Shown: positions 1-64,000 of the stretch, one piece after another | How positions within the stretch are numbered: position 1 is the first letter of the stretch | Layout: the number at the start of each line of letters is the position of its first letter | IMG/VR virus record: IMGVR_UViG_2541047873_000001 | Strand: one strand, 5' to 3' | Source: a virus | Lineage: Duplodnaviria; Heunggongvirae; Uroviricota; Caudoviricetes | Length of the DNA: 64,000 bases | Program-made: the position numbers and the translations under genes | The notes under the pieces: generated by a model | Told to the model about the DNA's origin: nothing | The model's database searches: none | Seen by the model: the letters and a program-made list of their open reading frames with translations, nothing else

Positions 1-671
1 GGCACCGTGCAAATACATGCCCGGCAGGTTTAGTGCGTAAAGTGGTTTCAGCGAGAGCATTTTACGGAGTAAACGACAGTGACTTGAGCCACGGAAGGTC
101 TTTTTATGGTGTTCATTGATGATGATCTGGCAGTGAGTATGTTAAGTGGGCCAGGCTGCATCGGGTCATCATCAGTGCACATCCTCAACGTTAAGGAGGC
201 GCAGAGTTGGGTTTTCCTCTTATTTTGCTGACTCTGAGTCTCCTTAACGTTGCGGTAATGCACCTATGCGGATGTGGCCTTGCATTGTGTCTTGAAAGAA
301 TGGGGTAAGGCCGGGGATATTCCCAGGGGGAGGCACCCCCGCTGCAACGAACAGCCATAGACGGCAGTCGAGTGATGAAAACGTGAAAAGACTTTAAACC
401 TCGTTACGGCTGGCGTGGCAAACGCGACAACCGGGATAGGACGGTGACGGGCGGAGAGAGAGCCGCTTCAAGATAAAAGCCGACTATGGATTCCTTTCTG
501 CGGGCCTTTGAAAGTGAATCTTGCTCAGGCAGTCGGCTTTTATGTTGATACGTAGCGATAACCGCGACAGGCGCGGCGGTAAGTATGGCGGGGTTATTCC
601 TTCCCCGTTGAGGACACCGAGTTGCCAGGTTGACCATACGCCTAAGTGGCAATACCGCGAGTGGGATATTT

Positions 672-697
672 GCCCACCTTCGGGTGGGTGTTTTTTC
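672..697 (+). terminator. rho-independent terminator-like hairpin
   Basis: Stem cccacc/ggtggg with ttcg loop followed by a T6 run; ORF 521-736 reads through it so is probably not real. Confidence 0.5.
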
Positions 698-1157
698 AGT
701 GTTTTCGTCATGGTTAGCGACTTTGCGGCGGTTTAGAACCCGACCATTAAAGTAAATGCAAACGATGATCTGATGATGGTAGCGGCCTAAGAAGCCTGAC
801 GCCACGGGGTATGAGTCGTCCCCCGTCAAAAAATCGACCGCAGAGTGTCCCCGTCTGTGTATTAGGGAACGGGGAGGCATAACAGGCAAGGGCGCTGGTG
901 TGATTAACCAGATGAATGAGAAGGGTCAGGTCTTTCTGGTCAGCGCCCTTACCTGTTACGTCCCTCCCGCGTAACAGCCATTGGTTAATGGCTTTCTGGG
1001 ATAATGTCTTGTAACGGGTATATCCCGTCATGCTGAAGGCGCTAATCACGCTGGAAGCCAGGGTTATGCATCCCCTGTTACCGAATTGCAGCCAGGGCGC
1101 GGTGCGCCGAAAAGCATACGGAGGTGGAAGCCCTCGCCGGAGACGTACCCGGCAAGT

Positions 1158-1234
1158 GATGGTGTAGCTCAGTAGGATAGAGCAGCAGCCTTCTAAGCTG
1201 TCGGTCGGTGGTTCGAATCCACCCACCATCGCCA
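1158..1234 (+). tRNA. tRNA-Arg (anticodon TCT)
   Basis: Cloverleaf by eye: 7 bp acceptor gatggtg/caccatc, D-arm gctc..gagc, anticodon loop cttctaa, T-arm ggtgg-ttcgaat-ccacc, encoded CCA. Confidence 0.8.
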
Positions 1235-1239
1235 ATTTA

Positions 1240-1326
1240 GGGGAGTTAGTCCGTAGGGGTAGCGGGGTAGACTGTAAATCTACTGTCATTGCGACTCGGA
1301 TGGTTCGACTCCATCACTCCCCACCA
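1240..1326 (+). tRNA. tRNA-Tyr (anticodon GTA), type II
   Basis: Acceptor ggggagt/actcccc, anticodon stem gtaga/tctac with loop ctgtaaa, long variable arm, T-loop ttcgact, encoded CCA. Confidence 0.75.
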
Positions 1327-1330
1327 AATT

Positions 1331-1406
1331 GCCGGTTTAGCTCAGTTGGTAGAGCGCCTGCCTTGTAAGCAGGATGTCAGCGGTTCGAGTCCGTTAACCG
1401 GCACCA
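1331..1406 (+). tRNA. tRNA-Thr (anticodon TGT)
   Basis: Acceptor gccggtt/aaccggc, D-arm gctcagttggtagagc, anticodon stem cctgc/gcagg with loop cttgtaa, T-loop ttcgagt, encoded CCA. Confidence 0.8.
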
Positions 1407-1414
1407 ACACAACA

Positions 1415-1488
1415 GGTAAGGGTATTTTGCGACGTCGGAGATCGCCGAGCTTGGCAGAGGGTTCGAATCCCTACGAAGTACCCTTACC
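1415..1488 (+). ncRNA. tRNA-like element (degenerate tRNA or structured small RNA)
   Basis: Perfect 10 bp closing helix ggtaagggta/tacccttacc enclosing a D-arm-like hairpin (gcga..tcgc) and a canonical T-arm (aggg-ttcgaat-ccct), but no anticodon arm can be fitted. Confidence 0.3.
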
Positions 1489-1594
1489 GTTGTGATGAAT
1501 GCACAGGCTGATGTGCCGCAACTACAGTAGTGCGCGCTTTGCGGGGCTTGCTACAACCCTGTGTCGGAGTTCAGCACCGACCATCACAATCACT

Positions 1595-1681
1595 GGAGAG
1601 TAGGGAGCATGGTGCTCAAGCGGTCTTGAAAACCGTCCCATTGCGCAAGCGATGATGGTTCGATTCCATTACTCTCCGCCA
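1595..1681 (+). tRNA. tRNA-Ser (anticodon TGA), type II
   Basis: Acceptor ggagagt/actctcc, anticodon loop cttgaaa, long variable arm, T-arm atgg-ttcgatt-ccat, encoded CCA. Confidence 0.75.
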
Positions 1682-2110
1682 GCGCAACGTTAAGAGTATT
1701 TGGCTAATTAAGCGAATGCCGGAAGCAGAACCGGATCACCAAATGCGTACAGGCGTCATCGCCGCCCAGTCAGCCAAATGCTCTTACCATTGCGGTGAAT
1801 GCGGCTAAGCGCACGCGGAACAGTTAAAACAGTAAAGGTGGTCTTTTTACTGGCGTAACGAGAATCCATAAGTGATCCGGCGTTAATTGTTAACTGGTTA
1901 ACGTCACCGGGAGGCACCCGGCACCGCAACCTAACAGCAATGGCGTTTTGTCTTAAAAGGTGGCTGCAAGTGATGGATTTTTGGGCGTTTGCCGATAAAA
2001 ACCCGGAGTGGACATTATTGTTTCTGCTGGTGGTTGCATACGGGGTAGAGCAAGCGGCAAAAGCCTTACGCGGTTCTGGCAAAAAGCGTAAGCGTAATTA
2101 ACAGTAATCT

Positions 2111-2186
2111 GGCCCTTTAGCTCAGTGGTTAGAGCGGGCGACTCATAATCGCACGGTCACCGGTTCAAGTCCGGTAGGGGCCACCA
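2111..2186 (+). tRNA. tRNA with CAT anticodon, most likely tRNA-Ile2 (lysidine type) rather than Met
   Basis: Acceptor ggccctt/aggggcc, D-arm gctcagtggttagagc, anticodon loop ctcataa, T-loop ttcaagt; body closely resembles E. coli ileX-type tRNA; P1 also encodes a tRNA-Ile. Confidence 0.7.
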
Positions 2187-2638
2187 CATTTGGTTGTAAC
2201 ACGGCGTATGGCACATGCGTCGTTAGCGGTCTGGTGTAGCTGTTAGGTACCTTTTACTAACACTGCATGGGCACACCAGGTAGCCGGAATGTGCAAGCCC
2301 CGTTCATAGCGTCGGACTGCGGATTCACCATCCTGGCGATTCGGTGTGACAGCCGGAAGAGCACGGCGTACAACAGGAAAAGGCGTTTAATTAGCGTGAG
2401 CGCCGTTTCCGTTGTGGTAATTGCGGCTATGCGCTCGTGACGAAGCCATTTTCATTCACTACGTTCTGATAAGTGTCGTCGCCGGGCGTGGCTAACCTGG
2501 CAGGTGGAGGCACCACCGCCACAACTCCTTTCAATTCATCATATAGCCGCTCAGGCTGTAACCCTTAATTAATACGAAGTTACGACGTCACTACCGGTTC
2601 AGCCGGGGGATAGTCGCGCGTGTAAAAAAGGAGACGTT

Positions 2639-3214
2639 ATGTTAACGGCGAACGATAACGCGTATTTAGAAGATGATCTCGTTTTGAGTGACTTTATAGG
2701 GCGACGAGAATGCTGGACGCAAAAGCGCGAGGAGCTTTATGCAGCGTTAGTTCGTAAAGGCGTCAACATCGAAACCGCACAGAACGGTGATATGACAGTG
2801 GTAAGTGTTGGACTGCACGGCGTAAGTGTGTCAGCAATCAATCATGAGCCGTACATTGCGTTATCCGAGTCGATGGTAAGGTTAGTTAAGTTCCTGAAGT
2901 ACACAGAAGCGAATAACGTGCTCATCGCCAAAAAGAACATCCCGTTCTCATCGGCCTTTTACTGGATGATGAAGGGGCTTGATGCCCGGCGAACATCATG
3001 GCCTAAAGGGAGCTATATATCGATGCTCCGTGGCAGTGTTGGTAGCAAAGAAAAGCTCGTCGAATTCCTGCCGGAAGAGGCATTCGATATTGTTGAAGGT
3101 TGTGATGTGATGGTTATGCCTCGCCTGGTAATGATGAATGGGGATTTACAGGCGCAGACAGACTGGTTTGCAACTGGAGTTGATATTATCGCTACTGACT
3201 GGGAGGTTTTTTGA
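2639..3214 (+). CDS. hypothetical protein with DUF2829-like C-terminal domain
   Basis: 191 aa ORF; C-terminal half has W..G...RR.SWPKG and terminal TDWFATGVDIIATDWEV signature resembling DUF2829 (Tad2-type) domains. Confidence 0.5.
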   Translation: MLTANDNAYLEDDLVLSDFIGRRECWTQKREELYAALVRKGVNIETAQNGDMTVVSVGLHGVSVSAINHEPYIALSESMVRLVKFLKYTEANNVLIAKKNIPFSSAFYWMMKGLDARRTSWPKGSYISMLRGSVGSKEKLVEFLPEEAFDIVEGCDVMVMPRLVMMNGDLQAQTDWFATGVDIIATDWEVF

Positions 3215-3594
3215 TGTACGAGGCTACTAAATTACGCACTGAGGATGCGATGCACATTGGTTGGGACATCATCACCTGCAAGATAACATCATGCAAGGCT
3301 ACACGCACAGACGCCGGACACAAGAGCACAATATCAGGTTATGTCGTGATGTCAGTCAGGAGTGTGCGCATACGCTTCAGATGGAAAGCCAGCCAGGTTA
3401 CATCATCAATGCCGCTTACCGTCGAGCAGGATTATTTATGCTTACCCGAAATAGACGGAGCGTTGCTGGTGGGCAATAGTGGTCGAAAAGCCGATTTTGA
3501 AGCCAGTCTGAAGATGGCGCAGGCGGTGATCAACAAACATAAAGGGAAGTGGGAGGCAAAAGTTAAGCATGTTGTTCGTTTATCCCGCTGGTAG
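3211..3594 (+). CDS. hypothetical protein
   Basis: 127 aa ORF whose ATG overlaps the upstream stop (TGATG coupling); no recognisable domain. Confidence 0.35.
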   Translation: MMYEATKLRTEDAMHIGWDIITCKITSCKATRTDAGHKSTISGYVVMSVRSVRIRFRWKASQVTSSMPLTVEQDYLCLPEIDGALLVGNSGRKADFEASLKMAQAVINKHKGKWEAKVKHVVRLSRW

Positions 3595-3607
3595 TGTTAG
3601 CAAATTG

Positions 3608-3625
3608 ATATTAATTTTCTAATAC
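3608..3625. promoter_or_regulatory. C1 operator-like site
   Basis: attaattttctaataca, one mismatch from the recurring 17-mer AAATTAATTTTCTAACA; sits ahead of the gene preceding pacA, as P1 Op88 sits ahead of lpa. Confidence 0.45.
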
Positions 3626-3701
3626 ATCATGTTTTTGACAGTCTTCTCAGTATTAACAAGCTGATTATCATCCCCTCGGTCTTTTTCTATCCGGGGGATA
3701 A

Positions 3702-4094
3702 ATGGAGCAAATCAGTAGCGCCGAAATAGCGGATATCATGATCAGGGCTAACTGCTATCTGACGGTCACCGAAATCACCAGCCGTGCAAAAGCACAATAT
3801 CCTCACCTTCATGTGTCGCGCGTAAACGTAAATAACATCATACGTTTTTTTGTTCGTTCCAGTCGTGCCATTTGCGAAATAGACGACCGCGTATACCCCC
3901 GGAAATATTGGTTACATGGCCTGAATGGATACCAGTTCAAGGTGCGCGGGCGCACTCCTGAATTCGGTCGGCTGTTGGTGAAAAACACCAACCGAAAGAT
4001 AGAAGCTCAATTACGAAAGGAGCAGCGTCAGTTGGTGGCGATGACTAACCAGCTATGGAACGCCGCTGTGAAAAAACGTGAGGCTTCCCTATGA
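3702..4094 (+). CDS. Lpa-like late promoter activator candidate (by synteny)
   Basis: 130 aa basic protein directly upstream of pacA, preceded by an operator-like site; same arrangement as P1 lpa-pacA-pacB; no sequence-level identification. Confidence 0.35.
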   Translation: MEQISSAEIADIMIRANCYLTVTEITSRAKAQYPHLHVSRVNVNNIIRFFVRSSRAICEIDDRVYPRKYWLHGLNGYQFKVRGRTPEFGRLLVKNTNRKIEAQLRKEQRQLVAMTNQLWNAAVKKREASL

Positions 4095-5455
4095 CGTTAA
4101 TTAACTGGGAAGCGCATCGAGCTAAGTTCCTGGAGTTAAGAGAAGAAACCGGGATCACCATAAAAGAATATTGCGAGCAGCATGACCTCAGCTTTAACAC
4201 CGCCAGAAAGCATCTCAATATGAAAAAAAATGAGGTTAAGGCGAAAGCTAAGGCTGCCGGGAAAAGTACAAAACAGCGCGCAAAAAGCAGCGCCACCGGC
4301 TCAAAAAAAGAGCAAAAAAAGGCTGATAAAAGCACAGAATTTACAAAAACTGACAAATCGTTAGCTGGTGGACGGTTCCGCGCCATGCCGCAAAAACAAA
4401 ATGCGGATCACAAAGAAAAGCCAAGTAATAACAACAAGATACACAAGGATGTGAAGGGATCATTTTGTGATGAAATGGGAGAAATGATCCCTAAAAGCAG
4501 CGAAAAAGCCCAACGAAACAAGGGATCATTGCAAATGATCCCTGACTCATCAGCTCAAAGCGCCACTTTGCCTGCCACCAACGTCGCCCGTGAGATGATG
4601 AAGAACGGCGCGACTGAACATTTACGACTTGCGATACAGATGGCGCAGGAACGAGCAATTCAGTATCAGGCCATCGTTGACCAGGAAGCGGAGCGACTAC
4701 AGGAAGAGATTGACGCCCTCGGCGATACACAGCCAGAGGGGATGCACCCAGGGCAGCGTCTTCTCGGCCTAATAAGCGATGCGGCCTACTACATGAATGA
4801 CTTTATCAGTAGGTTGGCAGCCATCTACCAGACCGAGCAGAAGCTACGCCAGGGGGATGAAAAACTTGCGCAGGGCGCGCGTCAGCAGGCATTCAGGGAG
4901 GCTGAGGCCAGAGAAAAACTGGCGATTGCCCGCCTGCAAGCCGAGCAGCGTGGCAAAGAGATTGAGTATCGCATTGGCGCTGACGCACGCGCCGCCAGGG
5001 TTATCGCCGCCGCTATACGTATGCGTGAGCGCGAGGAGCTGGACGATATAGGCGTAGCTGAATATATCGAGCGGCAGGGCGTCAGTGTCCCGGCTATCCT
5101 GGCGGCACGAGCGGCAAAAGCGATCTCACTTCTGGAGCCTCCGGTTTCTGACGTTAACGATGTTGATGATGAGCAACTGGATAAAGAGGCGAAGCAGTTT
5201 GCCGAGCAACAAGCTGGACTCCCACAATGGCTTGCACAACGCCGGGCTGAAGTAGCGAAAATCGTTGATAGGCTTGGGATGGGGGATTACGACCGGAACG
5301 GAGAACGTAAAGCCGGTGAATTTGAGGCCAATGATGAAGACCTGAATATAGACCCTTCCGCCACGGCTGATATCTACGGTGATTATGACGCGGGGGATAC
5401 CGGTTTTGATGCTGTAGATGACGAGATTGCGATAGACCAGCCGGAGGATGACTAA
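4091..5455 (+). CDS. pacA: terminase pac-recognition subunit PacA-like
   Basis: 454 aa; N-terminal HTH-like segment, long charged coiled-coil middle; stop overlaps the large terminase start (TAATG); contains the GATC cluster. Confidence 0.6.
   Translation: MTLINWEAHRAKFLELREETGITIKEYCEQHDLSFNTARKHLNMKKNEVKAKAKAAGKSTKQRAKSSATGSKKEQKKADKSTEFTKTDKSLAGGRFRAMPQKQNADHKEKPSNNNKIHKDVKGSFCDEMGEMIPKSSEKAQRNKGSLQMIPDSSAQSATLPATNVAREMMKNGATEHLRLAIQMAQERAIQYQAIVDQEAERLQEEIDALGDTQPEGMHPGQRLLGLISDAAYYMNDFISRLAAIYQTEQKLRQGDEKLAQGARQQAFREAEAREKLAIARLQAEQRGKEIEYRIGADARAARVIAAAIRMREREELDDIGVAEYIERQGVSVPAILAARAAKAISLLEPPVSDVNDVDDEQLDKEAKQFAEQQAGLPQWLAQRRAEVAKIVDRLGMGDYDRNGERKAGEFEANDEDLNIDPSATADIYGDYDAGDTGFDAVDDEIAIDQPEDD
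4403..4546. other. candidate pac site (Dam-methylatable hexamer cluster)
   Basis: Five GATC-containing hexamers (GGATCA / TGATCC) in both orientations within about 140 bp inside pacA, including two copies each of gggatcatt and aatgatccc; P1 pac has clustered TGATCA/G hexamers within pacA. Confidence 0.5.
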
Positions 5456-6963
5456 TGGCTGGTGGTCGTAAGATTAAGTGCGTCACCAGTGATCCACGTT
5501 GGCGCGATATGGTTATCAGGTATCGATACAACTTTACCCAGGCGGTTGTCGATATTTTTGGGATGTTACCCTCCCACCAGCAGCAGCAGATCATTCAGTC
5601 AGTGCAGGAGACGGGGAGCAGGACGACCGTTACGTCCGGACACGGAACGGGTAAGTCGTCCCTTACCGCGATGTTGCTACTAATTTTCATGATCCTGTTC
5701 CCCGACGCCCGCGTCATTATTGTTGCGAACAAAATAGGCCAGGTAAAAACAGGCGTATTCAAATACGTGAAACAGTTTTGGGCGAATGCTGTTAAGCGTC
5801 ACGGCTGGTTACAGACCTATTTTGTCCTGTCTGACACCATGTTTTATGAGCGTTCCCGTAAAGGGATATGGGAAGTGCTCTGTAAAGGTTATCGACTCGG
5901 TAACGAAGAGGCACTGGCGGGGGAGCACGCTGAGCATTTACTGCTAATCCTTGATGAAGCATCGGGCATATCCGATAAGGCGATTAACGTCATGACGGGG
6001 GCGTTAACGCAGAAAGATAACCGTATGCTCATGCTTTCCCAGCCTACGCGTCCAAGCGGTTACTTTTATGAATCTCACCATTCAAGGGCAAAGGCAGAAG
6101 GCAATCCGGAAGGTGTCTGGACGGCAATAGTCCTTAACTCTGAAGAATCACCATTCGTTGAACCGAGCTTTATTCGTGAGAAATTGCTGGAGTACGGCGG
6201 CAGGGATTCGCTGGAGTACATGGTTAAGGTGCTGGGCCAGTTCCCGCGTGCAATTAACGGGTATTTGCTTGGTCGTGATGAGTGCGACCGCGCCGCACGG
6301 CGTAAAGTGTTGCTGGAGAAAGATTGGGGCTGGGTAGCGACCGCTGACGTCGGTAATGGTCGCGACAAATCGGTGCTCAATATATGCAAAGTATCCGGTT
6401 ATCGTGAGAAACGACGCGTTGTGAACTTTAAGATACTGGAGATGCCAGGCACTATGGACCCGTTGGCTTTTGCCGACTTTATCTATAACGAATGCACTCC
6501 TGATAAATACCCGAACATCACCATTGCTGTGGATGCTGATGGCTTTGGTTCAGATACGTGTGCGCAGCTTGTCCGCCGTGGTGCTAATCCCGTTCGCATC
6601 CGTTGGGGTAAGCCTATGTTTGCGCTAAGAGACAGAGAACGCTTTGTCAATCAGCGTGCTTACGCCAATATTATGGCAGGGGATGCCATTAAATCAGGGC
6701 GTATGCGTATCGATAGTGACCCCAAAACCGCAGATCAGGCATCAAAAATCCCGTATATGCTTAACGAAGAAGGGAAGGTAGCGATGATGCGCAAGGAGCA
6801 CATGCGGCAGAAGTTAAACATCAAGTCGCCGGACAGATGGGATACCTACTGCTTCACTATGCTGGTGGATTACGTGCCTGCTAATGAAGACATTGGCGCA
6901 GAACTCGCAACATTCCGCGATCAGGTGTTGGCAGAAGTGGATATTCCTGATATTGACATTTAA
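5455..6963 (+). CDS. pacB: terminase large subunit PacB-like
   Basis: 502 aa; Walker A-like GHGTGKS and downstream LLILDEASG (Walker B-like) ATPase motifs; follows pacA with 1-nt overlap. Confidence 0.75.
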   Translation: MAGGRKIKCVTSDPRWRDMVIRYRYNFTQAVVDIFGMLPSHQQQQIIQSVQETGSRTTVTSGHGTGKSSLTAMLLLIFMILFPDARVIIVANKIGQVKTGVFKYVKQFWANAVKRHGWLQTYFVLSDTMFYERSRKGIWEVLCKGYRLGNEEALAGEHAEHLLLILDEASGISDKAINVMTGALTQKDNRMLMLSQPTRPSGYFYESHHSRAKAEGNPEGVWTAIVLNSEESPFVEPSFIREKLLEYGGRDSLEYMVKVLGQFPRAINGYLLGRDECDRAARRKVLLEKDWGWVATADVGNGRDKSVLNICKVSGYREKRRVVNFKILEMPGTMDPLAFADFIYNECTPDKYPNITIAVDADGFGSDTCAQLVRRGANPVRIRWGKPMFALRDRERFVNQRAYANIMAGDAIKSGRMRIDSDPKTADQASKIPYMLNEEGKVAMMRKEHMRQKLNIKSPDRWDTYCFTMLVDYVPANEDIGAELATFRDQVLAEVDIPDIDI

Positions 6964-7000
6964 AAGCCCCGGCGATTCGGGGCTTGTGGGTGGCTTGCGA

Positions 7001-8038
7001 TTACCAGAGTTTTGCCGCGTACATCGTTTGTGTGAATGTGTACCCATAGCGTTCTTCAACGCTTTTACCGTATTTTTTCCTGGCTTCAGTAAGGCGGATG
7101 CCTGTCAGGTCATCGCCGGAGGCAATCATAACTTCCAGTAGTTCCAGGTCCATTTTATCCAGCCTTGCCATTGCATCTTTAGCCTCTTGAATTTTCCGGC
7201 TAACGATCTGGTGTATGGCTGGATCGGCTTCGGCCAGCATTTTATCTGATTTGTTTTTTAAACTCTGATTGCGGATATCAATGTTTCTCAGGATATATGA
7301 CTTCACGACATAGCTTGGCTGCTGCTTTTCCAGATCACGAACCCGATAAAGGTCAAATTCGCCGAGAAGTCCGCACGGAAGCGGTTTAATGCCAGTGTAA
7401 ATGGTAAGGGTGCGGCGCTCACCAACGTTGTTAACAACGGGAATCTCTGTGTTTGCTTTTTTTGCAAAGATCAGCGCACCGTGCGTACCCACTCTGAAGC
7501 GTGAAAGTCCATTGTTGCCCTCGATATTGGTGGTAATCACCACATCGGTATAACCTTCTTTTCTTGCGCGGTATACCTCGCCCTCACGTTCAGCGGCGAA
7601 GAATCTGCGTTCTTCTTCAAGCGCACCGACAACCTGTGAAAATATCCTGTTTTTCATGCTTTTCTTTATAGTTTTATCGTATTTTTTCAACAGGTCTTCG
7701 CGCGTAAATGTTCTCGTTGTGGTTGCGCTTTGCATAACGATATGCGTACTCTGATTAGTATCCTCAACAATGAATGGGATCGGTAAATAAACCGACTCAA
7801 CAATGTTTGAGGCTTTGTCATCATCCTTGCGACACAGATCAACAAAGGCTTTCCATTCGGCTACGCATTTTTCAGCTTCTTCTAATACAGCCGGATCATG
7901 TGTTAATGCAACATGGCGAAATTCCTCGCCAACATAACTGGTATCATGGAAAACAGAGTTTGCGACCACCAGCTCTTTCCACCGTTCAGCGGTTTGCAGG
8001 AACCGTTTGTACTCATTCTCGATCGACTTCTTACTCAT
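7001..8038 (-). CDS. c1: C1-like immunity repressor (by position)
   Basis: About 345 aa from the internal MSKK start (track ORF extends to 8326 with no better start); lies between pacB and the recombinase as c1 does in P1; operator-like sites flank its promoter. Confidence 0.5.
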   Translation of the reverse strand: MSKKSIENEYKRFLQTAERWKELVVANSVFHDTSYVGEEFRHVALTHDPAVLEEAEKCVAEWKAFVDLCRKDDDKASNIVESVYLPIPFIVEDTNQSTHIVMQSATTTRTFTREDLLKKYDKTIKKSMKNRIFSQVVGALEEERRFFAAEREGEVYRARKEGYTDVVITTNIEGNNGLSRFRVGTHGALIFAKKANTEIPVVNNVGERRTLTIYTGIKPLPCGLLGEFDLYRVRDLEKQQPSYVVKSYILRNIDIRNQSLKNKSDKMLAEADPAIHQIVSRKIQEAKDAMARLDKMDLELLEVMIASGDDLTGIRLTEARKKYGKSVEERYGYTFTQTMYAAKLW

Positions 8039-8056
8039 TATTCCTACTCGATTTAG

Positions 8057-8067
8057 TTTTCTAACAT
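8057..8067. promoter_or_regulatory. C1 operator-like site (c1 promoter region)
   Basis: ttttctaacat core; a second inverted copy (tattagaaaa) lies at about 8131-8140. Confidence 0.45.
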
Positions 8068-8233
8068 AAAAGTCCTGTGACAAATTTATGCCGAATAACA
8101 AGGTGAGTAAAGGATAAAACCGCTTTTTTTTGATTGTTCCTATTAGAAAATGTAACCAGGAGCGGCTACCGCATGGCTGACGGATTTGCGAAGTGATCTG
8201 GTCGGTGTTTTTTTGGGAAAAAGTCCCGATTTC

Positions 8234-8265
8234 TAACTTTAAATAATTGGCATTATTTAAAGTTA
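8234..8265. other. rox-type site-specific recombination site
   Basis: taactttaaataat-tggc-attatttaaagtta: perfect 14 bp inverted arms around a 4 bp spacer, about 150 bp upstream of the recombinase gene; matches my recollection of the Dre target rox (reverse complement). Confidence 0.8.
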
Positions 8266-8417
8266 GGCTATAATCTCCAGTAAACAGGCAGTATTGACAA
8301 GGATGAAAAATCATGCCTCGAATCAAAGGCTTGAATTTTGAAAATTAACTTATAACTACCCTGTCAGTTTTCTATTTTTCACGTAGCGTTATCTGTATAT
8401 AGAGGTTTAATAGTTTC

Positions 8418-9446
8418 ATGGGTGAACTAGTTATCTCCGGCGGTTCTGGTGGTTTTCTGCGCGATATTGGCACCGAATACCAGGAAGCTGCAAAAAACTT
8501 TATGCAGTTCATGAACGACCAGGGAGCTTATGCCCCAAATACACTTCGTGATCTCCGTCTGGTGTTTCATTCCTGGGCGCGGTGGTGTAACTCGCGCCAG
8601 CGCCCCTGGTTCCCGATTACGCCGGAAATGGCCCGCGAGTATCTTCTCCAGTTGCATGAGGCCGATCTGGCTTCGACCACCATTGATAAGCACTATGCCA
8701 TGCTTAACATGCTGCTTTCGCAATGTGGCCTCCCGCCGCTGTCGGACGATAAAAGTGTGTCTCTGGCCATGCGGCGCATCCGGCGCGAAGCGGCAACGGA
8801 AAAAGGCGAGCGAACAGGCCAGGCTATACCGTTGCGGTGGGATGATCTGAAATTGCTCGACGTGTTGCTGTCCCGTTCCGAGCGGCTGGTGGACCTGCGC
8901 AATCGGGCGTTTCTCTTCGTGGCATACAATACCCTGATGCGTATGTCAGAAATCTCGCGCATCCGCGTCGGAGATCTGGACCAAACAGGTGACACTGTAA
9001 CGCTGCATATTTCACACACGAAGACCATCACGACCGCCGCAGGACTTGATAAGGTGCTTTCTCGTTACACTACCGCCGTACTGAACGACTGGCTGGAGGT
9101 GTCCGGACTTCGAGAACATCCGGACGCGGTGCTATTCCCGCCAATACACCGCAGTAATAAGGCCAGAATCACGACAACGCCCCTTACTGCACCTGCAATG
9201 GAGAAAATATTCAGCGATGCCTGGGGGTTGCTGAACAAACGAGATGCCACGCCGAACAAGGGAAGATACCGGACGTGGACAGGCCATAGTGCGCGTGTTG
9301 GTGCGGCAATTGATATGGCTGAGAAACAGGTGTCAATGGTCGAGATCATGCAGGAAGGCACATGGAAAAAGCCCGAAACACTTATGCGATATTTGCGCCG
9401 TAGCGGGGCATCCGTTGGTGCAAATAGTCGCCTGATGGATTCATAA
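8418..9446 (+). CDS. dre: Cre-family tyrosine recombinase (Dre-like)
   Basis: 342 aa; colinear with P1 Cre by eye (WFP, LAFxxxAYNTLxRxxEIxRIRVxD, GHSARVGAAxDMA, C-terminal Tyr region). Confidence 0.9.
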   Translation: MGELVISGGSGGFLRDIGTEYQEAAKNFMQFMNDQGAYAPNTLRDLRLVFHSWARWCNSRQRPWFPITPEMAREYLLQLHEADLASTTIDKHYAMLNMLLSQCGLPPLSDDKSVSLAMRRIRREAATEKGERTGQAIPLRWDDLKLLDVLLSRSERLVDLRNRAFLFVAYNTLMRMSEISRIRVGDLDQTGDTVTLHISHTKTITTAAGLDKVLSRYTTAVLNDWLEVSGLREHPDAVLFPPIHRSNKARITTTPLTAPAMEKIFSDAWGLLNKRDATPNKGRYRTWTGHSARVGAAIDMAEKQVSMVEIMQEGTWKKPETLMRYLRRSGASVGANSRLMDS

Positions 9447-9463
9447 ATTAATTTTCTAACAAT
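9445..9463. promoter_or_regulatory. C1 operator-like site
   Basis: taaattaattttctaacaa immediately after the recombinase stop; the 17-mer recurs at 24982-24998. Confidence 0.45.
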
Positions 9464-9490
9464 CTTTTTAGACAGTGCATTTTAATGTAA

Positions 9491-9522
9491 AGTACCCTCG
9501 CCTATTGCGGAGGGTACTTTGC
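9491..9522 (+). terminator. hairpin terminator after recombinase gene
   Basis: 9 bp stem agtaccctc/gagggtact with 10-nt loop, short T tract. Confidence 0.4.
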
Positions 9523-9863
9523 ACAATCGTATTACGGAATCAAAACGCTTCACTGTTGACGGTTACACCATAACCTTCACTGCGGGCGTTAAGCGCGACC
9601 AGGCGGTCGTGGTGTTCGGTGTTATGACCGGGCTTGATGCCGTTCCCGTGTTTAACCTCGAAAAAAACTGGCGAAATCTGGAGGAAGCTGAACGCTACGT
9701 CCGGAAAGTAACCGTCATTGCTGCTGAAAAACTCCTGGCCCACTATCAGGAAAATTATCGCGCTATGACCGAGAAAATTAACCATGTTTTCACTCGCCCC
9801 ACCAGCGGCTTCATTGCCCCTGATGCAAATGCCGGGCGCTATCCGGCAAGGGGGCGCAAATGA
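9519..9863 (+). CDS. hypothetical protein (start uncertain)
   Basis: Track ORF begins with TTG; codes in the same direction as downstream genes. Confidence 0.4.
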   Translation: MHNRITESKRFTVDGYTITFTAGVKRDQAVVVFGVMTGLDAVPVFNLEKNWRNLEEAERYVRKVTVIAAEKLLAHYQENYRAMTEKINHVFTRPTSGFIAPDANAGRYPARGRK

Positions 9864-10348
9864 AAACTTACTACCCATCCCTGAACTGCTATCCAACCAC
9901 TAATCCTGAGCTGTCAGGGAAACTTCTGTCCCTCCTGGCTGATAGTCCTGATGAATGGCATAAGCCTGGTGATATCAACACACAGTTCCCTGAGTACGGG
10001 TGTATCCGCACCAGAAATGAGCTGAAGAACCTCATTGCTCACGGTTTTGTCCGTCACCGTAGCGGGAAAGGCTATCAGTTGGCCATCCCACAAGGAGAGG
10101 CAAGAGAACTCTTTGGCTATCGAGAAAGCCAGACGCAAGCGCGGGTGATCGCAGAAATTATCCGTAATGGCAGCGTCTATGCCCGCAAATTCTGGCTGTC
10201 TGGCGGTGGTGATGCATCACAGTTCTTGCGTGCTGTGCGATCGCTGGAGGAACAAGGTGTTATCGAGAATACCTGCGTCTCCGTTCCGACCGCTCCGCAT
10301 ATCAAACGCCGGATTTATACATTTACCCGGAGAGCTAAAAAGCAATGA
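9860..10348 (+). CDS. hypothetical protein, possible winged-helix DNA-binding
   Basis: 162 aa; basic segments (HGFVRHRSGKGYQL) suggest a winged helix; start overlaps upstream stop. Confidence 0.45.
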   Translation: MKTYYPSLNCYPTTNPELSGKLLSLLADSPDEWHKPGDINTQFPEYGCIRTRNELKNLIAHGFVRHRSGKGYQLAIPQGEARELFGYRESQTQARVIAEIIRNGSVYARKFWLSGGGDASQFLRAVRSLEEQGVIENTCVSVPTAPHIKRRIYTFTRRAKKQ

Positions 10349-10839
10349 TTAACGTGAAAGTGAAACGCCTTCATCCGGCGGCAAAACTCCCCGTTTACGC
10401 CACCGCCGGATCGGCGGCGATGGATTTTGTTGCTGTTGAAATAACGCCGGGTATCGATAGCAACGGCGCTATTTCCTCAAGCTGGTGGGTGCATACCGGC
10501 CTCGCTATGGCGATCCCTCCTGGCTGGTGTCTGAAACTTTATCCTCGTTCCGGATTGGGCTGCAAAAAGCATACGCGCCTGGCTAACTGCGTAGGAATTA
10601 TCGACTCCGATTATCGCGGTGAAATCAAAGCAAAACTGATTACAGATCCCGGTGGTGAAGGCGTTTGCCTCAAGCCAGGAATGGCGGTCATGCAAGGCAT
10701 TTTTGAGCGTGTTGAACCGGTATCGCTGGTAGAAGTTGATGAACTCGATGAAACAGAGCGAGGTGCTGGTGGCTTTGGTAGCACATCGGAAGACCGCATT
10801 GAAATCAAGCGTACACCGCTTCAGTACGCAAAGTTTTAA
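10345..10839 (+). CDS. dut: dUTP diphosphatase
   Basis: 164 aa; dUTPase motifs PxYATxGSAAxD, RSGLG, GxIDSDYRGE, C-terminal GxGGFGSTS. Confidence 0.9.
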   Translation: MINVKVKRLHPAAKLPVYATAGSAAMDFVAVEITPGIDSNGAISSSWWVHTGLAMAIPPGWCLKLYPRSGLGCKKHTRLANCVGIIDSDYRGEIKAKLITDPGGEGVCLKPGMAVMQGIFERVEPVSLVEVDELDETERGAGGFGSTSEDRIEIKRTPLQYAKF

Positions 10840-10853
10840 GTAGAGGAAAGGCT

Positions 10854-11504
10854 ATGAATAACATGCCAACGAAAGAGCTTTTTAAGTTCCTTCCCAAATA
10901 CAAAGCTCACAAAAACGTTAGTGCATCGAAAATCAAAAATGTTGTTATTTTCGGCGTAACTGATGCCCCACTTTGGGGCTGCATCGAACTCGTTGAACCA
11001 AAAGGGGCAACAGTTTGTGTTGACGCAATGTTTTTACAAAAACACCGACCAAAAACTGGCGGGTATCTGATCGTTTATGAAAACGGTTATCTGTTCTATG
11101 CCCCGGAGAAACCATTTGAGGAATGCTATGGCCTGGTTAACGACGCCTCCAAAAATGGAACCACGGTCATCATTACGGATGACAACGGCGTGATGATTAA
11201 TCTTACTGGGAGCGTAACTATTTCTGCTGGTGGCATCACCACCCAGCAAGAAGAAATCGACCTTGAAGCAGCCGACTTCTCTGATGCGCTAATGTGGTTG
11301 AAGGAAGGCAAGAAAGTTGCCCGACGCGAGTGGAAAGGCGAAAAGCAATTCTGCTGGTTAGTTCTCGCTGGAAGCGTCAATTTACACGGCATTCACGTTC
11401 CTTATGGTGACCATTTTGTATTGAAAGATGCACAAAATATGGACAGCGTTTGGTTGCCGTCTGTGGATGATTTACTGGCCTGTGACTGGTTTGTTGTGGA
11501 GTGA
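10854..11504 (+). CDS. DUF2829 (Tad2-like) domain protein
   Basis: 216 aa; C-terminal about 75 aa FSDALMWLKEGKKVARREWKGEKQF ... WLPSVDDLLACDWFVVE fits the DUF2829 pattern; N-terminal about 130 aa unknown. Confidence 0.6.
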   Translation: MNNMPTKELFKFLPKYKAHKNVSASKIKNVVIFGVTDAPLWGCIELVEPKGATVCVDAMFLQKHRPKTGGYLIVYENGYLFYAPEKPFEECYGLVNDASKNGTTVIITDDNGVMINLTGSVTISAGGITTQQEEIDLEAADFSDALMWLKEGKKVARREWKGEKQFCWLVLAGSVNLHGIHVPYGDHFVLKDAQNMDSVWLPSVDDLLACDWFVVE

Positions 11505-11510
11505 TTTAAC

Positions 11511-12308
11511 GTGGAAAATACCAAGAACATTCAATATCGCCTGCGTAACGGCCTGCTGGTGGATGTAAACGATGATATGTCCCTGCCCTTTGCCACCATT
11601 GAGCGAACCATCCTTACATACCTGGGTTTAGACGAAGAGTTAGATAGTGAGAATGGCATTGCTATCTGGCGTGACGGAAAAACGGGAGTCAGACGTTTTA
11701 TTACGGCAAGAGGCATTCAGTGCACACAGGAAGAATTGTTTGAACTGGCGCAGTCTTATGGATGCATCGCGTTAGATCCCCTGCATGACCCAGCCATAGC
11801 GCAACAACTCATTCGAGAGCTGTCGCTTTCGGTCACGCCAATAATCTTCCGCCAGGGAACCTTAACCGGCACATGGCGTGTAGAACGCATCTCTAAATAT
11901 CAGCCATATAATATCCATTTGAACGGCACTATTACTGGTGTGGATCAACCAGTAGCAGGTGAAAACAAAGACCTGGAACTTGCAGTAATGATGGCTGCTT
12001 GTCGCGTGCTTGGCCTGGGCAAGCAGATGTTTATCCATTTCCCAAACGGCGCGGAAGGCGAAGTAGAGCTGATTTCCTGCGACTTTTCCTTAACCTGGAT
12101 GCTTGATGAATTCCTGGACAAAACAGTATTCCGTGCTGAAGAACTGGATATGTATGTCACCTCAAGTATTCCTAATGACGTGAAAGTTGAGGCCATCGCT
12201 ACAGCCAGGGCGAAATGCCGTGCGGCGATTGCAGAACAGGCCAAAGAAGAACAGTCCGATGAAGTCGCGGCAGATGTGGAAGCAGAGGATGCTGATGCTG
12301 ACGCCTAA
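11511..12308 (+). CDS. hypothetical protein with acidic C-terminus
   Basis: 265 aa from GTG start; C-terminal acidic tail EAEDADADA; hairpin terminator follows at about 12358-12390. Confidence 0.5.
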   Translation: MENTKNIQYRLRNGLLVDVNDDMSLPFATIERTILTYLGLDEELDSENGIAIWRDGKTGVRRFITARGIQCTQEELFELAQSYGCIALDPLHDPAIAQQLIRELSLSVTPIIFRQGTLTGTWRVERISKYQPYNIHLNGTITGVDQPVAGENKDLELAVMMAACRVLGLGKQMFIHFPNGAEGEVELISCDFSLTWMLDEFLDKTVFRAEELDMYVTSSIPNDVKVEAIATARAKCRAAIAEQAKEEQSDEVAADVEAEDADADA

Positions 12309-12388
12309 AAGCAAGAAATTAGCTGGCTGACAGCAGAAAAAATCATTGAGTGATAGTAGGAAGCCCGCTTGGTTGAGCGGGCTTCTTT

Positions 12389-12769
12389 TCAAATATTGGA
12401 ACCATATAGTTCACGTAGTTTTTCCGCTACTGAAGATACGGGGATTTCACCAGTTGCAGCCCCCACCGCAAGTTCCACCAGCACGGGAGAATCATATACC
12501 TGTATACCGTTACGGCGTAGAAATAGCAGCGCACTGTTTAGCGCGGTACGCTTATTGGCATCATTGAATATATGCCCTCTCGCTGTAGCCACCAGGTAGG
12601 TGGCGGAGACTTCGAAAAGGTCGGTGATCTCTTCGTAGGCAACTCTGGCCTGAACTCTCCCGATAATGGCCTCTGCCCTACCCGGATCTGACATTCCCGG
12701 CAGGCCGCCGTAGCGGTTTATATTCGCATCATGAAGCGCAATAAGTTCTTCCGGTGATATATGCCTCAT
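12389..12769 (-). CDS. doc: Doc toxin (Fic-fold kinase)
   Basis: 126 aa, near-identical by eye to P1 Doc ([17 protein letters not shown]...[23 protein letters not shown]). Confidence 0.95.
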
Positions 12770-12990
12770 TATCGGTTAACCAGTTCCTTGTTGGTGGAGT
12801 CCAGGGTGTCAAACAGGGATGCAAATTCAGCATCCAGCGCCGCTTTTTTGTAGGCTTCGAAAGTAGCCTTGCTGACAATTACTGCTGGCTCACGGCCTCT
12901 GCGGGTGATTTCAACCTCTTCCCCTGCTTCAACATTATTGAGCACTTCGCTAAGGTTGCCGCGTGCGGTACGGAAGTTAATGGATTGCAT
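12769..12990 (-). CDS. phd: Phd antitoxin
   Basis: 73 aa from [39 protein letters not shown], matching P1 Phd; stop overlaps doc start. Confidence 0.95.
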
Positions 12991-13098
12991 AAACACCTCG
13001 TGTACTCGTTATGTGTACGCAATTATAGGTTTTAATGATGCTGAATACCACTTCTTGGTGCCTTAAATCCTCGAGATGCAGTCTTGCAATTGCTGGGA

Positions 13099-13521
13099 TT
13101 AAGCAGAATAAGTGGTTGGAATTCTGAGCAGTAATCCAATCTTGGCTATGTGCTCATATGGCAGCTCTCCGGTTTTACCATCATGTATCGAGGCTATCAG
13201 ATTCAATTCATGCGCCGCTTTACGAATTTCAGTTTCTGATGGAACAAGGCGAAAACCGATGGGTAACATTTTGATATAGAAAGGTAATAGTTCGTACTTC
13301 ACCCGTAACTGTGCTGCCGCATCTTTCAAATCATGGATGATTTCTTGTTTTAAGTCAGAGCGGGGATTCGATAGCTTTGCTTGGTTAGACAATAACAGAT
13401 GCGATATTTCCCCCAACTGTTCCTTGAATGAAATGTAAGACTCAACCCCCTTGATGATGAGTCGACCTAGGACAAAAACGCTTACTCCAGTGACAACAGT
13501 GACAAAAGCAGACGAACTCAT
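13099..13521 (-). CDS. membrane-anchored hypothetical protein (low-GC moron)
   Basis: 140 aa; N-terminal transmembrane helix (AFVTVVTGVSVFVLGRLII); lower GC than flanks; sits between phd-doc and humD. Confidence 0.55.
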   Translation of the reverse strand: MSSSAFVTVVTGVSVFVLGRLIIKGVESYISFKEQLGEISHLLLSNQAKLSNPRSDLKQEIIHDLKDAAAQLRVKYELLPFYIKMLPIGFRLVPSETEIRKAAHELNLIASIHDGKTGELPYEHIAKIGLLLRIPTTYSA

Positions 13522-13655
13522 TCGCGTACCTAAAAAGAGAATTATAACCTCATCTTATCTTCAAGTGAGTAACCGCGTCTAATGGGAGGAATCATTTAAA
13601 TGGCCAGGGCGATATAGGTCCAGTCATGCCTCTCTATGGTTTCTCTGAAAACAAA

Positions 13656-14045
13656 TCATATAGCAGGACTATCATCAAATTCACCGCCCCTGGCGTCATT
13701 GATAATGTGGGTGATCACACCAAAAACAGCATTACTGCCCGTGTATCCATCGTCATCCACTGGTAACGCCTCTTTCTTCCCGGTGCTTAAATCCTCCAGG
13801 TGCTGGCGCGGATACTTCCTGTATCTCTTTATGCGATATTCACCCTCCATAGCGCATATAAGCAGTGAACCATCAACCGGAGTAAGTGAGGAATCAACCA
13901 CCAGCAAAGCACCTTGCAATATTCCCTCACGGTGATGGCTGTCTGCCGCCCGCATGAAGTAGGTCGCAGAAGGATGTCTGATTAGTTGCTGATCAAGAGA
14001 AATTCGGCTTTCAACATAATCCGCCGCAGGAGAAGGGAAGCCCAT
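13656..14045 (-). CDS. humD: UmuD-like S24 peptidase
   Basis: 129 aa; UmuD/LexA C-terminal domain motifs (FPSPAADYVE, RAxxDSH..GIL.G.LLVVDSS, GEYRIKRY). Confidence 0.85.
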   Translation of the reverse strand: MGFPSPAADYVESRISLDQQLIRHPSATYFMRAADSHHREGILQGALLVVDSSLTPVDGSLLICAMEGEYRIKRYRKYPRQHLEDLSTGKKEALPVDDDGYTGSNAVFGVITHIINDARGGEFDDSPAI

Positions 14046-14063
14046 AGCGTTTTACCTCAATAA

Positions 14064-14083
14064 TACTGTTTATTCATACAGTA
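14064..14083. promoter_or_regulatory. LexA (SOS) box
   Basis: tactgtttattcatacagta = TACTGT-N8-ACAGTA, 20 bp upstream of the humD start. Confidence 0.8.
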
Positions 14084-14168
14084 TACATTGAAAAGGCATA
14101 GTTTGTGAAAGCGGGGTTTGTAGGCGCGCCACGCTGGGGGCTAATCACATTTCTCCCCCAGCTTGCCG

Positions 14169-14420
14169 TTATTTTTTTGGTGCATCCTCGTTCTGATACA
14201 CCGGATCGCTCCCTTTTGGCAACTGGAGGCTTAACTGCCGGTAGTGCCGTAGCCGTTCCATGAAATAGGCGCGCAGGTTTTCCGGTTGCTCACGGGCCAC
14301 CTGCTCTGCAATCACAGGTATATTCAGCCGTTCTTTGTAAGCAACGCCGCTGGCGGCAAGGTCTACGTTCACCTTGTCTCGCTCTTCCTGGCTTTTAGCT
14401 GCTATATTTCGATCTGACAC
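14169..14420 (-). CDS. hot: Hot, homolog of DNA polymerase III theta subunit
   Basis: 83 aa; [43 protein letters not shown] aligns with HolE theta. Confidence 0.75.
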
Positions 14421-15055
14421 AAGAAACCTCCAGGAGTTAGTGGATCAGGCACATGCACAATAACGTTCTCAATGTTAGCCGTTCAATTCAGACAATCAGG
14501 GACTGCACCAGTGTGGTGGCATCAATCCCATTGCGAAACAGCATAGACGAACTGCAAATTCGTGTATTGAATCCGAATCAGGCTAATAAGCAATTGCGCT
14601 TTATTTTGACGCTGAAAAGTGAAACAGAGGGGATAAAGCACAGCGTAAAAGTGTTTTCTGAGGCCATTCTGCTTAATGGGAAGCTCCGGCATCTGATAAG
14701 GCCAGAACGTCAATATCCTGACGTCCTGGCGCGAGAAAAAGACCTTCTTTCTGAAGTTCAGGATAGGGTGATCGATTTCGTCAAATGCTATCCCCTGCAT
14801 TGAGGGCAGATGTTCCCTTCCGCAAAGTAGGGAAAACTGCTATCAAGTTCATCACACCATCTGCGATGGTCGTAGCACCAAAACGCCTCCCACGGTGCAC
14901 GGAAATACTTCATCCATCAGGACACGCGATCAGGTATATCTGCTGGTGGCAGTTCTTCTGGCAATAATTTGCCTGATAATTCCCTTTCCGCCCGCGACAG
15001 CATTTTTTTGAGGCTCGCGTTCTCTTTTTCAAGCTCATCTACGCGCACCTGTAAT

Positions 15056-15508
15056 TCAGCTTTCGTTGGCATGGTCCGCCTCATGCTTTTCAGCCACCAG
15101 CGGCAATAAAGCCCTGGCCATCTTATGAACCAACAGAGCATCGATAATGCCAAGCGTATGCCCCGGCTTAATGTTTAATGCCGCCTCAAGGTGACACCTT
15201 TCCAGGTCACTTTTCTCGGCTTGTTTATGATGATCTGGCGTAATAACGTCGCCCAAAACACGGCTAATTCTTTCTCGTAATTGCTGGGTGCCAGCACACT
15301 TGATCGCTGTATCGTGGAGACGGTTAACCAGTTCGCGATAAACATGCGGCTTAATTCGGATACGTTCACCGGTGACGCCCTTTCCTGGTGCTGGCACCGA
15401 ACTATCCGGAATATCCGGATAGTTGCCAGCCAGTCTGCGCAAAACAGCCTTAACACCCTCAATACGGTCATCATCGCAATTTTCCAGCGTATCTATGCGG
15501 TCGTGCAT
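15056..15508 (-). CDS. hypothetical protein sharing a domain with the C-terminus of the 23528-24166 product
   Basis: 150 aa; YRELVNxLxDxA....GTxQLRER motif shared with the other ORF. Confidence 0.5.
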   Translation of the reverse strand: MHDRIDTLENCDDDRIEGVKAVLRRLAGNYPDIPDSSVPAPGKGVTGERIRIKPHVYRELVNRLHDTAIKCAGTQQLRERISRVLGDVITPDHHKQAEKSDLERCHLEAALNIKPGHTLGIIDALLVHKMARALLPLVAEKHEADHANES

Positions 15509-15562
15509 GATGATTGCGTTATCAATATCAGGATTGCCGGTCCACTCATTACCGCGATTGGA

Positions 15563-16138
15563 TTAGGCAGCCTGGTTGCCGCGTACTGGTTGATTCTCGG
15601 CTTTACCCTGTCTGTCGTCGCTGCATGAATGCCCTTCCAGCCAGACCAGTGCTTGTCGCATGAAATACGCAATATGCTTGCCGTGGTAATCGTCTTCATC
15701 GATGTGAAAAGCGATACTGCGGATATATTCAATTGCGTTTTCAATGGCCTCCGGCGTTACCGGTGCTGACATATTTTGATTTTGGAGTGCCAAGACGCGG
15801 CTGGCATCCTCTACGCCTTTAACTGCATCTGCGCAGTAGTTATAGCGATTGCATTCCACTAACTTCTGCTTGAGATTTTCAATTGCTTGTGCGACATCAG
15901 CCTGCAATTCCGGAACTGGCGGAGTGGCATATAACGGCACCCACTTTGGTGCTTTATCCCCGACCGAACGCTGATACCAGTCACCCGGTTTGTATTCATA
16001 AAACTCACCAACAGGCTCTGCTTCCAGCGATGCCAGCGCAATTTCATAAGCACGGCGCTCAATATTGTCTCGCACGTCCAGACTGCCTATGCGCTCTTTG
16101 ATTTCTTTAATCAGTTCTTTGTCGGTTAAAGTGGTCAT
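15563..16138 (-). CDS. hypothetical protein
   Basis: 191 aa, codon-like composition, same orientation as flanking operon. Confidence 0.5.
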   Translation of the reverse strand: MTTLTDKELIKEIKERIGSLDVRDNIERRAYEIALASLEAEPVGEFYEYKPGDWYQRSVGDKAPKWVPLYATPPVPELQADVAQAIENLKQKLVECNRYNYCADAVKGVEDASRVLALQNQNMSAPVTPEAIENAIEYIRSIAFHIDEDDYHGKHIAYFMRQALVWLEGHSCSDDRQGKAENQPVRGNQAA

Positions 16139-16148
16139 AAATTATGCC

Positions 16149-16682
16149 TCAGTTGTATCCGATTGGATTAACCGCAACAATAACGCCATCCGCGAACAAA
16201 TCTTTAATGAGGTGTTCGCTCGGCTCGCCTTTTTCGTACTCTTCAATAAGGTAAGTGTCTCCATCCTCATTGATATAAACTGGAAGAATGGAACCGTTGA
16301 TGAAGTAGGTTCCGTTGTTATCGAGGATTTTTGCCTCGGCGATTTGTTTTTTGGTAAAAAGATCTTCTTTTTTCAAAGTTGCCATATCTGTTTCCTTATG
16401 TGGGTTAATTTTATTGTGTAGCTTCCTGAATGGGGTCCACACTATATCGATATACAGTTCAACTAACGGTTCAAATACTTTCCCCATTAGAACAGTCACT
16501 AATATTGAGGCTATTGGTATCAGCAACACGAAAAACAGAATGATAAACAGCAATTCTATTGCTCTACTCTTTCGCGGATATTCTTTTCTGAATAAAGTGG
16601 GCATTTCCTCCCCATTAAATGCCTCAATGATTTCTCCAGTGTTTTGCGCTGCACCTGAATTATCTTTAAATCCTTCTTTCAT
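16149..16682 (-). CDS. membrane hypothetical protein (AT-rich moron)
   Basis: 177 aa; central hydrophobic helix (LLFIILFFVLLIPIASILVTVLMG); region is about 39 percent GC versus about 50 percent around it. Confidence 0.5.
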   Translation of the reverse strand: MKEGFKDNSGAAQNTGEIIEAFNGEEMPTLFRKEYPRKSRAIELLFIILFFVLLIPIASILVTVLMGKVFEPLVELYIDIVWTPFRKLHNKINPHKETDMATLKKEDLFTKKQIAEAKILDNNGTYFINGSILPVYINEDGDTYLIEEYEKGEPSEHLIKDLFADGVIVAVNPIGYN

Positions 16683-17410
16683 CGTTTGCTATCTTCCTCA
16701 CACCCAAGATATGAAAGAGATGTAATTGCTTTTGCACGGAAACCACCAACCTTGCTAAGTGCGCTTTTAAGTGCGTCAAGGTCAGATTGTGATTTGATCA
16801 TGAAAGTTAACCGCGCAATTCCAGACATAGAGTCAGAACCATTCACTGCGTTGTAGTGATATATGTATCGGGTGACTGATTGAGTCACGCCCTCCTGCTG
16901 GTGGTTTATATTGGCGTCCTGTCTTGTGTTGGCCTGCTCCAACTCTTCGATACGTTCAGCCATCGCAGCACACTCTTCAAAGTTGCTTAATGCTTTTCGC
17001 TCCGATTCAGCGCATTGTTTTTCCAGTTCTGCTATGCGCTTACCTCCATCCGCGATTACTCCCTCGTAATGCTCGCGCTGCTCGTTGAGTTTTGATTTTG
17101 CCGACTCCAGTTGTTTTGTTAGTTCCGCAATACGGCAAACATCGTTGATACGCGTTTCCTCTAATGCGTTGATCTCATCCAGTAGTGCCAGCGCAACTTT
17201 TGGTGGGATAGCCGCGATATAACGGGCATTAGCACCAGCATTCCTTTGCCCATCAATGCCAGGCCAGTCAATAAAGTATCCGCAATGCCTACCCTCAGAC
17301 GTGCGCGAAGGATAAATGCCGTTATGACCCGGCAAAATATATGCTACCCATTCATCTTGCGTTGCCTGTTCCGCCGCCTCGCGCAGTTCTTGATAGTTAA
17401 TTTTGCTCAC
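16679..17410 (-). CDS. Ead/Ea22-like protein
   Basis: 243 aa; N-terminal MSKINYQELREAAEQA shared with two paralogs downstream; coiled-coil centre. Confidence 0.65.
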   Translation of the reverse strand: MSKINYQELREAAEQATQDEWVAYILPGHNGIYPSRTSEGRHCGYFIDWPGIDGQRNAGANARYIAAIPPKVALALLDEINALEETRINDVCRIAELTKQLESAKSKLNEQREHYEGVIADGGKRIAELEKQCAESERKALSNFEECAAMAERIEELEQANTRQDANINHQQEGVTQSVTRYIYHYNAVNGSDSMSGIARLTFMIKSQSDLDALKSALSKVGGFRAKAITSLSYLGCEEDSKR

Positions 17411-17663
17411 TGGTTGCCTCCGCTTCCCACGTTTTCAGACTTTCACCACAGAACGGGCAAAATGAAATTCGAATCGGCGATTTAGAAAACTCGCCTGACC
17501 GCAGCATGATCAGGTCTTGTGAATGAATTAATGCATGGTTATAGATTTTGTATTTCAGCAGACCTTTTCGCGTCGTGTATTCAGCGTCATGTTCCAGGGA
17601 TTGCGTCAACGCCGCGCACGGTTCTATCTTGTTGCCATTAATTTGGCATTTTGACTCACTCAC
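17397..17663 (-). CDS. small zinc-ribbon hypothetical protein
   Basis: 88 aa with CxxC pair (CPFCGES). Confidence 0.4.
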   Translation of the reverse strand: MSESKCQINGNKIEPCAALTQSLEHDAEYTTRKGLLKYKIYNHALIHSQDLIMLRSGEFSKSPIRISFCPFCGESLKTWEAEATSEQN

Positions 17664-18246
17664 TGGTTGCCCCCTGAATACGCTTAAACTCGATTACCCA
17701 TACCCACGGGTTAGATAGCCAGTTATCCTGCCCGTAAATACTGCGCCAGATATCACCAAAACCAACGCGATAAACAGCTTCAGGTGGCGTAATCTTGTAC
17801 GTCGCCGGAGTTGCGCCTTCTGCTTTAGCATCTGCCTCGCTCATGTCATGCAGCCGTTCCACACGCACGTCGGTAATTTCCAGAAGAATGCGCGATGCCC
17901 AGCGCGGCATGTGAATTGATGGCGTCCACTTTTCTGATACTGGTTTATTACAAACATCGACCGGAACCCGGTGCGTTTGTTCTGTCCAGGAGTTACGCAC
18001 GCTTGCGCGATAAACCAGCGTTGCGACGTCCGTCGCTTTGCCATGTACCCGGTAGGTTTCGCGAACCCAAATACGATCGCCCGGTTGACCATATGGACAA
18101 TGCTTGGCAAGCAACTCTGCGGCAACTGCTCGTCCATAGAATTTTTCTTCAACAATCCTGCGAGTCTGTGTTTTATTCCCGCCAAGAATTGCCCGGACCA
18201 TCTCATCGTTAAAAATCATCCCGCGTTCTTTCATTTTTTGATCCAC
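17656..18246 (-). CDS. hypothetical protein
   Basis: 196 aa; N-terminal MIFNDEMVRAILGGNKTQTRR motif; family not placed. Confidence 0.5.
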   Translation of the reverse strand: MDQKMKERGMIFNDEMVRAILGGNKTQTRRIVEEKFYGRAVAAELLAKHCPYGQPGDRIWVRETYRVHGKATDVATLVYRASVRNSWTEQTHRVPVDVCNKPVSEKWTPSIHMPRWASRILLEITDVRVERLHDMSEADAKAEGATPATYKITPPEAVYRVGFGDIWRSIYGQDNWLSNPWVWVIEFKRIQGATSE

Positions 18247-18250
18247 TCCA

Positions 18251-19246
18251 TCAGTTATTGAACGTGATCACTCCGCGCTCGATGGCGAAGTCGAAAAGCT
18301 GGTTGGCGGCTACGTAAAGGCGTATGCCATGTGCTTTTTCCCATGCCCGGACATCGTTTTCTGCGCTTCTGGCGCATTCATCGCAAAGAGGAACGGCCCA
18401 GCGATCGTGTTCGTTTAACGAGCGGGCGCGGTACATGAACGGGTGATTAACTTTGCCTCCGCATCCGATGCACGGACGAGAAATCACAAACCGGAGATAA
18501 GCCGGGCTTTTACCGAGAACCGCTTTTGGTCGGCGCATATACAGCAGGCCGGAATCCTCATCTACAGACAGGTTGACGATCTGCTCTGCGGTTATGTCCA
18601 CCAGCTCACGGGTGCTGTGCTCCCAGGTGATATCCGATTCTTTCAGTGTGCCGGTAGGGATTTCCTGTTTTGGCTGACAAAATGCAATGCGACCGGCTTC
18701 ATCTGGCAGCTCGTCTTTCAGATTCCGGCGAATGGCCCAAAAAGTGAGTTCAACCATGCTCAGATCGCGTTCTGGCGGTAGTTTTAACTCGCTCGCAGCC
18801 CAGTTCATAACCCAGTTGGCACGATTCAGGGATAACTGGTCATCCAGCTTGCCGTACCCCTTCATCATGTATTCCGCATCATGCTTCCAGCACAGGCGAA
18901 CGGCAGAGCCGTTATAGAAATGAGTGGTTAGCTGGTGGCTGCAATCGCGCTTATCGTGCGCCTGGCAATCGTGGATATTGGAACTTACCCAATGAACAAG
19001 CGAATCTTCACCGCCTAATGCGTTAAATACGCGCTCGCTTTGAAAAAATGCTTTCAGAGACTGGTTGGCAACCAGCGAATAGTTCAGATCCACTACGCCA
19101 TCTGGCGTGTTTTCAGCCTGTTCGCGCGGAAGTGGAGAGATAATGAAACGGCGACCTGCGCCAATGTAGTTGCTGGTGGGCTTGTCTACCGGAAAGACAG
19201 CCACACCAGCTCCGTTTACGAAATGAGGTGTGATTATTGCACTCAT
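18251..19246 (-). CDS. DUF968 (YdfU-like) protein
   Basis: 331 aa; C-terminal Cys cluster RPCIGCGGKV...PLCDECA typical of lambdoid DUF968 proteins; first gene after an operator-like pair. Confidence 0.55.
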   Translation of the reverse strand: MSAIITPHFVNGAGVAVFPVDKPTSNYIGAGRRFIISPLPREQAENTPDGVVDLNYSLVANQSLKAFFQSERVFNALGGEDSLVHWVSSNIHDCQAHDKRDCSHQLTTHFYNGSAVRLCWKHDAEYMMKGYGKLDDQLSLNRANWVMNWAASELKLPPERDLSMVELTFWAIRRNLKDELPDEAGRIAFCQPKQEIPTGTLKESDITWEHSTRELVDITAEQIVNLSVDEDSGLLYMRRPKAVLGKSPAYLRFVISRPCIGCGGKVNHPFMYRARSLNEHDRWAVPLCDECARSAENDVRAWEKAHGIRLYVAANQLFDFAIERGVITFNN

Positions 19247-19288
19247 AATGTATACCGACTCTGTTTTGTTCCGAGCGGTAAAATAATA

Positions 19289-19319
19289 TGTTAGAAAATT
19301 AAAATCAATATTCTAACAC
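19289..19319. promoter_or_regulatory. pair of C1 operator-like sites
   Basis: tgttagaaaattaaaatcaatattctaacac: two inverted copies of the TTCTAACA core between two leftward operons. Confidence 0.5.
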
Positions 19320-19350
19320 GGTTATGAGTGCATAAACGATGTGTTCAGGA

Positions 19351-20037
19351 TTACGGCTGTCCTCCCTTCACCTGCTTTAGCGTCAGATTTCCGCAAAAAA
19401 CCGCGCCAGTGTCTATGTAGTGCTGGTTCCAGAAAGATTTCGGGCTGTTTACTGGCGTATGCCCGAAAATAAAGCTATCTGCACCAGTGATCATTCCACC
19501 AACACCATCAACCGCGTCATAAAATCGCTCACGCCGCCAGGTAACATTGAGATCGCTAACAGGTTTACCAAACTGGTATTCGTTATCAGGATAGTCGGCA
19601 TGGGCTATAACGATAGTTTTATGCCCGGTGTTCAACTCAATGATATAGGGTAAACGTCTTACCAGCTCCACCAGCGCCCTGGCTAATATTTCCCGATCAG
19701 CGTCCAGCATGAAGAACCATTGGCCGCCATTCATTAGCCAGTTATTCACGTTGCCTGCGGGGCTTAACGCATCGATCATTAATCGCTCGTGGTTTCCCAT
19801 AACCGACCGAAACCAGGGCATCTGCAATAGCTCCAGGCATTCAACATTTTCGGTGCCGCGATCGATAAGGTCGCCAACCGATATCAGTAAATCCTGTGTC
19901 GGGTCAAAGTCCACACGATGAAGTTCAGACATCAATCTGGTGTAGCAACCATGCAGATCACCAACAACCCATATGTTTCTGTAGCCTGAACCATCAATAC
20001 GGCTATATAAATTCACTTCATGCAGCGCCTGGGTCAT
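19351..20037 (-). CDS. Ser/Thr protein phosphatase (lambda PPase family)
   Basis: Metallophosphatase motifs GDLHG, GDLIDRG, GNHE from internal start MTQALHEV. Confidence 0.85.
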
Positions 20038-20345
20038 GCGGCAACCTTCTCCCGCAGCCAGATACAAACCGGGCCATCTTCAGTGTCATGAATAGAGCCA
20101 ACAAACCATCCTTCGCCCTCTGGTCGCTCTGGTTCCCAGGCGGCAATATCGGGACCATCTGCGTCCAGATTAAAATGATCTTCATCCATACTGCGAATAG
20201 TCCACTGAAGATTATTTTCCTTCATCCAGGCGTCAAATTCCTCAGTGGATATATATTCACGATCTGCGCAAAACTTTTCATACTCCGGATGTGTCCAGCA
20301 GCCATATTCATCACGTTCTACCGGCATTTCTTTAATGATGCTCAC
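20034..20345 (-). CDS. hypothetical protein
   Basis: 103 aa, overlapping starts and stops in a tight leftward operon. Confidence 0.45.
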
Positions 20346-20566
20346 TCTTCATCCTCCAAGTCGGCAACGGCCTCCATCACATCAGAACCGCGAATAACCT
20401 CAAAAGCACGGCAGGCCATTTCAAACACCTGTTGTTCTTGCGGATGCGGTGACTCCCAATACTTAAAACCAGGTCGATGCTCGTAACCCAACATGGAATA
20501 AAAATCGCCAGCAAGTTCAATCGCGGCATCAACAAGTTCGCGATTTGTCATCGTCTGTTCTGTCAT
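20342..20566 (-). CDS. hypothetical protein
   Basis: 74 aa, translationally coupled in the operon. Confidence 0.4.
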   Translation of the reverse strand: MTEQTMTNRELVDAAIELAGDFYSMLGYEHRPGFKYWESPHPQEQQVFEMACRAFEVIRGSDVMEAVADLEDEE

Positions 20567-20838
20567 TTTGTTTTCTCCTGTCTGAACATCACTATCATCA
20601 GGTCGCCTTTTGTCGCTATCCTGGCTGTTGTACCTGGTTCAATGCGGCTAAGCTCAAATGCGTCATAGAACGCTTCTAATGCCTTCTGGCGTAGTTCCTG
20701 TTTGCGCCGTTTTTTCCACTGTTTTAGGAAAATGGAACCCAGCCATCGCCATGTACGGGACATGATGTAAAGCCAACCGAGAAGTGCCAGACCGGTATTT
20801 AGGAGCGTATCGATCGTTATTGTCGTGTCGATATTCAC
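20563..20838 (-). CDS. small membrane protein
   Basis: 91 aa with one transmembrane helix (TLLNTGLALLGWLYIM) and basic stretch. Confidence 0.45.
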   Translation of the reverse strand: MNIDTTITIDTLLNTGLALLGWLYIMSRTWRWLGSIFLKQWKKRRKQELRQKALEAFYDAFELSRIEPGTTARIATKGDLMIVMFRQEKTK

Positions 20839-21545
20839 TGGCTGCCTCCTTTGCGAAGCTGTTCAGCAATACTTACGCATATCTCTGCGCCTCTAATCAG
20901 CCCCGGAACGTTCTTGTTTGGCCCAACTTCACCATCGACAAAATCAATCATCGCGTTACGAGCCATATCCACGCCCTGCGCACGTACTTCAGCCAGGAAA
21001 GCATCGGTGGCTGGGGTGTCAACACGGATACTGTCGCGCAAGATGAAAAATGCATTGAGCATTCCAGTCTCTGGCACTTCATCCTGATGCTTCTCATACG
21101 CATCAAGAGCCTTCATCATCTCAGCTCCGAATGGTTGAGGGTGCACAGACTTCAGCTCCGCATTCTCCGCCGCCAGCACCACGCGTTCGCTCTCCAGTTC
21201 TGTAATGCGCCGTCTTGCAGCATCCAGTTCAATCGACAATTTTCCCAACTGCTCTTTATGCTTCTTGTATTCCTGATATGCGTGCCAAGACTGACCTTTG
21301 CGCACACTATCCGTGATATCAGTAATCTGTTCTGGTGTTAGCGTGGTCAGTGGCTGTGCTGGGAAAATCAGCACTTTCCCGGCATCCCAATCAAAACCCA
21401 CCTGAATTGACTGAACCTCAACTGATGGTGTTGAACCGATGCGACCAGGCGAATGAACAACGATCGTTACATTCATATCGCGACGATGGCTGTGGTTGTT
21501 GGACAAAATACGATTCACCAACTCCGAGAATTTGGAAAATTTCAT
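20835..21545 (-). CDS. Ea22-like coiled-coil protein
   Basis: C-terminus ...[10 protein letters not shown] shared with the 22550-23224 product (…AQLRKGGNQ); coiled-coil centre. Confidence 0.55.
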
Positions 21546-21907
21546 GCTGATTCCCTTTGCTCTTCCTGGATAATGTTGTTGCAATCTTTCACGCACTCGT
21601 TGCAGATGAAAACGTTGTCCCCGGCAATTAACTTTTTAACGGTGTGCTGGGATTTGTTGCAGAAGCTGCAATAAAGCGTTGGACTGGCTGATACGGATGG
21701 TGCGCCAGATGTCAGCCGCGCGATGTCGTTCTTGCGACGCAATATCACACGGCTGCACTCGACCAGCATCTCCGGGGATATATCCTCCTCCGTGGCGAGC
21801 GCCTCCAGACGTTCGAGCAAGCGAAATACTTTTTCCTGGGTGATTGCAGAATGCGATGTGGTCATCTCACTCTCCTTTGAGGCGAATGCCAGCGGCACGG
21901 GAATCAT
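21542..21907 (-). CDS. small protein with ClpX-type zinc-binding domain
   Basis: 121 aa; C-terminal [35 protein letters not shown] matches the ClpX N-terminal C4 zinc-binding domain. Confidence 0.6.
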
Positions 21908-22553
21908 TCCATCGCTTTACTTCTTCACGAATTACGTCAATGCATTCTTTCGAATCCATTAGGTAATCTTCATCAAAAAGCCTTTCCTGTTCGTTTTCTA
22001 TCGCAACAATGATTGCTTCAACTAACTTTTGTGCCTGAGAACCACTTTCTAACTCTGCAATGCGCTTCTCTGCGGCTTCCAGCTTCTCGCGCATATCGTC
22101 AACGTACTCGACCAGAGATCCGCCAGCAGGAATTTCGCACTCCTCGACCAGTTGGAAGTAGATATCAGCTGCGGCCCGTGTGTTGCTATGCCTAGCGTCG
22201 CCCATCTCACCTTCACGAAGAGCATCGCGTTCGGCGGTAAGATTGGCTATTTTGCTGTCTTTGCCTTCAAGCTCAACGCGCAGCTTCCCTACCGTTAGCG
22301 CAATATCCTCGTTCTCCTGGTCGCGGCGTTTGATGTATTGCTGGTTTCTTTCCCGTTCACCCAGTAGTGCCAGCACGGTTTCTGGTCCGGCCAGAAATTT
22401 GAAGGCGTTGAGCGCATCAATATCCACACCGTAATCTTTAAGTTCCTGTTCACTTAACAAATCATCATCAGCTGGCAACATTAACAGGCGTTCCATTGCT
22501 GGAATTGCACGTTCCGCCGCCTCACGCAGTGCCTGGTAATTAATTTCGCTCAT
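21867..22553 (-). CDS. Ead/Ea22-like protein
   Basis: 228 aa; N-terminal [16 protein letters not shown] paralogous to the 16679-17410 product. Confidence 0.65.
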
Positions 22554-23224
22554 TGGTTGCCTCCTTTGCGAAGCTGGGCAGCGAACCTATCAGCTGCATC
22601 CGCGCAAGCAGAAGCAACGGAATCAAAAAATGGATCATCTCCTGTATCGCGCATCGTCAAAGCGAATGCCTCCACCCCTTGTGCCTGTATTTCTACAAGG
22701 GATGCCTTAGATGTACTGCTTTTCGCCTCGCCTAATTCGTTATGAGCGATGTTCGCTATACATGCGATGTCTATATCTGGATGATTAATTGGGCAATGGC
22801 TAAGAATTGCCTCAAGTGCTGCTTTTTTGCTTTGGCATTCCGCCACCAGCGCCCCGCAATTGCTTTCCAGCTCTGCAATACACTTTTTAGCGGCCTCCAG
22901 CTCAACACGCAGATTCTCAAGCGTTAGAGCCTTCTCCACGTTCTCGTCCAGCAGTTCAATCACATCAGGATCGCTACCATCAACTACTGATATGCGCGAA
23001 TTTTTGTAATGCTCGTCAGCATAAGTTCGTCCAGTTTTGAAGCATCCGTCATCCTCCATGCCGGAACAGGCATAAACAACATGTGATCCAGATATGCGCT
23101 GCATTGACATTTCCTCGCCACAAACAGGGCATTTAGGCGCTGGTTTCGGTGAATAACGTTCACGTAACGGATAGTAAAGCTCGATCTCCGCCAGTTGCTC
23201 TGGCGTTAAACCTTCAGACTTCAT
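22550..23224 (-). CDS. Ea22-like protein with N-terminal zinc ribbon
   Basis: 224 aa; CPVCGEE...C..C motif, coiled coil, Ea22-type C-terminus. Confidence 0.55.
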   Translation of the reverse strand: MKSEGLTPEQLAEIELYYPLRERYSPKPAPKCPVCGEEMSMQRISGSHVVYACSGMEDDGCFKTGRTYADEHYKNSRISVVDGSDPDVIELLDENVEKALTLENLRVELEAAKKCIAELESNCGALVAECQSKKAALEAILSHCPINHPDIDIACIANIAHNELGEAKSSTSKASLVEIQAQGVEAFALTMRDTGDDPFFDSVASACADAADRFAAQLRKGGNQ

Positions 23225-23531
23225 GTACTCTCCTTTCGAAATAAACGTACTGATTAATCATTCCCAGGGGCATTTCGAGTTTTTCTGCGATCTCACGGCG
23301 GGGAACACCACACTGATGAAGCTGCCGCGCCAGTTCTATATCGCTCTGCCGGTATTTGGCTGACTGGTGAAAGTCTCCTTTCAGAATCATGCTGATCCGC
23401 AGTTGCCGCGCTTTAGTCCTGACAGCACCACCGGTACGCCCGATCAGTCTCCCAATACCCTCGACTGTCATAGTCCCGGCGCACTGGCGGAGTATCATGA
23501 TTTCTGCCCTTCCCCATCCCCGCCAGCTCAC
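23214..23531 (-). CDS. small HTH DNA-binding protein
   Basis: 105 aa with HTH-like segments (TVEGIGRLIGRTGGAVRTKARQL, GVPRREIAEKL). Confidence 0.45.
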   Translation of the reverse strand: MSWRGWGRAEIMILRQCAGTMTVEGIGRLIGRTGGAVRTKARQLRISMILKGDFHQSAKYRQSDIELARQLHQCGVPRREIAEKLEMPLGMINQYVYFERRVHEV

Positions 23532-24166
23532 GCAGAACTCCTTCTAACCAAAAGAACGCCATCTTCAGAAACAACGTTGCAGGACTTCAGGTAATTCATT
23601 GCCTCTTTCGGTAATGGATTCTTTGGATCGGCGCTTGCCAGGGATTTCGATAACCTCATGATAAATTTGATCATTACCTTCTGACGGAGCTTGTGCTCAT
23701 GAGATGCAGACAGGTAATAGGAAATGGTATGGGCTAAACGCTCACGAAGCTGTTCTGTGCCGTGATATACAGCAGCGATATCACGCAGTGCATTGACCAG
23801 TTCCCGGTAAATATGCGGAGCAACCTGGCATTCAATGTTGGTTGGTGACTCATAAATTACATTCAGCCCCAGCTTTTGAGCCAGCTCGTGCTCTGCACGA
23901 GCGCCAACTGATTCCTCCCACCCCTTGAGCAAATAGACCGCATTAGCCGAACGCACCATTGCAAGGCAAATATCCATGTATTCGCTCTGGCAGAGGCCAG
24001 CAGGTAACAGCGCCGGATTCAGAACAATATGCCCTACCTCCATCAGCTCTTTTGCTTTCGAAAAAAACGCTGTGCGGTTGTAGTCGGGATAACCAGTCAT
24101 CGGACCCGCGATGTAAATTTTCATAATGCGTTTTGACATCAAAGTTTCCCCAGGAACGTTACGCAA
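23528..24166 (-). CDS. DUF4406-like (nucleoside deoxyribosyltransferase-like) protein
   Basis: Internal start MKIYIAGPMTG...YN...F is the DUF4406 signature; C-terminal extension shares a domain with the 15056-15508 product. Confidence 0.55.
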   Translation of the reverse strand: MRNVPGETLMSKRIMKIYIAGPMTGYPDYNRTAFFSKAKELMEVGHIVLNPALLPAGLCQSEYMDICLAMVRSANAVYLLKGWEESVGARAEHELAQKLGLNVIYESPTNIECQVAPHIYRELVNALRDIAAVYHGTEQLRERLAHTISYYLSASHEHKLRQKVMIKFIMRLSKSLASADPKNPLPKEAMNYLKSCNVVSEDGVLLVRRSSA

Positions 24167-24335
24167 AAGTTGATGAGAGCAAAGAGTTCAATGCCCAGCT
24201 CAAACAACGCCAGGACAGTGAAAAACAGGGCATATAGCAACCCAATTTCTGTACCGGATTGCTGGTGGATTGCACTTATTGCGACAAGCATCATGACCTC
24301 CTGATATAGCGTCTGAAAAAAAGTATCTTCATTTT

Positions 24336-24367
24336 GTGTTAGAAAATCAATTTTGATTTTCTAACAC
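24336..24367. promoter_or_regulatory. palindromic double C1 operator-like site
   Basis: gtgttagaaaatcaa ttttgattttctaacac: perfect 32 bp palindrome of two operator cores between the leftward operon and ref. Confidence 0.6.
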
Positions 24368-24411
24368 ATTTGATCAACCATAGCGGCGATGTAGACAAAC
24401 CGGGTATTTCT

Positions 24412-24987
24412 ATGAAGCAAAGCTATTGGGAGAAACAGACACAAAAAGCCCTGCAAAAACTGGCTGATCCGAAATGGCGGGAGGAACAAAGGGCAAAGCG
24501 TCTTCAGCAAGCTCAACGCCAGCAGCAGCGTGCGCGAGAAAAAGCCGCATCGCCTGAATATCGGCAAAAGAAAATTGAAAAAGCGAAGCAATATGAACAG
24601 CGAAGAAAAGAGAAGGCCGCTTCTGCTCCTGTCAAAAAAACTCGCGCGTCACGCGGCCTGAAAGGCAGAACACTCACAGCAGATGAGCGCCGGATACAAA
24701 CTGCCATCGGTGCTCTCCCCTGCATTGCCTGCCATATGCACGGACAGCATAGCCCTGTGGTATCCCTGCACCACATCTTCGGAAGAACAGCAGAGAACGC
24801 GCATAAATACGTCCTCCCTTTGTGTAAATGGCACCATCAACACGCAGCGCCAGCAGAGATCCGCGAGCAATACCCCTGGTTGGTTCCTGTTCATGCTGAT
24901 GGAAAAATAGGCGGCAAAGCAGATTTCAGGCGGCACAATGCTGATGAAATGACGTTGTATCAGATGGTGACTGAATTAATAAATTAA
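24412..24987 (+). CDS. ref: Ref-like HNH endonuclease (recombination enhancement function)
   Basis: Lys/Arg-rich N-terminus then HNH core GALPCIACHMHG...SLHHI.GRT...PLCKWHHQ resembling P1 Ref; operator-controlled as in P1. Confidence 0.7.
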   Translation: MKQSYWEKQTQKALQKLADPKWREEQRAKRLQQAQRQQQRAREKAASPEYRQKKIEKAKQYEQRRKEKAASAPVKKTRASRGLKGRTLTADERRIQTAIGALPCIACHMHGQHSPVVSLHHIFGRTAENAHKYVLPLCKWHHQHAAPAEIREQYPWLVPVHADGKIGGKADFRRHNADEMTLYQMVTELIN

Positions 24988-25592
24988 TTTTCTAACATTT
25001 TAAGTTGAATTATGAGATCCACCGTTGTACATTCACAACCGATTGGTACACCGGTCAACTTTTTGAGACAAACCGTTTGGTTTTTCGTATGATTGCCGCC
25101 GCCATACCAATGGCGGTGCAATATAGGTGGCTGAAAAGCCCCCGTTGACTCACGGTGTTCCAGCCTTTATTGCGCCGCCACCAGACCGTGGAACAGTCGA
25201 TGGCGGCTCCGAAAGCAAGGAGTCACTACACTATGAACAGCTACTGTCTTTTCCCATCACTCGTTGTCCGCCACTCACGCGATAATCTGCATTCTTTACT
25301 CGCGCTGGGGGTGTCAAAATGACCGTTCGCTACCTCAACTTTCAAATCCAGAACATCACTGGCGGTTGCTATGACTGGTTTGTCACTCTCGGAAAAGAAG
25401 TGATCACCGGGAAGCTGGATGAAGTGAAAGCTAAAGCAATGGCCTACGCCTGCAAGCAAGCCCAAAAGAAGAAAAGAAAAGCATAAGAAAACACACAGTT
25501 GCGCCCTGGCATTATCGTGGGGTATATTTCTACGGCACCTTAGAAAAACGGGTGCCGGGATTGGAACCCCGGATAATGCAAAAGGCGACACA

Positions 25593-25616
25593 GACGCCGA
25601 AAGCGTCTTTTTTTGT
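25593..25616 (+). terminator. rho-independent terminator
   Basis: gacgc-cgaaa-gcgtc hairpin followed by T7. Confidence 0.7.
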
Positions 25617-25639
25617 GTCATGCCATCGCACAGCCATGC

Positions 25640-25790
25640 GTAGCGTTTAGCTCAGAGATCAATGGTAGTGCTGGCTGGGCTGCCGAAAGGCAGGCCGGTT
25701 CCCTTTTGCGCCGGTAGTTCCAACCCAGTCAGTGCTACCGCCATTGAGATTGGAACCTCACGCGGTAGCTCCTTAAATTAGCAAAAGGAG
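25640..25790 (+). ncRNA. c4-like structured regulatory RNA candidate
   Basis: No ORF; 16 bp stem (25664-25679 with 25724-25739) enclosing hairpins; repeated GGTAG/CTACC elements complementary to the region just ahead of the downstream RBS; position matches P1 c4. Confidence 0.35.
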
Positions 25791-25799
25791 GCTGCCAAT

Positions 25800-26015
25800 A
25801 TGGCTACTATCCCTACCCCAACTCATTCTGAATTTATCTGGCGTTTCTATTCCTGCCAAAAACACCTCTATATCTGCGTAATGGCTGCTACCGAAGCAGA
25901 GGCGCGCTCATACCTTCCCGAAGAACCCTGTATTTTTGCTGCTCGCTTCACTCTTGATGCGATGGAGATCCTCAATTACTGGAATCTGCCGATGAACTGC
26001 GTGGAGGTGCACTGA
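25800..26015 (+). CDS. small protein in Icd position
   Basis: 71 aa ORF with strong RBS (aaaggagg) overlapping the antirepressor start, as icd overlaps ant in P1; no sequence-level call. Confidence 0.3.
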   Translation: MATIPTPTHSEFIWRFYSCQKHLYICVMAATEAEARSYLPEEPCIFAARFTLDAMEILNYWNLPMNCVEVH

Positions 26016-26956
26016 TGAATCTGTCCATCTCTCAAAAAGCGACAATGACCAGCATTGAGATCGCGGAACTGGTGGGAAGTCGTCACTCTGATGTTAAACG
26101 CAGCATCGAAAGACTTGTTGCTAAAGGAGTTATCCAACATACGCCATTGGCTACAGTTGAGAATAATCAATCACTTAGCCCTAATAAATACACAAAAGCC
26201 TATTTCTTCGAAGGCGAACAAGGCAAGCGCGATAGTATTATCGTCGTCGCGCAGCTCTCTCCGGAATTCACCGCCCGGCTGGTGGACCGCTGGCGCGAAC
26301 TGGAGAATGTCAGGGGACCGTTAAAATCAAAAGCCGAAATCCTGGCTGAAATGGCGCAAATGCATCTTGAGCATGAACGCAGGATCAACGCCGTAAATGC
26401 CCAGGTAGCCGAGGTATCGGCACAAGTGTCCAGGGTCACCGAAACACTTGAGCAGATCAAGAAAGGCAATATTCCAGAAGGCTACATTGGCTATCGCCAG
26501 TTGGCGGCAAAATGCGGCCTGACTGAAGCCAAATGCCGCAACCTGGTCAACGCTTACCGGATACCCACTGATACGCATGAGTTTTTAACTCCCGACGGTT
26601 TGCTTGCGCGACGCTCCATTGTGGCCCTGGCCCCCTTCCGGAAAGCCTTTAAGCAGGTTATGTCGGAGGCAGAACCACGTAACAAACGCTGGTATCATCC
26701 CAGGATGGGGCTATTTCAGGCCATTCACCATCCTGTGCCTGAAAGTCCAAAGGCAAACCTGTCGTTGCATACCGCCAGAGAGAAGATTAAAACAGGGTAT
26801 GCAACCGTATGCCGTCGAGCATCCTGGCCTGAAAGTGTCTGGGTATGGCCCGAAAGAGGCTCACGGAAAAACTGGCGCACCATTCGCGACGGCAAGATCT
26901 GTGCGATTGATTTACAGCCAGAAGATGTAGCAGCGACCGACTGGATTGTTAGTTAA
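26015..26956 (+). CDS. antirepressor, Rha-family N-terminal domain
   Basis: 313 aa; N-terminal MTSIEIAELVGSRHSDVKRSIERL typical of Rha-type phage regulatory proteins; hairpin terminator at about 26964-26986. Confidence 0.65.
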   Translation: MNLSISQKATMTSIEIAELVGSRHSDVKRSIERLVAKGVIQHTPLATVENNQSLSPNKYTKAYFFEGEQGKRDSIIVVAQLSPEFTARLVDRWRELENVRGPLKSKAEILAEMAQMHLEHERRINAVNAQVAEVSAQVSRVTETLEQIKKGNIPEGYIGYRQLAAKCGLTEAKCRNLVNAYRIPTDTHEFLTPDGLLARRSIVALAPFRKAFKQVMSEAEPRNKRWYHPRMGLFQAIHHPVPESPKANLSLHTAREKIKTGYATVCRRASWPESVWVWPERGSRKNWRTIRDGKICAIDLQPEDVAATDWIVS

Positions 26957-27012
26957 TAGATTTGCCCCGGTCATGCCGGGGCTTTAACTACTAAGTGACC
27001 GGACACAGCAAA

Positions 27013-27333
27013 ATGTATGCCACGAAAAAAATTGATTTCACTTATTCTTCCGCCACAATTGAGCGGCGCTTCACCCTCATTAGAGAGTTGGAACTGTCAA
27101 AAGTCTGGTATCAAATTCTACTGGATGAAGAGTTCTCACTGATGATAATGGCTAAAAAAGAAGCAATGCCGAATGACCGGCATAAAGTCATTGCCAGCCT
27201 TGACCTGGTGACAAACAGATACTGGGAGACAGAGGAACTGCGTGAAGCGGGAGTAATTCGTGACCTGATGGAGAGTTCCGTTCCCCGCCGCTATCGTGCG
27301 GGAAACGAAATCTCCGTGATTAAAGGGGCTTAA
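27013..27333 (+). CDS. hypothetical protein
   Basis: About 106 aa from MYATKK; no recognisable domain. Confidence 0.4.
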   Translation: MYATKKIDFTYSSATIERRFTLIRELELSKVWYQILLDEEFSLMIMAKKEAMPNDRHKVIASLDLVTNRYWETEELREAGVIRDLMESSVPRRYRAGNEISVIKGA

Positions 27334-27809
27334 AGCTCACCAGCACGCTGTTTTTCAAGCGTAGATTTAACATTGGGCGCTTTCCCTTTAAAAGAATGGA
27401 AAGTGCCACATTTTTCTGTTTTAACCTCGCGCAGAGCTTCGCCATCGGCGTTCTGCCATTGATGAGATAACGTCATATCACCGCGAGAAGGAACATCCAG
27501 CGAGTACAACGTGTAAGTTCCCCCCATCTCGGCATACTCCTGGAACACATAGCTCATTACGTCAGATTCAGTTTTCCGGTGCGCGTTATCAACCTTATTC
27601 CCATTCAGAAATATGGCGTTCGGATAGATTTTTATATCAAACCTACCGCACTTTACCTGCAAATTCCCAGCATTAGCAATCAAAGGAAAAAACATTAATG
27701 CCGCTATAGCCAGCTTATTCAAGTTTGATGTCTTTGTTGAAGAAAATGGTTTCTCTTTTTTTATGCGTATCATTTCATTAACTCCAGACATTGTTGTCTT
27801 TTCATCCAA
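27330..27809 (-). CDS. secreted or lipoprotein-like hypothetical protein
   Basis: N-terminal signal peptide (KLAIAALMFFPLIANA). Confidence 0.5.
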   Translation of the reverse strand: MDEKTTMSGVNEMIRIKKEKPFSSTKTSNLNKLAIAALMFFPLIANAGNLQVKCGRFDIKIYPNAIFLNGNKVDNAHRKTESDVMSYVFQEYAEMGGTYTLYSLDVPSRGDMTLSHQWQNADGEALREVKTEKCGTFHSFKGKAPNVKSTLEKQRAGEL

Positions 27810-27816
27810 TTTGAGG

Positions 27817-28446
27817 TTAATTAGTACAATTCATTTTTGCAGCGACTTCGGCTACCCCACGATCAATGTAAGGCTGCTCACTTAATATCTTTTGGATCTC
27901 ACTACGAATGCATTCCGCTGTAGGTTGCTTAGGTGCTTGTTTTTGCTTCGCGGATCGTTCAAGTTCCATCATGTTATTGAATCCTGCCACATCACTTTGC
28001 CGAAGCATCCCTTTCCGGATAAGAAACTGCTGCCCTTCAGGCACCCAAGCCAGCATATACAAAGGCTGCAATAGATCTCCCATTCCTTGCTGACGATAAA
28101 GCTCAAACTGCAACACGCCGTTACTTAACACCGACATTGTGTCTTTGGTGGAATACCCTGTCTTTTGTATGGCTTTGCCTGTTTCATCTGCTGCATATGC
28201 AAATACACAGAACTCAATGTTGCTTTTAAAGAATGGCTCTACAGGTTTCAGCGGGATATTTTCTTTCTGGCAATAGTTTGAAACTTCATCAGGCGTATAG
28301 TTTGTTTTGGCGTTTCGCAACACCTTCAGCCCAGCCTCATACTTTGCAGGTAACGCGCCTGCATAGGCAGCATTAAGAGAAACTCCCCCCAATATAACCG
28401 CGAGCACTGCTCCCAAAACCCTTAACTTCACAAAACCATCCTTCAT
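27817..28446 (-). CDS. secreted hypothetical protein
   Basis: 209 aa from MKDGFVKLRVLGAVLAVILGGVSLNAAYA (signal peptide); track ORF extends further upstream. Confidence 0.5.
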   Translation of the reverse strand: MKDGFVKLRVLGAVLAVILGGVSLNAAYAGALPAKYEAGLKVLRNAKTNYTPDEVSNYCQKENIPLKPVEPFFKSNIEFCVFAYAADETGKAIQKTGYSTKDTMSVLSNGVLQFELYRQQGMGDLLQPLYMLAWVPEGQQFLIRKGMLRQSDVAGFNNMMELERSAKQKQAPKQPTAECIRSEIQKILSEQPYIDRGVAEVAAKMNCTN

Positions 28447-28711
28447 GTAAACAAACTGAAGTTTTATGTTACAAAAACAAACATCTACGCCAAAATGACT
28501 TAGGCCAAATTCAGCGCGAATAAAAAAATCAAAAAAATTGTTGACACTATTCTGGAAATCACAATCTGGACAAAATCCATTGCGCAAACGGCTCCCGTTG
28601 AAGGTTCTTTTGACGACTAACTTTCAGCCGATGCGCGGTAGGGAGTCATAACGCCAAAGCAGGCCGCCATGTGCGGCCTTTTTTTGTGCCTGCTATCGTG
28701 GAGTAAAAGCC

Positions 28712-29365
28712 ATGCAAAAGATCGCAATATTCAGTCTTTCTACTAACAAGCCGCTGATGGCTACGGCAGTCCTGAAAGACGGCGCGCTTGTAATTGACAA
28801 AGTAAAGCCGCTCCCTGCATCTGCTATTGAACAAAAACGAAAAATTCCACCAGCAATTGCCGAGCTGCGTAAAAGTGAATTTAAGGTGCTGGTTGACGAA
28901 ATCACGCCAACCATTTCAGCCGGTACAGGTGCCAGCCAGGTAACATTAAAAACACGGCACGCCGACGGCAGAGCAGCGATCATTGTCGGCATGGAGAGAT
29001 ACCGGGAGCTGAAACTACAAAGGCTGCTATCCCTGCCTGACAAGAACAAAGGGGCATTTGAGATCCCCGACTCTATCGTCGATACCGAATACAACGGCAA
29101 CGGTGAAGAGGTTTATCGAGTTAACTGGCAAGATATCCGACCAGAGCACATCCTGATGATTCTGTGCTGCTATGCAACGGTATACCACAATGTTGCCAGC
29201 GCGGATTACCTGAAACAAATGACAGGAGCGGTAGAGAAAGAAAACAAAGCAGGGATAATGGCCTCGTTCCTGTCCATTATCAGCGATCAAAAAGCTAAAG
29301 CAGGAAATACCCAACCAAAATCGCTGGCCGGGCAAGTAATTGATGAAGATACGGTGATACTTTAA
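28712..29365 (+). CDS. hypothetical protein
   Basis: 217 aa; preceded by TTGACA and TGGAAATCACAA motif. Confidence 0.5.
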   Translation: MQKIAIFSLSTNKPLMATAVLKDGALVIDKVKPLPASAIEQKRKIPPAIAELRKSEFKVLVDEITPTISAGTGASQVTLKTRHADGRAAIIVGMERYRELKLQRLLSLPDKNKGAFEIPDSIVDTEYNGNGEEVYRVNWQDIRPEHILMILCCYATVYHNVASADYLKQMTGAVEKENKAGIMASFLSIISDQKAKAGNTQPKSLAGQVIDEDTVIL

Positions 29366-29696
29366 TCAACTCAGTAGCTTTGTTAACTCCCTTAATACCA
29401 GGTAGAAGAGTAACAAAAATACTAACGCCAGTATTTGCGTGGTCAACGAGGCGTTCATAAACAGAACAATTAGCTTTAACAATTCGAGAATAACGTCCAT
29501 GTCATTCACACTATTTAATTTTTAATCTACAGCCAGCAAACAATGAAGCTGGCCCCCGCATAAAGATTAATGAAAGTCACTTGTCACCAGTGAGGGGATT
29601 TATGAACCACATCCCCCTGAACTGGTGGACTGTCTATTTCTCGCATTTCACACCCTGCATACAGTTCCCCCCAGGTTATGACTGTGAGGAACTGTT

Positions 29697-30026
29697 ATGA
29701 GTTACAGCAGGCTCGACGATCGATGCATTGAAGACGATGTGCTGCGCGCACTATTCCATCAGGAGATGATCAAGCGGGTATCGGAGTACCACTCCGATAA
29801 TTTCCAGTACACGATAAAAATTGATGAGGTTTATCGCTCAGACCTGGCGGCCTATCGCGCCTATGGCAACGCTGATTTGCGCTGGGTATTTCGCGTGCTG
29901 GTGGGCCATGAGTCAGAAATGGAAGAAATGCCGGTAGGGACAACGTTAACTCTTCCTGACGCAGCATGGCTAAGAAACAAGATTCGCGATTACGCTGGCT
30001 CGGCACCGGAGATAGAAAATGCCTGA
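29697..30026 (+). CDS. hypothetical protein
   Basis: 109 aa; stop overlaps next gene start. Confidence 0.45.
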   Translation: MSYSRLDDRCIEDDVLRALFHQEMIKRVSEYHSDNFQYTIKIDEVYRSDLAAYRAYGNADLRWVFRVLVGHESEMEEMPVGTTLTLPDAAWLRNKIRDYAGSAPEIENA

Positions 30027-31215
30027 CTTCCTGAAAAATCAGGACGGGCGATATATCACTGACGGCCTGTCCTCTAAGGATTTCACACGCGTATTTGAAC
30101 TCATCAGGAAAGAGCAAAACCGCAAACGCCGCCAGGCGCACAGGACACTCACGCCGGGCAGGCTTAGGAATAAATCAGCCGAAGACATTCTTAAGCTGGG
30201 GAAAAAGAAAGGCGGCACGTTCTTTACGCGTGACGATCTGAAAGGCTTCGAAAAGCTGCGAAGCAAAGCACGCGAAAAATACGACAGCAAGACGGCTGGC
30301 ATTACATACGCACAACTGGTAGCGTCCAGCCAGGCTATCGATATTAAGCGAGCAAATAACGCCGTAGACGACGGTTCTGGTATCAAAAGAGCTACGCCCG
30401 TATCTCTTCGTCACAATGTGATTAATATCCGCGTGGAAGCGTCCGATATATCCGTTCACCAGCACCACATTGTCCGGGTACGTTTTGAAGAATGGGATCA
30501 GATGGTCGATGACATCGCAGAAGACGATAAATCAGCCCTGAAAGTCACAAAATCACTGTGTGCCGGGCGAGTGTCTTTCGATTGTGACTGCGGTCGCCAT
30601 CAATACTGGTATCGCTACATCGCCACTGCGGGTAACTTTGCCCTGGCCCCGCCAAAAGAATACGCCTATCCAAAAGTTCGCAACCCTAAGCTGCAAGGCG
30701 TCGCCTGTAAACATGTGATCCACTCAATGACACGACTACAGTCTGCCAGTTGGCAGATGAGTATTGCTCGCGCCCTGCAAAAAGCTGCAACGCAAGTTGC
30801 CTTTGGTGACGATCGCCGCCGCACGACAAAACACTTCACAAAAGAAGACGAGAAGGCGTTCAATCGAAACCGTAGCAGCAAAACGAATGTTGAGGCAGCT
30901 AAACGTGAATGGAAGCTCTATCAGAAACGCCAGGCCGCTTTAAGCACAAAACTGGCAAAGGACAACGGCAAGATTGACAAGCTACGTGACCAGCTGACCA
31001 GGGCCAGAAAGTTGTCCGATGCACAGAAAAAACGGGCAGCAGCAAAAGAAGCAGCCTTGCAACGTGAGAAACAGAAAAACAAGGAGCTTCAGCAACGCCT
31101 TGCCGATCAATTCGCACTGAAGAAGCAAGCGTTCATTGATGCGCTGGTCATGACAGGAACGTCACCTGAGCAAGCTGAAAAAATGTTTATGGAGTATGTG
31201 AAGAAAGGTTCTTAA
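30019..31215 (+). CDS. SWIM-type zinc-finger protein with basic coiled-coil C-terminus
   Basis: 398 aa; CDCGRH...CKH (CxC..CxH) SWIM-like motif; Lys/Arg/Gln-rich coiled-coil C-terminal third. Confidence 0.5.
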   Translation: MPDFLKNQDGRYITDGLSSKDFTRVFELIRKEQNRKRRQAHRTLTPGRLRNKSAEDILKLGKKKGGTFFTRDDLKGFEKLRSKAREKYDSKTAGITYAQLVASSQAIDIKRANNAVDDGSGIKRATPVSLRHNVINIRVEASDISVHQHHIVRVRFEEWDQMVDDIAEDDKSALKVTKSLCAGRVSFDCDCGRHQYWYRYIATAGNFALAPPKEYAYPKVRNPKLQGVACKHVIHSMTRLQSASWQMSIARALQKAATQVAFGDDRRRTTKHFTKEDEKAFNRNRSSKTNVEAAKREWKLYQKRQAALSTKLAKDNGKIDKLRDQLTRARKLSDAQKKRAAAKEAALQREKQKNKELQQRLADQFALKKQAFIDALVMTGTSPEQAEKMFMEYVKKGS

Positions 31216-31223
31216 TTTACAAC

Positions 31224-31248
31224 AAAGGCGGTTATCCCGCCTTTTATA
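31224..31248. terminator. bidirectional hairpin terminator
   Basis: aaaggcgg-ttatc-ccgccttt flanked by T runs on both strands, between convergent genes. Confidence 0.6.
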
Positions 31249-31986
31249 TTACTTGTCCTTTGATGTCGATTGAGACTCATATATTGTCTCTACGTCATCT
31301 ATTAGTTTATTAATACCCCACAATCCAGTGTCTTTATAAAAATCGCTTTCTTCAATTGCTTTTAATAAATCGGCAAAATCTTCTTGGGTGGAAATTCTTT
31401 TCTTTTTTGCTTTATATACATCGACAATTACTTTTATGCCGTGATACAGAGCCAATCTGGCACTCTCAGTCTCTCTCTTCTTCTCTTCAATTGCAGACAA
31501 TAATTTATATTGATCTTCTGTTTGCTTTTCTAGACTTAAAAGCTTGCTCTCTTTTTGCTTCAAGTTGATCTGCAACTCTTTTATTCTTGCCCTCTCTTCT
31601 AAATCAAACTCATAGTCAATGTATCTAATTCTTGCATAGTTCCTGCCTGTTGCTTTTGATATATACATTGTTATATAAGGCATTACCACTGACGCAGTGG
31701 TTCCATATATAAATGGCATAACAAAATGAGCCACAAACGGAGATACAATGATGGGGCCAACATAAGGAAAGTGATATTTCTCACCAACCCATACTATAGA
31801 CAATGTTGTATATATATCGTACTTTGATTTAAATAATATAATAATATCCTGCCAGTTAACGACAAAGAAAGAAACCACAACATATGCAAACAACTTATTG
31901 AATAACTTGTCTCTTATGGCTTCTTCTATTGTGTTCCTGACTGTGACATTTTCATCTTTATTTTCTAATGATGAATCTTTGCTCAT
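31249..31986 (-). CDS. AT-rich membrane-anchored coiled-coil protein
   Basis: About 245 aa; roughly 33 percent GC versus about 50 percent flanks; hydrophobic helices in residues 30-110 then long coiled coil; immediately downstream of higA on the same strand. Confidence 0.6.
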   Translation of the reverse strand: MSKDSSLENKDENVTVRNTIEEAIRDKLFNKLFAYVVVSFFVVNWQDIIILFKSKYDIYTTLSIVWVGEKYHFPYVGPIIVSPFVAHFVMPFIYGTTASVVMPYITMYISKATGRNYARIRYIDYEFDLEERARIKELQINLKQKESKLLSLEKQTEDQYKLLSAIEEKKRETESARLALYHGIKVIVDVYKAKKKRISTQEDFADLLKAIEESDFYKDTGLWGINKLIDDVETIYESQSTSKDK

Positions 31987-32047
31987 ATAAAAATTCAAAC
32001 CTTCTTATCTTTATTTTTGGTGAAGGCGGTCTTCCAGACCGCCAAAC

Positions 32048-32407
32048 TCAAACACCAACCAGGCTTTCAAGAGGAATGCCAAACTGGGAATGTAAACGAC
32101 GAATCATAGGTAACGTCAAATTTCGCGTGCCATTAAGCACTTCGTAAACACGGTTTGACTTACCAATTGCCGGTTCCAGATCCTTCACTGTCAGCCCTTG
32201 CTGTTCCATACGAAACTTAATGGCTTCAATAGGTGATGGTGGCTCAATTGGGTAATGCTTTTTCTCGTACTCTTCGATGAGCAGGCACATTACTTCAAAG
32301 AAATCGCCTTCCGGTGTGTTCATTTCCGGTTCGTTATCGAACATCGGTTCGACCGCACGCAGTGCGGCCTCATAATCTTGTTCTGTACGGATAGGTTTAA
32401 TGTTCAT
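32048..32407 (-). CDS. higA: HigA-type antitoxin (HTH)
   Basis: 119 aa; C-terminal HTH GKSNRVYEVLNGTRNLTLPMIRRLHSQFGI resembles HigA. Confidence 0.75.
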   Translation of the reverse strand: MNIKPIRTEQDYEAALRAVEPMFDNEPEMNTPEGDFFEVMCLLIEEYEKKHYPIEPPSPIEAIKFRMEQQGLTVKDLEPAIGKSNRVYEVLNGTRNLTLPMIRRLHSQFGIPLESLVGV

Positions 32408-32410
32408 GAT

Positions 32411-32713
32411 TTACTCCAGTTCTATTGTATCCGCTTCAATGGCATCATATTCCTTATGTGTTCCAATAAACTTAACGAACATCCATCCTCGCTGATAAGC
32501 AATTGCGACAATTAACCTGTAATCATTTCCCTTAATATTAAACACCACGCGCCTGTTTTTAAGGATGCTGGCTGTCCGGTACTGTTCTTTGATCTCAGCC
32601 GGATTTTTCCAGTCAGCCTTTGTTGCTTCATCAACCCATGCCTTTAATGGCTGTTCTGCATCGGGATTCTTCGCCCAGAAATCCCTTAGTGTTTTTACCG
32701 AAATTATTTTCAT
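32411..32713 (-). CDS. higB: HigB-type toxin (RelE/ParE superfamily)
   Basis: About 100 aa from MKIISVK; FNIKGNDYRLIVAIAY...FIGTHKEYD matches the HigB pattern; toxin gene precedes antitoxin. Confidence 0.8.
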   Translation of the reverse strand: MKIISVKTLRDFWAKNPDAEQPLKAWVDEATKADWKNPAEIKEQYRTASILKNRRVVFNIKGNDYRLIVAIAYQRGWMFVKFIGTHKEYDAIEADTIELE

Positions 32714-32732
32714 CACAGATTCCTTCTCTCTG

Positions 32733-32779
32733 AAAGTATAGTAGTCCCAATATGGGACAATGTAAAGCACTTTAGTCCC
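32733..32779. promoter_or_regulatory. tandem palindromic operator candidates in higBA promoter
   Basis: agtcccaatatgggac and agtcccatgctgggat: two imperfect palindromes 31 bp apart just upstream of higB. Confidence 0.5.
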
Positions 32780-32857
32780 ATGCTGGGATATGAATTGAAA
32801 TCACAATCTCCAGACAATGCCCCTCGATACCAGATAAATCGACCTTTGAGGACGCTT

Positions 32858-33649
32858 ATGGGCCGTTTTGATGAATGGCTTGCTGATGATGCAAGCCTGA
32901 TGAGAAAGGGAACAGAACATGACAGCACGCAGAGAGAAGAGACAACGACGGTTGAAGCGAATGAAGGAAGCACAACGGAAAATGGGAATGTCAGTGCAGG
33001 GCCATTCAGTATTCTGGAAGAGCACGCCGCCACCCAATCTAATAGCCATGATAATTGGCCTGATAATGCTGGTGACTCTGTTACGGAAGTGATTGAACCT
33101 GACATCGCTCCCCTACCGGCATCGCTCGCTAACAGAGAACCAAACCAGCAGCTTAAAACCCGATATAACGGACACAAAGCGTTCAACGACCAGATCCGCG
33201 CCGATTGGATGCTCATTATTGAATCAAGCCCTGACGCATTCGAGGCGCTTTTATATCGCCCGGCTGATGGCACCTATGGCGTCGTAAACGATGAAACAGG
33301 TGAAGAGTCATTCACGCAACTGGACAACAACCAGCGTGAGCTTACCTATCTGGAACCGGAAATCGTATACGTCCTGGACAACCCGGACGGAAGGGATTCG
33401 TTTCATGCCATTGATGCCGATGGAGAACAGGATGGTCTTGCTGATGAAGTGCTAATCCTGCGTATTGCTGCAAACAACGTACCTGTTGGTTCAATCCTGG
33501 AATGGAACGAAGAAATGGCGAATGGCCTCGCCCGCCGCTGGTGGTACGTGCACCGAATCTTCAGCTACGGAACACAACACGTCGGCTCCCTTTATTACTG
33601 CATCCCGGCTAGGAACTTTGATACCACTCAAAACGGAGTGATCGAATGA
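32858..33649 (+). CDS. acidic hypothetical protein (possible baseplate or virion protein)
   Basis: About 263 aa from MGRFDEW, very acidic; first gene of an operon ending in a spike protein. Confidence 0.45.
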   Translation: MGRFDEWLADDASLMRKGTEHDSTQREETTTVEANEGSTTENGNVSAGPFSILEEHAATQSNSHDNWPDNAGDSVTEVIEPDIAPLPASLANREPNQQLKTRYNGHKAFNDQIRADWMLIIESSPDAFEALLYRPADGTYGVVNDETGEESFTQLDNNQRELTYLEPEIVYVLDNPDGRDSFHAIDADGEQDGLADEVLILRIAANNVPVGSILEWNEEMANGLARRWWYVHRIFSYGTQHVGSLYYCIPARNFDTTQNGVIE

Positions 33650-34413
33650 CATCCAACAAAACTCTCCTGTCCCGCATTGGCGAGTGGCAGACAACGCGTA
33701 CTGGAAAATTCCAGACAACTGGTCTGGAAAGAGTGGATAACGCTTTTGCTACGCTAATCAGCGACATTTTTTCTGACGTAACGCTGGTGGAACCAGCAAA
33801 AGAAGAAAGGCGCTTTGCATCATTCCTGAGTCGCCCACCAGCGGAGCGTGTTTATGTTGCCCGTTTTGATAACGCGGTCGAGTTCCTTAAAGCGGTTCGC
33901 CGTGCTAATGCCGGGCAAGGGAGAAAGCCAGAGAATCCGAACATTAATCGCGATGCGCTCCCTCTGATTAATATCTCGCGCTCAATGGATATCAGCTATA
34001 TCAACAATGACCAGCAGATAGACCGCAAAAGCTGTGATCACTTCTGCGAACCTGACAGCGGTATGCCTTTAGTAGCCCTGGAATACACCCAGGCAAATCT
34101 GACGTATGACGTTACGTTAATGGCGACGGATAAGGCGACCATGAGTCTGATGTGTAATTCGCTAGGAGCACGTCTTCGCTTGATGGCAGGAACGCAGTTT
34201 GAAGCAACAACCCCGCTGGTACGAGTACCCGTCCCGCTAATTTGCGCGGTTCAGGATGCTAAAGACATCAGTTTTACTGATGTTTCAGCCCCAATTGGGG
34301 AAGAGCGTATTTATGCTGCACAAACGGCAATTAGTGTTATAGCAGACGTGATCACCGCCTGGGAGCTGGACGCGAAACGAATTATTACTGAAACCTCTCT
34401 GAGAATGGGGTAA
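33646..34413 (+). CDS. hypothetical structural protein
   Basis: 255 aa, translationally coupled. Confidence 0.45.
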   Translation: MTSNKTLLSRIGEWQTTRTGKFQTTGLERVDNAFATLISDIFSDVTLVEPAKEERRFASFLSRPPAERVYVARFDNAVEFLKAVRRANAGQGRKPENPNINRDALPLINISRSMDISYINNDQQIDRKSCDHFCEPDSGMPLVALEYTQANLTYDVTLMATDKATMSLMCNSLGARLRLMAGTQFEATTPLVRVPVPLICAVQDAKDISFTDVSAPIGEERIYAAQTAISVIADVITAWELDAKRIITETSLRMG

Positions 34414-34416
34414 GCC

Positions 34417-35397
34417 ATGTCCCAGGAGCTACAGCAATACTTTCTACAGTCCATTACCATCAACGGAAACAAAGTGCCCAGGGAGTGGATATTCACTGCC
34501 GTATATGTGGAAAAGGCAAACCTGCGAGCACCATTGCTGAAACTGGAAATTCACGACATTACCGGCACCATAATTGATGACTGGAAAACAAAATACGGCG
34601 CAGCACTGGTTGCAGAGATGGGAGATCCACAAGGCAATTCAGGCACGTTTAAAACAACTTTTTTCGTAACATCTGCGGTGCTGGCTGGTGATGTCATCAC
34701 GGTCATTGCAGTCAGTGAAGACGTTCGGATATTTAAGATCCCCGCTATACGGGCTAACCTGCATACAAATAAAACGCCTGATACCATTTTCAAGACGTAT
34801 ACCGGTACACTGAAAATCGCCTCCAGCGCATTGAAACGAAGCTGTACGTACCATCTTTCCGCCGGGGAAAAACCCTCCAAAATGCTATCTGAAATGGCCC
34901 GCGATAAAGGCGCTTTATGCTGGGCCTGCCGTGGTCAGTTTAACTTTTATACATTAGCTGACCTTATGAAAGCCAAACCATCATTCACCTATGAAGGGAA
35001 CAACCCCAGGGCGGAATACACGATTTCAAAAATGAGGCTTATACAGCAAGAGTATGCCGTTACGGCAAATACTCAGTATCGATTTACCGGCTATTCAATG
35101 ACTGAAGGCTATGTCGAATATGGCGATAGCTCACTTCCAATACGCTATATATCCGATCCGGATATGGAAACTCTGCGCAATATGCAATTGTCGCTCGTAC
35201 CCAAAATGGATATTGAGGTCGCGGGTAATCCCGACATCACGCCGGGAATGGTTATTGAGATCCTCGTGTATCGTTACGACCAGGAAAATAAGCTGGACGA
35301 ATCGTTGCCTCGTAAGCTGTTGGTGAAAAACGTAGCCCATTTTGAGGACCGGATCGGCTATACAACACGAATGATATTAGGAGTACCCAACCAGTGA
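34417..35397 (+). CDS. baseplate hub-like protein candidate
   Basis: 326 aa directly upstream of the spike gene. Confidence 0.4.
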   Translation: MSQELQQYFLQSITINGNKVPREWIFTAVYVEKANLRAPLLKLEIHDITGTIIDDWKTKYGAALVAEMGDPQGNSGTFKTTFFVTSAVLAGDVITVIAVSEDVRIFKIPAIRANLHTNKTPDTIFKTYTGTLKIASSALKRSCTYHLSAGEKPSKMLSEMARDKGALCWACRGQFNFYTLADLMKAKPSFTYEGNNPRAEYTISKMRLIQQEYAVTANTQYRFTGYSMTEGYVEYGDSSLPIRYISDPDMETLRNMQLSLVPKMDIEVAGNPDITPGMVIEILVYRYDQENKLDESLPRKLLVKNVAHFEDRIGYTTRMILGVPNQ

Positions 35398-36071
35398 AAC
35401 GCAGAGCGCAAATCGTAGGGACCAAACACCCTGCCGGACTTATGCGAGCGCAGGTCCGCATACTGCCTGACTGGAACGGTGTACCGGATGAAGACCTCCC
35501 ATGGGCAGAGTATCAAATGCCTATCGGTAACGCCTTTACACCTACAGTCAGCGGCGATTTAGTCTGGGTCGAATTTCCTTATCTGGATGCTAAAGGCAGG
35601 ATAGACACGCGCCGACCTTTAATCGTTGGTGCGGCGCAGGATGCCCCAGGAGGCGTACCAAATGTGCCTCCGGAAGCCTCCGGACAAGGAAGTGGATGGT
35701 CGCCAGAAGAAGTTGATGGTGCCCCTGCCCGCCCCCAGTTTTCGGCGACTGAAGATTTTGTTATTCACCGAAACAATATCCTTGAGGTCAGAACGGCTGG
35801 CGGTGGCTATGAAATAGCAAACACCGCCGCAGGATCAAGGATAGGGATGAACGAATCCGGCCAGATTTACATAATCGGCCCGGCGAATATAGTGCTTAAT
35901 GCTGGAGGTGAGGTTAACGTCAAATCAAGCAGCAAAACCAATGTATCCTCAGATGGAGACGTTAATGTAAAAGGCAGCAATGTAACCGTCGCAGCTGATG
36001 GTGATATAGCCCTGAAAGCTGGTGGCGCGCTAAAAGCAACAGCGAGCAATTTCTCCTTTGTGAAGGGATAG
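35394..36071 (+). CDS. baseplate central spike (gpV/gp5-like)
   Basis: 225 aa; Gly-rich C-terminal beta-repeat region (NVKSSSKTNVSSDGDVNVKGSNVTVAADGDIALKAGG). Confidence 0.55.
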   Translation: MKRRAQIVGTKHPAGLMRAQVRILPDWNGVPDEDLPWAEYQMPIGNAFTPTVSGDLVWVEFPYLDAKGRIDTRRPLIVGAAQDAPGGVPNVPPEASGQGSGWSPEEVDGAPARPQFSATEDFVIHRNNILEVRTAGGGYEIANTAAGSRIGMNESGQIYIIGPANIVLNAGGEVNVKSSSKTNVSSDGDVNVKGSNVTVAADGDIALKAGGALKATASNFSFVKG

Positions 36072-36100
36072 CAAAATGCAAAACTGTATTAGATAATTGA

Positions 36101-36117
36101 GTTTTATTTTCTAACAC
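36101..36117. promoter_or_regulatory. C1 operator-like site
   Basis: gttttattttctaacac ahead of the rdgC operon. Confidence 0.5.
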
Positions 36118-36130
36118 AGTTTTGCTAAAC

Positions 36131-37036
36131 ATGAGATTAGTCGCCTTTAAAAACATATACGTCTATCGCCTTGCCCGCGAAATAAAACTGGACTCAACCA
36201 CCGTTAGTGATGCCTTAAGCCAATTCACATTCACTCCATGCGCATCACAAGAAATGGCAAAAGTCGGATGGGTGCCGGTTCTGGCTGACAACCTGATCCA
36301 TGAATACCACGGTTTTCTACTTCTCCAGCAACAGCGAGAAATTAAGCTCCTGCCCTCTCATGTCATTAAGGAGGAAGTGCAGAAAAAAGTGGAAAAGCTC
36401 GAAAATGAGCAATCTCGTAAGCTGAAGAAGTCGGAAAAAAACACCCTGAAGGATGAAGTTCTCCACTCTTTGTTGCCTCGTGCATTCACTCGCAAATCAT
36501 TGTCGCGAATCCTTATTGATCGCGACAACTATCTGGTCTTCGTAGAAGCTTCCAGCGCCAGAAAAGCTGAAGAAATGCTGGCGCTCTTACGTAAATCACT
36601 TGGCAGCCTGCCAGTGATTCCATTCACGCCGATAGAACCGCTCGAAATGACTATGACCGAATGGTTCAAGTCAACATTTCCTCAAGGCTTTAAAGCAGGC
36701 GAAGAAGCCATATTGAAATCTCTGTTCGATGACGGCGGCGCAGTTCGTTGCAAGAAAGTAGACCTACAGTCAGAGGAAATAATGACTCATATTGAAGCCG
36801 GAAAAGTTGCAACAACAGTTGCAATCAACTGGCAGGACCGCGCGACCTTCAGGTTAAACGATGACATGAGCATCAAAGCACTGACGTTTTGCGATGATCT
36901 CTATGACCAGAACGATGACATCGACCGTGAAGATGTTGCCCAGCGATTTGATGCTGACTTCATTCTGTTCACAAGCGAATTATCCGCGATGTTTAGCTCG
37001 CTGGTGGAGGCCATTGGCGGTGAAGCAGAGCATTAA
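36131..37036 (+). CDS. rdgC: recombination-associated protein RdgC
   Basis: 301 aa; colinear with E. coli RdgC (FKNxxVYRL, FTPCxSQxMAKxGWVP, LKDEVLHSLLPRAF, LALLRKSLGSLPV, DELRDQNEDIDREDxAQRFDADFIL). Confidence 0.85.
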   Translation: MRLVAFKNIYVYRLAREIKLDSTTVSDALSQFTFTPCASQEMAKVGWVPVLADNLIHEYHGFLLLQQQREIKLLPSHVIKEEVQKKVEKLENEQSRKLKKSEKNTLKDEVLHSLLPRAFTRKSLSRILIDRDNYLVFVEASSARKAEEMLALLRKSLGSLPVIPFTPIEPLEMTMTEWFKSTFPQGFKAGEEAILKSLFDDGGAVRCKKVDLQSEEIMTHIEAGKVATTVAINWQDRATFRLNDDMSIKALTFCDDLYDQNDDIDREDVAQRFDADFILFTSELSAMFSSLVEAIGGEAEH

Positions 37037-37700
37037 TAACCGACCGCTGGCGGTGAGTCTTTGTGATTATACAGGGAATATGGTTTCCCCCTGGCTGGAA
37101 CACGGCATTGATGCAGTCATTGTCGATCCGCAACACCAGGAGTCCGGCAGCCAATTGATGGAGTCAGGTGCTGTACTCACACGTATCAGCGCAATTATTG
37201 ACAGTGATGAGGTCTACAATTTCCTTCGGAAAAATTTGCACAGAGTTGTATTTTTAGCCGGTTTCCCTCCGTGTACTGACCTGGCTGTATCTGGCGCACG
37301 CTGGTTCGCAGATAAAGCGAAAAAAGATCCGGTTTTCCAGTTCAAAGCAATGCAGGTTGTCTGGCAGTGTTACGACATTGCAAAGATGATTGGTTGCCCG
37401 TACATGATTGAAAACCCGGTCAGCCAAATATCGACATTCTGGCGTAAACCTGATCACATATTCCATCCTTATCACTTCACTGCATATTGCAAGGAAGACA
37501 ATTACACCAAAAAAACATGCCTGTGGAGCGGACAAGGATTCATCATGCCAACTCCGCGAATCGACGAGTCGTTAGGTGATCCAGACAACCGAATACACAA
37601 GGCACCGCCAGGACCTGAAAGAGCGAATTTTCGTAGCGCGACACCTTACGGTTTTGCAAGAGCTGTATTTGAAGCAAATAAGGAGGGAATCCGTGGCTGA
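37020..37700 (+). CDS. degenerate C5-cytosine methyltransferase-like protein (start uncertain)
   Basis: AGFPPCTDLAVSGA resembles C5-MTase motif IV (PCQ to PCT), MIENPVS resembles the ENV motif; motif I region degenerate; stop overlaps dam start. Confidence 0.45.
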   Translation: MKQSINNRPLAVSLCDYTGNMVSPWLEHGIDAVIVDPQHQESGSQLMESGAVLTRISAIIDSDEVYNFLRKNLHRVVFLAGFPPCTDLAVSGARWFADKAKKDPVFQFKAMQVVWQCYDIAKMIGCPYMIENPVSQISTFWRKPDHIFHPYHFTAYCKEDNYTKKTCLWSGQGFIMPTPRIDESLGDPDNRIHKAPPGPERANFRSATPYGFARAVFEANKEGIRG

Positions 37701-38610
37701 TATTGGTGCTAAATTTATTTCTTATAGCGACAATCATCGTCCTGCGGCGGAAGCCACTATCAGCCATATGCGACGTATTCGCTCGGAGGACGAATTTGAT
37801 CGCCCCGTCTTTAAGTGGGTCGGCGGCAAATTTTCTGCACTGCCCATTATCTTCGAACACCTGCCCCACGGAAAACGGTTGATAGAACCTTTCGTTGGAG
37901 GTGGCGCTGTTTTCACTAATGCCGGATTTAAAAGCAACCTGCTGAACGATATCAATAATGACCTGATTAACTTCTATCAGACATTGCAGCGTGAAGGGCA
38001 TTCTCTTATCACACTGGCATATCGTTTTTTTCAGGATTACAACTCTGCTGATGCATTTTTGAATGTTCGCAATGCATTCAACAATGGTGCTTATGATTCC
38101 CTTCACCATGCAGCGGCGTTCCTGTATCTCAATCGTCATTGTTTTAATGGCGTCACTCGCTATAACCGTAAAGGAGAGTTCAACGTCGGATATGGAAAGC
38201 AGAAATCCCCCCACTTCCCTCTCGCGGAAATGGAGGCGTTCCTGGCTGACGATATTTCAAAGTATTCGGAATTTGTGTCCGGCGATTTTGCTGGTGTAAT
38301 TGAGGCTGCAGGGAATGATGATGTGATTTTCTGCGATCCCCCCTATGAACCATTGCCCGACACTACCGGATTTACAAATTACTCAGGGCATAGCTTTAGG
38401 TTTGAAGATCAACAACGGCTGGTGTCACTGCTGGTGGATGCCCACAGACGCGGAGCGAAAATTGTGATAACAAACAGTGGTGCGCCTAACATTCGCGAAC
38501 TTTACGTTGGCAATGGCTTCAAGGTGTATCCTATGCCATCCCGTCGCTCTGTATCCTGTAAAGCATCAACCCGAATGATAGCTAACGACATTATAGCCAC
38601 GCTCAATTAA
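37693..38610 (+). CDS. dam: DNA adenine methyltransferase (Dam family)
   Basis: GTG start after aaggaggg RBS; FKWVGGK, EPFVGGGAV, FLYLNRHCFNG, DPPY motifs; hairpin terminator at 38613-38636. Confidence 0.9.
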   Translation: MADIGAKFISYSDNHRPAAEATISHMRRIRSEDEFDRPVFKWVGGKFSALPIIFEHLPHGKRLIEPFVGGGAVFTNAGFKSNLLNDINNDLINFYQTLQREGHSLITLAYRFFQDYNSADAFLNVRNAFNNGAYDSLHHAAAFLYLNRHCFNGVTRYNRKGEFNVGYGKQKSPHFPLAEMEAFLADDISKYSEFVSGDFAGVIEAAGNDDVIFCDPPYEPLPDTTGFTNYSGHSFRFEDQQRLVSLLVDAHRRGAKIVITNSGAPNIRELYVGNGFKVYPMPSRRSVSCKASTRMIANDIIATLN

Positions 38611-38644
38611 GAAAAGCCCCATATGGGGCTTTATAACATCAAAT

Positions 38645-38740
38645 AAACGCCATTACGGTACACTAATAACACCATTCTGGTACTAAAAAGGCATCAAGGT
38701 AGTATCAAAATACCACATGGAACCAAAACGGTGTTATTCC
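38645..38740. repeat. partition-site repeats downstream of parG
   Basis: Repeated aacacc...ggtactaaaa and ggtatcaaaatacc motifs, also found upstream of parA. Confidence 0.5.
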
Positions 38741-38744
38741 GGCG

Positions 38745-39032
38745 TCATTTTGTATCCTCAGACTCTGCAAGCATGAGGATAGCATGGCGGATCATATTCA
38801 ATTTGCTGCGATTATGCTTTTTGCTTAACGCATCAAGTACCTGGTACTCGTATTCATTGAAGCCAACACGAATGGATTTAAAATCACGTGGGGCGTCCTT
38901 ATCGAGCACTTTGTTGTCTTCTGGTTGCTCACCCGGCACCAAATCAGCTTTGCTGGCAAAAGCCTCAATTCGGCGTTCAAGATCGAGGTCTTTTACTTCG
39001 GGGGCTTTTACCGATTTACGAGGCTTAATCAC
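38745..39032 (-). CDS. ParG-like ribbon-helix-helix centromere-binding protein
   Basis: 95 aa; small protein overlapping the ParA stop; C-terminal SIRVGFNEYEYQVLDALSKKHN resembles RHH partition proteins. Confidence 0.5.
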   Translation of the reverse strand: MIKPRKSVKAPEVKDLDLERRIEAFASKADLVPGEQPEDNKVLDKDAPRDFKSIRVGFNEYEYQVLDALSKKHNRSKLNMIRHAILMLAESEDTK

Positions 39033-39666
39033 TTAATAACTCCTTAACCAACATCTGGATTTCACCTTTAGCTTTCCCGTTGTCCATCTCAACAACGCCC
39101 TTCCCTTCAGCCATACAATCGCGGTAAACCTTGCGATCGCGAATGATGGTTTTCAGCAACTTCAGTTGCGGATATTCAGCAAGGTACTCTTTGGCCTCAT
39201 TGGCTTCATTCACAACCGGATTGGATGGGGCCATTGTTAAGACTGCGCACGCCTTAATGCTAGGATTAGGCATCAGATCCAAAGCCTCTTCAAAGACTTC
39301 AACAAAATGCGCCAGCGTGTCTAAATCTGGCTGAGATGGCCTGAATGGAACAAGCAAAACATCCGCCGCAGTAATACCGGTGCGCATCTCTTTGCTATCA
39401 CGACCAGCGGTATCAACAACCACAAATTCATAACGCTTGTCCAGATCAAGAAGTGTTTCACGAATATTCCCAAACTTCTGGACGCAATGAATTACTGGAG
39501 AAACCTCTGCCGCATTACGGTCCGATGCCCAACGGGCAGATGTTCCTTGCTTATCTGCATCAAGTAGAACTACGTCCTTATTTGCGCGGGCAAGCTCCGC
39601 ACAAATGTTTACGCTGGTGGTTGATTTGCCACAGCCACCTTTTTGGCTGGCTACCAATATAATCAT
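39025..39666 (-). CDS. parA: ParA-family partition ATPase (small ParF type)
   Basis: 213 aa; deviant Walker A KGGCGKST at N-terminus, no N-terminal HTH extension. Confidence 0.85.
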   Translation of the reverse strand: MIILVASQKGGCGKSTTSVNICAELARANKDVVLLDADKQGTSARWASDRNAAEVSPVIHCVQKFGNIRETLLDLDKRYEFVVVDTAGRDSKEMRTGITAADVLLVPFRPSQPDLDTLAHFVEVFEEALDLMPNPSIKACAVLTMAPSNPVVNEANEAKEYLAEYPQLKLLKTIIRDRKVYRDCMAEGKGVVEMDNGKAKGEIQMLVKELLSD

Positions 39667-39669
39667 ATC

Positions 39670-39900
39670 CGTTCCTCGGTGTTATTTTGGTATCAAAATG
39701 GTTCCAAACAGAAGCCTTATTGATGCGGTTTTGGCTCTATAGTGGAGTCACTATGCTTTGCAAAAGTATAACACTAAACACTCTAAATTTGCCCTCTGTT
39801 GCATCCTGTTTAACACGAAATCAGCCTCAAAGTGGAACCAGACACAAAACAGCACCATAACAACACCGTTTTGGTACTAAAATAACACCAGATTAGAACC
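39670..39900. repeat. partition-site (centromere) repeats upstream of parA
   Basis: ggtgttattttggtatcaaaatggttcc and aacaccgttttggtactaaaataacacc: iterated GGTA(C/T)(T/C)AAAA and AACACC elements. Confidence 0.55.
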
Positions 39901-39907
39901 ATGACAG

Positions 39908-39936
39908 TATAAAAAAGGCTGCAAATTGCAGCCTTT
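39908..39936 (-). terminator. rho-independent terminator after parR
   Basis: On the minus strand: hairpin ggctgcaatttgcagcc followed by T6. Confidence 0.6.
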
Positions 39937-39951
39937 GAAGATGTAGATTTG

Positions 39952-40317
39952 TTAATCAGGGAGTGAGTTTGCCAAATTCTGTGCAGAGCGGCTTTTCGAA
40001 ACGCCAGGTTTTTTAACATCCACTGAGGCAGAGGGGTTTCCTTCAGGGTTTTCCCGAACTTCAGGCGAAATTTCAAGAAATGAAACCAGCATTTTTCTGA
40101 TCACTTCAGGGCTATTATCACCGGATAAAAGCGATGCCAACATGGGAGGTAATCTGCTATCAACCTCGCCAAGAGCGATACCTGCAAGCATCGCTGTGCG
40201 CGCCATATCATTGCGATCTCTTAATGGATGGCCCTCAAGTTTTGCATCAGCATATTGCTCACTGGCGTTAAGACCAGGACGAAGATAAAACAATACTTTT
40301 CGACGTTCCTGAGACAT
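39952..40317 (-). CDS. parR: ParR-like centromere-binding protein
   Basis: 121 aa directly downstream of parM; N-terminal RKVLFYLRPGLN...ARTAMLAGIAL resembles R1 ParR. Confidence 0.55.
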   Translation of the reverse strand: MSQERRKVLFYLRPGLNASEQYADAKLEGHPLRDRNDMARTAMLAGIALGEVDSRLPPMLASLLSGDNSPEVIRKMLVSFLEISPEVRENPEGNPSASVDVKKPGVSKSRSAQNLANSLPD

Positions 40318-40327
40318 GGCAACCTCA

Positions 40328-41287
40328 TCAACCGATAGATTTTAGACCATAGACAAGAGCAAGTTGTGGATCATCAGCAACGAAAAACCTATCGTCACGA
40401 ATGTTTACCTGCTCACGGATAGCATCAGCAACAAGCGGCGCGCCGCCACCAATGACCATAACATGCGTGTATCCTTTGAAATCACTGATCACATCCAGTA
40501 CGCGTGTACGGAGTCGTTCTATGCTTGACGAAATGGCTTTCTTAACATCATCAATAGCTGACGGATCGTTAATATTGTCGGTCAAATAATCCTCATCATC
40601 ACGATTAATGATTAATTGATCGACATTATAATTAGAGGTTTCGGTATTCGCTTTTGCAAGTGCCTGTCTGACCTCTTTAGTTACCAGCGAAACGCCGAGA
40701 TTAGAATCGCCAAATACGCGAGAAACGGCGGTCATTTGCCCGGCGACCATCGACACATCCAGAGTGGTCCCACCAAGATCAACAATAAGCACAGAATGCG
40801 CTGGCACAAGGCTGTCGCACAGACCGATCCCTGCGGGTATTGACTCCGGGCGCACAGTCACTTTTTTGATAGTAAAAACCTGACCTTTGTTAAGGGTGAC
40901 TGGTCGCATCAGGCTGGCCTTTTTCCGCTCAATATTTTTCATGTTGTATTGTGCGTCGTCGTCATAAAACTCTGCCAGTGGCAACGTGACAACTATTTCC
41001 ACTTCTTGAGGCTCAATGCCACTTGTAAGCAGGGCATGATGAACAGCAAGCACATTAAGCGGGCTGTATTGCCATTCAACGTTATTCGTCGGCAGCACAT
41101 CCGGCGAGATCAAGTCATATGAATATTTTTCGTCATCAATGATGTAGTTAAACGGCTTTCCTGCGCCAAATGTGGCGGACCATCCACGTTTAAAACTGTT
41201 CGGACAGATATGGGTTCGAGTTTCCCCGTCTTGTTCCCACAGCATTTTGATATTGGTAGAACCATCGTCGATAAAAATGCGCATCAT
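40328..41287 (-). CDS. parM: ParM actin-like segregation ATPase
   Basis: Internal start MMRIFIDDGSTNIKM matches the ParM/StbA N-terminus; actin-fold phosphate motifs (DLGGTTLD, VIGGGA). Confidence 0.85.
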   Translation of the reverse strand: MMRIFIDDGSTNIKMLWEQDGETRTHICPNSFKRGWSATFGAGKPFNYIIDDEKYSYDLISPDVLPTNNVEWQYSPLNVLAVHHALLTSGIEPQEVEIVVTLPLAEFYDDDAQYNMKNIERKKASLMRPVTLNKGQVFTIKKVTVRPESIPAGIGLCDSLVPAHSVLIVDLGGTTLDVSMVAGQMTAVSRVFGDSNLGVSLVTKEVRQALAKANTETSNYNVDQLIINRDDEDYLTDNINDPSAIDDVKKAISSSIERLRTRVLDVISDFKGYTHVMVIGGGAPLVADAIREQVNIRDDRFFVADDPQLALVYGLKSIG

Positions 41288-41294
41288 ATTGCTC

Positions 41295-41480
41295 CACTTC
41301 TGAGACACATTTGAGAAAGAATTGAATTTTATATGAGAAAACAAAATAAGACCAGAAGTTAGATAGCGTAAAAAGCATCAAACTAGAGATGTAAAAGAGA
41401 CACAAAAGAGACTTATATGACACATGATATACCCACGATACCCATTTGAGACAAATCAGAGACAAATATGAGAAGTAAGA
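41295..41480. repeat. parC-like centromere iterons
   Basis: At least eight copies of (T/A)GAGA(C/A)A at about 10-11 bp spacing upstream of parM. Confidence 0.6.
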
Positions 41481-41536
41481 AATCTGAAGAGTGAAAATCA
41501 CAAAGTGGAGAAGATTTAAGAAAAAGGAGGTGTTAG

Positions 41537-41821
41537 ATGAGTGCAATAGCGACCAGTGACACAGTTTGTTCTGGTCATGGAGGATTCCCTCCGCGACCTG
41601 TAGCAGAAACAGTTTCCTGGTTTACCGTAAATGGAAAGCCAGTGGTTGTAGATGGGGGAGCGTTCCCCAGCCATACTGACGGAAATAGCGCGCACCCCGG
41701 ATCAGCCGTATCGACGCGCTCATGGTTTGCAATAGGCGGGAAAGGAGTTGTTTGTGTGGGAGATCCCCTTTCTTGTGGCTCAGTCATCGCCAATGGTGAG
41801 GCAATTTTTCAGGTGTCATAA
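41537..41821 (+). CDS. PAAR-domain protein
   Basis: 94 aa; Gly/His-rich with repeated (D/S)GG/GHG elements and conserved Cys typical of PAAR spike-tip proteins. Confidence 0.75.
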   Translation: MSAIATSDTVCSGHGGFPPRPVAETVSWFTVNGKPVVVDGGAFPSHTDGNSAHPGSAVSTRSWFAIGGKGVVCVGDPLSCGSVIANGEAIFQVS

Positions 41822-42615
41822 TGCTTGATTCAATCGCTGAAGTTAATGCATTCAAAATTCTAAATGCATCTGGCACAACTACGCCTGCATCTATCACGCT
41901 AAGTAAAACAGCGTCATCCAATGCCAGTTCTCTGGAAGAGAATATCCAGGCTCTTATCCTGAAGGATAAAGCATACCCGGCGTCGGTGGTTTCATGGGTC
42001 AATCAGCTTTCTGTCTTTTCAGAACAACTGAAAACTGTCAGTGCAGAAGCAACCAATTTAGCCGACTCGCTGTCTCCGTATACTTCGCCAACTGAATTAC
42101 TTCAGATGAAAATTGGCTGGGAATGTTACGTCAAAGGTAATGAGTTATCTCCTCCGCCAGAATTTGCTCTCGTAACAGTTATGGGAGATACCCTGCATCC
42201 GCAATCGCTTATTGACGCGTTGGCTGCATTTGAACTGGTGCCAATCACTTCAGCCATGACTGCTATAAATGCAAAAGTTCAGGCGTCAAGCGGGGAGGCT
42301 TCAGGCAACGGAAGTTCCACCGGAACAACACAGCAACCAGCACTAACAGAAGAAGAGATCAAAGCACTAAAAGACGCTGTGGAAGCAGCAACAGAACAAA
42401 TAAATGCAATAAACAACACGAGCAGTAGTCTCTCAACACTTGCACAGCAAGTTAAGGACTCTACAGGAAAAGCCAAACAGGGACTGGAGAATGCTGTAGC
42501 TATTACGTTAACCGGTTCTCTACTGGGCGATGAAGTAATGAGTCCGGCAATCAGTTTGATCATGCCACAAGGTGTAATCGATGCGCTCCAAAGCAACGCT
42601 AAAAAGGAACCATAA
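41821..42615 (+). CDS. hypothetical protein coupled to PAAR
   Basis: 264 aa; ATG overlaps the PAAR stop (TAATG); Ala/Ser/Thr-rich, no recognisable domain. Confidence 0.5.
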   Translation: MLDSIAEVNAFKILNASGTTTPASITLSKTASSNASSLEENIQALILKDKAYPASVVSWVNQLSVFSEQLKTVSAEATNLADSLSPYTSPTELLQMKIGWECYVKGNELSPPPEFALVTVMGDTLHPQSLIDALAAFELVPITSAMTAINAKVQASSGEASGNGSSTGTTQQPALTEEEIKALKDAVEAATEQINAINNTSSSLSTLAQQVKDSTGKAKQGLENAVAITLTGSLLGDEVMSPAISLIMPQGVIDALQSNAKKEP

Positions 42616-42686
42616 CCACACCATTTAAGCCCATAAATGGTTACAAATTGGTACACATATCACACCAACAAAAAAATCTGAAGAGG

Positions 42687-43145
42687 ATGGTTTTGAAAAA
42701 GATAATTTTGATAGTAGTTGCGCTTTTAGCCATTTATGGAATTTACCGTACTACGGCGGCAGTTATCGATCACATCAGGTATATCCGTTCCCTGGAAGAC
42801 TCAAAATCACAACTTGAAAGCGAGAACAACACGCTTTCTACCGCATTGCAGTTAAGTGAAAAGTCGCGATCTGCCATGATGGCTGAAAACGAAAGAATTA
42901 AAACACTGGAGAAGGAGTACCAGCGCAAAACAGCAGAACTGAATACCAGCCTGATCAAACAACGGGAGGAAAGCCAGAATGAAATCAATCGTCTTGAAAC
43001 TGCGTTACGCAATGCCGGGGTTAATGATGTGCGTGTGCCTGATGACGTTATCAGGATGCAGCGGGAACGGGCAAAAGAAATCAATCAGCGTGCCAATGCA
43101 AATTACCGTAGAAGCCACCAGCAAACCGCAGGGAAATCTGATTGA
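42687..43145 (+). CDS. i-spanin (Rz-like)
   Basis: N-terminal transmembrane helix then coiled-coil periplasmic domain; start chosen at MVLKK after RBS. Confidence 0.6.
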   Translation: MVLKKIILIVVALLAIYGIYRTTAAVIDHIRYIRSLEDSKSQLESENNTLSTALQLSEKSRSAMMAENERIKTLEKEYQRKTAELNTSLIKQREESQNEINRLETALRNAGVNDVRVPDDVIRMQRERAKEINQRANANYRRSHQQTAGKSD

Positions 43146-43302
43146 TTATACCCCTTGCATAGTGCCAGAGGACACGCCTGTGCTGTTAAACAAGTATCCG
43201 GCATACACTGAACAGTTATTCAGCACTATCGATGAATGCAACCGACGAAACGCACTGAATAACCAAAGGAATAGGGAGATTTGGGAAGGGAAGGGGGGTT
43301 AA
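42979..43302 (+). CDS. o-spanin (Rz1-like lipoprotein), overlapped architecture
   Basis: Signal peptide with lipobox LSGC; begins in an alternate frame inside the i-spanin gene and extends beyond it. Confidence 0.6.
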   Translation: MKSIVLKLRYAMPGLMMCVCLMTLSGCSGNGQKKSISVPMQITVEATSKPQGNLIDYTPCIVPEDTPVLLNKYPAYTEQLFSTIDECNRRNALNNQRNREIWEGKGG

Positions 43303-43485
43303 GGCTCCTGAAGCCAGATGTCCTGGCTGTCAGCTTCTTCGAAACCGTGACAGACGTTAAAGTCACTCAAGCGATACTGGCGCTGACGGCCTCTATTTCG
43401 CTCATGCCAATGCATATATCCACCAGCAAATTGAACCGCCCCGGGAATCCTGGAGACTAAACTTCCTGAGAAAGAGGTAAACAGG

Positions 43486-43812
43486 ATGACTAAAAATACT
43501 CGTTTTTCCCCCGAAGTCCGTCAACGGGCAGTCCGTATGGTTCTGGAAAGTCAGAGCGAATATGACTCACAATGGGCGACAATTTGTTCCATTGCTCCAA
43601 AGATTGGCTGTACGCCGGAGACTCTGCGTGTCTGGGTTCGCCAGCATGAGCGGGATACCGGGGGCGGTGATGGAGGGCTCACCACCGCTGAACGTCAGCG
43701 TCTGAAAGAGCTGGAACGTGAAAATCGTGAACTGCGCCGCAGTAACGATATCCTTCGCCAGGCTTCCGCTTATTTTGCGAAGGCGGAGTTCGACCGCCTC
43801 TGGAAAAAATGA
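43486..43812 (+). CDS. IS629 transposase OrfA
   Basis: 108 aa HTH/leucine-zipper protein, recognised as IS629 OrfA by eye. Confidence 0.9.
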
Positions 43813-44699
43813 TGCCACTGCTGGATAAGCTGCGTGAGCAGTACGGGGTCGGACCGCTATGCAGCGAACTGCATATTGCCCCGTCAACGTATTACCACTG
43901 TCAGCAACAGCGACATCATCCGGATAAACGCAGTGCCCGTGCGCAGCGCGATGACTGGCTGAAGAAAGAGATACAGCGCGTATACGATGAAAATCACAAG
44001 GTATACGGTGTGCGTAAAGTCTGGCGTCAGTTGTTACGGGAAGGTATCAGAGTGGCCAGATGCACTGTGGCACGTCTCATGGCGGTTATGGGACTTGCCG
44101 GTGTTCTCCGGGGTAAAAAGGTCCGTACGACCATCAGCCGGAAAGCCGTTGCCGCAGGCGACCGCGTAAACCGTCAGTTCGTGGCAGAACGACCTGACCA
44201 GCTGTGGGTGGCTGATTTTACTTACGTCAGCACATGGCGGGGCTTCGTCTATGTGGCGTTCATCATTGATGTGTTTGCCGGATACATCGTGGGGTGGCGG
44301 GTCTCATCGTCCATGGAAACGACATTCGTGCTGGATGCACTGGAGCAGGCGTTATGGGCCCGTCGACCGTCCGGCACGGTCCATCACAGTGATAAAGGTT
44401 CTCAGTATGTATCGCTGGCCTACACACAGCGGCTTAAGGAAGCCGGATTACTGGCATCAACAGGAAGTACAGGCGACTCGTATGACAACGCGATGGCGGA
44501 GAGCATCAATGGTCTTTACAAAGCGGAGGTAATACACCGTAAGAGCTGGAAAAACCGTGCAGAAGTGGAACTGGCCACACTCACGTGGGTGGACTGGTAT
44601 AACAATCGACGATTGCTGGAAAGGCTGGGCCATACTCCTCCGGCAGAAGCAGAAAAAGCTTATTATGCTTCCATCGGAAACGATGATCTGGCAGCCTGA
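43809..44699 (+). CDS. IS629 transposase OrfB (DDE catalytic domain)
   Basis: 296 aa in the -1 frame relative to orfA, overlap at the A-rich aaaaaatg region consistent with programmed frameshifting. Confidence 0.9.
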
Positions 44700-45081
44700 G
44701 TTCACAGATAAAACACTCTCCAGGAAACCCGGGGCGGTTCAAATGCCAGCGGACAATCGCTATAGTCGATGTAGCCAATACCATTACCCAAACGCGCTTC
44801 GCGCGCCCCGGCTTTCCAGGACAGCAGAAAAGAGTCACGATCTGCCAGCATGACTACAAAATCATCTGGATCGCCTATGCAGTGAAGAATGCCTGCCTTG
44901 CATAACTGTTTGAGTGCCTTGGACTGACTCAGGATGTCTTCACCGTAATACTGAAAACAATCATCAACAATAGCGGGATAGCCAGCGGGTGGATTCAGGC
45001 TGGTTGGTATAGCTGACGCGATAGCCAGCATTAAACGATATTGTGTTTTCGATGGGTTCGCGTGACTCATGTTTCCTCTAC

Positions 45082-45474
45082 TCACTGTCTCCATGCATTT
45101 TTCAGCTCCGGAATATCAGCCATTTCAACCAGCTTCCGAAGCCCCGCGCTGACCTTCCCATTACCAACCGCAGCAAGCCAATCCCTTACTGACTTCGGCA
45201 TATAAAGAGTGGTGGTTACAGGATCTTCCACTCTTACAGGTGTGCCGATTTGAGGCCACTTAACAGATGCCAAAACGTCAGAAGGCGGGGTAAGCGCGGG
45301 AACATTAAGAATAGCCTTTCCTGAATGGAGAATCACGATTCGTTCAGCCAGGGAAAGAATGTCTCTTTCAGTAAGGATTGATGACAGTTGAGCTTCTACA
45401 AGGCATCTGCTGCTTGTATTCAGAGAATGGCTTTTAGCACCATTTTTGTATGAAACGAAGATCTTGTACGCCAT
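45082..45474 (-). CDS. hypothetical protein
   Basis: 130 aa; first gene of the leftward operon fronted by operator-like sites at 45491-45554. Confidence 0.5.
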   Translation of the reverse strand: MAYKIFVSYKNGAKSHSLNTSSRCLVEAQLSSILTERDILSLAERIVILHSGKAILNVPALTPPSDVLASVKWPQIGTPVRVEDPVTTTLYMPKSVRDWLAAVGNGKVSAGLRKLVEMADIPELKNAWRQ

Positions 45475-45490
45475 TTGTTCTAATGTTTTA

Positions 45491-45554
45491 TGTTAGAAAA
45501 TTAAGATTAAACCATACTAACACAAGATTGTTAACGAAAATTATTTTTCTAATG
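45491..45554. promoter_or_regulatory. C1 operator-like sites in divergent promoter region
   Basis: tgttagaaaattaag (inverted) and ttttctaatgc cores between the leftward operon and the capsid gene. Confidence 0.45.
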
Positions 45555-45633
45555 CTATTGACTAAATAACAAAGTGAGTATTGTCACCTCGTCAAAAGAA
45601 TCTTCACGCCGCGCCCGAATTTAGGGTTTAACC

Positions 45634-47331
45634 GTGAACAAGAACATTGAGCCAGCTCGTAAGCGCGAGCGCGAGATTATGAATCGGGCGGCAAGCGTCA
45701 TGGCTATGACCGTCGATCCAACCACTGATGCTGCCGGTAACATGATTACCGACAACGAAGTGATGATGGCTAACCTGGAAAAAGCTATCCAGAAAGAGCC
45801 AATGTTTGAAGGCGTTGGACCAGAAGCAGCTCGCCAGATCATTGGTAGCTGGGCCATGTCTATTCATGAATACAAACGCCAGCATGGGCATTATCCGGCA
45901 AGCGATGTATTAGCCAACGCCCATGTAGCACTTGAGCGCCTGATGATGGAGTCCGCTAAAGAGACGCATGAAGGCGCTGGCAAAGCCATGTTTGAATCAG
46001 TAGCCAAGGACATGCGCACCTCCGATGGTGTAATGAAGGTTGCACAATATGCCGCACTGATCCTGCCTGCTTCTCTCGGCGCAGCCACCAGCGACGCATG
46101 TACGTTTATCCCTTGTGATCGTGATGAAACCAATATTTACGAGCTGACCAACGTTGCTGGTACAAAATTCGGTACATTCGAGCAGGGCGATGAACTGAAC
46201 ATGCAGTCTGCTGGCGTGTATTCGCAGATGAAACGCCTGTACATCCTGACCGAAAAAGGCGATGGCAGCAAAACCACCTTCCAGTTTGATATCCAGAACT
46301 TCGAAGGCCAGGCCTGCCCGCTGCGCCAGGGCTACAACAAACTGCTGATTAACCGCAAACCGTCCAAAGTAGATGATGGTGACGGCAACCTGTATTTCAA
46401 CGACAAAGACGTCAACGGCAACTCTTTCTCTGCTACAGCAAAAGTTAAATACGATACCGGCGTTATCGATATCACCTTTAATGAAGCACCAGCAGAAGGC
46501 ACAGAAATCGCTGTTCAGGTTGAAATCAACATTGAACGCAATCCGAGCCTGATACCAGTCATTAACCAGTCCATGCGCAATTACGCCCTGCGCCCGTCGC
46601 AGTACGTGATCGCATCCGAACATACGGTTATGACAGCATCTGACCTGAGCCGTGAACACGGACTCGAACTGGCAGCATTGCAATTCTCCGCAATGCGCAA
46701 CTGGATTTCCCACGAAATCGATATGATGCGCCTGCGCACTCTGGTATTCCACACAGTTTACGGTCGTGAATTTGATGTGGCACTGCCAGAAGCGCAGAAC
46801 TACGAATCGTGGGTTGGTTTAATTCGCCATGTAGTGAACGCGCTGTCACAGGACATGGCTGACCGCACCCTGACTACCGGTATCCGTGGTGGCTTTGCTG
46901 GTGGCGATGCTGCTAACTTCCTGCGTTCCTTACCGCCGCAGCACTTCCAGTTGGCACCGGGCTATGTACAGTCGCCGTACATTCAATACATCGGTACCCT
47001 GTTTGGTTCCATTCGTATCTACGAAGTGCCGAAGCCTATCTGCAAACAATTCCAGGAACATGGCTACGACTTTGGCCTGGACGACATCTACTTCTATGGT
47101 CGTGGCGAAGGCATTGGTAAAGCTGGCCTGGTCGCTGGTGATGCTGTGCCTGCTATTCCGTATGTCCACGAAACAAATCCAGCCCTGGTAAACCGCACCA
47201 CTCTTTGGGGTACAGCAATCAACGATGTGCATCCGCGCAACGGTGAGAACTATTTCACTCGCCTTCGCCTGACACGTTCGAAAGAAGGTGCGATTGACAT
47301 GTTGAGCGGGCAAATCAACGAAAAAAAGTAG
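45634..47331 (+). CDS. major head protein candidate
   Basis: 565 aa from GTG start; size and position ahead of the tail genes match P1 gp23; no domain-level confirmation. Confidence 0.5.
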   Translation: MNKNIEPARKREREIMNRAASVMAMTVDPTTDAAGNMITDNEVMMANLEKAIQKEPMFEGVGPEAARQIIGSWAMSIHEYKRQHGHYPASDVLANAHVALERLMMESAKETHEGAGKAMFESVAKDMRTSDGVMKVAQYAALILPASLGAATSDACTFIPCDRDETNIYELTNVAGTKFGTFEQGDELNMQSAGVYSQMKRLYILTEKGDGSKTTFQFDIQNFEGQACPLRQGYNKLLINRKPSKVDDGDGNLYFNDKDVNGNSFSATAKVKYDTGVIDITFNEAPAEGTEIAVQVEINIERNPSLIPVINQSMRNYALRPSQYVIASEHTVMTASDLSREHGLELAALQFSAMRNWISHEIDMMRLRTLVFHTVYGREFDVALPEAQNYESWVGLIRHVVNALSQDMADRTLTTGIRGGFAGGDAANFLRSLPPQHFQLAPGYVQSPYIQYIGTLFGSIRIYEVPKPICKQFQEHGYDFGLDDIYFYGRGEGIGKAGLVAGDAVPAIPYVHETNPALVNRTTLWGTAINDVHPRNGENYFTRLRLTRSKEGAIDMLSGQINEKK

Positions 47332-47472
47332 CAGTGGCGAACGTGTCAGTTTCACCAACGGCAATTGAAGTAAACGAAGGTGAAACTATCGCCGCAAGCA
47401 CTTCAAAGACACGAAAAACACCCAAAAAGAAGTAAGACCAGCCCCTGAATAGGGGGCTATATGGAGGAAAAA

Positions 47473-47751
47473 ATGGCTGATATTCAGGTAACTATTACAC
47501 CTTCCGATGCGACAGATAAATCTTTCACTATCGAGTCAGATCATCCGGAAATTGTGAGCGTAGATGGCAAAACCTGTACCGCACTTAAAGCAGGTCAGGC
47601 TGTGCTCACTATCAAGACCACCGATGGCAATAAAACGGCAACATGCACCGTAACGGTTAATGAAGCCACAAAGAACGTAAGCGCCGTCAGCGTTGAACCG
47701 TCAACCAAAGAAGTGACGGTAGGTGACAGCTTCACGGTCGGCGAAGCCTGA
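47473..47751 (+). CDS. Ig-like (Big_2-type) domain protein
   Basis: About 92 aa; beta-rich with SVDGKTCTALKAGQAVLTIKTTDGNKTATCTVTV typical of Big_2 folds. Confidence 0.5.
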   Translation: MADIQVTITPSDATDKSFTIESDHPEIVSVDGKTCTALKAGQAVLTIKTTDGNKTATCTVTVNEATKNVSAVSVEPSTKEVTVGDSFTVGEA

Positions 47752-47816
47752 TAAAAGTCTCCCCATGCTAATGGGGAGACTTCTCTCATCCGCTCGATAA
47801 AGAGGAAAAGAGCAGC

Positions 47817-49472
47817 ATGAATAAAATTGGTTTTTCTGTTGGTCAGGCGGCGGGCGTTGCGGTAGCGGACGTAAATGCCGATGCTATTCTGTCCAACACA
47901 TCTGGCGGTGCTTCCGTCTTTGCCGGGCTGGTGATTTCCCGCAGAGGAGCACCAGGCAAGGTTTTGCAGGTTACAGCAGCCAACTATCAGAGCGTGTTAG
48001 GTTCACCTCTTCACCCGCGCACCGGGGCCGCATTTGAACCATATCGCCACGTTGAACGCGCAGTAAAAGGCGGCACCGGTTATGTGGTTCGCGTATGCGC
48101 AAAAGACATGAAAGTACCGGGCATTGCCGTTTCTGTTCAGGCCAGGTCGAAAAGCACCAAGTCAGCAAAAACTCTGCAAATTGCTCCGACCGAAGCAACG
48201 GTAAATATCGGCGATACACTGACCGTTCGTGCCGTTTCTGGAGCCACTTCTCCGGTAACTTTCGCTGCAAGCGAAACACCTGAAATTTCCGGCAGTGAAC
48301 TGGCTATTTTCTACATAAAGGACGGTGATGCTTCGACAAACCGCACGTTATCACTGACCCGTGAGGACGAAGAAAATGACCTGTTCACTCTGGAACTGAA
48401 AGAGACACAGACCGATGGTTCTGTAGAAACATTGGAAAGCTACCAGGTTTCTTTCGATCCGGATGCAACGAACGATATGGGCCAGCCAGCATGGATTCCT
48501 GCGTTGTTAGAAAGTCAGTCCTCCAGGCTTGGAGCTGTACTGGCTGATGGTGCCGAAGACTCCGCTCACTTGCTGACTTTCGAAGATGTAGCGTTTGAAG
48601 GCGGTACAGATGGCGATCTGTCCTCAATTGACGCTGATGATTATCTGAAAGCGTTAGAGGTTCTCGAAGCGTCAGAAGTTAATTATACCGCGCTGCTTTC
48701 TCTGGGCTGCTACGACGCATCCGTGCTGGCAAAAATCAATTCGCTGGCAGAAGACGTTCGCGTGGATATGTTCTACGACCTGAAATGTGCTCAGACTGGT
48801 GAAAACGCTATCGCAGAAGCTAAATCACATGGTTTCGGCAAATCCCACCAGGCTGCACGTTATCACTTCCCGTACTCATGCCGTGACACTTTCAGCGGTA
48901 TGAATGTGGTTTACGGAATCAGTTGTGATGCGTTCGTGGCAAAAGCGAAAGGCGTTGCGCTTGTGTCTGATGTAGGCGGCTGGCATTACGCCCCGGCTGG
49001 TCTGTCTCGGGCAATCATTGATCGCCAGAACATCACCAGACTCTCCGGAATTGGCACAATCGATCGTGAAGCGTATGTGACCGCTCGTATTAACCCTGTA
49101 AGCGTTGCAGCGGATGGTTCTGTCTACATCGACGACTCCCTGACGACATACAGCAAAAATAACTATCTGCGATTCCAGCACGTTTCATCACTGATGAATG
49201 CAATTGCCCGCAATTTCTATGAAGTTGCTCAGGCAATCAAGCATGAACCTGATGGCGTTACGCAGGAAAGTCTGACTAACGCACTGACAGATCTTCTGGA
49301 CCGTTTTTATGCGGCTGGTGCGCTGGTTACACCACGCGATGAATCTCAAGGTTCTGACCCTTATGTGGTCAAGGTAACTCAAAAAGACATCGACTTGTGG
49401 GAAGTGGAATGGTCCGTGTGCCCAACAGGCACTGCCCGTCGAATCCTCGGCAAACCAATCCTGATGCGTTGA
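47817..49472 (+). CDS. tail sheath-like structural protein
   Basis: 551 aa with an Ig-like insert; assignment by size and position only; a capsid role is not excluded. Confidence 0.4.
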   Translation: MNKIGFSVGQAAGVAVADVNADAILSNTSGGASVFAGLVISRRGAPGKVLQVTAANYQSVLGSPLHPRTGAAFEPYRHVERAVKGGTGYVVRVCAKDMKVPGIAVSVQARSKSTKSAKTLQIAPTEATVNIGDTLTVRAVSGATSPVTFAASETPEISGSELAIFYIKDGDASTNRTLSLTREDEENDLFTLELKETQTDGSVETLESYQVSFDPDATNDMGQPAWIPALLESQSSRLGAVLADGAEDSAHLLTFEDVAFEGGTDGDLSSIDADDYLKALEVLEASEVNYTALLSLGCYDASVLAKINSLAEDVRVDMFYDLKCAQTGENAIAEAKSHGFGKSHQAARYHFPYSCRDTFSGMNVVYGISCDAFVAKAKGVALVSDVGGWHYAPAGLSRAIIDRQNITRLSGIGTIDREAYVTARINPVSVAADGSVYIDDSLTTYSKNNYLRFQHVSSLMNAIARNFYEVAQAIKHEPDGVTQESLTNALTDLLDRFYAAGALVTPRDESQGSDPYVVKVTQKDIDLWEVEWSVCPTGTARRILGKPILMR

Positions 49473-49515
49473 TTTATCTTCCCCGCTGAAACGCGGGGAT
49501 GAATGAGGTTTCCTA

Positions 49516-50262
49516 ATGAAAAACTATTCTGTTGTTGATCCATTCATGCGCGCGCTATTTGCAGGCAAAACAGCCGATAACGCAGATACAGCCATACTGG
49601 AAAGCGCCAAAGATTCTGGTTGTTTTGAAAGTGGCGATAACGCCATCCTGGAAAGTGCCAAGAATGGAACAGATGGCGCGGATATCGAAGCCGCAATGAT
49701 GGAAGCGGTGGAATCCCGTGCACAAAGTGACATCCGCAGTCTGGCAGCTTCAATGCTGGCGAGCTGGGTAGAAGATGGCGACCCTGAAGCGGATTCATTT
49801 GATGCGCTGGCAATCACAATGGCTGGCCTGGCCGACATTGACGAAGACACGGAACTGACCGACGAACAGGTTGACGCATATAACGACGCACTCGCGGCGT
49901 TGGCTAACGCGGCTGTGGCCCTGGGCGCTGATCAGGACGACGTCACCGAGATGATCGATGACGAAGATGACGCGGCAGCAGAACGCGTATTTGACGCACT
50001 GTCAGAAAGCGATAGTGAAATGATGGAAGAAGCCATTGCGATTTACACCGTTGCTGGTGGCAATGCAGCAATGCTCGAAGCTGTCAGCAAAAAAGTCGTT
50101 CGTGATGGCAAGGTTACTATCATCCGCAAACGCCCGCGCCCGCGTCGCATGACGTCCTTACAAAAGCAGGCGCTGAAAAAAGCTCGCCGTAAGGCACATA
50201 CGTCGATAGCTAACACTCGCCGCCGTAAGTCTATCCGCATCCGCAAAAAACGCGGTCTGTAA
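49516..50262 (+). CDS. acidic structural protein with basic C-terminal tail
   Basis: 248 aa; highly acidic body, last about 45 aa strongly basic (RKRPRPRR...RRRKSIRIRKKRGL). Confidence 0.5.
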   Translation: MKNYSVVDPFMRALFAGKTADNADTAILESAKDSGCFESGDNAILESAKNGTDGADIEAAMMEAVESRAQSDIRSLAASMLASWVEDGDPEADSFDALAITMAGLADIDEDTELTDEQVDAYNDALAALANAAVALGADQDDVTEMIDDEDDAAAERVFDALSESDSEMMEEAIAIYTVAGGNAAMLEAVSKKVVRDGKVTIIRKRPRPRRMTSLQKQALKKARRKAHTSIANTRRRKSIRIRKKRGL

Positions 50263-50325
50263 TGATGTAAGCCACCTGTAATGGTGGCCTGTTTGGGAGA
50301 AATAGCAGTGATTTGCGGCGCGATC

Positions 50326-50898
50326 ATGGCAGACGGCATAAGCCCGCTAATGAAAGCCTACATCAAGTCAAGTGAGGATATGGTAGTCGGATATATCGGC
50401 GAAGGTTCCTCTGCCGAACTATCGTCTCTGTGGCAGTCGCCATTTGAAGATAAAGCGATGGGCAGCATGTTAGGCGCTATTAGCGAGGCTGCATCATCTC
50501 TTGCAGGCATCGTGCAGACATCATCAGGGTACACGAGTAAAAGCCGGTTCAACTCCACCCTCGTGTGGGAAGGGCAACAACCGCCGGAATTTACCCTTGT
50601 CCTGGATTTTTTAGCTACATCCAGCGCAAAAATTGAGGTGAATGACGCCATCACGACGTTGCTGAAAATGGCATCGCCAGAACTAAACGACATTACGCCT
50701 TTTGGTCGAGTCCCGGAGGCCGTAACGATAAATATCGGCAGGAACGTGATGTTAACGAACGTTGTGATCAAAAGCGTCAGCTATCAGCTTGACGCCCCGC
50801 GCACATCGGAAGGCTATTTCACCCACAACACGGTCACTCTGCAATGCAGTGGCAACACATCTATTAACCGCAGCAATATCTCATCTGTTTTTGTTTAG
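50326..50898 (+). CDS. hypothetical tail or structural protein
   Basis: About 190 aa in the structural operon; start uncertain. Confidence 0.45.
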   Translation: MADGISPLMKAYIKSSEDMVVGYIGEGSSAELSSLWQSPFEDKAMGSMLGAISEAASSLAGIVQTSSGYTSKSRFNSTLVWEGQQPPEFTLVLDFLATSSAKIEVNDAITTLLKMASPELNDITPFGRVPEAVTINIGRNVMLTNVVIKSVSYQLDAPRTSEGYFTHNTVTLQCSGNTSINRSNISSVFV

Positions 50899-50906
50899 GA
50901 GTAATT

Positions 50907-51398
50907 ATGGCCGGTTTTTCAAACACAAAAGCCGATCTCGCCTTCCTGAAAGCCAGATTCAACAAGAACCTGGCAGCAGGCGAAAAATTAATTGGCACTG
51001 AATATTGGATGACCATTAAGGGATACGAAAATCTGTCAGTGCTGATCCGCACCGCGCAGTTACCGGAAATGACGCGTGAAGACGTAGAAGATTACGCTCC
51101 AGGCGGTATGAAGTTCAACCAACACGGCCCGCTGCGTAACTCAGGTGAATTTCAGGTTACCTGTGCGGAGACGATTGAAGGTGTTGTACTCGCTGCCGTC
51201 AAAGAGATGGTTTATCAGAAGAAATATCTGGATATCTCTTTCCAGGCTGCCGCTGAATCTAACAGCGGTGACAGCAAAGGTCTGTCACGTACTTACTCAC
51301 ACTGCAAAGTGTATTCCGATGCCGTTGATTTCTCATCAGAAGATGTAACGGCGGTTGTCAGACCGACCCTGCGTATTGTGTACAACTGGGTTGAGTAA
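50907..51398 (+). CDS. tail tube-like protein candidate
   Basis: 163 aa; size and position after the sheath-like gene. Confidence 0.4.
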   Translation: MAGFSNTKADLAFLKARFNKNLAAGEKLIGTEYWMTIKGYENLSVLIRTAQLPEMTREDVEDYAPGGMKFNQHGPLRNSGEFQVTCAETIEGVVLAAVKEMVYQKKYLDISFQAAAESNSGDSKGLSRTYSHCKVYSDAVDFSSEDVTAVVRPTLRIVYNWVE

Positions 51399-51449
51399 TA
51401 CCGATCCCGCTCAAAAGAGCGGGATTATCCCCCTCCGTCCGGAGTATTT

Positions 51450-52001
51450 ATGACACCTTCTGAACTATTAGAAAGCGTTAAAGCGCGATTCAATCCTCTT
51501 CTTGTACGGGAAGAGGAAACACTGAAAGCATTCCTGCTCAAAGCGTTGACTACTTACCAGGACAGGGCAGGCGTAGTTAAGGCGTTAAAGCTGGAGAAAT
51601 CAGACGGCACGGCGATCCCTGTTCCGGATGATTATCTGTCTCTGGTCCACGTCACTGACCACAACGGGCTTCTGGTTTACGCCGACGAGATTGCCGGTTT
51701 TGTCGAACTTGAGCTTACCGGTTCTGAACGCTGGCCTTTCAAGATGCAATACCTTGTAAATCTCCGCGATCGCAACCTGGATGAGTGGCAAGTGCCACCT
51801 GCGATTATCGGAATGCTTGAGGAATATCTTGAAGCACTTATCAATGTCCGCAACGTTGCCCGCCAGCGAAGGGCGTCAATTGATGGCAAGTTTGATTACT
51901 CCGATCTTCCTGATGAGGCGACGCTCTACGCGCGTGTTCAGGAGATAGAAGAAAAAATGGCAGCCAACCGGGCCATTATCCCTGGTGCTACCATTTTTTA
52001 A
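51450..52001 (+). CDS. hypothetical structural protein
   Basis: 183 aa. Confidence 0.45.
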   Translation: MTPSELLESVKARFNPLLVREEETLKAFLLKALTTYQDRAGVVKALKLEKSDGTAIPVPDDYLSLVHVTDHNGLLVYADEIAGFVELELTGSERWPFKMQYLVNLRDRNLDEWQVPPAIIGMLEEYLEALINVRNVARQRRASIDGKFDYSDLPDEATLYARVQEIEEKMAANRAIIPGATIF

Positions 52002-52014
52002 CACGGAGGGCTAC

Positions 52015-52722
52015 GTGAGTATTTTTAGTGCTACAACGCAAACGCTAGCCAGTGCGGTATCGTTTAGCGCGAAATCGTTCACCAGCAACCTTATCAGCGA
52101 CATTCTGGATAGAGCGGTGTCTGGCAGTGGCGTTAGTGGGAGCTACGGCAATGACATCGCTTACGGAAAGAACGTAGTTGCTACGGCTATGCGTATCCGC
52201 TATGCCCAGGGCTGGCAGTGGACGGTAGACGTAGACGGATTAAGCGGCTTTGATATGTTCGTTAAGGACATCACTTACAGTAGCGGGAATATTGAAACAG
52301 AAAGCAAAATCATTGGTAGCGTCGAGTTCAATAAGCCAACGCACGTAACCGCCGGGCCGGTAACAATGACGGTCAGAGACACAGAAGACGGCAAAATAAT
52401 GAATTGGTTCAAAGAGCGCCGCGCTCGTGTAACCAATAGCGATGGTACGCTAAACCTGCCGCCAGATTATCTCATGAATATCAGGCTATACCGCGTTACA
52501 CAGGAAGGCGGGAAAGAGCTGGAAGAGGAAATGCGTGTATTTCCGACTCAGATAGGAGAGATCAGCCGCTCACGTGATCAGGTGTCCGAATTCTTGTCCT
52601 ATCCGATCACGTTCCAGCGATACACATCTGCCGGTTCCGGCCTGTCCGCATTAGTCAATGGAGCTGCTGGTTTAGCAACAAGCGCACTTAAAAGCGCCGC
52701 CAGCAACGTGATCAAGTTTTGA
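52015..52722 (+). CDS. hypothetical structural protein
   Basis: GTG start after acggaggg RBS; about 235 aa. Confidence 0.45.
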   Translation: MSIFSATTQTLASAVSFSAKSFTSNLISDILDRAVSGSGVSGSYGNDIAYGKNVVATAMRIRYAQGWQWTVDVDGLSGFDMFVKDITYSSGNIETESKIIGSVEFNKPTHVTAGPVTMTVRDTEDGKIMNWFKERRARVTNSDGTLNLPPDYLMNIRLYRVTQEGGKELEEEMRVFPTQIGEISRSRDQVSEFLSYPITFQRYTSAGSGLSALVNGAAGLATSALKSAASNVIKF

Positions 52723-52759
52723 AATGCAGTATTAAAGTGCGAGAAGGTGGGGAAGGGGC

Positions 52760-53050
52760 AAACTTGAGGGCAATATCTACACCTGCTGTTTACGTCAATG
52801 ATGGCATTTTTTACACATCACAACAAAATCAACGCGTTACAACCATAAAACATTCAACAGTAGTGCGATAAAAATAGCTATAGCATACGATGCCATCTGA
52901 GGGTGATTTTTACACATTCCTTATTAATCAATAAATTACAAATAATGTTAGCCGTTAAAGATCCAACCAACTAACTAATGATGTAAGAATTGCCCTCAAT
53001 CTCCCATCTTTAAGGGCAAATCCTACACCTACAGAGAGGTGTAGAAATTG
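52760..53050. repeat. iteron cluster downstream of repA (incA-like)
   Basis: About five iteron-like copies in both orientations (ttgagggcaatatctacacc, ctgagggtgatttttacaca, ttaagggcaaatcctacacc and inverted copies). Confidence 0.6.
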
Positions 53051-53053
53051 CCC

Positions 53054-53809
53054 TTAAGACTGCTGATAGGTGAATTTTATTTTTGTAACTCTGCCACCTT
53101 CTGTAACCTCTGAGAAAACTATTTTCATTTTTGTGTTTTTTTCGATTTCAGCTACAGCTTTTGCCAGAAAGCTTCTCTTAAATTCGGCGTACCGTTGATA
53201 GCTTTTGGGAAGACCATAACGCTCCCGCATCCATTCAACGCCAAGTATAGCGAAGCCGCTCCCATCATCCTTTCTATACTGGCATAAGGACTCATAAAGC
53301 CGCATAGAATAAGGGTTTGTCAGGCGAGACACTTCAGTAAAATTCAGCCTCGTGAACCTCTTATCAAGCAGAGTAAAAAACGGCATGAGATATGGATTCA
53401 GATGAATAATGTAAGTCCCCCGGCGTGGTGAGTAAGCCTCCTTAATCATCCAGGGATAAGACTCATAACTGTCTTCTGATTCGGTTGATTCATCAGGGTT
53501 ATATATCGTGACTTTCTTCTCACTAAGTCCGGAGATAGCTTTACGAATATCCTTGCTGGCTTCAGCAGAGGGCAAATTATACATCTCTGCATATTCGTTG
53601 ACCGTCAACTCACAGGCACCTGAACCAAGAACGCCATCCTTAGAAGCATAGCGAAGTCTTCCCACCACAATAAACAACAGTCGCTTTTGGTCGCGTGTCA
53701 GGTGATAAGCCGCCTCTGTGATCTCATTGGCCTGCGCCAAGCTACGGCTAATTGGTGTCGCTGATTCAATCAGACTGACGGCTTTTGCCGTTAATTCCGC
53801 TCTGTTCAT
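53054..53809 (-). CDS. repA: replication initiator RepA (iteron-binding)
   Basis: About 251 aa from MNRAEL; flanked on both sides by iterons as in the P1 R replicon. Confidence 0.75.
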   Translation of the reverse strand: MNRAELTAKAVSLIESATPISRSLAQANEITEAAYHLTRDQKRLLFIVVGRLRYASKDGVLGSGACELTVNEYAEMYNLPSAEASKDIRKAISGLSEKKVTIYNPDESTESEDSYESYPWMIKEAYSPRRGTYIIHLNPYLMPFFTLLDKRFTRLNFTEVSRLTNPYSMRLYESLCQYRKDDGSGFAILGVEWMRERYGLPKSYQRYAEFKRSFLAKAVAEIEKNTKMKIVFSEVTEGGRVTKIKFTYQQS

Positions 53810-53832
53810 AACCCTGTGTGATCCTTCAAATG

Positions 53833-53952
53833 GTGAGGGCAATTTTTACATCACTTTGAGGGCAATTACTACACCTTTTGAGGGCAAATCTTACACCTGC
53901 TGAGGGCAAATCTTACACCTCAATAGCTTAATTGAGGGCAAATCTTACACCT
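53833..53952. repeat. origin iterons (incC-like), five direct repeats
   Basis: Five copies of TGAGGGCAA(A/T)T(C/T)TTACACC at about 22-23 bp spacing immediately upstream of repA. Confidence 0.8.
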
Positions 53953-54038
53953 TGGTCCTCTACAAGCCCCGCCACCCCTGGCCTCCGTGATGCCTAAAAA
54001 GGATCTAAAAAGGATTAAAAAGAGAAAAAGGTTTATAA

Positions 54039-54047
54039 AAATACTCT
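54039..54047. promoter_or_regulatory. DnaA box
   Basis: ctgtggata (reverse complement tatccacag) next to an AT-rich stretch with GATC sites (aaaaaggatctaaaaaggattaaaaag). Confidence 0.5.
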
Positions 54048-54195
54048 GTGGATATGTGAATTGCGTCACTTAAGGTGTAAAAATCACCCTCAATAGTTGC
54101 TGTTCGATCGACAAAGATCCTTATTCAATACTCCCACAAATCACACACTCCCTATCCTCTGAAAAACTAACTGAACCTAGCTTTCGGAGGAATCC

Positions 54196-55020
54196 TTGAA
54201 CATTCCCAAATTCCCATTGCCTTCACAGCCTGAAATAGAAATTCAGTTTCATGCACCTACTGTGAAAGATGCCCTGAAATATTCAGACATCAATCCGGCA
54301 GAAGACGAGGCAACCACAACAGAATACCTCAATGCTATGCAAGACGGCGAAATTAACGACAGCTCAAACTGGACAGTTCAGGATCGCAGAACCGCGCTTT
54401 GGTGGATCTTTGTTAATTCCAGGCCTGATGCCGTCATGACTTACTCATACGAGTGTGGTCACTGTGGAAACGTTCATCACGCAGATATTAACCTTTCAGA
54501 CCTTGCCGAAACGGTAGAAATCCTGACTGTCCCGCCGTTTATTAAAACTATGGTCCCTATAAACGGAGTACCAACCGAGTGGACGCTTAAACCACTAACA
54601 GGGAAAGGAGCTGAATTGCTTGAGCGTATGCGCGCCACTTTGCCTGATATGAAAACTCCAGAGTACAGTGCTGAGGTTGCTCGTCTCCGCATAGCTGAGT
54701 TGGCCTTGTGTACATCTCTGAACGACGATCCAGAAGACTTCACACAAGCTGCAAACAGACGATTCGATATCATTGAAAACATGGCTCTGGAAACCGAGTT
54801 TACCCCTCTGGTAGCTCGCATTCAGCTCATGCAGAAAGACCTTCGCCACGGCTTAAAAATGGCTATTGAACGAGGCACAAGCCGCCTGATCCTACCGCCA
54901 CAACGCTGCAAAAACGCTAAGGAGGGTGCAGACGTGACTACCACGCTGTACGCCCCATTTCTCAATAGAGAGTTTATCCCATCAATTAGATCTGAATGGA
55001 TGGCTAACCATTATCAATAA
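54196..55020 (+). CDS. hypothetical protein
   Basis: 274 aa; contains CGHCGNVHH. Confidence 0.45.
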   Translation: MNIPKFPLPSQPEIEIQFHAPTVKDALKYSDINPAEDEATTTEYLNAMQDGEINDSSNWTVQDRRTALWWIFVNSRPDAVMTYSYECGHCGNVHHADINLSDLAETVEILTVPPFIKTMVPINGVPTEWTLKPLTGKGAELLERMRATLPDMKTPEYSAEVARLRIAELALCTSLNDDPEDFTQAANRRFDIIENMALETEFTPLVARIQLMQKDLRHGLKMAIERGTSRLILPPQRCKNAKEGADVTTTLYAPFLNREFIPSIRSEWMANHYQ

Positions 55021-55071
55021 CCTGACGTTATACGGCTACCAGCCAGTTAGTGACGTTGAACAATTACCGCA

Positions 55072-58000
55072 GTGGCGGGCACTCCATATGGAAAAAGCAC
55101 TGGAAGAGAAATACAAAGCCCACGCCAAAAAAACAGGGTGATCACCGCCGATGTAAGTGAGGTTATTTTGAACGATAAAAAAGACCGAATAGCGATAATC
55201 GACGCAATACAAACGGCAAACGCGAAAGAGCTAGCTGCGCTTTCAGAAATAAAAAAAGCACTTGAGTCTTACGGACGCAATCCTGATACCAGCGACGCAC
55301 CACAAGGACGCGTAAGTCGTCGCCTGGCCCGAACAGGGAAAGCAGGGGCGCAACGCAACAGTTTCACACAGGGGCCGTATAAAGACCGGCTCCCTACCAG
55401 GAAACAGAGATTACGTATAAACAACACTAGCGAGATAGATAATCCGCAAAAAGCAGCAGCAGATCACCGCACCGCTCATTCGGAATCAAAAACAGCACCG
55501 CTGGCTGAAGGCAAAGCCACGAAGTCATCACCTGAGCGCATTCAATCGCTCACTCCTGACATTCAGCCTGCAAGGCAAGAACAACCAGTTAGAGAAAACC
55601 AGAGCATCGCTGGTGCACCGTTACGGGATAGCAACGGACGATTTGCCTCTCAGAAAAAAAACGAGGATCTCGCACGCCAGAATGAGCTACGCGCACAGGC
55701 AAAACTACAGGTTGGGTTCCTGCGAAAACTCGGTTCCATTATGGGGGTTGATGGTTCAGGGAAAGCCGACGATGGAGCTGTAACCGATGCTGCCGGGGTA
55801 GGGGCTGGTGGTCCACTATGGATGGCAGCACGGGGCGTATTTGATATCAGCCGCGAGATTACTGGTAAGGCTAAATCATTGAAAGAATGGATAGATAATG
55901 GCAACGACAAGGCGGCTGGCGCACCGGTGGTCGCAAAAGCCCCCGCCATTACTTACCCGGCACCTGACAATGAAAGGAAGACTCCAGATAACGCGCCCGG
56001 TTCAGCAAAGGCATTTACTGAAGCCGTTAAAGAAAAATCTGTGCGTGCGATCGAAGAACAAACGAAAGTTCTTCAACGCAACGACAGCCAGATAATTGAT
56101 GAGCTGGAAACTGTATCCGAAGAGATCCGGAAGCTAAGAAAGTCCCAGGAGAGTGGGCTAAAACTGAGCGACCTCCTCGGCGGTGGCAGATTACGTACCA
56201 AAATATCCCCTACACGCGGTCGTAGCAGTGCACGTGGTGGCAACACGGGCCGCACTGGAGACAGTAAAGAAAACAAGGGCAAGAAGGGAAAAAACACCAG
56301 CAAACCTACTGAGACGGGCAGGAGTCAGGAAGGCAAAGAGGGGAAAAAAAATCAGCCAGGCAAAAACAACAGTGCGGGCGAGGAAAAAAATCGGACAAAA
56401 AATGCTGGTGGGAACGAGGGTAGTACCTCACCAAAATCATCGGGTGATAAATCTTCAGTTAAAACCAGAGCAGGTAAGGTCACTGAAGAAAGTGTAGCCA
56501 AAACGGCGACTGGTGGAGCGGCAGGGAAAGACGCTGGTAAAGCGGCAACTTCCGCTGGGGAAAGCCTTACCAGGAAAGAGGCGGGTAAGGTTGCCGTTGC
56601 CACTGGTGAAAACATCGCGAAAAAAGAAGCTGGAAAAGTGGCTCTCAAAGCTGCCGGAGGTGTTGCCGCAAGGGCCGGATTCAGGGCGATTCCAGTCATC
56701 GGCCAGGTGGCTATGGTTGGTTATGATGCCGTAGACGGCTACAGCGACACAGAAGCGCAGAGGGCGACTTATAACCTGAAGGAAGGGCAGGACGTTACAA
56801 CACAGCAAAAGAGCGCCTACGCCGCTGCTAACGTCCTGGATATGGGCGGTCTGGTGACGGGAGCGGCTAACCTCATTGGCGAGGGGATGTCCGCGCTAGG
56901 CTTTGAAGGTGTCGGACAAAAACTTCAGAGTCTTGATACCAGCAATATCGCTCGCGGCATAAATAGTTCTATCGACGCGTCGAAGAACGCATTCAGCAGC
57001 CTAAAAGAATCGTTCTCATCAAGCAGCGAAGGCACTGCGCAGGTTAAGAAAGCCGTTGAAGATGGCACCAAGCAAACGGTAGCCGCAATTAATGATCTGG
57101 CCCGACAGCTACAGGGCGGGCGCAGAGGTGAGGATGGCGTGGGTGAACACGGCTACAAATCGCCAGACGAATTTAAAGCGCCTGAAAAAAATACAATAAC
57201 GGCTGATCTGAATATAGGCGGAAGCAACGCCAAGAACAGGAATTACCGGAATAACAACCTGGGGAACCTGGTTTTTGCAAATCAGGAGGGGGCGGTACTG
57301 GAAGCGCCGAACGCGAAAGGCGAACAGCGTTTTGCGCGGTTTAATACGCCCGAAGAAGGGATTCGGGCATTGGCAAACCAGGTATCGAGTTATTACAACG
57401 GTACAAGTGCTGCCGCCGGGTATCAGAAGCTGCAAACAGTATCCAGCATCATTTCAAAATGGGCACCACCAACAGAGAACAACACCAATCAGTACATTGA
57501 AAACGTCAGCAAATATCTCGGGGTATCCCCCAACGATAAAATAGACGTTAGCAACCCTGAAGTTATGACGCACCTTGTTCGCGCCATTGCGACGAAGGAG
57601 GGGGGTAACCCGGCGGTTAACAACAATTTCATCAAAACAGCTCTTGGTTCATTCAACGCTAAAACTGGGCGTTGGGAAGGGCAATTCAATGATGAAACGC
57701 TGGAACACATTAATAAAATCCAGAAGGAAAAGGGCGGTCCTCTAATCGCTCGCAACTCCCAATATAGTGTCGGTAGCAAAGTCAAATACGCCAACGGCTC
57801 ATCTTCTGCTATTCCTGCGTCAAGCGTAGCCCAGGCTGTAATGCCTAGCCCTACTGACGTGGTTCAACACGCACAGGCAGCTAAAAAACCGAAGGCAGCT
57901 CAACAGGAAAATGCCCAAGCGATCAGCCACGCGAAAGCTAGTGGCAATTCTTCCGCCGCAGCCGGATTGACGGAGCGGTTAATGAGTGCAGACGGTGTTG

Positions 58001-58935
58001 GGGGCGTCATCGCCGGGATAGTTGGGGGAGATCCCAATATGGGGCTAAATCTCGGCCCCGTCAGTTCTCCGGAAGAGATGTCCTCGTTAGCAGCAAAAGC
58101 CAAGCAATTGGATAAGTTTCTTGTTGAAAAAATATCCAGAGCAACGGGCAAAAACTTTAGTTTCCAGAAGGCGGAACAGATCGCCGATATCACTACGGCT
58201 ATACAGCAAAAGCGCAACGTTAACCGCGATACAGAAACCATTGGCCTGCTTCCGGAGAGTCCGGCAACCATCAGCGAGAAGCGTGCCACATCGACACCGG
58301 CGGGTGTGCAGATGTACGACAACGGCTACAAGGTGGTTGAAGGTGAGGACAGGGGCTTCTTTGGCTCGCTATTTGATTCAACTGTGTCAGGGCTTAACCA
58401 GGTAGGCTCCGCCGTCCTCCCCGCCGTTGGAGATAACCTCTCGCGACTTGTGGGCGGTATTGATAGCACCGGAATGTTAAATGACTTTGTATTGCAGTCC
58501 TCTGGACAGAATACCGATGTTGCTCGCGCTATTAGTCCGTTAACAAGGAGTGTTGGCGGTTGGCTGAATGGTGGCATACAGAAAACGGCGGATACGATCA
58601 GGGACACAACTGGCGCAATCAATCAAAGCCTGTTTGCTTCGGGCGTGGCTGCTAAAGAACCGTTCCTTGCAATGCCTCCGCAGCTACCAATCGTCACGGA
58701 CCTCGCACGAAGCGGAATAAGGCAGATGCTAACAACAGATACCGCAAATAACGATCCGGCTATGTTGAAAGCACTGGAGAACGTTTATTCCGTTCTTAAA
58801 GAGATTCTTGGCGTAAGCAAAGACAACCGCAAAGGCGATCAGGACAAAGTTGTGAACACATCACAACCACAACCTCGTCAGCGTGCCAGCACGACTATCA
58901 ATGACCCATCTCTTGACAAATTACTGGAGGATTAA
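55072..58935 (+). CDS. tape measure / injection protein with putative peptidoglycan hydrolase domain (start uncertain)
   Basis: About 1287 aa; Lys/Gly-rich region with repeated KEAGKVA units; conserved-looking block (NNLGNLVFANQ...FARFNTPEEGIRALANQV...ISKWAP...LVRAIATKEGG) suggests a cell-wall hydrolase domain; P1 Sit is an analogous protein. Confidence 0.55.
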   Translation: MAGTPYGKSTGREIQSPRQKNRVITADVSEVILNDKKDRIAIIDAIQTANAKELAALSEIKKALESYGRNPDTSDAPQGRVSRRLARTGKAGAQRNSFTQGPYKDRLPTRKQRLRINNTSEIDNPQKAAADHRTAHSESKTAPLAEGKATKSSPERIQSLTPDIQPARQEQPVRENQSIAGAPLRDSNGRFASQKKNEDLARQNELRAQAKLQVGFLRKLGSIMGVDGSGKADDGAVTDAAGVGAGGPLWMAARGVFDISREITGKAKSLKEWIDNGNDKAAGAPVVAKAPAITYPAPDNERKTPDNAPGSAKAFTEAVKEKSVRAIEEQTKVLQRNDSQIIDELETVSEEIRKLRKSQESGLKLSDLLGGGRLRTKISPTRGRSSARGGNTGRTGDSKENKGKKGKNTSKPTETGRSQEGKEGKKNQPGKNNSAGEEKNRTKNAGGNEGSTSPKSSGDKSSVKTRAGKVTEESVAKTATGGAAGKDAGKAATSAGESLTRKEAGKVAVATGENIAKKEAGKVALKAAGGVAARAGFRAIPVIGQVAMVGYDAVDGYSDTEAQRATYNLKEGQDVTTQQKSAYAAANVLDMGGLVTGAANLIGEGMSALGFEGVGQKLQSLDTSNIARGINSSIDASKNAFSSLKESFSSSSEGTAQVKKAVEDGTKQTVAAINDLARQLQGGRRGEDGVGEHGYKSPDEFKAPEKNTITADLNIGGSNAKNRNYRNNNLGNLVFANQEGAVLEAPNAKGEQRFARFNTPEEGIRALANQVSSYYNGTSAAAGYQKLQTVSSIISKWAPPTENNTNQYIENVSKYLGVSPNDKIDVSNPEVMTHLVRAIATKEGGNPAVNNNFIKTALGSFNAKTGRWEGQFNDETLEHINKIQKEKGGPLIARNSQYSVGSKVKYANGSSSAIPASSVAQAVMPSPTDVVQHAQAAKKPKAAQQENAQAISHAKASGNSSAAAGLTERLMSADGVGGVIAGIVGGDPNMGLNLGPVSSPEEMSSLAAKAKQLDKFLVEKISRATGKNFSFQKAEQIADITTAIQQKRNVNRDTETIGLLPESPATISEKRATSTPAGVQMYDNGYKVVEGEDRGFFGSLFDSTVSGLNQVGSAVLPAVGDNLSRLVGGIDSTGMLNDFVLQSSGQNTDVARAISPLTRSVGGWLNGGIQKTADTIRDTTGAINQSLFASGVAAKEPFLAMPPQLPIVTDLARSGIRQMLTTDTANNDPAMLKALENVYSVLKEILGVSKDNRKGDQDKVVNTSQPQPRQRASTTINDPSLDKLLED

Positions 58936-58940
58936 GACCG

Positions 58941-59315
58941 ATGCTTTATGAGATTGATGCCCGCCTTCAGACAAACGAGAGCGGGGTGGTGATCGCTGAA
59001 GGCGACACAAACGCCTGGATAGCCCGACTCGATGAATGGCTACGGACACCAAATGGCAGCGTTTACGGATTGCCGTCATGGGGGAATCCGATGGAGGAGT
59101 TCAAACACGAACCCTTCGGTTCTGATACGTCACACATTGTTGAAGTGGCGATTGAAGCGCGAATGATGACGAAGCTACAGCAGGACTTACCAGGGCTTGG
59201 ACTCCAGGCGATCCGCTGCGCGACTGTCTCTGAAGACCAGTTACTAATTAGCTTCCAGGCAAAAGGAGGCACCGTGAATGTTGTTATGCAGAAAGATAGC
59301 GGAGATACAGCGTGA
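58941..59315 (+). CDS. baseplate protein candidate
   Basis: 124 aa directly after the tape-measure gene. Confidence 0.4.
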   Translation: MLYEIDARLQTNESGVVIAEGDTNAWIARLDEWLRTPNGSVYGLPSWGNPMEEFKHEPFGSDTSHIVEVAIEARMMTKLQQDLPGLGLQAIRCATVSEDQLLISFQAKGGTVNVVMQKDSGDTA

Positions 59316-60742
59316 GTATTACCGAATTACTGGACAAGTTTAATGCCAAGCTGAACGAAAACCCCTGGTGGGCGCGATTTGTAAACAGCCAGTTTATTCA
59401 AATGCAGTCCGTTTTGGGCGCGCAGATTGTTTATATTGCGCGTACATTTGCAAGCCGTGCACTTACAGAAGGATTCATTTCCACCGCGACGCGTAGAGCA
59501 AGTATTCTCGCGGCAGCGGAAGACCGTGGCTATGTCGGTCGTTTGGTCGATGCGTCATACGGCACTGTTTCCATCACCAACAAAACCGACAGGGATATTA
59601 CTCTACCCGGAGGGGCTGAATTACTGACAAGTGACCAGACACCAATTGCAACCAGCAGTAGTGTTGTTATCCCTGCTGGTGAAACAGTACCCGGCATAGA
59701 AGTAAAACAGCATGAAGCAGTCAGCGTAACGTTCGACGTGGTGCAAGAAACACCATTCTTGACGCTGTTACTTTCCCGTGAGTTAACAGCAGAAGTCGCC
59801 AGCCTGGAAGTTGTCGTGATAACTAATGGTGTCGAGGAAAAATGGACACATAACCCCCTGTTCCGCATGTCCAGGGATAACAGTAAACATTATGTGTTGG
59901 TTTATAAGCCGACAGAACAGATCGGCGTGCGCTTCGGTGATGGATCAATGGGGATGATGCCAGCGGCAGGGAGTCAGGTACGCATTGATATTATGGCAAG
60001 CCTCGGTGATTACACGCTGGCTGAAGGCCAGAAACTTGAACCAGCAGGGAACATCTCCGGGTATGTCGAATCACTGGAAGTAAAAACCGATTCGATCATT
60101 TCTGGCGGTGGTGGCATGGAAACTACCGAGGAAACCCGAAACAGGGCGCAGTATTATGTGGCCTACGATGAGCAGGTTGTTTGGGGCGGTGATTACCGCC
60201 AGTTCATTCAGAACGTGGTCAGTGGCACGTCATGGCTTAACGTGTGGGGGGAGGCGCTACAGGAGAAAATCACGGGCTTTGATGTGCGTAATATCAACAA
60301 AATTTTCTTTTGTGGGCACAAGCCCGGCGTAACACAGGAAGCTCTGAAAACAGAGATATTATCAGCCCTTGAGAGTATCCCTAATGAGCTGAATAAGAAG
60401 TTCGAATACGTCGCCACCAATGAACAGCCGTTCAACATCAAATTTACCGGTATCGTAAAAAAGAGTGTGCTGGTGGATGACGCGCTAACTGCAATTAAAG
60501 CGGCACTGGAGGAGAACTTCGGTAAAGACTCCATGTCATTTAGCCAGCTATTGCAGAGTGATGACGATTCACAGCAATGTTATGCACAGGTCAAAGTAAA
60601 AGATATCTGGCGAGTAATCGAATCGCTGGATATGTTCCTGTCTTATGACGTGGCTACGCAGAACATGAAAGAAGCTGTGTACTTTAATGATTTTGTTTAT
60701 CTGGACGTGGAATCATCAACGTTCAGCATAACCTATCCGTAA
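59312..60742 (+). CDS. baseplate J-like protein candidate
   Basis: 476 aa; position and size fit a baseplate wedge protein. Confidence 0.45.
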   Translation: MSITELLDKFNAKLNENPWWARFVNSQFIQMQSVLGAQIVYIARTFASRALTEGFISTATRRASILAAAEDRGYVGRLVDASYGTVSITNKTDRDITLPGGAELLTSDQTPIATSSSVVIPAGETVPGIEVKQHEAVSVTFDVVQETPFLTLLLSRELTAEVASLEVVVITNGVEEKWTHNPLFRMSRDNSKHYVLVYKPTEQIGVRFGDGSMGMMPAAGSQVRIDIMASLGDYTLAEGQKLEPAGNISGYVESLEVKTDSIISGGGGMETTEETRNRAQYYVAYDEQVVWGGDYRQFIQNVVSGTSWLNVWGEALQEKITGFDVRNINKIFFCGHKPGVTQEALKTEILSALESIPNELNKKFEYVATNEQPFNIKFTGIVKKSVLVDDALTAIKAALEENFGKDSMSFSQLLQSDDDSQQCYAQVKVKDIWRVIESLDMFLSYDVATQNMKEAVYFNDFVYLDVESSTFSITYP

Positions 60743-60751
60743 GAGGTCACA

Positions 60752-61594
60752 ATGCAGAATAACTGGCTAAAAGAGCGTCTGACGCAATTTAAACAGGATT
60801 CTAAATTGTGGGCCGCCTTTGTTGATACGATTCAGGACGTGTGGAATGAATCGGTTGAACCTATTCTCACGCGAATAAGCAACCGTAAATCGTTTTTCAC
60901 AATGGCAAGGGAGGATATGGACACTCGCATTGCTGAATATGGTCGTTTCTTTGTTATCACAGAAACGGACAAAACACGCAGGCCAATGCTATTAGCTCAA
61001 CGACTGGATGAGGTGCACTTCAAAGGAACAGTAAGGCCGATAGAGCAAACGTTCTGGCGTGAATTTGGCACAATCCCCGTCTCATGGGAACCTTTGTATG
61101 CGCCTGTCGATACAGAAAAACATCCCTATGGTTCATTCTTCGCGACCGCAAATGAAATACCGACCGCTCAGGCACAATATGGTGAGTTTTTCCTGACATC
61201 CAGAGGGCTGGTTGTCGTCAACCAAAATAAGCTGTATCGAGCTTATGATAGCGATGACCGAGACGTTGCTGTACAGAAGCTACTTGCTGATTTTGATACG
61301 GTTATAGCGCCGCTATTGCCATTGCATATCGTGTTTGATGGTGTTTCTTTCCAGTTAAGCGCAACATTGCCGGAAATGGCGGAGATCCTGAATTGCTTAT
61401 CTGCGGAAGTGTCCTTTATTGAGGGGGTGTACACGACGCAAGAGATGGTCGATGAGCTATCTATTAGCGATACGATCATTCAAATAGGCGGCATCCAGTT
61501 CGCAGGAAGGCCAGACCGGACGACGGAAAGAGTGCTTCATCTCGATGAACTCCCGCTCGACGCCTGGGCGCTGGATTATAATTTTGCACCTTAG
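60752..61594 (+). CDS. baseplate or tail protein candidate
   Basis: 280 aa. Confidence 0.4.
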   Translation: MQNNWLKERLTQFKQDSKLWAAFVDTIQDVWNESVEPILTRISNRKSFFTMAREDMDTRIAEYGRFFVITETDKTRRPMLLAQRLDEVHFKGTVRPIEQTFWREFGTIPVSWEPLYAPVDTEKHPYGSFFATANEIPTAQAQYGEFFLTSRGLVVVNQNKLYRAYDSDDRDVAVQKLLADFDTVIAPLLPLHIVFDGVSFQLSATLPEMAEILNCLSAEVSFIEGVYTTQEMVDELSISDTIIQIGGIQFAGRPDRTTERVLHLDELPLDAWALDYNFAP

Positions 61595-61710
61595 CAAACC
61601 AGGCCCCGCCAACCTGGGTGGGGCCATTTCTCAAAACAAAAGACCACTGGAAATCACAAACTGAACATACTGCCCTTCGATTTATTGCTTGTTAAAGGGG
61701 CTATGTTCGT

Positions 61711-62157
61711 ATGGCTGAAACTTTAAAATCCCAAAGCGATTCCAGTATTTACAAGGCGCAACTCCTTTCTTACTACTACTCTCGCCGTGCAGAGTCTGCA
61801 ATCGGCAGAGGTGAGCGTTTTGTTATGACAAAGGCTTATTGGTGCAAGTCCGATCTTGTGACGGTAAATAGTGCTGGTGGCTGGACTATTTCTGATATTC
61901 CGCTCGACTTCAAGTTAAGTGATGCACAGCATTTTGCTGAATCCAATCTCATTCTTTCCAGCCTCGATGGTGTCATTACGATTAATGCCGCTTTTCCACA
62001 AGAAACGATGCCGGACGATACACCTTACGATTTCAATACGCTGGTTCTCGTAGATGCAGAGGATCAGGCTTTTGGGGTTGTTTGTACTCAACAGGACACC
62101 TTATTCAAAGGTAAGCGATACAGCTTGCTCATGACCATTGAACAGGTCGAGGGATAA
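61711..62157 (+). CDS. hypothetical tail protein
   Basis: 148 aa; preceded by TGGAAATCACAA motif. Confidence 0.45.
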   Translation: MAETLKSQSDSSIYKAQLLSYYYSRRAESAIGRGERFVMTKAYWCKSDLVTVNSAGGWTISDIPLDFKLSDAQHFAESNLILSSLDGVITINAAFPQETMPDDTPYDFNTLVLVDAEDQAFGVVCTQQDTLFKGKRYSLLMTIEQVEG

Positions 62158-62159
62158 TT

Positions 62160-64000
62160 ATGTGCGCAGATAAAGTAAAGAACATTGTCACCTTATCTTC
62201 GGACATTTCCGCTCCACTAATTGCAGACATGCAATACTTTGAGCTGTATAGCACCGAAGCTCTAAACAGGAAGATGAAAAATATCGTTCTGCCCGGTGTG
62301 TACTGTGGGTTTGAACCGGTGCCAGGGGATGGCCTGTTTGTGCGGATTACATCCGAGAAAACAGAGGGAAGAGGGGCGGCTTCAGTTGACGTGGGTAAAT
62401 GTCAGATATCCGTGCAGCAAGTCAGTGATGTTGTTGTTCCTGTAGAAGCAGGTGTAACGACAATCATCGTTCTTGAAGCTAATTACGAACATGGAGTGAA
62501 AACCAGCCAGGTAGATAGTTCATCGGATATTAGCGCAGCGAGAATTATAGCTCTCGTTGATGAGGGCATAGCATCTAACCAGATTGAGCTATGCCGAGTG
62601 ATCGTGCCTGACAATGCTCAAGCCGTTACCGCAGATATGATTAGCACTAAATATCGCGCTAATCGTGCTGTAGGTGTTGAGTTCTCCAGTGCTTTGGATA
62701 GTGACGAAGAATATAAAGCTGCAACCCCCCTTGCTATCAGCACGTTAAATAAACTTAAAGCTCCGGTTGATAGCCCGGAATTTATAGGTATCCCTACATC
62801 TCCAACTCCGGAACAAGGTACAAACAGTACACAAATCGCAAACGCTGCCTTTGTTCAGGCCGCTATAACCGCCCTTATTGATGGTTCTCCTTCAGCGTTG
62901 GATACGCTGAAAAAAATTGCAGATGCAATAAACAATGATCCCCAGTTTAGCCAGACGATTAATGATGCTTTAGCTCTTAAAGCGCCGTTATTAAGCCCGG
63001 CATTTACGGGGGTTCCAACAGCTCCTACGGCGTCACAAGGTACGAACAACACTCAGATTGCAACAACCGCTTATGTTCGTGCCGCTATTTCTGCATTGGT
63101 CGGCTCATCACCAGAAGCTCTTGATACTCTTAATGAGCTTGCTGCGGCGCTGGGCAATGACCCGAACTTTGCGACTACAATGACAAATGCCCTGGCAGGT
63201 AAGCAGCCTCTCGACGCAACCTTAACCGCGCTCGCTGGCCTGGCGACGGGGGCAAATAAATTACCGTACTTTACCGGAACAGACACTGTAGCCCAGACTG
63301 ATTTAACGTCAGTCGGTCGCGATATTCTTGCTAAAACAAGCACACTGGCTGTTATCCAATACCTTGGTTTAAGAGAACTCGGAACCAGCGGAGAAAAGCT
63401 CCCCCTGTTGAGCACAGCTAATACCTGGAGTGCACGCCAGACTTTCAGCGCGGGGATCACTGGTACGCTGACCGGGAACGCCGATACTGCGACGAAATTA
63501 AAATCAGCCAGAAAGATTAACGGTGTGGCATTTGATGGGTCGGCAGATATTACTCTGACCCCTGAAGATCTTGGCTTAACGGATATTGCTTCTCAAGCTG
63601 GTAACGCAGTTCAGCGTTCTGGCGACACAATGGGGGGGCAGCTAAAAATTGGCACAATAAATGCCCTTCGAATATTTAACCAGGACTTTGGCCTTATCTT
63701 CAGGAGATCCGAGGAATATCTTCATCTTATCCCGACAAATGAAGGGGAGGGTGAAAATGGTGACATCGGGCCATTAAGACCATTTTCTATAAACTTAAGA
63801 ACTGGGTTGGTGTCCATCGGTAACGGCGTAAAAGTTGGCGGTGGTATTACTGGTAATTTGACGGGAAACGCAGATACTGCCACAAAGCTCAAGACAGCTC
63901 GAACGATCGGCGGAGTGTCATTTGATGGCAGCGCCAATATCGACCTGCCTGGCGTGAATAAAACAGGTAATCAGAGCACTACCGGCAATGCTGCAACCGC
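62160..64000 (+). CDS. tail fibre protein (partial, runs off window end)
   Basis: Open frame from ATG 62160 to the window end with no stop; repeated QGTNxTQIAxxA(F/Y)V...GSSPxALDTLxELAxAL and TGNADTATKLKxAR.I.GV.FDGSA.I fibre repeats. Confidence 0.8.
   Translation, partial: MCADKVKNIVTLSSDISAPLIADMQYFELYSTEALNRKMKNIVLPGVYCGFEPVPGDGLFVRITSEKTEGRGAASVDVGKCQISVQQVSDVVVPVEAGVTTIIVLEANYEHGVKTSQVDSSSDISAARIIALVDEGIASNQIELCRVIVPDNAQAVTADMISTKYRANRAVGVEFSSALDSDEEYKAATPLAISTLNKLKAPVDSPEFIGIPTSPTPEQGTNSTQIANAAFVQAAITALIDGSPSALDTLKKIADAINNDPQFSQTINDALALKAPLLSPAFTGVPTAPTASQGTNNTQIATTAYVRAAISALVGSSPEALDTLNELAAALGNDPNFATTMTNALAGKQPLDATLTALAGLATGANKLPYFTGTDTVAQTDLTSVGRDILAKTSTLAVIQYLGLRELGTSGEKLPLLSTANTWSARQTFSAGITGTLTGNADTATKLKSARKINGVAFDGSADITLTPEDLGLTDIASQAGNAVQRSGDTMGGQLKIGTINALRIFNQDFGLIFRRSEEYLHLIPTNEGEGENGDIGPLRPFSINLRTGLVSIGNGVKVGGGITGNLTGNADTATKLKTARTIGGVSFDGSANIDLPGVNKTGNQSTTGNAAT

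Follow-up and report, generated by a model that had tools for sequence, protein, structure and literature searches.

A tmRNA-related RNA in the modular untranslated leader of a P1/D6-type plasmid-prophage

The first 1,157 nucleotides of the window, that is, of the whole 64,000-nucleotide stretch of phage DNA analysed here, are the distal part of an untranslated leader of about 1.3 kb that runs into the tRNA island of a P1/D6-type plasmid-prophage. Comparison with related phages and plasmids shows this leader to be pieced together from RNA modules that are conserved independently of one another; one of them, at 699-874, descends, to judge from homology and covariation, from the coding piece of a tmRNA of the two-piece (circularly permuted) type. 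The modules described below all lie on the plus strand. The original prediction that the stretch may encode structured RNAs gains support from several segments that are conserved as RNA, with compensatory changes and with conserved G-U pairs in their stems that are compatible with the plus strand only.

The tmRNA-related RNA at 699-874

Significant profile matches link the segment and the permuted-tmRNA coding piece in both directions. A profile of 59 bona fide phage permuted-tmRNA coding pieces matches 699-874 in nhmmer with an E of 1.8e-7, and the reverse search, from the element to tmRNA coding pieces, gives E values down to 5e-11; the phage tmRNAs used for the profiles were ARAGORN-validated. 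An Rfam scan, one of the checks proposed at the outset, returns an STnc100 match at 1790-1931 and a sub-threshold tmRNA_permuted match within 699-874 (24.1 bits, E 0.0064, against a gathering score of 47), and all six of six distant homologues likewise match Rfam tmRNA models below that score, at 26.5-33.5 bits. In falling short of the gathering score, and in drawing no default ARAGORN call, the segment differs from permuted tmRNAs; at relaxed thresholds ARAGORN detects both the resume consensus and the tag.

The likeness to the permuted-tmRNA coding piece (RF04321/RF01849-51, including copies from viral metagenomes) extends along the segment. The 5' domain (699-757) is conserved and includes GUUUUCGUC, a conserved analogue of the tmRNA D-loop motif and the counterpart of the UUUCGAC-type analogue found near the 5' end of the coding piece; no helix in this domain has covariation support. 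Alignment to the Rfam tmRNA_permuted consensus places the resume codon, GCA, at 758, from which a tag of ten codons, ANDDLMMVAA (758-787), runs to a TAA stop at 788-790. The whole context, UAAAU-GCA AAC GAU ... GCC UAA at 753-790, recalls the UAAAU-GCA-AAC-GA of permuted tmRNAs, whose tags also begin AND and end Ala-Ala plus stop; unlike theirs, the tag of this family is always ten codons long, with a hydrophobic LMMV or VVLM core. In tmRNAs the stop codon lies in helix 5 and pseudoknots follow. Here, a covarying helix-5-like stem (777-780/801-804 and 784-786/794-796) encloses the stop codon and is followed by two H-type pseudoknots, a (805-809/821-825 and 815-818/835-838) and b (839-844/854-859 and 849-853/870-874), both with covariation, and the segment and the coding piece have in common a helix-5-type hairpin with the stop, then a pseudoknot and a AACAGAAU-like linker.

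Across the proposed stems, 93.8% of alignment cells are paired, versus 77% in shuffles, and 11 of the 15 tested pairs show compensatory change; for the pseudoknot stem, compensatory change is seen at all four of four pairs, with 98% of cells paired. Each stem occurs in four to eight distinct Watson-Crick versions, and four stems show compensatory evolution. A long-range helix (UGCG/CGCA) drawn by RNAalifold between the 5' domain and the inter-pseudoknot region was discarded, being invariant and clashing with stem 1 of pseudoknot b, which covaries at the contested position.

Comparison among P1/D6-like elements, also proposed originally as a check together with covariation, identifies the segment as the most conserved part of the leader, at 96-100% identity, with flanks that are about 15% different or replaced outright. 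The element is found in 660 of 5,426 complete Escherichia coli genomes (12%) and in at least five phage families and lambdoid prophages, including Ackermannviridae, Schitoviridae, Drexlerviridae and Chaseviridae, and it is kept in families that otherwise share nothing with P1. In P1 the element occupies about 68,885-69,062 of NC_005856, starting at the end of the annotated 'dicF-like region', and carries no label in the record. Among the records listed, the element is almost always unannotated. None of six tag peptides of the element, and no prior description of a tmRNA-like phage element, was found in the literature searched. The element thus marks an annotation gap in P1, one of the best-annotated phages, is carried by candidate therapy phages (Ackermannviridae, Schitoviridae, Drexlerviridae), and offers annotators a concrete new RNA family to model.

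Possible function of the tmRNA-related RNA

The reading that we favour, if somewhat cautiously, is that the stretch is a processed, repressor-controlled stable-RNA leader in which a tmRNA-derived tag template that acts in trans-translation lies among shuffled RNA modules. Its core product would be an RNA of about 175 nt from 699-874, a segment that keeps the resume context, the tag, the helix-5 stop and the two pseudoknots and has lost the acceptor strand and T-arm. This RNA may serve as tag template in trans-translation during phage growth, with the tRNA-like function supplied by another molecule, either a phage mini-tRNA-like hairpin (1405-1503) or host Ala-tmRNA with SmpB. A more far-reaching proposal, which can be put forward only tentatively, is that P1, D6-type plasmid-prophages, lambdoid prophages and several virulent families encode a 'headless' tmRNA that would be decoded on stalled ribosomes and would rewrite the tag from ANDENYALAA to ANDDLMMVAA in lytic growth, by one of two routes: through a separate mini-tRNA-like RNA, or by taking over as template after entry of host Ala-tmRNA-SmpB. 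If true, the pairing with a mini-tRNA-like RNA would represent a new split tmRNA architecture.

No tRNA-like domain, which in a tmRNA comprises a T-arm, a 3' CCA and an acceptor stem carrying G3-U70 and may consist of one piece or two, was found in cis: unlike a permuted tmRNA, 699-874 has neither a GGGGCUG-type 5' acceptor strand nor an upstream acceptor piece with T-arm and CCA. ARAGORN at default settings reports no tmRNA in the window or in seven homologous loci, a profile of true acceptor pieces gives no match, and Rfam finds no tmRNA tRNA-domain match in the 64-kb window. With ARAGORN thresholds set to 80% the tag is found, but the tRNA domain is placed differently, and unconvincingly, in each phage, and these placements were rejected. 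In phage Akira a consensus-type promoter lies too close upstream for the RNA to carry a 5' acceptor strand.

Candidates for a partner encoded by the phage do exist, as non-canonical, T-arm-bearing tRNA-like hairpins lie within a few hundred nucleotides of the element in most loci, and compensatory changes are seen in the acceptor stems of these hairpins. In the candidate mini-tRNA, U3-G70 stands in place of the alanine identity pair G3-U70, and no CCA is encoded. Such a partner is not universal, because some lambdoid prophages, L289 for example, have no T-arm-like element anywhere in the leader. Direct pairing with host tmRNA was rejected, since the duplexes computed for the element with E. 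coli ssrA are no more stable than those of shuffles (z from -1.9 to +2.1); similarity of the element to ssrA is confined to the tag. A kissing interaction through GAUC, which would join the tag to the loop of the mini-tRNA, was also set aside, as it is not conserved and the tag of one homologue, L186, contains no GATC.

The tag itself is apparently translated. Its frame is kept in all 14 diverse homologues, always as ten codons plus TAA with the other frames closed, and differences at codon positions 1, 2 and 3 number 177, 90 and 250, a coding-like ranking of 3>1>2. The tag ends Ala-Ala in all but two sequences, which end Val-Ala, and the upstream (U)AAAU-GCA is identical to the resume context of bona fide tmRNAs. 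Part of this conservation could be structural, because the 3' half of the tag also belongs to helix 5. These same observations weigh against the most serious alternative, which we judge unlikely, that the RNA is untranslated and acts as a decoy or inhibitor of host ribosome rescue by binding, for instance, SmpB, ribosomal protein S1 or RNase R. That alternative would sit comfortably with the missing tRNA-like domain and the conserved D-loop-analogue motif, and it has a precedent in phage interference, since mycobacteriophage DS6A encodes a molecule consisting of the tRNA-like domain only, and such a molecule is reported to inhibit tmRNA (PMC4131195; PMC11915505). DS6A thus also carries one half of a tmRNA, and partial tmRNAs of this kind are kept and may act on trans-translation (PMC4131195, PMC11915505); the halves, however, are opposite, DS6A having a tRNA-like domain and no tag and 699-874 a tag template and pseudoknots but no tRNA-like domain.

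A conserved, apparently translated template without an acceptor arm challenges the current view of tmRNA as an obligatory union of tRNA-like and mRNA-like parts, and raises the question of whether a template can be supplied in trans for trans-translation, and whether phages control ribosome rescue and tagging by this means.

Transcription, processing and the dicF connection

In a plasmid identical to the window, and outside the window itself, a sigma-70-like promoter (TTGATT-17-TAGAAT) lies about 125-150 nt upstream of base 1 and is flanked by three operator-like sites of the TGTTAGAAA type (L004 3815-3978). Sites of this type number 11 in the window against 1.5 expected, and resemble the C1 operator of P1; in the P1 annotation, the segment homologous to the leader is directly preceded by the C1-controlled promoter Pban and by Op72, a C1 operator. 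By analogy with the P1 operator and annotation, the motif may be a D6-type C1 operator, and the position of the promoter together with P1 Pban suggests that the leader is co-transcribed with the tRNA cluster. Positions 1-1157 would then be the leader of a repressor-controlled stable-RNA operon, a D6-type counterpart of the 5' part of the P1 ban operon, whose transcript would start about 120 nt upstream of base 1, be expressed in lytic growth and continue into the tRNA island.

Two long hairpins of one family are probably processing sites of the RNase III type, to judge from their folds and homologues. The first, Ha (170-268), contains the 13-nt inverted repeat noted in the original prediction at about 184-248, which is indeed present, as CAACGTTAAGGAG (186-198) and CTCCTTAACGTTG (240-252), and which encloses the nested stem CAGAGT (202-207)/ACTCTG (231-236). 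The hairpin at 160-275 folds with -52.1 kcal/mol, a z of -6.7 against dinucleotide shuffles, none of 200 of which was as good; in nine distinct homologues, Ha retains 26 pairs, four of them compensatory, with a hypervariable tip, and one G-C pair of the 13-mer is A-U in copies of the D6 type. The arms of Ha have paralogues in those of hairpins at 871-967, 1405-1503, 1680-1800 and 2365-2430. The first of these paralogues, Hb (871-967), lies directly 3' of the tmRNA-like RNA (dG -53.4 kcal/mol, z -4.6) and keeps its stem and varies at its tip across 66 unique homologues; hairpins of the same type adjoin the element in Akira, Magnus, phiEa2809, pAh6-C (on both sides) and lambdoid prophages.

RNase III processing stems are known from T7 early RNA and rRNA operons. 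The leader hairpins, with about 26 pairs in Ha and 27 in Hb, reach the length that marks such sites, where at least some 20 bp of nearly unbroken double-stranded RNA separate the units, and resemble the T7 and rRNA stems in being repeated hairpins of 20-30 near-perfect base pairs between the RNA units of one transcript, a likeness of sequence and fold. They differ in sharing conserved arms (CAACAGGTAAG.../...CTTACCGTTGTGGTGAA) and in having 3' tails that also supply the 5' strand for the stem closing the following unit. If RNases III, P and E cut the transcript at 170-268 and 871-967, and at tRNA or tRNA-like folds, individual small RNAs would be set free. More generally, the 'non-coding gaps' beside phage tRNA genes look like arrays of small-RNA cassettes (tRNAs, tRNA-like RNAs, STnc100/PasD-like units, DicF and the tmRNA-like RNA) punctuated by processing-type hairpins.

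The strong terminator originally predicted at 672-697 was recovered by a terminator scan at 671-697, where GCCCACCTTCGGGTGGGTG is followed by T6 (672-696): an 8-bp stem with five G-C pairs, a UUCG loop and a U tract, ending 2-5 nt before the tmRNA-like RNA. The GC-rich stem-loop and U tract are those of an intrinsic terminator, and the predicted terminator is kept in P1, D6 and the window. Because it sits between the promoter and the tRNAs, read-through or processing must be assumed. Such a position would also suit a purely regulatory or processing leader that tunes the tRNAs and downstream genes, with the tmRNA-like segment a functionless relic, as would the processing-type long hairpins that flank every unit and the cassette-like shuffling of modules (region A being absent from D6, and module M from Shigella-type plasmids). 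This possibility is rather improbable, since a relic would hardly be the most conserved part of the leader, show compensatory evolution in four stems, and be kept in families unrelated to P1, among them loci (phage CS01 and the lambdoid prophages L289 and L290) with no tRNA gene called near the element.

Upstream of the terminator lies region A (559-658), common to P1, where it is directly downstream of Pban and overlaps the annotated 'dicF-like region' (about window 614-705), and to the stretch that precedes dicF in lambdoid phages; D6 itself lacks it. From 562 to 658 it is 92% identical to phage Tritos (L003 2501-2598) and 86% identical to P1, and its internal hairpin changes from CGGGG/CCCCG to CTGGG/CCCAG in P1, while 1791-1928 is 78% identical to the downstream flank of DicF in Tritos (L003 2695-2818). 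These two stretches are thus homologous to the flanks of DicF in the dicF locus of Qin/Rac-type lambdoid prophages, and like that locus, where processing of DicF by RNases III and E has been described (PMC5069750), the leader is a long untranslated stretch of a phage operon, with processing into small RNAs predicted in the window. What differs is that the window lacks DicF, and that the flanks stand 1.1 kb apart and hold the terminator, the tmRNA-like RNA and four tRNAs.

The homology of both flanks, together with the 'dicF-like' label in P1, might suggest a DicF-type antisense RNA that blocks ftsZ translation and cell division, but this is very improbable: where lambdoid phages have DicF, the window has the terminator hairpin followed by the beginning of the tmRNA-like RNA, and Rfam DicF (RF00039), which recovers the Tritos DicF as positive control at 72.5 bits, reports nothing at E<=1 across window 1-3000 and, in P1, no match that exceeds its gathering score. 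MAFFT suggested DicF as a homologue of the tmRNA-like 5' domain, a candidate dropped because the nhmmer 5'-domain profile does not match DicF and Rfam finds nothing. Region A at 590-622 (GGCGGGG-UUAUUCCUU-CCCCGU-UGAGGAC-A-CCG) was also considered as a relic of the acceptor piece, its resemblance to a T-arm, 3' acceptor strand and ACCA being by eye only; this was not adopted, as a profile built from 60 true acceptor pieces finds no match, no complementary 5' strand was found, and D6 has no region A.

Coding potential and the remaining modules

The absence of a convincing ORF from 1-1157, as first proposed, is borne out by shuffles, Pfam and the annotations of homologous records, and a GC content of 53.1% over 1-1157 agrees with the 52 percent estimated earlier; the extent of the empty stretch does not, since a plasmid that matches 1-560 at 100% identity has 188 nt between the end of its upstream gene and base 1, making the untranslated stretch longer than 1-1157. 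The longest stop-free stretch, 173 codons on the minus strand and overlapping the tRNAs, is within chance, as shuffled sequences (mean 120, sd 30) reach up to 213 codons. Seven ORF translations from 1-1157 match no Pfam family, the 40 records listed of 120 matching plasmid records have no annotated gene under the match, and the detailed annotation of P1 has no CDS in the part homologous to the leader. Hidden small or unusual genes, to which minus-strand ORFs of 161 and 180 codons and a PGAP 'hypothetical protein' at the homologous spot in four out of 30 listed E. coli records might point, can be dismissed as scarcely credible, given open stretches no longer than in shuffled sequence, the lack of Pfam matches and of genes in those 40 plasmid records, the course of the 180-codon ORF antisense through two tRNA genes, and compensatory changes and hypervariable hairpin tips that fit RNA structure, not codons. 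The identities of the RNAs (tmRNA-like RNA, dicF-locus leader, STnc100-like unit) had no part in the original prediction, nor did the location of the terminator between promoter and tRNAs.

In single-sequence folding with sliding windows, z falls to about -5 to -6 over both 151-300 and 841-990, and to about -3 over 451-570; the remainder of 1-1157 is unremarkable. The proximal segment (1-169) occurs in D6-like elements only, is about 85% identical between window-type and D6-type plasmids, and has no annotated gene and a weak hairpin (103-125/166-188). Next after Ha comes a cloverleaf-like unit (248-349), apparently a compact paralogue of STnc100-like units and nearly invariant across D6-like clades. 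Its closing stem (248-256/341-349) has a 5-bp AGGCA-loop hairpin (326-340) adjoining the 3' strand, and in its minimum-free-energy fold it is built like 1790-1931, 2411-2526 and, in Tritos, the unit that follows DicF; the AGGCA-loop stem varies between copies (GGGGG/CCCCC, CCGGG/CCCGG, GGTGG/CCACC, CCTGG/CCAGG). Rfam STnc100 (RF02076), the family of the STnc100/PasD prophage sRNAs, scores 40.8 bits at 1790-1931 and 47.8 bits in a near-identical plasmid, and both this unit and 248-349 have the closed multi-hairpin shape with the AGGCA-loop hairpin beside the closing stem. Unlike 1790-1931, the 248-349 unit is about 40 nt shorter, has no STnc100 covariance-model match at E<=1 and no Rfam match at all, and is linked to the family by paralogy within the window.

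Module M (350-462), conserved and non-coding, is common to a Pantoea plasmid and a Klebsiella P22-like phage, and its core (about 373-447) is near-identical in some 40 viral contigs of about 40 kb; it is absent from the Shigella-type relatives L124 and L125. Modules appear to be exchanged like cassettes, region A missing in D6 and module M in Shigella-type plasmids, and the dicF-locus leader (terminator included), the STnc100-like cloverleaf and module M would be separate RNA units shuffled among phages. Between module M and region A lies a hairpin (468-548) with an 18-bp stem (AAAAGCCGACT.../...AGTCGGCTTTT), an inverted repeat of 94% complementarity (dG -38.6 kcal/mol, z -3.4).

Downstream of the tmRNA-like RNA, the segment adjoining the first tRNA (1022-1157) hardly varies among P1-, D6- and window-type sequences, has no homologue outside P1/D6-like elements among the matches listed, and is possibly a pre-tRNA leader; 1061-1100 within it is a copy of the region A hairpin motif (family D14). 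Directly before it, a small unit (951-1021) closed by ACCUGUUACG/UGUAACGGGU in the minimum-free-energy fold and enclosing a hairpin (976-993) is the most variable part of the leader, and in P1, read by eye, the inner hairpin is replaced by a different hairpin-forming sequence.

A non-coding leader of mosaic make-up

The source of the window is an E. coli plasmid-prophage of the D6/P1 type: plasmid NZ_CP104667.1 is 100% identical to window 1-560, and window 1-2700 matches phage D6 at 91% and phage P1, in parts, at 88%. The region at 1-1157, which precedes an island of five tRNA genes (the first at 1158), is non-coding, as the original prediction held. Its longest open frame has 173 codons (shuffles 120 +/- 30, maximum 213), neither of the two long minus-strand ORFs has a Pfam match, one of them running antisense through the tRNA genes, and no annotated gene lies under the match in the 40 plasmid records listed of the 120 that match. 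The absence of genes thus stood but the length did not, because a pmgS-like gene in the identical plasmid stops 188 nt before base 1, making the gene-free stretch about 1,345 nt rather than 1,157. A GC content put at about 52% was computed as 53.1%, and the perfect 13-nt repeat (186-198/240-252, with a nested 6-mer at 202-207/231-236) and the terminator (672-696) are present. When single sequences are folded, only discrete hairpins stand out: z lies near -5 to -6 for both 151-300 and 841-990 and near -3 for 451-570. The structured RNAs that had been proposed take the form of separately conserved modules on the + strand.

Boundaries of these modules were drawn from blastn comparison. Window 1-547 is common only to D6-like elements (about 85%), 548-666 occurs in P1 and is missing from D6 itself, and 667-1236 is present in P1, D6 and the window alike; the module at 350-462, missing from other relatives, has a core of nearly identical sequence across many P22-like contigs of about 40 kb. 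Judged from sequence comparison, the leader modules have been gained and lost independently of each other. The P1 counterpart of 548-666 lies directly 3' of the annotated C1-controlled promoter Pban, and window 562-658 has 92% identity with the sequence that immediately precedes DicF in lambdoid phages, Tritos among them; the lambdoid segment downstream of DicF recurs past four tRNAs at 1791-1928, where Rfam STnc100 matches below threshold. DicF itself is ruled out in the window and P1, as the Rfam DicF model finds nothing in either and scores 72.5 bits in Tritos; thus the 'dicF-like region' label of P1 reflects flanking homology only.

In the identical plasmid, a TTGATT-17-TAGAAT promoter-like site upstream of base 1 has three copies of TGTTAGAAA(N3)AA around it, a motif that resembles the C1 operator of P1. 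From this likeness we infer repressor control, as annotated for P1 Pban; the leader would be transcribed from this promoter, and the transcript would read through the 672-696 terminator and be processed at hairpins. Across the 64-kb window the motif (TGTTAGAAANNNAA), a candidate for the operator bound by the D6-type C1 repressor, is present 11 times versus 1.5 expected, a count reached by none of 100 shuffles (3611, 8053, 9448, 19289, an inverted pair at 24337/24353, 24984, 28467, 36103, 45491 and 48505). Elsewhere in the window, at 25106-25745, the C4 antisense RNA model matches twice (76.7 and 39.5 bits) and isrK once (62.5 bits), which presumably marks the prophage's immI-type immunity region, and an ALIL pseudoknot at 43767-43883 (120 bits), the frameshift signal of an IS3-family transposase, indicates an insertion sequence in the plasmid. 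A 191-codon ORF after the tRNA island (2639-3214) is labeled 'MW1434 family type I TA system toxin' in the identical plasmid, an odd label given its size.

A tmRNA-derived RNA at 699-874

Conservation across 66 distinct P1/D6-type sequences is far from even: 698-870 and 1020-1157 hardly change, and hairpin tips and 950-1020 are free to vary. With 660-1157 as query, a sensitive search recovered 70-85% matches to about 701-876 in gene-free spots, often close to tRNA genes, of unrelated phages. Every copy carries (A)UAAAU, then a 10-codon frame, then TAA. The encoded tag is ANDDLMMVAA in the window, P1 and D6, ANDNEFKVAA in Erwinia phiEa2809 and ANDDVVLMAA in Klebsiella Magnus (both Ackermannviridae), ANDDVVLMAA also in E. 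coli PBM-3/ECBP1 (Schitoviridae), ANDDLMLMAA in Cronobacter CS01 (Drexlerviridae), ANDDVILMAA in Salmonella Akira and ANDDLMLAAA in Aeromonas pAh6-C (Chaseviridae), whereas the tag of the E. coli host tmRNA is ANDENYALAA. Of 5,426 complete E. coli genomes, 660 carry the RNA (582 places on plasmids, 140 on chromosomes), and among the E. coli records listed it is almost always unannotated. Purifying selection on it is strong, and it occurs widely across enterobacterial phages. No prior account of it turned up in the literature open to searching, which does not reach key older papers on P1 and dicF.

The predicted fold on the + strand comprises a helix-5-like hairpin with the stop codon inside (777-780/801-804 and 784-786/794-796) and two H-type pseudoknots, the first pairing 805-809/821-825 and 815-818/835-838 and the second 839-844/854-859 and 849-853/870-874. 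Across 14 diverse sequences each stem has 4-8 Watson-Crick-compatible versions. In a MAFFT alignment of helix 5 and the first pseudoknot, 93.8% of cells are paired, versus 77% in shuffles and 30-53% when partners are slid by 1-3 columns, with compensatory changes at 11 of 15 pairs; the pseudoknot stem covaries in 4/4 pairs, and the conserved G-U pairs are compatible with the + strand alone.

Homology to tmRNA is evident in both directions. The region of resume codon and tag can be aligned to Rfam tmRNA_permuted, scoring 24.1 bits (E 0.0064) in the window and 26.5-33.5 bits in the other phages, each time short of the gathering score of 47. The resume motif TAAATGCAAACGAYRA occurs at 244 sites in viral contigs, 61 of which ARAGORN, at default settings, calls as bona fide complete circularly permuted tmRNA genes. 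A profile of 59 bona fide coding pieces matches window 742-834 (E = 1.8e-7), and the reverse profile finds true coding pieces, down to 5e-11, across the tag, helix 5 and the first downstream pseudoknot. A copy of host ssrA is ruled out: the E. coli gene aligns over the tag only, making the RNA kin to phage-borne permuted tmRNAs. The 61 calls also indicate that two-piece tmRNAs on phages are common in metagenomic viral contigs; their tags mostly end in ...ALAA, with ANDERFLMAA, ANDNAFLMAA and ANDNSYRMVA among the others.

The RNA stands in three regulatory settings: the C1-controlled early operon of P1/D6, the late operon of lambdoid phages, and its own promoter in Akira. In lambdoid prophages it occupies a gap of about 1.07 kb between the Q antiterminator and holin genes, preceded by a terminator-like hairpin and flanked by long hairpins, as in two E. 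coli chromosomal prophages, L289 and L290 (gene-free at 2141-3214; tags ANDDVVLMAA and ANDDLMLMAA). These positions therefore place it in lytic-growth transcripts.

The missing tRNA-like domain and the use of the tag

A true permuted gene consists of an acceptor piece (T-arm, CAGGUCC-A-CCA), a spacer, and a coding piece beginning GGGGCUGA-UCAGUUUCGAC. The enterobacterial elements, in contrast, retain a D-loop analogue, (C)AGUUUUCGUC, without the acceptor strand 5' of it. Akira has a perfect TTGACA-17-TAGATT promoter at so short a distance upstream that its RNA must begin at about the conserved motif. ARAGORN finds no tmRNA in these elements by default, and its relaxed calls differ from phage to phage; the acceptor-piece profile has zero matches, and the tmRNA tRNA-domain has none anywhere in the 64-kb window.

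Non-canonical hairpins bearing a T-arm lie within a few hundred nucleotides of the RNA at most loci, with none nearby in some lambdoid prophages of the L289 type. The one at window 1405-1503, a mini-tRNA-like element called by neither ARAGORN nor Rfam, combines a T-arm (GAGGG-TTCGAAT-CCCTA) with a 7-bp acceptor-like stem, here TATTTTG/CGAAGTA. Its type recurs in P1, in D6 and in the unrelated viral contigs L186 and L204, in the latter directly 5' of the tmRNA-like RNA. The stem exists in compensatory versions (TATTTTG/CGAAGTA, CATTGCG/CGCAGTG and CATTGGG/CTCAGTG), all three with a U3-G70 wobble. This hairpin may act as a tRNA-like partner encoded apart from the RNA, or it may be just a processing signal.

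In the reading that we favor, trans-translation still decodes the tag template, and another RNA would provide the tRNA-like function; the chief competing view takes the RNA for a non-translated decoy of rescue factors. Pairwise differences within the tag number 177, 90 and 250 at codon positions 1, 2 and 3. Codons 5-8 mostly have U in the middle, giving hydrophobic residues, and the frame is always 10 codons long, with the other two frames closed in every sequence. The pattern looks like that of a translated frame, and since the last codons also form helix 5, the constraint is perhaps partly structural.

Hairpins and units around the RNA

Long hairpins of 20-30 near-perfect pairs, with arm sequences in common and unrelated tips, lie between the RNA units at window 170-268, 871-967, 1405-1503, 1680-1800 and 2365-2430, and also in Akira, Magnus, phiEa2809, pAh6-C (on both sides of the tmRNA-like RNA), a Pantoea plasmid and P22-like phages. 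At 170-268 compensatory changes keep the stem, and the tip is hypervariable. By analogy with T7 and rRNA operons, the hairpins look like RNase III processing sites. In the Pantoea plasmid (NZ_CP034366.1, about 2775-2870) one precedes a tRNA-like gene whose acceptor is TGTGATG/CATCGCA and whose anticodon position reads CAT; the gene carries about 30 extra nt inserted in its anticodon-arm region and has no ARAGORN call.

The hairpins' 3' tail (GUUGYGGU...) pairs with a downstream ...RCYRCAAC, closing an empty stem or a multi-hairpin unit. One common cloverleaf-like fold is found at window 248-349, 1790-1931 and 2411-2526 and after DicF in Tritos (2689-2824), each unit with a 5-bp hairpin of invariant AGGCA loop adjoining the 3' strand of the closing stem; in the last three units that stem has 8-13 bp. 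Rfam STnc100 scores 40.8 bits at 1790-1931, just below threshold, and 47.8 in a near-identical plasmid; the common fold and AGGCA hairpin make 248-349 a compact paralogue of this STnc100-like unit.

Segment 1022-1157, invariant and found in P1/D6-like elements specifically, may be a pre-tRNA leader. Two copies of a hairpin that has a loop of 9 nt and ACCGARTTGC after it lie at 588-636 and 1058-1100 (GGGTTATTCCTTCCCCGTT...ACCGAGTTGCCAGG and GGGTTATGCATCCCCTGTTACCGAATTGCAGCCAGG), one 5' and one 3' of the tmRNA-like RNA.

Follow-up and report, generated by a model that had tools for sequence, protein, structure and literature searches.

The window analysed here, a stretch of 64,000 nucleotides, comes from a P1/D6-like phage-plasmid. 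Two of its five real tRNA genes, all of which encode CCA, are tRNA-Thr(UGU) (1331–1406) and tRNA-Ser(UGA) (1595–1681), both called by ARAGORN and by Rfam. Between them lie two structured elements, element 1 (1409–1493), which lies 2 nt past the 3′ end of tRNA-Thr, and element 2 (1489–1590), which is followed after 4 nt by tRNA-Ser. These genes and elements, like all features given below, are on the plus strand. A preliminary description had reported two elements here, closed by long-range helices and lacking a fittable anticodon arm. Both helices pair as it gave them, and neither ARAGORN nor the Rfam tRNA model (RF00005) accepts either element. With default settings ARAGORN made no call between the two tRNAs (1407–1594); relaxed to 60% thresholds it returned only nonsense calls with anticodons of 2 or 4 bases, and no tRNA or tmRNA call for the two elements was credible. 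RF00005 found nothing in 1407–1594 at E ≤ 10, and other Rfam families (C4, YrlA, IsrK and others) gave no meaningful match over the same interval.

Both elements lie in the part of the window that corresponds to the long ban operon leader of P1. In P1 the promoter of that operon is under the C1 operator; the window lacks this operator, and no promoter was found upstream of the array inside the window. The P1 stretch between E1 and E2, which holds most of plp, is missing from the window, and the P1 ORFs plp and upl, annotated antisense to the modules, gave no Pfam match above threshold. Other assignments were tried and rejected. A terminator or promoter role finds no basis in 1400–1600, which contains neither a U-tract terminator nor a promoter, and protein coding on either strand would be confined to ORFs of 22–68 aa in this part of the window. 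A hammerhead-like CUGAUG in hairpin P2 of element 2 lacks, by eye, the invariant A9, the motif being a covarying hairpin loop. An ERIC/REP-type repeat was considered because GTGAAT..CAGG is present, and the module ends differ from the ERIC palindrome.

Element 1 is a complete A-type module, that is, a closing helix with its cargo. The sequence ggtaagggta (1415–1424) pairs with tacccttacc (1479–1488), and the helix is actually 15 bp long: its 5′ strand, GGUAAGGGUAUUUUG (1415–1429), recovered as inverted repeat I6 and in the MFE fold, pairs with its 3′ strand, CGAAGUACCCUUACC (1474–1488), recovered in the fold, the inverted repeat and the family alignment. An outer extension pairs ACAAC (1409–1413) with GUUGU (1489–1493) and leaves A1414 bulged. 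Inside, the MFE fold places a small hairpin, UCGG-AGAUCG-CCGA (1435–1448), whose sequence is near-invariant in all E1-type cargos (P1-like, Uetakevirus and lambdoid contigs). A second, T-arm-like hairpin (1458–1472), seen in sequence and fold, has the stem AGGG/CCCU and the loop UUCGAAU, with GGGTTCGAATCCC at 1459–1471. Its loop fits UUCRANY and its 3′ strand joins the 3′ strand of helix A after a single base, as in tRNA; stacked on that strand, it is predicted to form an over-long acceptor/T minihelix. The third pair is U3-A70, not G3-U70, and no encoded or addable 3′ CCA follows the discriminator, the end reading ...CCCUUACC-GUUG. Compared to shuffled sequences, element 1 folds with z = −5.2, none of 200 shuffles being as good, and elements 1 and 2 folded together give z = −3.2. 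The plus strand of element 1 folds better than the other strand (−33.9 versus −26.1 kcal/mol) because of U-G wobbles.

Element 1 belongs to a family. The A-type consensus, ACAAC-A-GGUAAGAGCAUUG ... CAGUGCUCUUUCC-GUUGU, surrounds an exchangeable cargo with a sequence-conserved closing helix of 13–21 bp that occurs in many compensatory variants. Covariance model R2, whose seed of 37 A-type units came from other phages and left out the window and every unit with the E1 cargo, matched element 1 at 49.4 bits (E 2.3e-12; 1409–1493, model positions 1–81), with no match on the minus strand. In the family alignment 93.2% of the helix A cells are paired, compared with 37–66% in slid controls, and both sides change in 9 of 18 pairs against 4.3 in shuffled alignments; the units had been found via a complement search, which bears on this pairing and was controlled by shuffling. 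A complementary strand scoring at least 20 lay upstream of 85 of 111 junctions, as opposed to 7 of 111 shuffled controls. Because many of the compared sequences are related by descent, shuffle controls such as these overstate significance. The helix around the E1 cargo changes in a compensatory manner, GCG/CGC, GGG/CCC and GAG/CUC all occurring around one same cargo, yet the cargo itself stays near-invariant in contigs of the P1-like, Uetakevirus and lambdoid groups. A pattern scan for this cargo returned mostly chance matches in GC-rich coding DNA, leaving about 12 distinct true E1-type units usable. T-arm-like hairpins are present in 11 of 70 distinct A cargos where shuffles predict 0.26, an enrichment of about 40-fold. 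The strand of action is also marked, since helix A has 75 G-U pairs and 18 A-C mismatches, and R2 scored the sense strand above the antisense strand by about 20–30 bits over 92 loci.

Element 2 is a complete B1-type module with a different architecture. The sequence ttgtgatg (1490–1497) pairs with catcacaa (1582–1589), and the closing helix P1, supported by fold, family and covariance model R1, runs from GUUGUGAUG (1489–1497) to CAUCACAAU (1582–1590); GUUGU is common to its 5′ strand and to the outer extension of element 1. Hairpin P2, GCACA-GGCUGA-UGUGC (1501–1516), with loop L2 at 1506–1511, is followed by a central variable domain, the cargo (1517–1562), and by hairpin P3, GUCGG-AGUUCAGCA-CCGAC (1563–1581; GTCGG-AGTTCAGCA-CCGAC as DNA), with loop L3 at 1568–1576 and a 3′ strand contiguous with that of P1. 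No 3′ CCA follows, the end reading ...CAUCACAAU-CACU. By energy alone element 2 is unexceptional (z = −1.0 to −1.6 versus shuffles). For both elements the comparative evidence is decisive. R1, built from 25 B1 units of other phages with the window and all units sharing the element 2 cargo left out, matched it at 73.3 bits (E 1.5e-14; 1489–1590, model positions 1–116). P2, which was no selection criterion, is paired in 99% of family cells, with both sides changing in three of five pairs (GCGCA/UGCGC, GCACA/UGUGC, UCGCA/UGCGA and GCGUA/UACGU). P3 is 100% paired and likewise changes on both sides in three of five pairs, figures that, like those for P1, are inflated because both pairings selected the counted B units, full P3 pairing having been a selection criterion. 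The cargo itself is otherwise unalignable between B1 units; where other phages carry the element 2 cargo, its inner helix is compensated, CCGCAA/UUGCGG in the window becoming CCAUGA/UCAUGG in L093 and L115.

The two hairpin loops covary as well. GCUGA in L2 (1507–1511) can pair with UCAGC in L3 (1571–1575), and this pairing, again no selection criterion, is kept in 97% of family cells, with both sides changing in three of five pairs (GUCGA/UCGAC in L078 and L112, ACUGA/UCAGU in L006); independent changes in P2 and in the L2–L3 pairing are few, at 2–4 sequences each. The order of helices in element 2 is that of tRNA: P1 is at the place of the acceptor stem, P2, three bases later, at that of the D arm, the variable central domain at that of the anticodon arm, and P3 is the counterpart of the T arm. 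We propose, from the covariation, that a 5-bp Watson–Crick loop–loop kiss replaces the D-loop/T-loop elbow. The tRNA flavour noted in the preliminary description is thus borne out by the acceptor-like helix and canonical T-arm of element 1 and by the cloverleaf-like helix order of element 2. T-arm-like hairpins had been claimed for both elements, and this stands for element 1 only: the corresponding hairpin of element 2 has no T-loop because the loop of P3, AGUUCAGCA, is 9 nt long.

The same evidence bears on the suggestion of tRNA genes in decay, with both elements as pseudogenes that drift among working tRNAs. Their place inside a tRNA cluster and the canonical GGTTCGAATCC T-arm of element 1 would suit this, as would some A cargos of 85–87 nt in Klebsiella phages Magnus and KP591P3 that resemble whole long-arm tRNAs. 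However, no tRNA is called at relaxed thresholds and element 2 has no T-loop; both elements are conserved through compensatory changes across unrelated phage families, and both score at full length in non-tRNA family models, two in all. We regard this reading as close to refuted. The resemblance to tRNA (RF00005) is real in that the element 1 T-arm is contiguous with the 3′ strand of the terminal helix, and in that element 2 has acceptor, D, central and T helices in order with a loop–loop contact; both elements presumably share a transcript, as they do the strand, with real tRNAs. Unlike tRNA, element 1 has neither an anticodon arm nor a D arm and closes with a terminal helix of 15–21 bp, element 2 closes with 9 bp and lacks a T-loop, and neither ends in CCA.

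Modules of these kinds are not confined to the gap between the two tRNAs: elsewhere the window contains at least three further A-type and two further B-type modules. An A-type module following the tmRNA-like tag module described below (879–959; inverted repeat I3) scores on both strands (R2 33.5 bits on plus, 34.2 on minus) because its helix is nearly palindromic. A further A-type module has a short cargo (2370–2415; R2 38.8 bits, E 3e-9), and a diverged A-like module (GUUAAGAGUAUUUGGCU ... AGCCAAAUGCUCUUACC; 1680–1797) was recognized by eye and as inverted repeat I2, and is missed by R2. A B2-type module, STnc100-like, occupies 1789–1930 (Rfam STnc100 40.8 bits over 1791–1928, gathering threshold 47; R1 26.7 bits, E 4e-4). 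A second B2-like module lies at 2411–2525 (R1 18.1 bits, E 0.03), with the GGAGGCACC motif found by eye.

R1 aligns end to end with both STnc100-like units of the window, at 26.7 and 18.1 bits. STnc100 (RF02076) gave no match on element 2 at E ≤ 10, its gathering threshold being 47 bits, and the relationship is therefore distant; a true STnc100 match is present in Klebsiella phage Magnus (52.9 bits). STnc100 has been detected as RNA (PMC12370729), PasD is a Northern-verified, Hfq-dependent sRNA (PMC8550237), both are Hfq-associated sRNAs in the literature (PMC8550237, PMC12370729), and the two are structurally related (10.64898/2026.05.13.724894). Element 2 shares with them the type of closing helix (UGGUGAAU ... 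GCACCA), a hairpin 3–4 nt past the 5′ strand, a last hairpin abutting the 3′ strand, and the same niches, namely prophage leaders, downstream of stx or dicF. It differs in the loops of P2 (GGCUGA) and P3 (AGAUCAGCA) and in their kiss, which are B1-specific, and in lacking a terminator-like U tract. Element 2 is a distant relative of the prophage sRNA STnc100.

At least 120 IMG/VR contigs carry the A+B junction motif, as do 160 phage records spread over five or more unrelated lineages; lambdoid, P1-like, N4-like, Vi01-like and other virulent siphophage genomes are among them. The units occupy the interval from Q/PR′ to holin, that from cI to the early-left genes, the P1 ban leader and tRNA islands, always on the transcribed strand of such leader regions or islands. 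A tRNA lies within 1 kb of 21 of the 83 A+B units found elsewhere, and all 21 tRNAs are on the strand of the unit. A junction of 41 nt is at least 95% identical in otherwise unrelated phages.

Such a junction could also be read at the DNA level, the conserved linkers (ACAACAGGTAAGAGC..., ...CTCTTTCCGTTGTGGTGAATGC) serving as recombination joints for cassette swaps and the hairpins being incidental or acting in single-stranded DNA. The near-identity of the junction fits this, as does the behaviour of elements 1 and 2 as independent cassettes: E1 is present in P1, D6 and RCS47 and absent from Ro157c2YLVW, and E2 is present in P1, RCS47 and Ro157c2YLVW and absent from D6. In addition, the gap between E1 and E2 is about 230 nt in P1 and about 425 nt in RCS47, with breakpoints in the shared GTTGTGATGAA linker. 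In contrast, the helix variants are compensatory without conservation of sequence, G-U pairs are about four times as frequent as A-C mismatches, covariance-model scores are strongly strand-asymmetric, orientation follows transcription in every case, and loop–loop covariation has no rationale in DNA. Repeated linkers are expected to recombine as a side effect, and this does not have to be what they are for. We therefore consider a DNA-level function very unlikely.

A more serious alternative, which we hold to be possible if unlikely, is that the modules act purely in cis as processing or insulating signals, through which RNase III, RNase E or RNase P would cleave the long leader neatly and adjacent tRNAs, sRNAs and mRNAs would fold on their own, the excised pieces being waste. 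They lie tight against the tRNA ends, at 2 and 4 nt; the A helix, at about 20 bp, is of RNase III size; the cargos are mostly hypervariable; and the host leaders of the modules also yield DicF-like sRNA. Against this, E1 and E2 cargos are kept across unrelated phages while their helices covary, T-arms are enriched in A cargos, and the conserved B1 loops, engaged in a tertiary kiss, exceed the needs of a cleavage site. Moreover, 75% of the units have no nearby tRNA, and the relatives STnc100 and PasD act as Hfq-bound sRNAs (PMC8550237).

Upstream of both elements, the window carries a tmRNA-like tag module (703–840; Rfam tmRNA_permuted 24.1 bits). Its tag frame comprises ten codons, GCA AAC GAU ..., encoding ANDDLMMVAA (758–787), with the stop at 788–790, and in a hairpin at 804–826 the loop GUCG (815–818) pairs with CGAC (835–838). 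The module was also found in P1, HK633 and several virulent phages. Over 40 loci the frame, AN(D/E)x....(A/V)A*, takes ten variants and indels stay in frame. The second stem of the downstream pseudoknot is 100% paired, with both sides changing in all four pairs; for a pseudoknot proposed upstream of the tag the support is weak, with 83% pairing and without compensatory changes. Like tmRNA, the module has a resume codon GCA followed by AAC GAx, a 10-residue tag ending in (A/V)A, a stop codon within a hairpin and an H-type pseudoknot just downstream. Unlike tmRNA, it has no G3-U70 acceptor stem, T-arm or CCA of its own: ARAGORN, at default settings and at 90%, found no such tRNA-like domain, and the Rfam tmRNA scores in three unrelated phages are 24–33 bits, below the gathering scores of 47–50. 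An acceptor-stem partner for the 5′ end of the KP591P3 tag module was also sought, and not found. A literature search gave no match for the tag peptides or for the module sequence strings.

Element 1 could be the tRNA-like partner of this module, the two forming a phage trans-translation device or a decoy for SmpB/tmRNA. The conserved tag frame and covarying pseudoknot of the 40 loci usually lie 118–127 nt upstream of an A module, an E1-type cargo directly follows the tag module in L019 and directly precedes it in L141, in Magnus and KP591P3 ARAGORN at low threshold joins the tag to the T-arm of the A cargo that follows, and the third pair position of the consensus A helix is non-Watson–Crick. 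However, that pair is U3-A70 and not G3-U70 in element 1, which has no CCA and a stem of the 15–21 bp class. In the window about 650 nt and three tRNAs separate element 1 from the tag upstream of it, and element 1 is not physically tied to the tag because its helix is self-contained. The tag-adjacent A module has no T-arm in P1 or in the window, A modules beside tags mostly lack one, and neither ARAGORN at default nor Rfam at gathering score calls a tmRNA. A partnership of element 1 with the tag module is accordingly highly improbable.

Altogether, the reading we prefer, with a probability of roughly 0.55, is that both elements are conserved non-coding RNA modules with a function, processed from the tRNA transcript, and not relics of tRNAs. 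Both would be transcribed with the tRNAs as one precursor, and be released by the RNase P cut 5′ of tRNA-Ser together with trimming of the tRNA-Thr 3′ trailer; RNase III or RNase E acting at the A helix of about 20 bp may part element 1 from element 2. Recognition of the modules themselves by RNase P or the CCA enzyme in the canonical way is doubtful because their stems have 15–21 bp (A) or 9 bp (B) instead of the 7 bp of tRNA and carry no CCA. Since helices bury both of their ends, the elements are predicted to last as stable RNAs. The scaffolds may serve as folding, processing and stability cassettes, and perhaps as handles for proteins or enzymes, and the effector role could fall to the variable cargos, as in STnc100 and PasD, their Hfq-bound relatives.

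Comparable phage RNAs are known. The species 1 and 2 RNAs of T4 are stable RNAs co-transcribed with phage tRNAs; the C4 RNA of P1 and P7 is processed by RNase P, and cleavage by RNase III/E and RNase P gives rise to DicF and P1 C4 RNA. The T4 and C4 RNAs resemble the modules as small structured RNAs in or near tRNA or leader transcripts that are freed by tRNA-processing enzymes; they differ in that no sequence or model match was found, and in that the modules form A/B arrays with exchangeable cargos in many phage families. In the bacterial Y RNA YrlA, too, a long terminal stem bears a tRNA-like module that has a T-arm and lacks an anticodon. Unlike YrlA, the elements have no D arm, and the sole Rfam match to this family (16.8 bits, gathering 69) lies over real tRNAs at 1299–1355.

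A wider reading, which we offer as speculative and rather improbable, is that elements 1 and 2 are cassettes of an undescribed, horizontally spread 'RNA island' grammar of enterobacterial phages that manipulates host translation or RNA surveillance. Such a grammar would combine A, B and tag modules, tRNAs and DicF-type sRNAs on one transcript. The tag module, devoid of a tRNA-like domain, would be a phage-encoded template or decoy for trans-translation, and T-arm-bearing A modules, element 1 among them, would offer RNase P, TruB/TrmA, SmpB or EF-Tu a tRNA-like handle.

In phage genomes, tRNA clusters and long leaders are usually annotated as tRNAs and empty spacer, or with doubtful ORFs such as plp and upl of P1. 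Our analysis shows that such 'spacers' are made of a limited set of conserved, covarying RNA scaffolds whose interiors can be exchanged, and which temperate as well as virulent phages of Escherichia, Klebsiella, Salmonella, Enterobacter, Erwinia, Hafnia and Edwardsiella share. This places prophage sRNAs such as STnc100 and PasD in a structural and evolutionary frame, accounts for the mosaic rearrangements of these regions, and predicts many unrecognised stable RNAs during lytic growth. In addition, with the tag module the old link between tmRNA and the growth of lambdoid phages could become open to direct test.

The preliminary description had read two elements between tRNA-Thr and tRNA-Ser as degenerate tRNA-like hairpins, and all the closing helices and hairpins it listed were found in the window sequence. 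The closing helix of element 1 (1409-1493) is longer than first noted, comprising 15 bp (1415-1429/1474-1488) plus ACAAC/GUUGU (1409-1413/1489-1493), and the element carries GGGTTCGAATCCC at 1459-1471. Element 2 (1489-1590) is closed by GUUGUGAUG/CAUCACAAU (1489-1497/1582-1590). ARAGORN called five plus-strand tRNAs in the window, tRNA-Arg (1158-1234), tRNA-Tyr (1240-1326), tRNA-Thr (1331-1406), tRNA-Ser (1595-1681) and tRNA-Met/Ile2 (2111-2186), and none within 1407-1594; Rfam gave no tRNA match to either element at E<=10. Lowering the ARAGORN thresholds to 60% yielded nothing but calls whose anticodons had 2 or 4 bases; neither element is a tRNA. By folding energy element 1 stands out (z = -5.2), and U-G pairs make it fold better on the plus strand than on the other strand (-33.9 versus -26.1 kcal/mol). 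Element 2 alone is unexceptional (z = -1.0 to -1.6); folded jointly, the two elements reach z = -3.2.

Side-by-side reading of related loci showed two module types alternating in inter-tRNA DNA. Type A has the form ACAAC-A-GGTAAGAGCATTG, a variable interior (the cargo) and CAGTGCTCTTTCC-GTTGT. Type B follows directly, as GTTGTGGTG-AAT-GCGCA-GGCTGA-TGCGC, a variable interior and GCCGG-AGATCAGCA-CCGGC-CACCACAAC. The A/B junction (CCGTTGYGRTGAATGC) has at least 120 matches in IMG/VR, and a 41-nt junction probe matched 160 phage records. Its carriers include the lambdoid phages HK633, HK629 and mEp460, P1-like phages, the N4-like Gamaleyavirus IME11, the Klebsiella Taipeivirus Magnus, and siphophages of Klebsiella, Erwinia, Hafnia and Edwardsiella.

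The type A helix is supported by covariation. At 85 of 111 distinct junctions, the 13 nt preceding GTTG find a complement 20-230 nt upstream that scores at least 20 of 26, compared with 7 of 111 shuffled controls, none of which exceeded 20. Compensatory versions include GGTAAGCCAAATC/GATTTGGCTTTCC, GGTAAGCTGCTTG/CAGGCAGCTTTCC and GGAAATCGCTTTG/CAAAGCGATCCCC. In a 37-sequence alignment, 93% of cells are paired (37-66% in slid controls), and both partners vary at 9 of 18 pairs, versus 4.3 in shuffles. G-U pairs outnumber A-C mismatches (75 versus 18), and a covariance-model search of 92 loci scores the sense strand ~20-30 bits above the antisense, indicating that the folded species is plus-strand RNA. 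Built without the window and without any unit carrying the cargo of element 1, the type A model recovered 1409-1493 at 49.4 bits (E 2e-12) and also matched 2370-2415 and 879-959. The A helices of all arrays (for example L017, L042 and L128, the last being HK633) share one consensus sequence, which makes the 3' strand of each A module complementary as well to the 5' strand of the A module that follows (1474-1488 versus 1686-1700 in the window). An alternative pairing register could thus enclose the intervening B or tmRNA-like module, a possible reason for conservation of the helix in sequence, beyond structure alone.

The cargo of element 1 consists of a hairpin (UCGG-AGAUCG-CCGA), a variable linker and a T-arm (AGGG-UUCGAAU-CCCU). 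It recurs nearly unaltered in P1-like, Uetakevirus and lambdoid contigs while the three inner helix pairs around it differ (UUG/CGA, GCG/CGC, GGG/CCC, GAG/CUC), which argues that the cargo is under purifying selection. Of 70 distinct A cargos, 11 contain a T-arm-like hairpin, taken as U[U/G]C[A/G]ANN enclosed by a stem of 4 bp or longer (0.26 expected from shuffles); among 37 B cargos there are 0. Such hairpins adjoin either the 3' strand of the helix, in the manner of a tRNA and as in element 1, or the 5' strand.

The type B1 structure, to which element 2 belongs, was assessed on an alignment of the terminal parts of 39 distinct B1 units, their central domains being left out. Pairing over the complete structure reaches 97.5%, and there are 11 double-sided pair changes versus 2.2 in shuffles. 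Stems P1 and P3 were selection criteria, so their high pairing is partly circular; stem P2 and the loop-loop contact were not. P2 is 99% paired, and the proposed pairing of loops L2 (GCUGA) and L3 (UCAGC) is 97% paired, each with compensatory changes at 3 of 5 pairs, few sequences lying behind these events. Loop variants are GUCGA/UCGAC, at two loci (L078 and L112), and ACUGA/UCAGU in CMS-2020a. A B1 model from which the window and units carrying the cargo of element 2 had been excluded matched 1489-1590 at 73.3 bits (E 1.5e-14), followed by 1789-1930 (26.7 bits) and 2411-2525 (18.1 bits). Since the first of these secondary matches also gives a sub-threshold Rfam STnc100 match (1791-1928, 40.8 versus 47 bits), B1 is taken as a sister type to STnc100. 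Of these relatives, STnc100 has been detected as RNA (PMC12370729), and PasD, a Northern-verified, Hfq-dependent sRNA (PMC8550237), is structurally related to STnc100 (10.64898/2026.05.13.724894).

B1 resembles tRNA in its order of P1, 3 nt, P2, central domain and a P3 contiguous with the 3' strand of P1, and in the contact between the loops of P2 and P3, but it differs in the 9-bp length of P1, in an L3 that does not form a T-loop and in lacking CCA. The tRNA likeness originally proposed therefore survives as the helix order of element 2, whereas the supposed degeneracy does not: both elements are intact members of conserved module families. That they are tRNA genes in decay is contradicted by the conservation of both, and we consider it barely credible.

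In a search with window 1400-1600, element 1 was found in P1, D6 and RCS47 but not in vB_EcoM-Ro157c2YLVW; the Enterobacter phage BUCT554, an unrelated Uetakevirus, has it too, at 85% identity. Element 2 was found in P1, RCS47, Ro157c2YLVW and CMS-2020a but not in D6. Other modules separate the two by ~230 nt in P1 and ~425 nt in RCS47, breakpoints fall in the common linker GTTGTGATGAA, and only 3 of 614 matching plasmids carry the direct fusion seen in the window as one 100% match. Judged from these sequences, elements 1 and 2 are separate cassettes. Recombination at the linkers clearly occurs, as it would if the elements were DNA-level recombination joints; the strand bias and the loop-loop covariation make that explanation highly improbable.

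HK633 carries the unit between PR'/qut and the holin gene; its place is after a Q-like antiterminator and before holin in several IMG/VR contigs, and after a CI-like repressor in the early-left direction in others. It falls within a 2-kb ORF-free stretch holding tRNAs in IME11 and adjoins tRNA clusters in Magnus and KP591P3. A tRNA lies within 1 kb of 21 of 83 A+B junctions and is on the same strand in 21 of 21, so the modules are not tied to tRNAs but are always co-oriented with transcription. The IME11 island (1480-3570; notable parts 2710-2775 and 2780-2870) also holds a short tRNA-like RNA that resembles the tRNA-like domain of tmRNA: its acceptor stem has 7 bp, it has a T-arm and an ACCA end, and only ~30 nt stand in place of the D and anticodon arms. 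A further element there bears a T-arm, and one tRNA has an unusual anticodon loop. KP591P3 2191-2885 is a compact RNA-only operon flanked by protein genes on the other strand; behind a near-consensus promoter (TTGACA-17-TAGATT) come a tmRNA-like module, an A module whose 85-nt cargo includes a T-arm, a B1 module, tRNA-Ser, tRNA-Arg and tRNA-Met.

The first 3 kb of the window align with Escherichia phage D6 at 91% identity and 85% coverage and, piecewise, with P1, P7, RCS47 and many P1-like phage-plasmids. In P1 the counterpart is the long ban operon leader, which starts at the P1ban/P2ban promoters, overlapping the C1 operator Op72, and continues through a 'dicF-like region', tRNA-Asn, tRNA-Thr, plp and upl on the opposite strand, tciABC, tRNA-Ile(CAU) and ban. 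Annotated plp and upl (NC_005856, 1973-2542, minus strand) run antisense to A and B modules and lack Pfam support, and among P1-like phages they are not preserved but disrupted by cassette differences; they are probably not genes. Over the window elements there are only ORFs of 22-68 aa.

The 'dicF-like region' of P1 is a conserved structured block that spans 562-658 in the window, where it shares 92% identity with the block preceding DicF in phage Tritos (regions concerned: window 562-700, Tritos 3001-3318); next to it, at the DicF position, the window has another small RNA, which ends in a terminator of its own (671-690). The unannotated dicF-dicB gap of Tritos is an STnc100-type B module, and annotation comparison finds the gap of K-12 Qin (19043-19609 of its locus) likewise without annotation. 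Upstream, window 170-350 contains a further A-like inverted repeat (170-207/231-268) and a B2-like (STnc100-like) unit ending GGGAGGCACCCCCGCUGCAAC at ~249-348, so the array begins near the window edge. A promoter for it was not located in the window. The tRNA-Ser(UGA) at 1594-1678 scores higher with the Rfam tRNA-Sec model (44.6 bits; gathering score 47) than with the general tRNA model, probably just an effect of its long variable arm; tRNAscan-SE left the amino acid of its D6 counterpart unassigned.

A weak Rfam tmRNA_permuted match (window 648-790) has similar weak counterparts directly upstream of the A+B units in IME11 and Magnus, and all three carry UAAAU-GCA-AAC-GAU-GAU. This tmRNA-like module (window 703-840; P1 ~1390-1530; HK633 ~2240-2400; IME11 ~2260-2430; Magnus ~2215-2395; KP591P3 ~2233-2398) encodes ANDDLMMVAA-stop in the window (758-790) and ANDDVVLMAA with two stops in IME11 and Magnus. 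The frame AN(D/E)x....(A/V)A-stop occurs at 40 loci in ten variants, including ANEEMYLAVA, ANDEQFLAVA and ANEEVYLAVA, always with 10 codons and in-frame differences, usually 118-127 nt before the A module in the B-module slot. The stop codon lies within a hairpin, followed by an H-type pseudoknot whose second stem is 100% paired, with 4 of 4 pairs changing on both sides (CCGA/UCGG, CCAG/CUGG, CCAA/UUGG, GUCG/CGAC). A tRNA-like domain with G3-U70 and CCA was not found in the module, which had no ARAGORN call at default settings and Rfam scores below gathering thresholds; we found no description of such tag peptides or modules in the literature. Element 1 could be imagined as its functional partner, and cargo of the same type adjoins the tag module in two lambdoid contigs, but in the window the two lie 650 nt apart and element 1 has U3-A70 and no CCA, which leaves the pairing very doubtful.

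The structures of the elements, their strand, the conservation of scaffold and individual cargos, and their leader/tRNA-island context are established. Elements 1 and 2 would be transcribed together with the neighbouring tRNAs, and a ~185-nt piece with both ends locked in helices would be freed once RNase P cleaves at 1594/1595 and the tRNA-Thr trailer is trimmed. The A helix, at ~20 bp, could plausibly be cut by RNase III. GUUGU (1489-1493) may pair with ACAAC of element 1 or inside P1 of element 2, and the two would thereby be structurally coupled. Pure processing or insulator signals are the less likely account, given the conserved cargos and the tertiary contact in B1. For the same reasons we favor stable scaffolded RNAs with effector cargos, at a probability of roughly 0.55. 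We conclude, from comparative sequence evidence, that elements 1 and 2 belong, as intact members, to two conserved structured-RNA module families that build phage RNA islands; the A and B1 types are apparently undescribed so far, with STnc100 as a distant described relative of B1.

Follow-up and report, generated by a model that had tools for sequence, protein, structure and literature searches.

The gene at positions 2639..3214 (plus strand) encodes a 191-residue protein of two domains whose C-terminal half belongs, by sequence and by fold, to the Tad2 family of phage immune sponges. It was found in a 64,000-nucleotide stretch of tailed-phage DNA, the whole of which is called the window below. 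Together with its relatives the protein forms a narrow, syntenic, two-domain Tad2 clade of P1-like phage-plasmids with a remodelled ligand pocket, and it is this clade that is new here; the family assignment itself was already implied by the databases, under a misleading old name. Tad2 sponges are a main means by which phages blind signalling immunity, and the range of their ligands is still being mapped. We lean, by a small degree, towards the view that the 191-residue protein is a Tad2-family sponge whose ligand is probably bound in a different manner and may be a different molecule.

The gene and its replicon

At the DNA level the region shares 83.5% identity with Escherichia phage D6 and 99.9% with the E. 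coli plasmid NZ_CP085065; it is also matched by 119 plasmids of about 90 kb, nearly all typed as non-mobilizable, which come from Escherichia, Salmonella and Shigella. In D6 and in the plasmid the annotated order runs from a darB-like SNF2 helicase through ulx, the pmg genes, tRNAs and tciA/tciB to orf6 and orf5, and continues with lpa, pacA, pacB, c1, a Cre-like recombinase, dut, a DUF2829 protein and doc/phd. These DNA matches and the gene order shared with D6 and the plasmid identify the window as a D6-like, P1-type phage-plasmid. In the D6-like plasmids the gene under study lies between the darB/ulx anti-restriction block and lpa-pacA-pacB. A Pantoea plasmid of 92.5 kb carries a homologue of 24% identity in the same place, 3' of a darB-like helicase and a pmgS-like gene and followed by lpa, pacA, pacB and a C1-type repressor. 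The gene is positionally conserved in one branch of the P1-like phage-plasmids. A search of the whole window with the P1 C1 operator consensus gave no match, and no sigma-70 consensus promoter was found upstream of the gene.

The reading frame opens with an ATG at 2639 and closes with a TGA at 3212-3214; a Shine-Dalgarno sequence, AGGAG (2629..2633, plus strand), can be read 5 nt before the start codon and is conserved in D6 and NZ_CP085065. The product (WP_021551771.1) shares 92% amino acid identity with D6 orf6 (YP_009914683.1) and is matched over its full length by phrog_7362 (E 4.8e-131). The dN/dS ratio is 0.083 relative to phage D6 and 0.101 relative to plasmid NZ_AP027678, with dS values of 0.45-0.63 in these comparisons. 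The gene is real and under strong purifying selection. In the sequence TGATG its stop codon and the start codon of the following gene overlap, a sign that the two may be translationally coupled. This downstream gene (3214..3594, plus strand) is the homologue of D6 orf5, which adjoins orf6 directly in that phage, and is matched by phrog_7004 over residues 2-127 (E 4.3e-73).

A Tad2 domain in the C-terminal half

A preliminary description of this DNA, made from the letters alone, had called the product a DUF2829-like protein, and the call holds: Pfam family PF11195 (Tad2-like, formerly DUF2829) matches residues 103-190 with 40.4 bits (E 4.4e-10) against a curated cut-off (gathering score) of 25 bits, and the match spans positions 3-72 of the 73 in the profile. 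The domain (2945..3208, plus strand) has an insertion of about 35 residues and keeps W121, W176 and D182; where the canonical motif is WNG it reads WPKG, with no Asn. All 34 clade members (34/34) score above the PF11195 cut-off. The window holds a second, more canonical Tad2-like gene at 10854..11504 (plus strand), which encodes 216 residues; its Tad2 domain occupies residues 141-215 and is matched by PF11195 with 66.7 bits.

The preliminary description had based its call on C-terminal motifs common to the two products. These are present in the 191-residue protein, YWMMKGLDARRTSWPKG at residues 108-124 and TDWEVF at residues 186-191, and they are similar to the corresponding MWLKEGKKVARREWKGE and CDWFVVE of the second protein, with spacing that is not identical. 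Compared directly by BLASTP, the two proteins show no significant similarity (E 0.5), whereas hhalign aligns residues 97-191 of the orf6-clade profile on residues 136-216 of the second protein with 94.9% probability (E 4.3e-8), so that their relation is visible only with profiles. This profile-profile comparison does not place the C-terminal half in an unrelated family, and, as had been stated, no relation links the N-terminal halves of the two. Weak matches to phrog_872 and phrog_1048 are common to both. When the clade profile was run against the whole PDB, only Tad2 chains were matched, with E-values of 2.2e-7 for SptTad2, 2e-6 for AcrIIA7/HgmTad2, 3.5e-6 for ModTad2 and 7e-6 for SPO1 Tad2; the closest PDB relative of the second window protein is ModTad2 (9eib, E 7.5e-11). 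NCBIfam and PADLOC returned nothing useful.

Structure prediction agrees with the profiles. The AlphaFold2 model, built from a 34-sequence alignment, is of good confidence, with a mean pLDDT of 89.2 and a pTM of 0.72, and comprises two domains: residues 11-91 are modelled as two helices, three strands and a long helix, residues 98-190 as a helix followed by strands and then a short C-terminal helix and strand. In this predicted C-terminal domain the Tad2 fold is present (N-terminal helix, antiparallel sheet, short C-terminal helix and strand), and Foldseek aligns it with the SPO1 Tad2 fold at a TMt of 0.74. Tad2-like viral proteins also rank first in BFVD, several of them 190-270 residues long and aligned over both domains.

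A remodelled ligand pocket

The ligand contacts of two Tad2 proteins serve as a reference. In SPO1 Tad2, W25 and W73 stack on the ligand while N26 and D79 touch phosphates and hydroxyls; further contacts come from T78, S76, H71, D67, I63 and T65 (bioRxiv 10.1101/2023.05.01.538930). HgmTad2 contacts gcADPR through W21/N22/G23, W87, L88, S90, T92 and D93, and its mutants W21A/N22A and S90A/T92A/D93A lose gcADPR binding; a separate cyclic-dinucleotide pocket, associated with the insertion domain, involves R31, D34, L36, K46, S47, F70 and N85 (PMC10680739). In a joint alignment of the clade with the four solved Tad2s and the window's second protein, W25, W73 and D79 of SPO1 Tad2 align with W121, W176 and D182 of the 191-residue protein. 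The invariant columns of this alignment are A106, G113, R118, W121, W176, A185, D187 and W188; D182 is nearly invariant, with S or C in its place in four members of the clade.

The phosphate-contacting Asn (N26 in SPO1 Tad2, N22 in HgmTad2) is absent from the 191-residue protein, and the alignment sets a one-residue deletion at this position. All four solved Tad2s read G-W-N-G-K where the 191-residue protein reads S-W-P-K-G and the Pantoea group W-G-K-G, and across the clade the residue after W121 can be P, R, D, M, N, G or H. WNG occurs in 113 of the 120 best of at least 7,999 hits of a search seeded with canonical Tad2, nearly all of them HgmTad2-like and hence a biased sample. Of the later contacts, the Ser at SPO1 S76/HgmTad2 S90 corresponds to T179 and the Thr at SPO1 T78/HgmTad2 T92 to V181. 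The second window protein has W-K-G in its pocket, with Lys for Asn, and keeps S and D at the later positions. As aligned, neither window protein has the canonical pocket, and their predicted pockets are not alike. Li et al. predicted only about 1% of short Tad2s to be non-functional for gcADPR binding, a figure that places the orf6 clade in an unusual minority.

Between the early strands and the M-P-R-L-V strand the 191-residue protein, like HgmTad2 and SptTad2, has a long insertion, which includes an L-P motif. None of the seven cyclic-dinucleotide contacts of HgmTad2 is conserved there (0/7; the aligned residues are L130, S133, G135, E142, F143, V159 and T174), in a part of the alignment that is of low confidence. 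With the Asn deleted and these contacts lost, the ligand probably binds in some non-canonical manner.

A narrow clade and two Tad2-type genes in one replicon

The clade is compact. A word-index homology search with the single protein found only close D6-like relatives of 86-97% identity, and an exhaustive HMMER scan of 1.84 billion cluster representatives gave only 18 clusters at E<=0.001; by contrast, the canonical-Tad2-seeded search mentioned above saturated, with at least 7,999 hits. One of the 18 clusters, P0012 (4941 residues, matched in 16 stretches), is spurious, a repetitive eukaryote-like protein on which weak repeat scores were summed. The genuine clusters consist of proteins of 190-270 residues, matched over both halves at 26-46% identity. 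A profile search added the Pantoea group, 194-residue proteins encoded on contigs of 92-116 kb. By tblastn the 191-residue protein is found in 127 plasmids (97 from Escherichia, 16 from Salmonella, 6 from Shigella, 5 from Pantoea, 2 from Enterobacter and 1 from Acinetobacter), most of them about 85-97 kb long and 125 typed as non-mobilizable. Among GenBank phages only D6 carries it.

The second Tad2-like gene is found in 269 plasmids, P1-like ones devoid of orf6 among them. Both genes, about 8 kb apart, occur in the same accessions, for example NZ_CP104667, NZ_CP021537, NZ_CP116989 and NZ_CP134379, and D6 itself carries the two. D6-like elements stably keep two different Tad2-type genes. The preliminary description had proposed that two divergent copies would point to two ligands or two defence targets, and on sequence grounds it is plausible that they bind different ligands or counter different defences. 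The stable co-occurrence of paralogues with divergent pockets fits the two-ligand idea, as does the published diversification of Tad2 ligands, which range over gcADPR, His-ADPR and cyclic dinucleotides (10.1101/2023.05.01.538930; 10.1101/2024.01.03.573942; PMC10680739).

A structured RNA leader upstream

About 255 nt upstream of the gene lies a structured leader (2271..2383, plus strand), tentatively part of the same transcription unit and recognised by covariation and a covariance model. It consists of an invariant GGUAGCCGGAAUGUGCAAG box, a variable hairpin, an H-type pseudoknot and a hairpin with a GAAGAG loop. In 30 diverse sequences 94.3% of the cells are paired, compared with 21-47% for slid controls, and 8 of the 17 leader pairs show double compensatory changes. 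Three lineages that have diverged to a dS of about 0.5 share 94-100% identity over the 360 bases that precede the gene. A 19-mer of the leader is found in at least 120 IMG/VR contigs, and a 359-base upstream query (2280-2638, of which the first ~90 bases are leader) finds 56 GenBank phages and 569 plasmids.

Matches of the covariance model lie in the window and in D6, and also upstream of two further genes, the Pantoea Tad2-like gene and the Acb4-like gene of phiV10. The leader belongs to no Rfam family at E<=1 and is not a tRNA. It is not a recognisable put antiterminator either: the model gives no match in HK022 or in bases 20000-49576 of HK639, which hold the annotated putL-like RNA, and GGAAGAG is absent at the HK022 put sites. 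A leader specific to sponge genes can also be dismissed, as the 120 loci listed have RdgC-like genes (33), genes of an unknown family (31), DnaB/Ban (10), Acb4 (9), Tad2 (8) and others downstream, and Tad2 or Acb4 thus follows in only 17 of them. With such mixed downstream genes it has the look of a leader used generally by accessory or early operons, not of a sponge-specific switch. A consensus scan placed one terminator-like hairpin (2382..2404, plus strand) directly after the leader; a single site of this kind is not above chance for the region and is at most suggestive. Its position in D6-like elements is consistent with antitermination or riboswitch-like control at the leader.

What the Tad2-type domain may do

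The sponge reading that we favour draws on the fold match, the deeply conserved Trp and Asp residues of the pocket, the purifying selection on the gene, its conserved position, its anti-host neighbours (darB, ulx) and the precedent of family members with different ligands and of sponges fused to one another. By analogy with the family we infer that the protein oligomerises, binds a ligand and has an anti-defence role. The Tad2-type C-terminal domain would assemble in such a way that pockets form between subunits; W121 and W176 would sandwich a nucleotide-derived immune second messenger, whose ribose hydroxyls D182 would bind. Held in this manner, the messenger would be kept away from its host effector, and an abortive-infection defence (a Thoeris-type TIR system, possibly CBASS) would not be triggered upon infection by, or induction of, a D6-like element. 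The ligand may differ from 1''-3' gcADPR, His-ADPR and cGG. Against a sponge count the missing Asn, the replacement of D182 in some clade members, the loss of the HgmTad2 cyclic-dinucleotide contacts, the extra domain in front of the helix through which canonical Tad2 tetramerises and the lack of a sigma-70 consensus promoter upstream; Thoeris, too, is not known to be common in E. coli.

One alternative holds that the Tad2 fold is no longer a sponge but, with its pocket degenerate, serves another role in the P1-like elements, for instance as a regulatory or morphogenetic accessory to lpa/pac expression. The Asn is lost and the residue after W121 is variable; even in P1-like elements that are only remotely related, the gene keeps a fixed place beside the genes for the late activator and for packaging, and it appears to be translationally coupled to a gene of no known function. 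However, what stays invariant over a range of 20-25% identity is the pocket Trp pair, the C-terminal A-x-D-W and, in most members, the Asp, a pattern that selection on a ligand pocket would give. Moreover, PF11195 proteins are not known to have any other function. We regard such a non-sponge role as unlikely, if slightly likelier than the other alternatives.

The N-terminal domain

The N-terminal domain (residues 1-97; 2639..2929, plus strand) is a separate domain that the preliminary description had overlooked; it is predicted to fold as alpha-alpha-beta-beta-beta-alpha and has no Pfam family. Within it a dsRBD-like alpha-beta-beta-beta-alpha fold can be found, the same fold class as that of Acb4, a cGAMP sponge of dsRBD-like fold (10.1101/2024.12.30.630793). 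Fusion of a sponge to another sponge domain is common (10.1101/2024.01.03.573942; PMC10680739; 10.1101/2025.07.12.664507), and Acb4-Tad2 fusions in particular are reported to be frequent and bifunctional (10.1101/2025.07.12.664507). The 191-residue protein might accordingly be imagined as a bifunctional sponge in which the N-terminal domain binds a second signal, one polypeptide neutralising two signalling defences.

Several observations argue against this. PF13876, the Acb4 family, gives no match to the N-terminal domain among 34 or 16 sequences, at E<=1 and E<=10, while the positive controls, SPO1 gp1.3 and five homologues, all match it. The hhalign probability of the N-terminal domain profile is 8.3% with SPO1 Acb4 and 0.9% with a six-member Acb4 alignment, made of SPO1 gp1.3 and the PF13876 proteins from N4, phiV10, a P1-like phage, Xanthomonas CP2 and Erwinia Fifi450. 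Also absent is the extended beta3-alpha4 loop, which in Acb4 bears the cGAMP contacts (V56, Y57, F62, N63, I66): only about 5 residues lead from beta3 to the long helix, and hhalign inserts gaps of 9 and 2 residues at this point. By these three lines, PF13876, hhalign and the missing ligand loop, the domain is not a detectable Acb4. The alpha-beta-beta-beta-alpha fold is, besides, very common, and the best sequence-profile link of the domain, a tentative one, leads elsewhere, to 1r7l, a Bacillus cereus prophage protein that represents the Phage ABA sandwich domain, PF18066 (hhalign 55%, E 1.2e-4, 62 columns; below Pfam detection). As PF18066 is without known function, the 1r7l link is mute on mechanism. 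A dual sponge is thus a doubtful proposition, somewhat behind the non-sponge role considered above.

A more specific form of the sponge reading is about as speculative as the dual sponge. Here the clade would be a sponge of new specificity, its remodelled pocket, with the Asn deleted and the Trp kept, capturing a TIR-derived signal that has no known sponge, for example N7-cADPR. This molecule is the signal of type IV Thoeris, which occurs in E. coli, and is not sequestered by the three sponges tried on it, Tad1, SPO1 Tad2 and ModTad2 (10.1101/2024.10.24.620036). If this were true, a replicon with both Tad2-like proteins would hold a multi-signal anti-defence set.

Labels inherited from the databases

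The database names of these proteins disagree. RefSeq calls WP_021551771.1 'MW1434 family type I TA system toxin', also in NZ_CP085065, and the 10854-11504 product 'DUF2829 domain-containing protein'; the phage D6 record labels orf6 'hypothetical protein' only, and the Pantoea homologues appear at NCBI as 'Thoeris anti-defense Tad2 family protein'. Type I toxins are short hydrophobic peptides. The 191-residue protein is instead a predicted globular alpha/beta protein without a membrane helix, and no antisense element was identified for it. The toxin label goes back to MW1434, a protein of 81 residues from S. aureus phage phiSa2 that appears as a predicted type I toxin in a bioinformatic list (PMC6266405), and a listing of this kind is a bioinformatic classification. 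The name is older than the evidence that made Tad2 sponges of the DUF2829 proteins; later work showed the family to be a soluble, tetrameric sponge (10.1101/2023.05.01.538930), and NCBI now uses Tad2 for the Pantoea proteins. The type I toxin reading, to which we give hardly any weight, is effectively refuted, and the misleading RefSeq name 'type I TA system toxin' is corrected here.

The hosts, Escherichia, Salmonella, Shigella and Pantoea, to our knowledge lack type II CRISPR-Cas, which counts against an AcrIIA7-type anti-CRISPR acting on Cas9, the least probable reading of all, and AcrIIA7 is itself HgmTad2, since reinterpreted as a gcADPR/cGG sponge (PMC10680739; 10.1101/2023.05.01.538930). 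Even taken jointly, the toxin and anti-CRISPR labels are highly improbable.

What remains is a compact and testable clade, whose 191-residue protein is carried by D6, an E. coli phage that can be cultivated, and by over 120 phage-plasmids of known sequence. It has kept the stacking Trp residues, lost the phosphate contact of every characterised member and added an extra domain, and it could yield a novel ligand or sponge domain in elements that circulate as plasmids among clinical Enterobacterales.

Comparison with known Tad2 and fusion systems

The family's founding member, the Thoeris anti-defence 2 sponge of SPO1 (gp34.65; PDB 8SME/8SMF/8SMG), shares with the 191-residue protein the PF11195 domain and its A-x-D-W end. 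It is a single domain of 89 residues with W-N-G and a short insertion, whereas the 191-residue protein has an additional N-terminal domain, no Asn and an insertion of about 35 residues. Structure and biochemistry have established the Tad2 family as a soluble tetrameric sponge (10.1101/2023.05.01.538930), and the canonical SPO1 tetramer forms via helix alpha1. In the 191-residue protein the helix that corresponds to this tetramerising alpha1 comes only after a domain of 100 residues.

ModTad2 (PDB 9EIB), which counters type II Thoeris as a His-ADPR sponge, differs from the 191-residue protein in its retained WNG and its single domain; by sequence it is much nearer to the 10854-11504 protein (E 7.5e-11). 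HgmTad2/AcrIIA7 and SptTad2 (PDB 8KBI-8KBM, 8WJC, 8WJD) are Tad2s with long insertions that also bind cGG/cGAMP. They are the best profile matches of the 191-residue protein (2e-7 to 2e-6) and have the L-P motif in common with it (S-L-P and F-L-P145, respectively), while N22 and the cyclic-dinucleotide contacts of HgmTad2 are all missing from it. The Acb4-Tad2 fusions, such as that of Pasteurella phage Pm86 (10.1101/2025.07.12.664507), resemble it in having two domains; the ligand loop of Acb4 and PF13876 are absent from the 191-residue protein. Its true counterpart is D6 orf6/phrog_7362, an orthologue in the same position and with the same neighbours, annotated as hypothetical.

A structured element upstream of the Tad2-like gene

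The Tad2-like gene (2639-3214, + strand) is preceded on the same strand by a structured element of about 113 nt (2271-2383), which comprises a GGUAGCCGGAAUGUGCAAG box, an H-type pseudoknot and a hairpin whose loop is GAAGAG. The GGUAGCCGGAAUGUGCAAG box is invariant, and covariation within the element is strong (94.3% paired, with compensatory changes in 8 pairs). No family was found for it in Rfam, and its covariance model does not match the put RNAs of HK022 and HK639. A 19-mer of the element occurs in at least 120 IMG/VR contigs, while a wider upstream query that includes it finds matches in 56 GenBank phages and 569 plasmids. The genes lying downstream are mixed, namely RdgC-like, Ban/DnaB, Acb4 and Tad2. 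The element may represent a novel class of leader RNA in phages.

Between this element and the Tad2-like gene lies a second conserved non-coding piece (about 2410-2525, + strand), with 100% identity across D6-like lineages and 73-80% identity to unannotated DNA of the Klebsiella phages SopranoGao, LASTA, SJM3, Kp4866-6 and ZX1. Further upstream, the + strand carries a cluster of five tRNA genes (Arg-TCT, Tyr-GTA, Thr-TGT, Ser-TGA and Met-CAT; 1158-2186); the D6 annotation has three tRNAs at this position (Asn, Thr and Ser). The Rfam match to the sRNA STnc100 at 1791-1928 is below threshold, scoring 40.8 bits where the gathering score is 47.

The Tad2-like gene and its neighbour

The product of the Tad2-like gene, WP_021551771.1, is named "MW1434 family type I TA system toxin" in RefSeq, a name that is outdated and misleading for PF11195 proteins. 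Its close homologues on other plasmids are listed as "hypothetical protein", and those of Pantoea as "Thoeris anti-defense Tad2 family protein". The ORF is directly followed by a homologue of D6 orf5 (phrog_7004, 127 aa; 3214-3594, + strand), which overlaps its stop codon in a TGATG motif. This second gene is much less conserved than the orf6 homologue, with 60-75% nucleotide identity, and the RefSeq annotation of the 99.9%-identical plasmid NZ_CP085065 has just a 61-aa remnant of this gene.

Other genes of the window

In the other Tad2-like protein (10854-11504, + strand), the N-terminal half (aa 5-105) corresponds to phrog_11049, of which stand-alone homologues of about 90 aa exist in phages of Ralstonia, Klebsiella, Pseudomonas and E. 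coli. One of these carries the annotation "capsid decoration protein"; there is also a weak PDB match to Dec. The D6 match to this product is limited to aa 100-216. By the logic of being fused to a sponge, the N-terminal half would be a candidate for another such module.

The C1-like repressor (7001-8326, - strand) is 441 aa long as a mechanical ORF with a TTG start, as opposed to about 345 aa in the D6 and RefSeq annotations; the extra length probably stems from a start called too far upstream. Nowhere does the window contain a match to the P1 C1 operator consensus.

Sponge genes in other phages

Sponge genes also cluster in phages beyond the window. In N4 (275-947 of the stretch L013), the Acb4 gene gp48 (PF13876) is immediately followed by gp49 (DUF2829, Tad2). 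In Stenotrophomonas phage Philippe (507-1638 of L017), a Tad2 gene comes first, followed by one for a small membrane protein and then by an Acb4-Sequestin fusion (PF13876+PF21825), the fusion gene adjoining that of the small terminase. The P1-like Punavirus vB_EcoM-813R1 encodes a canonical Acb4 (PF13876, E 1.1e-33) after upfB/ppfA (1378-1737 of L012), and several sponge families are therefore used by P1-type elements.
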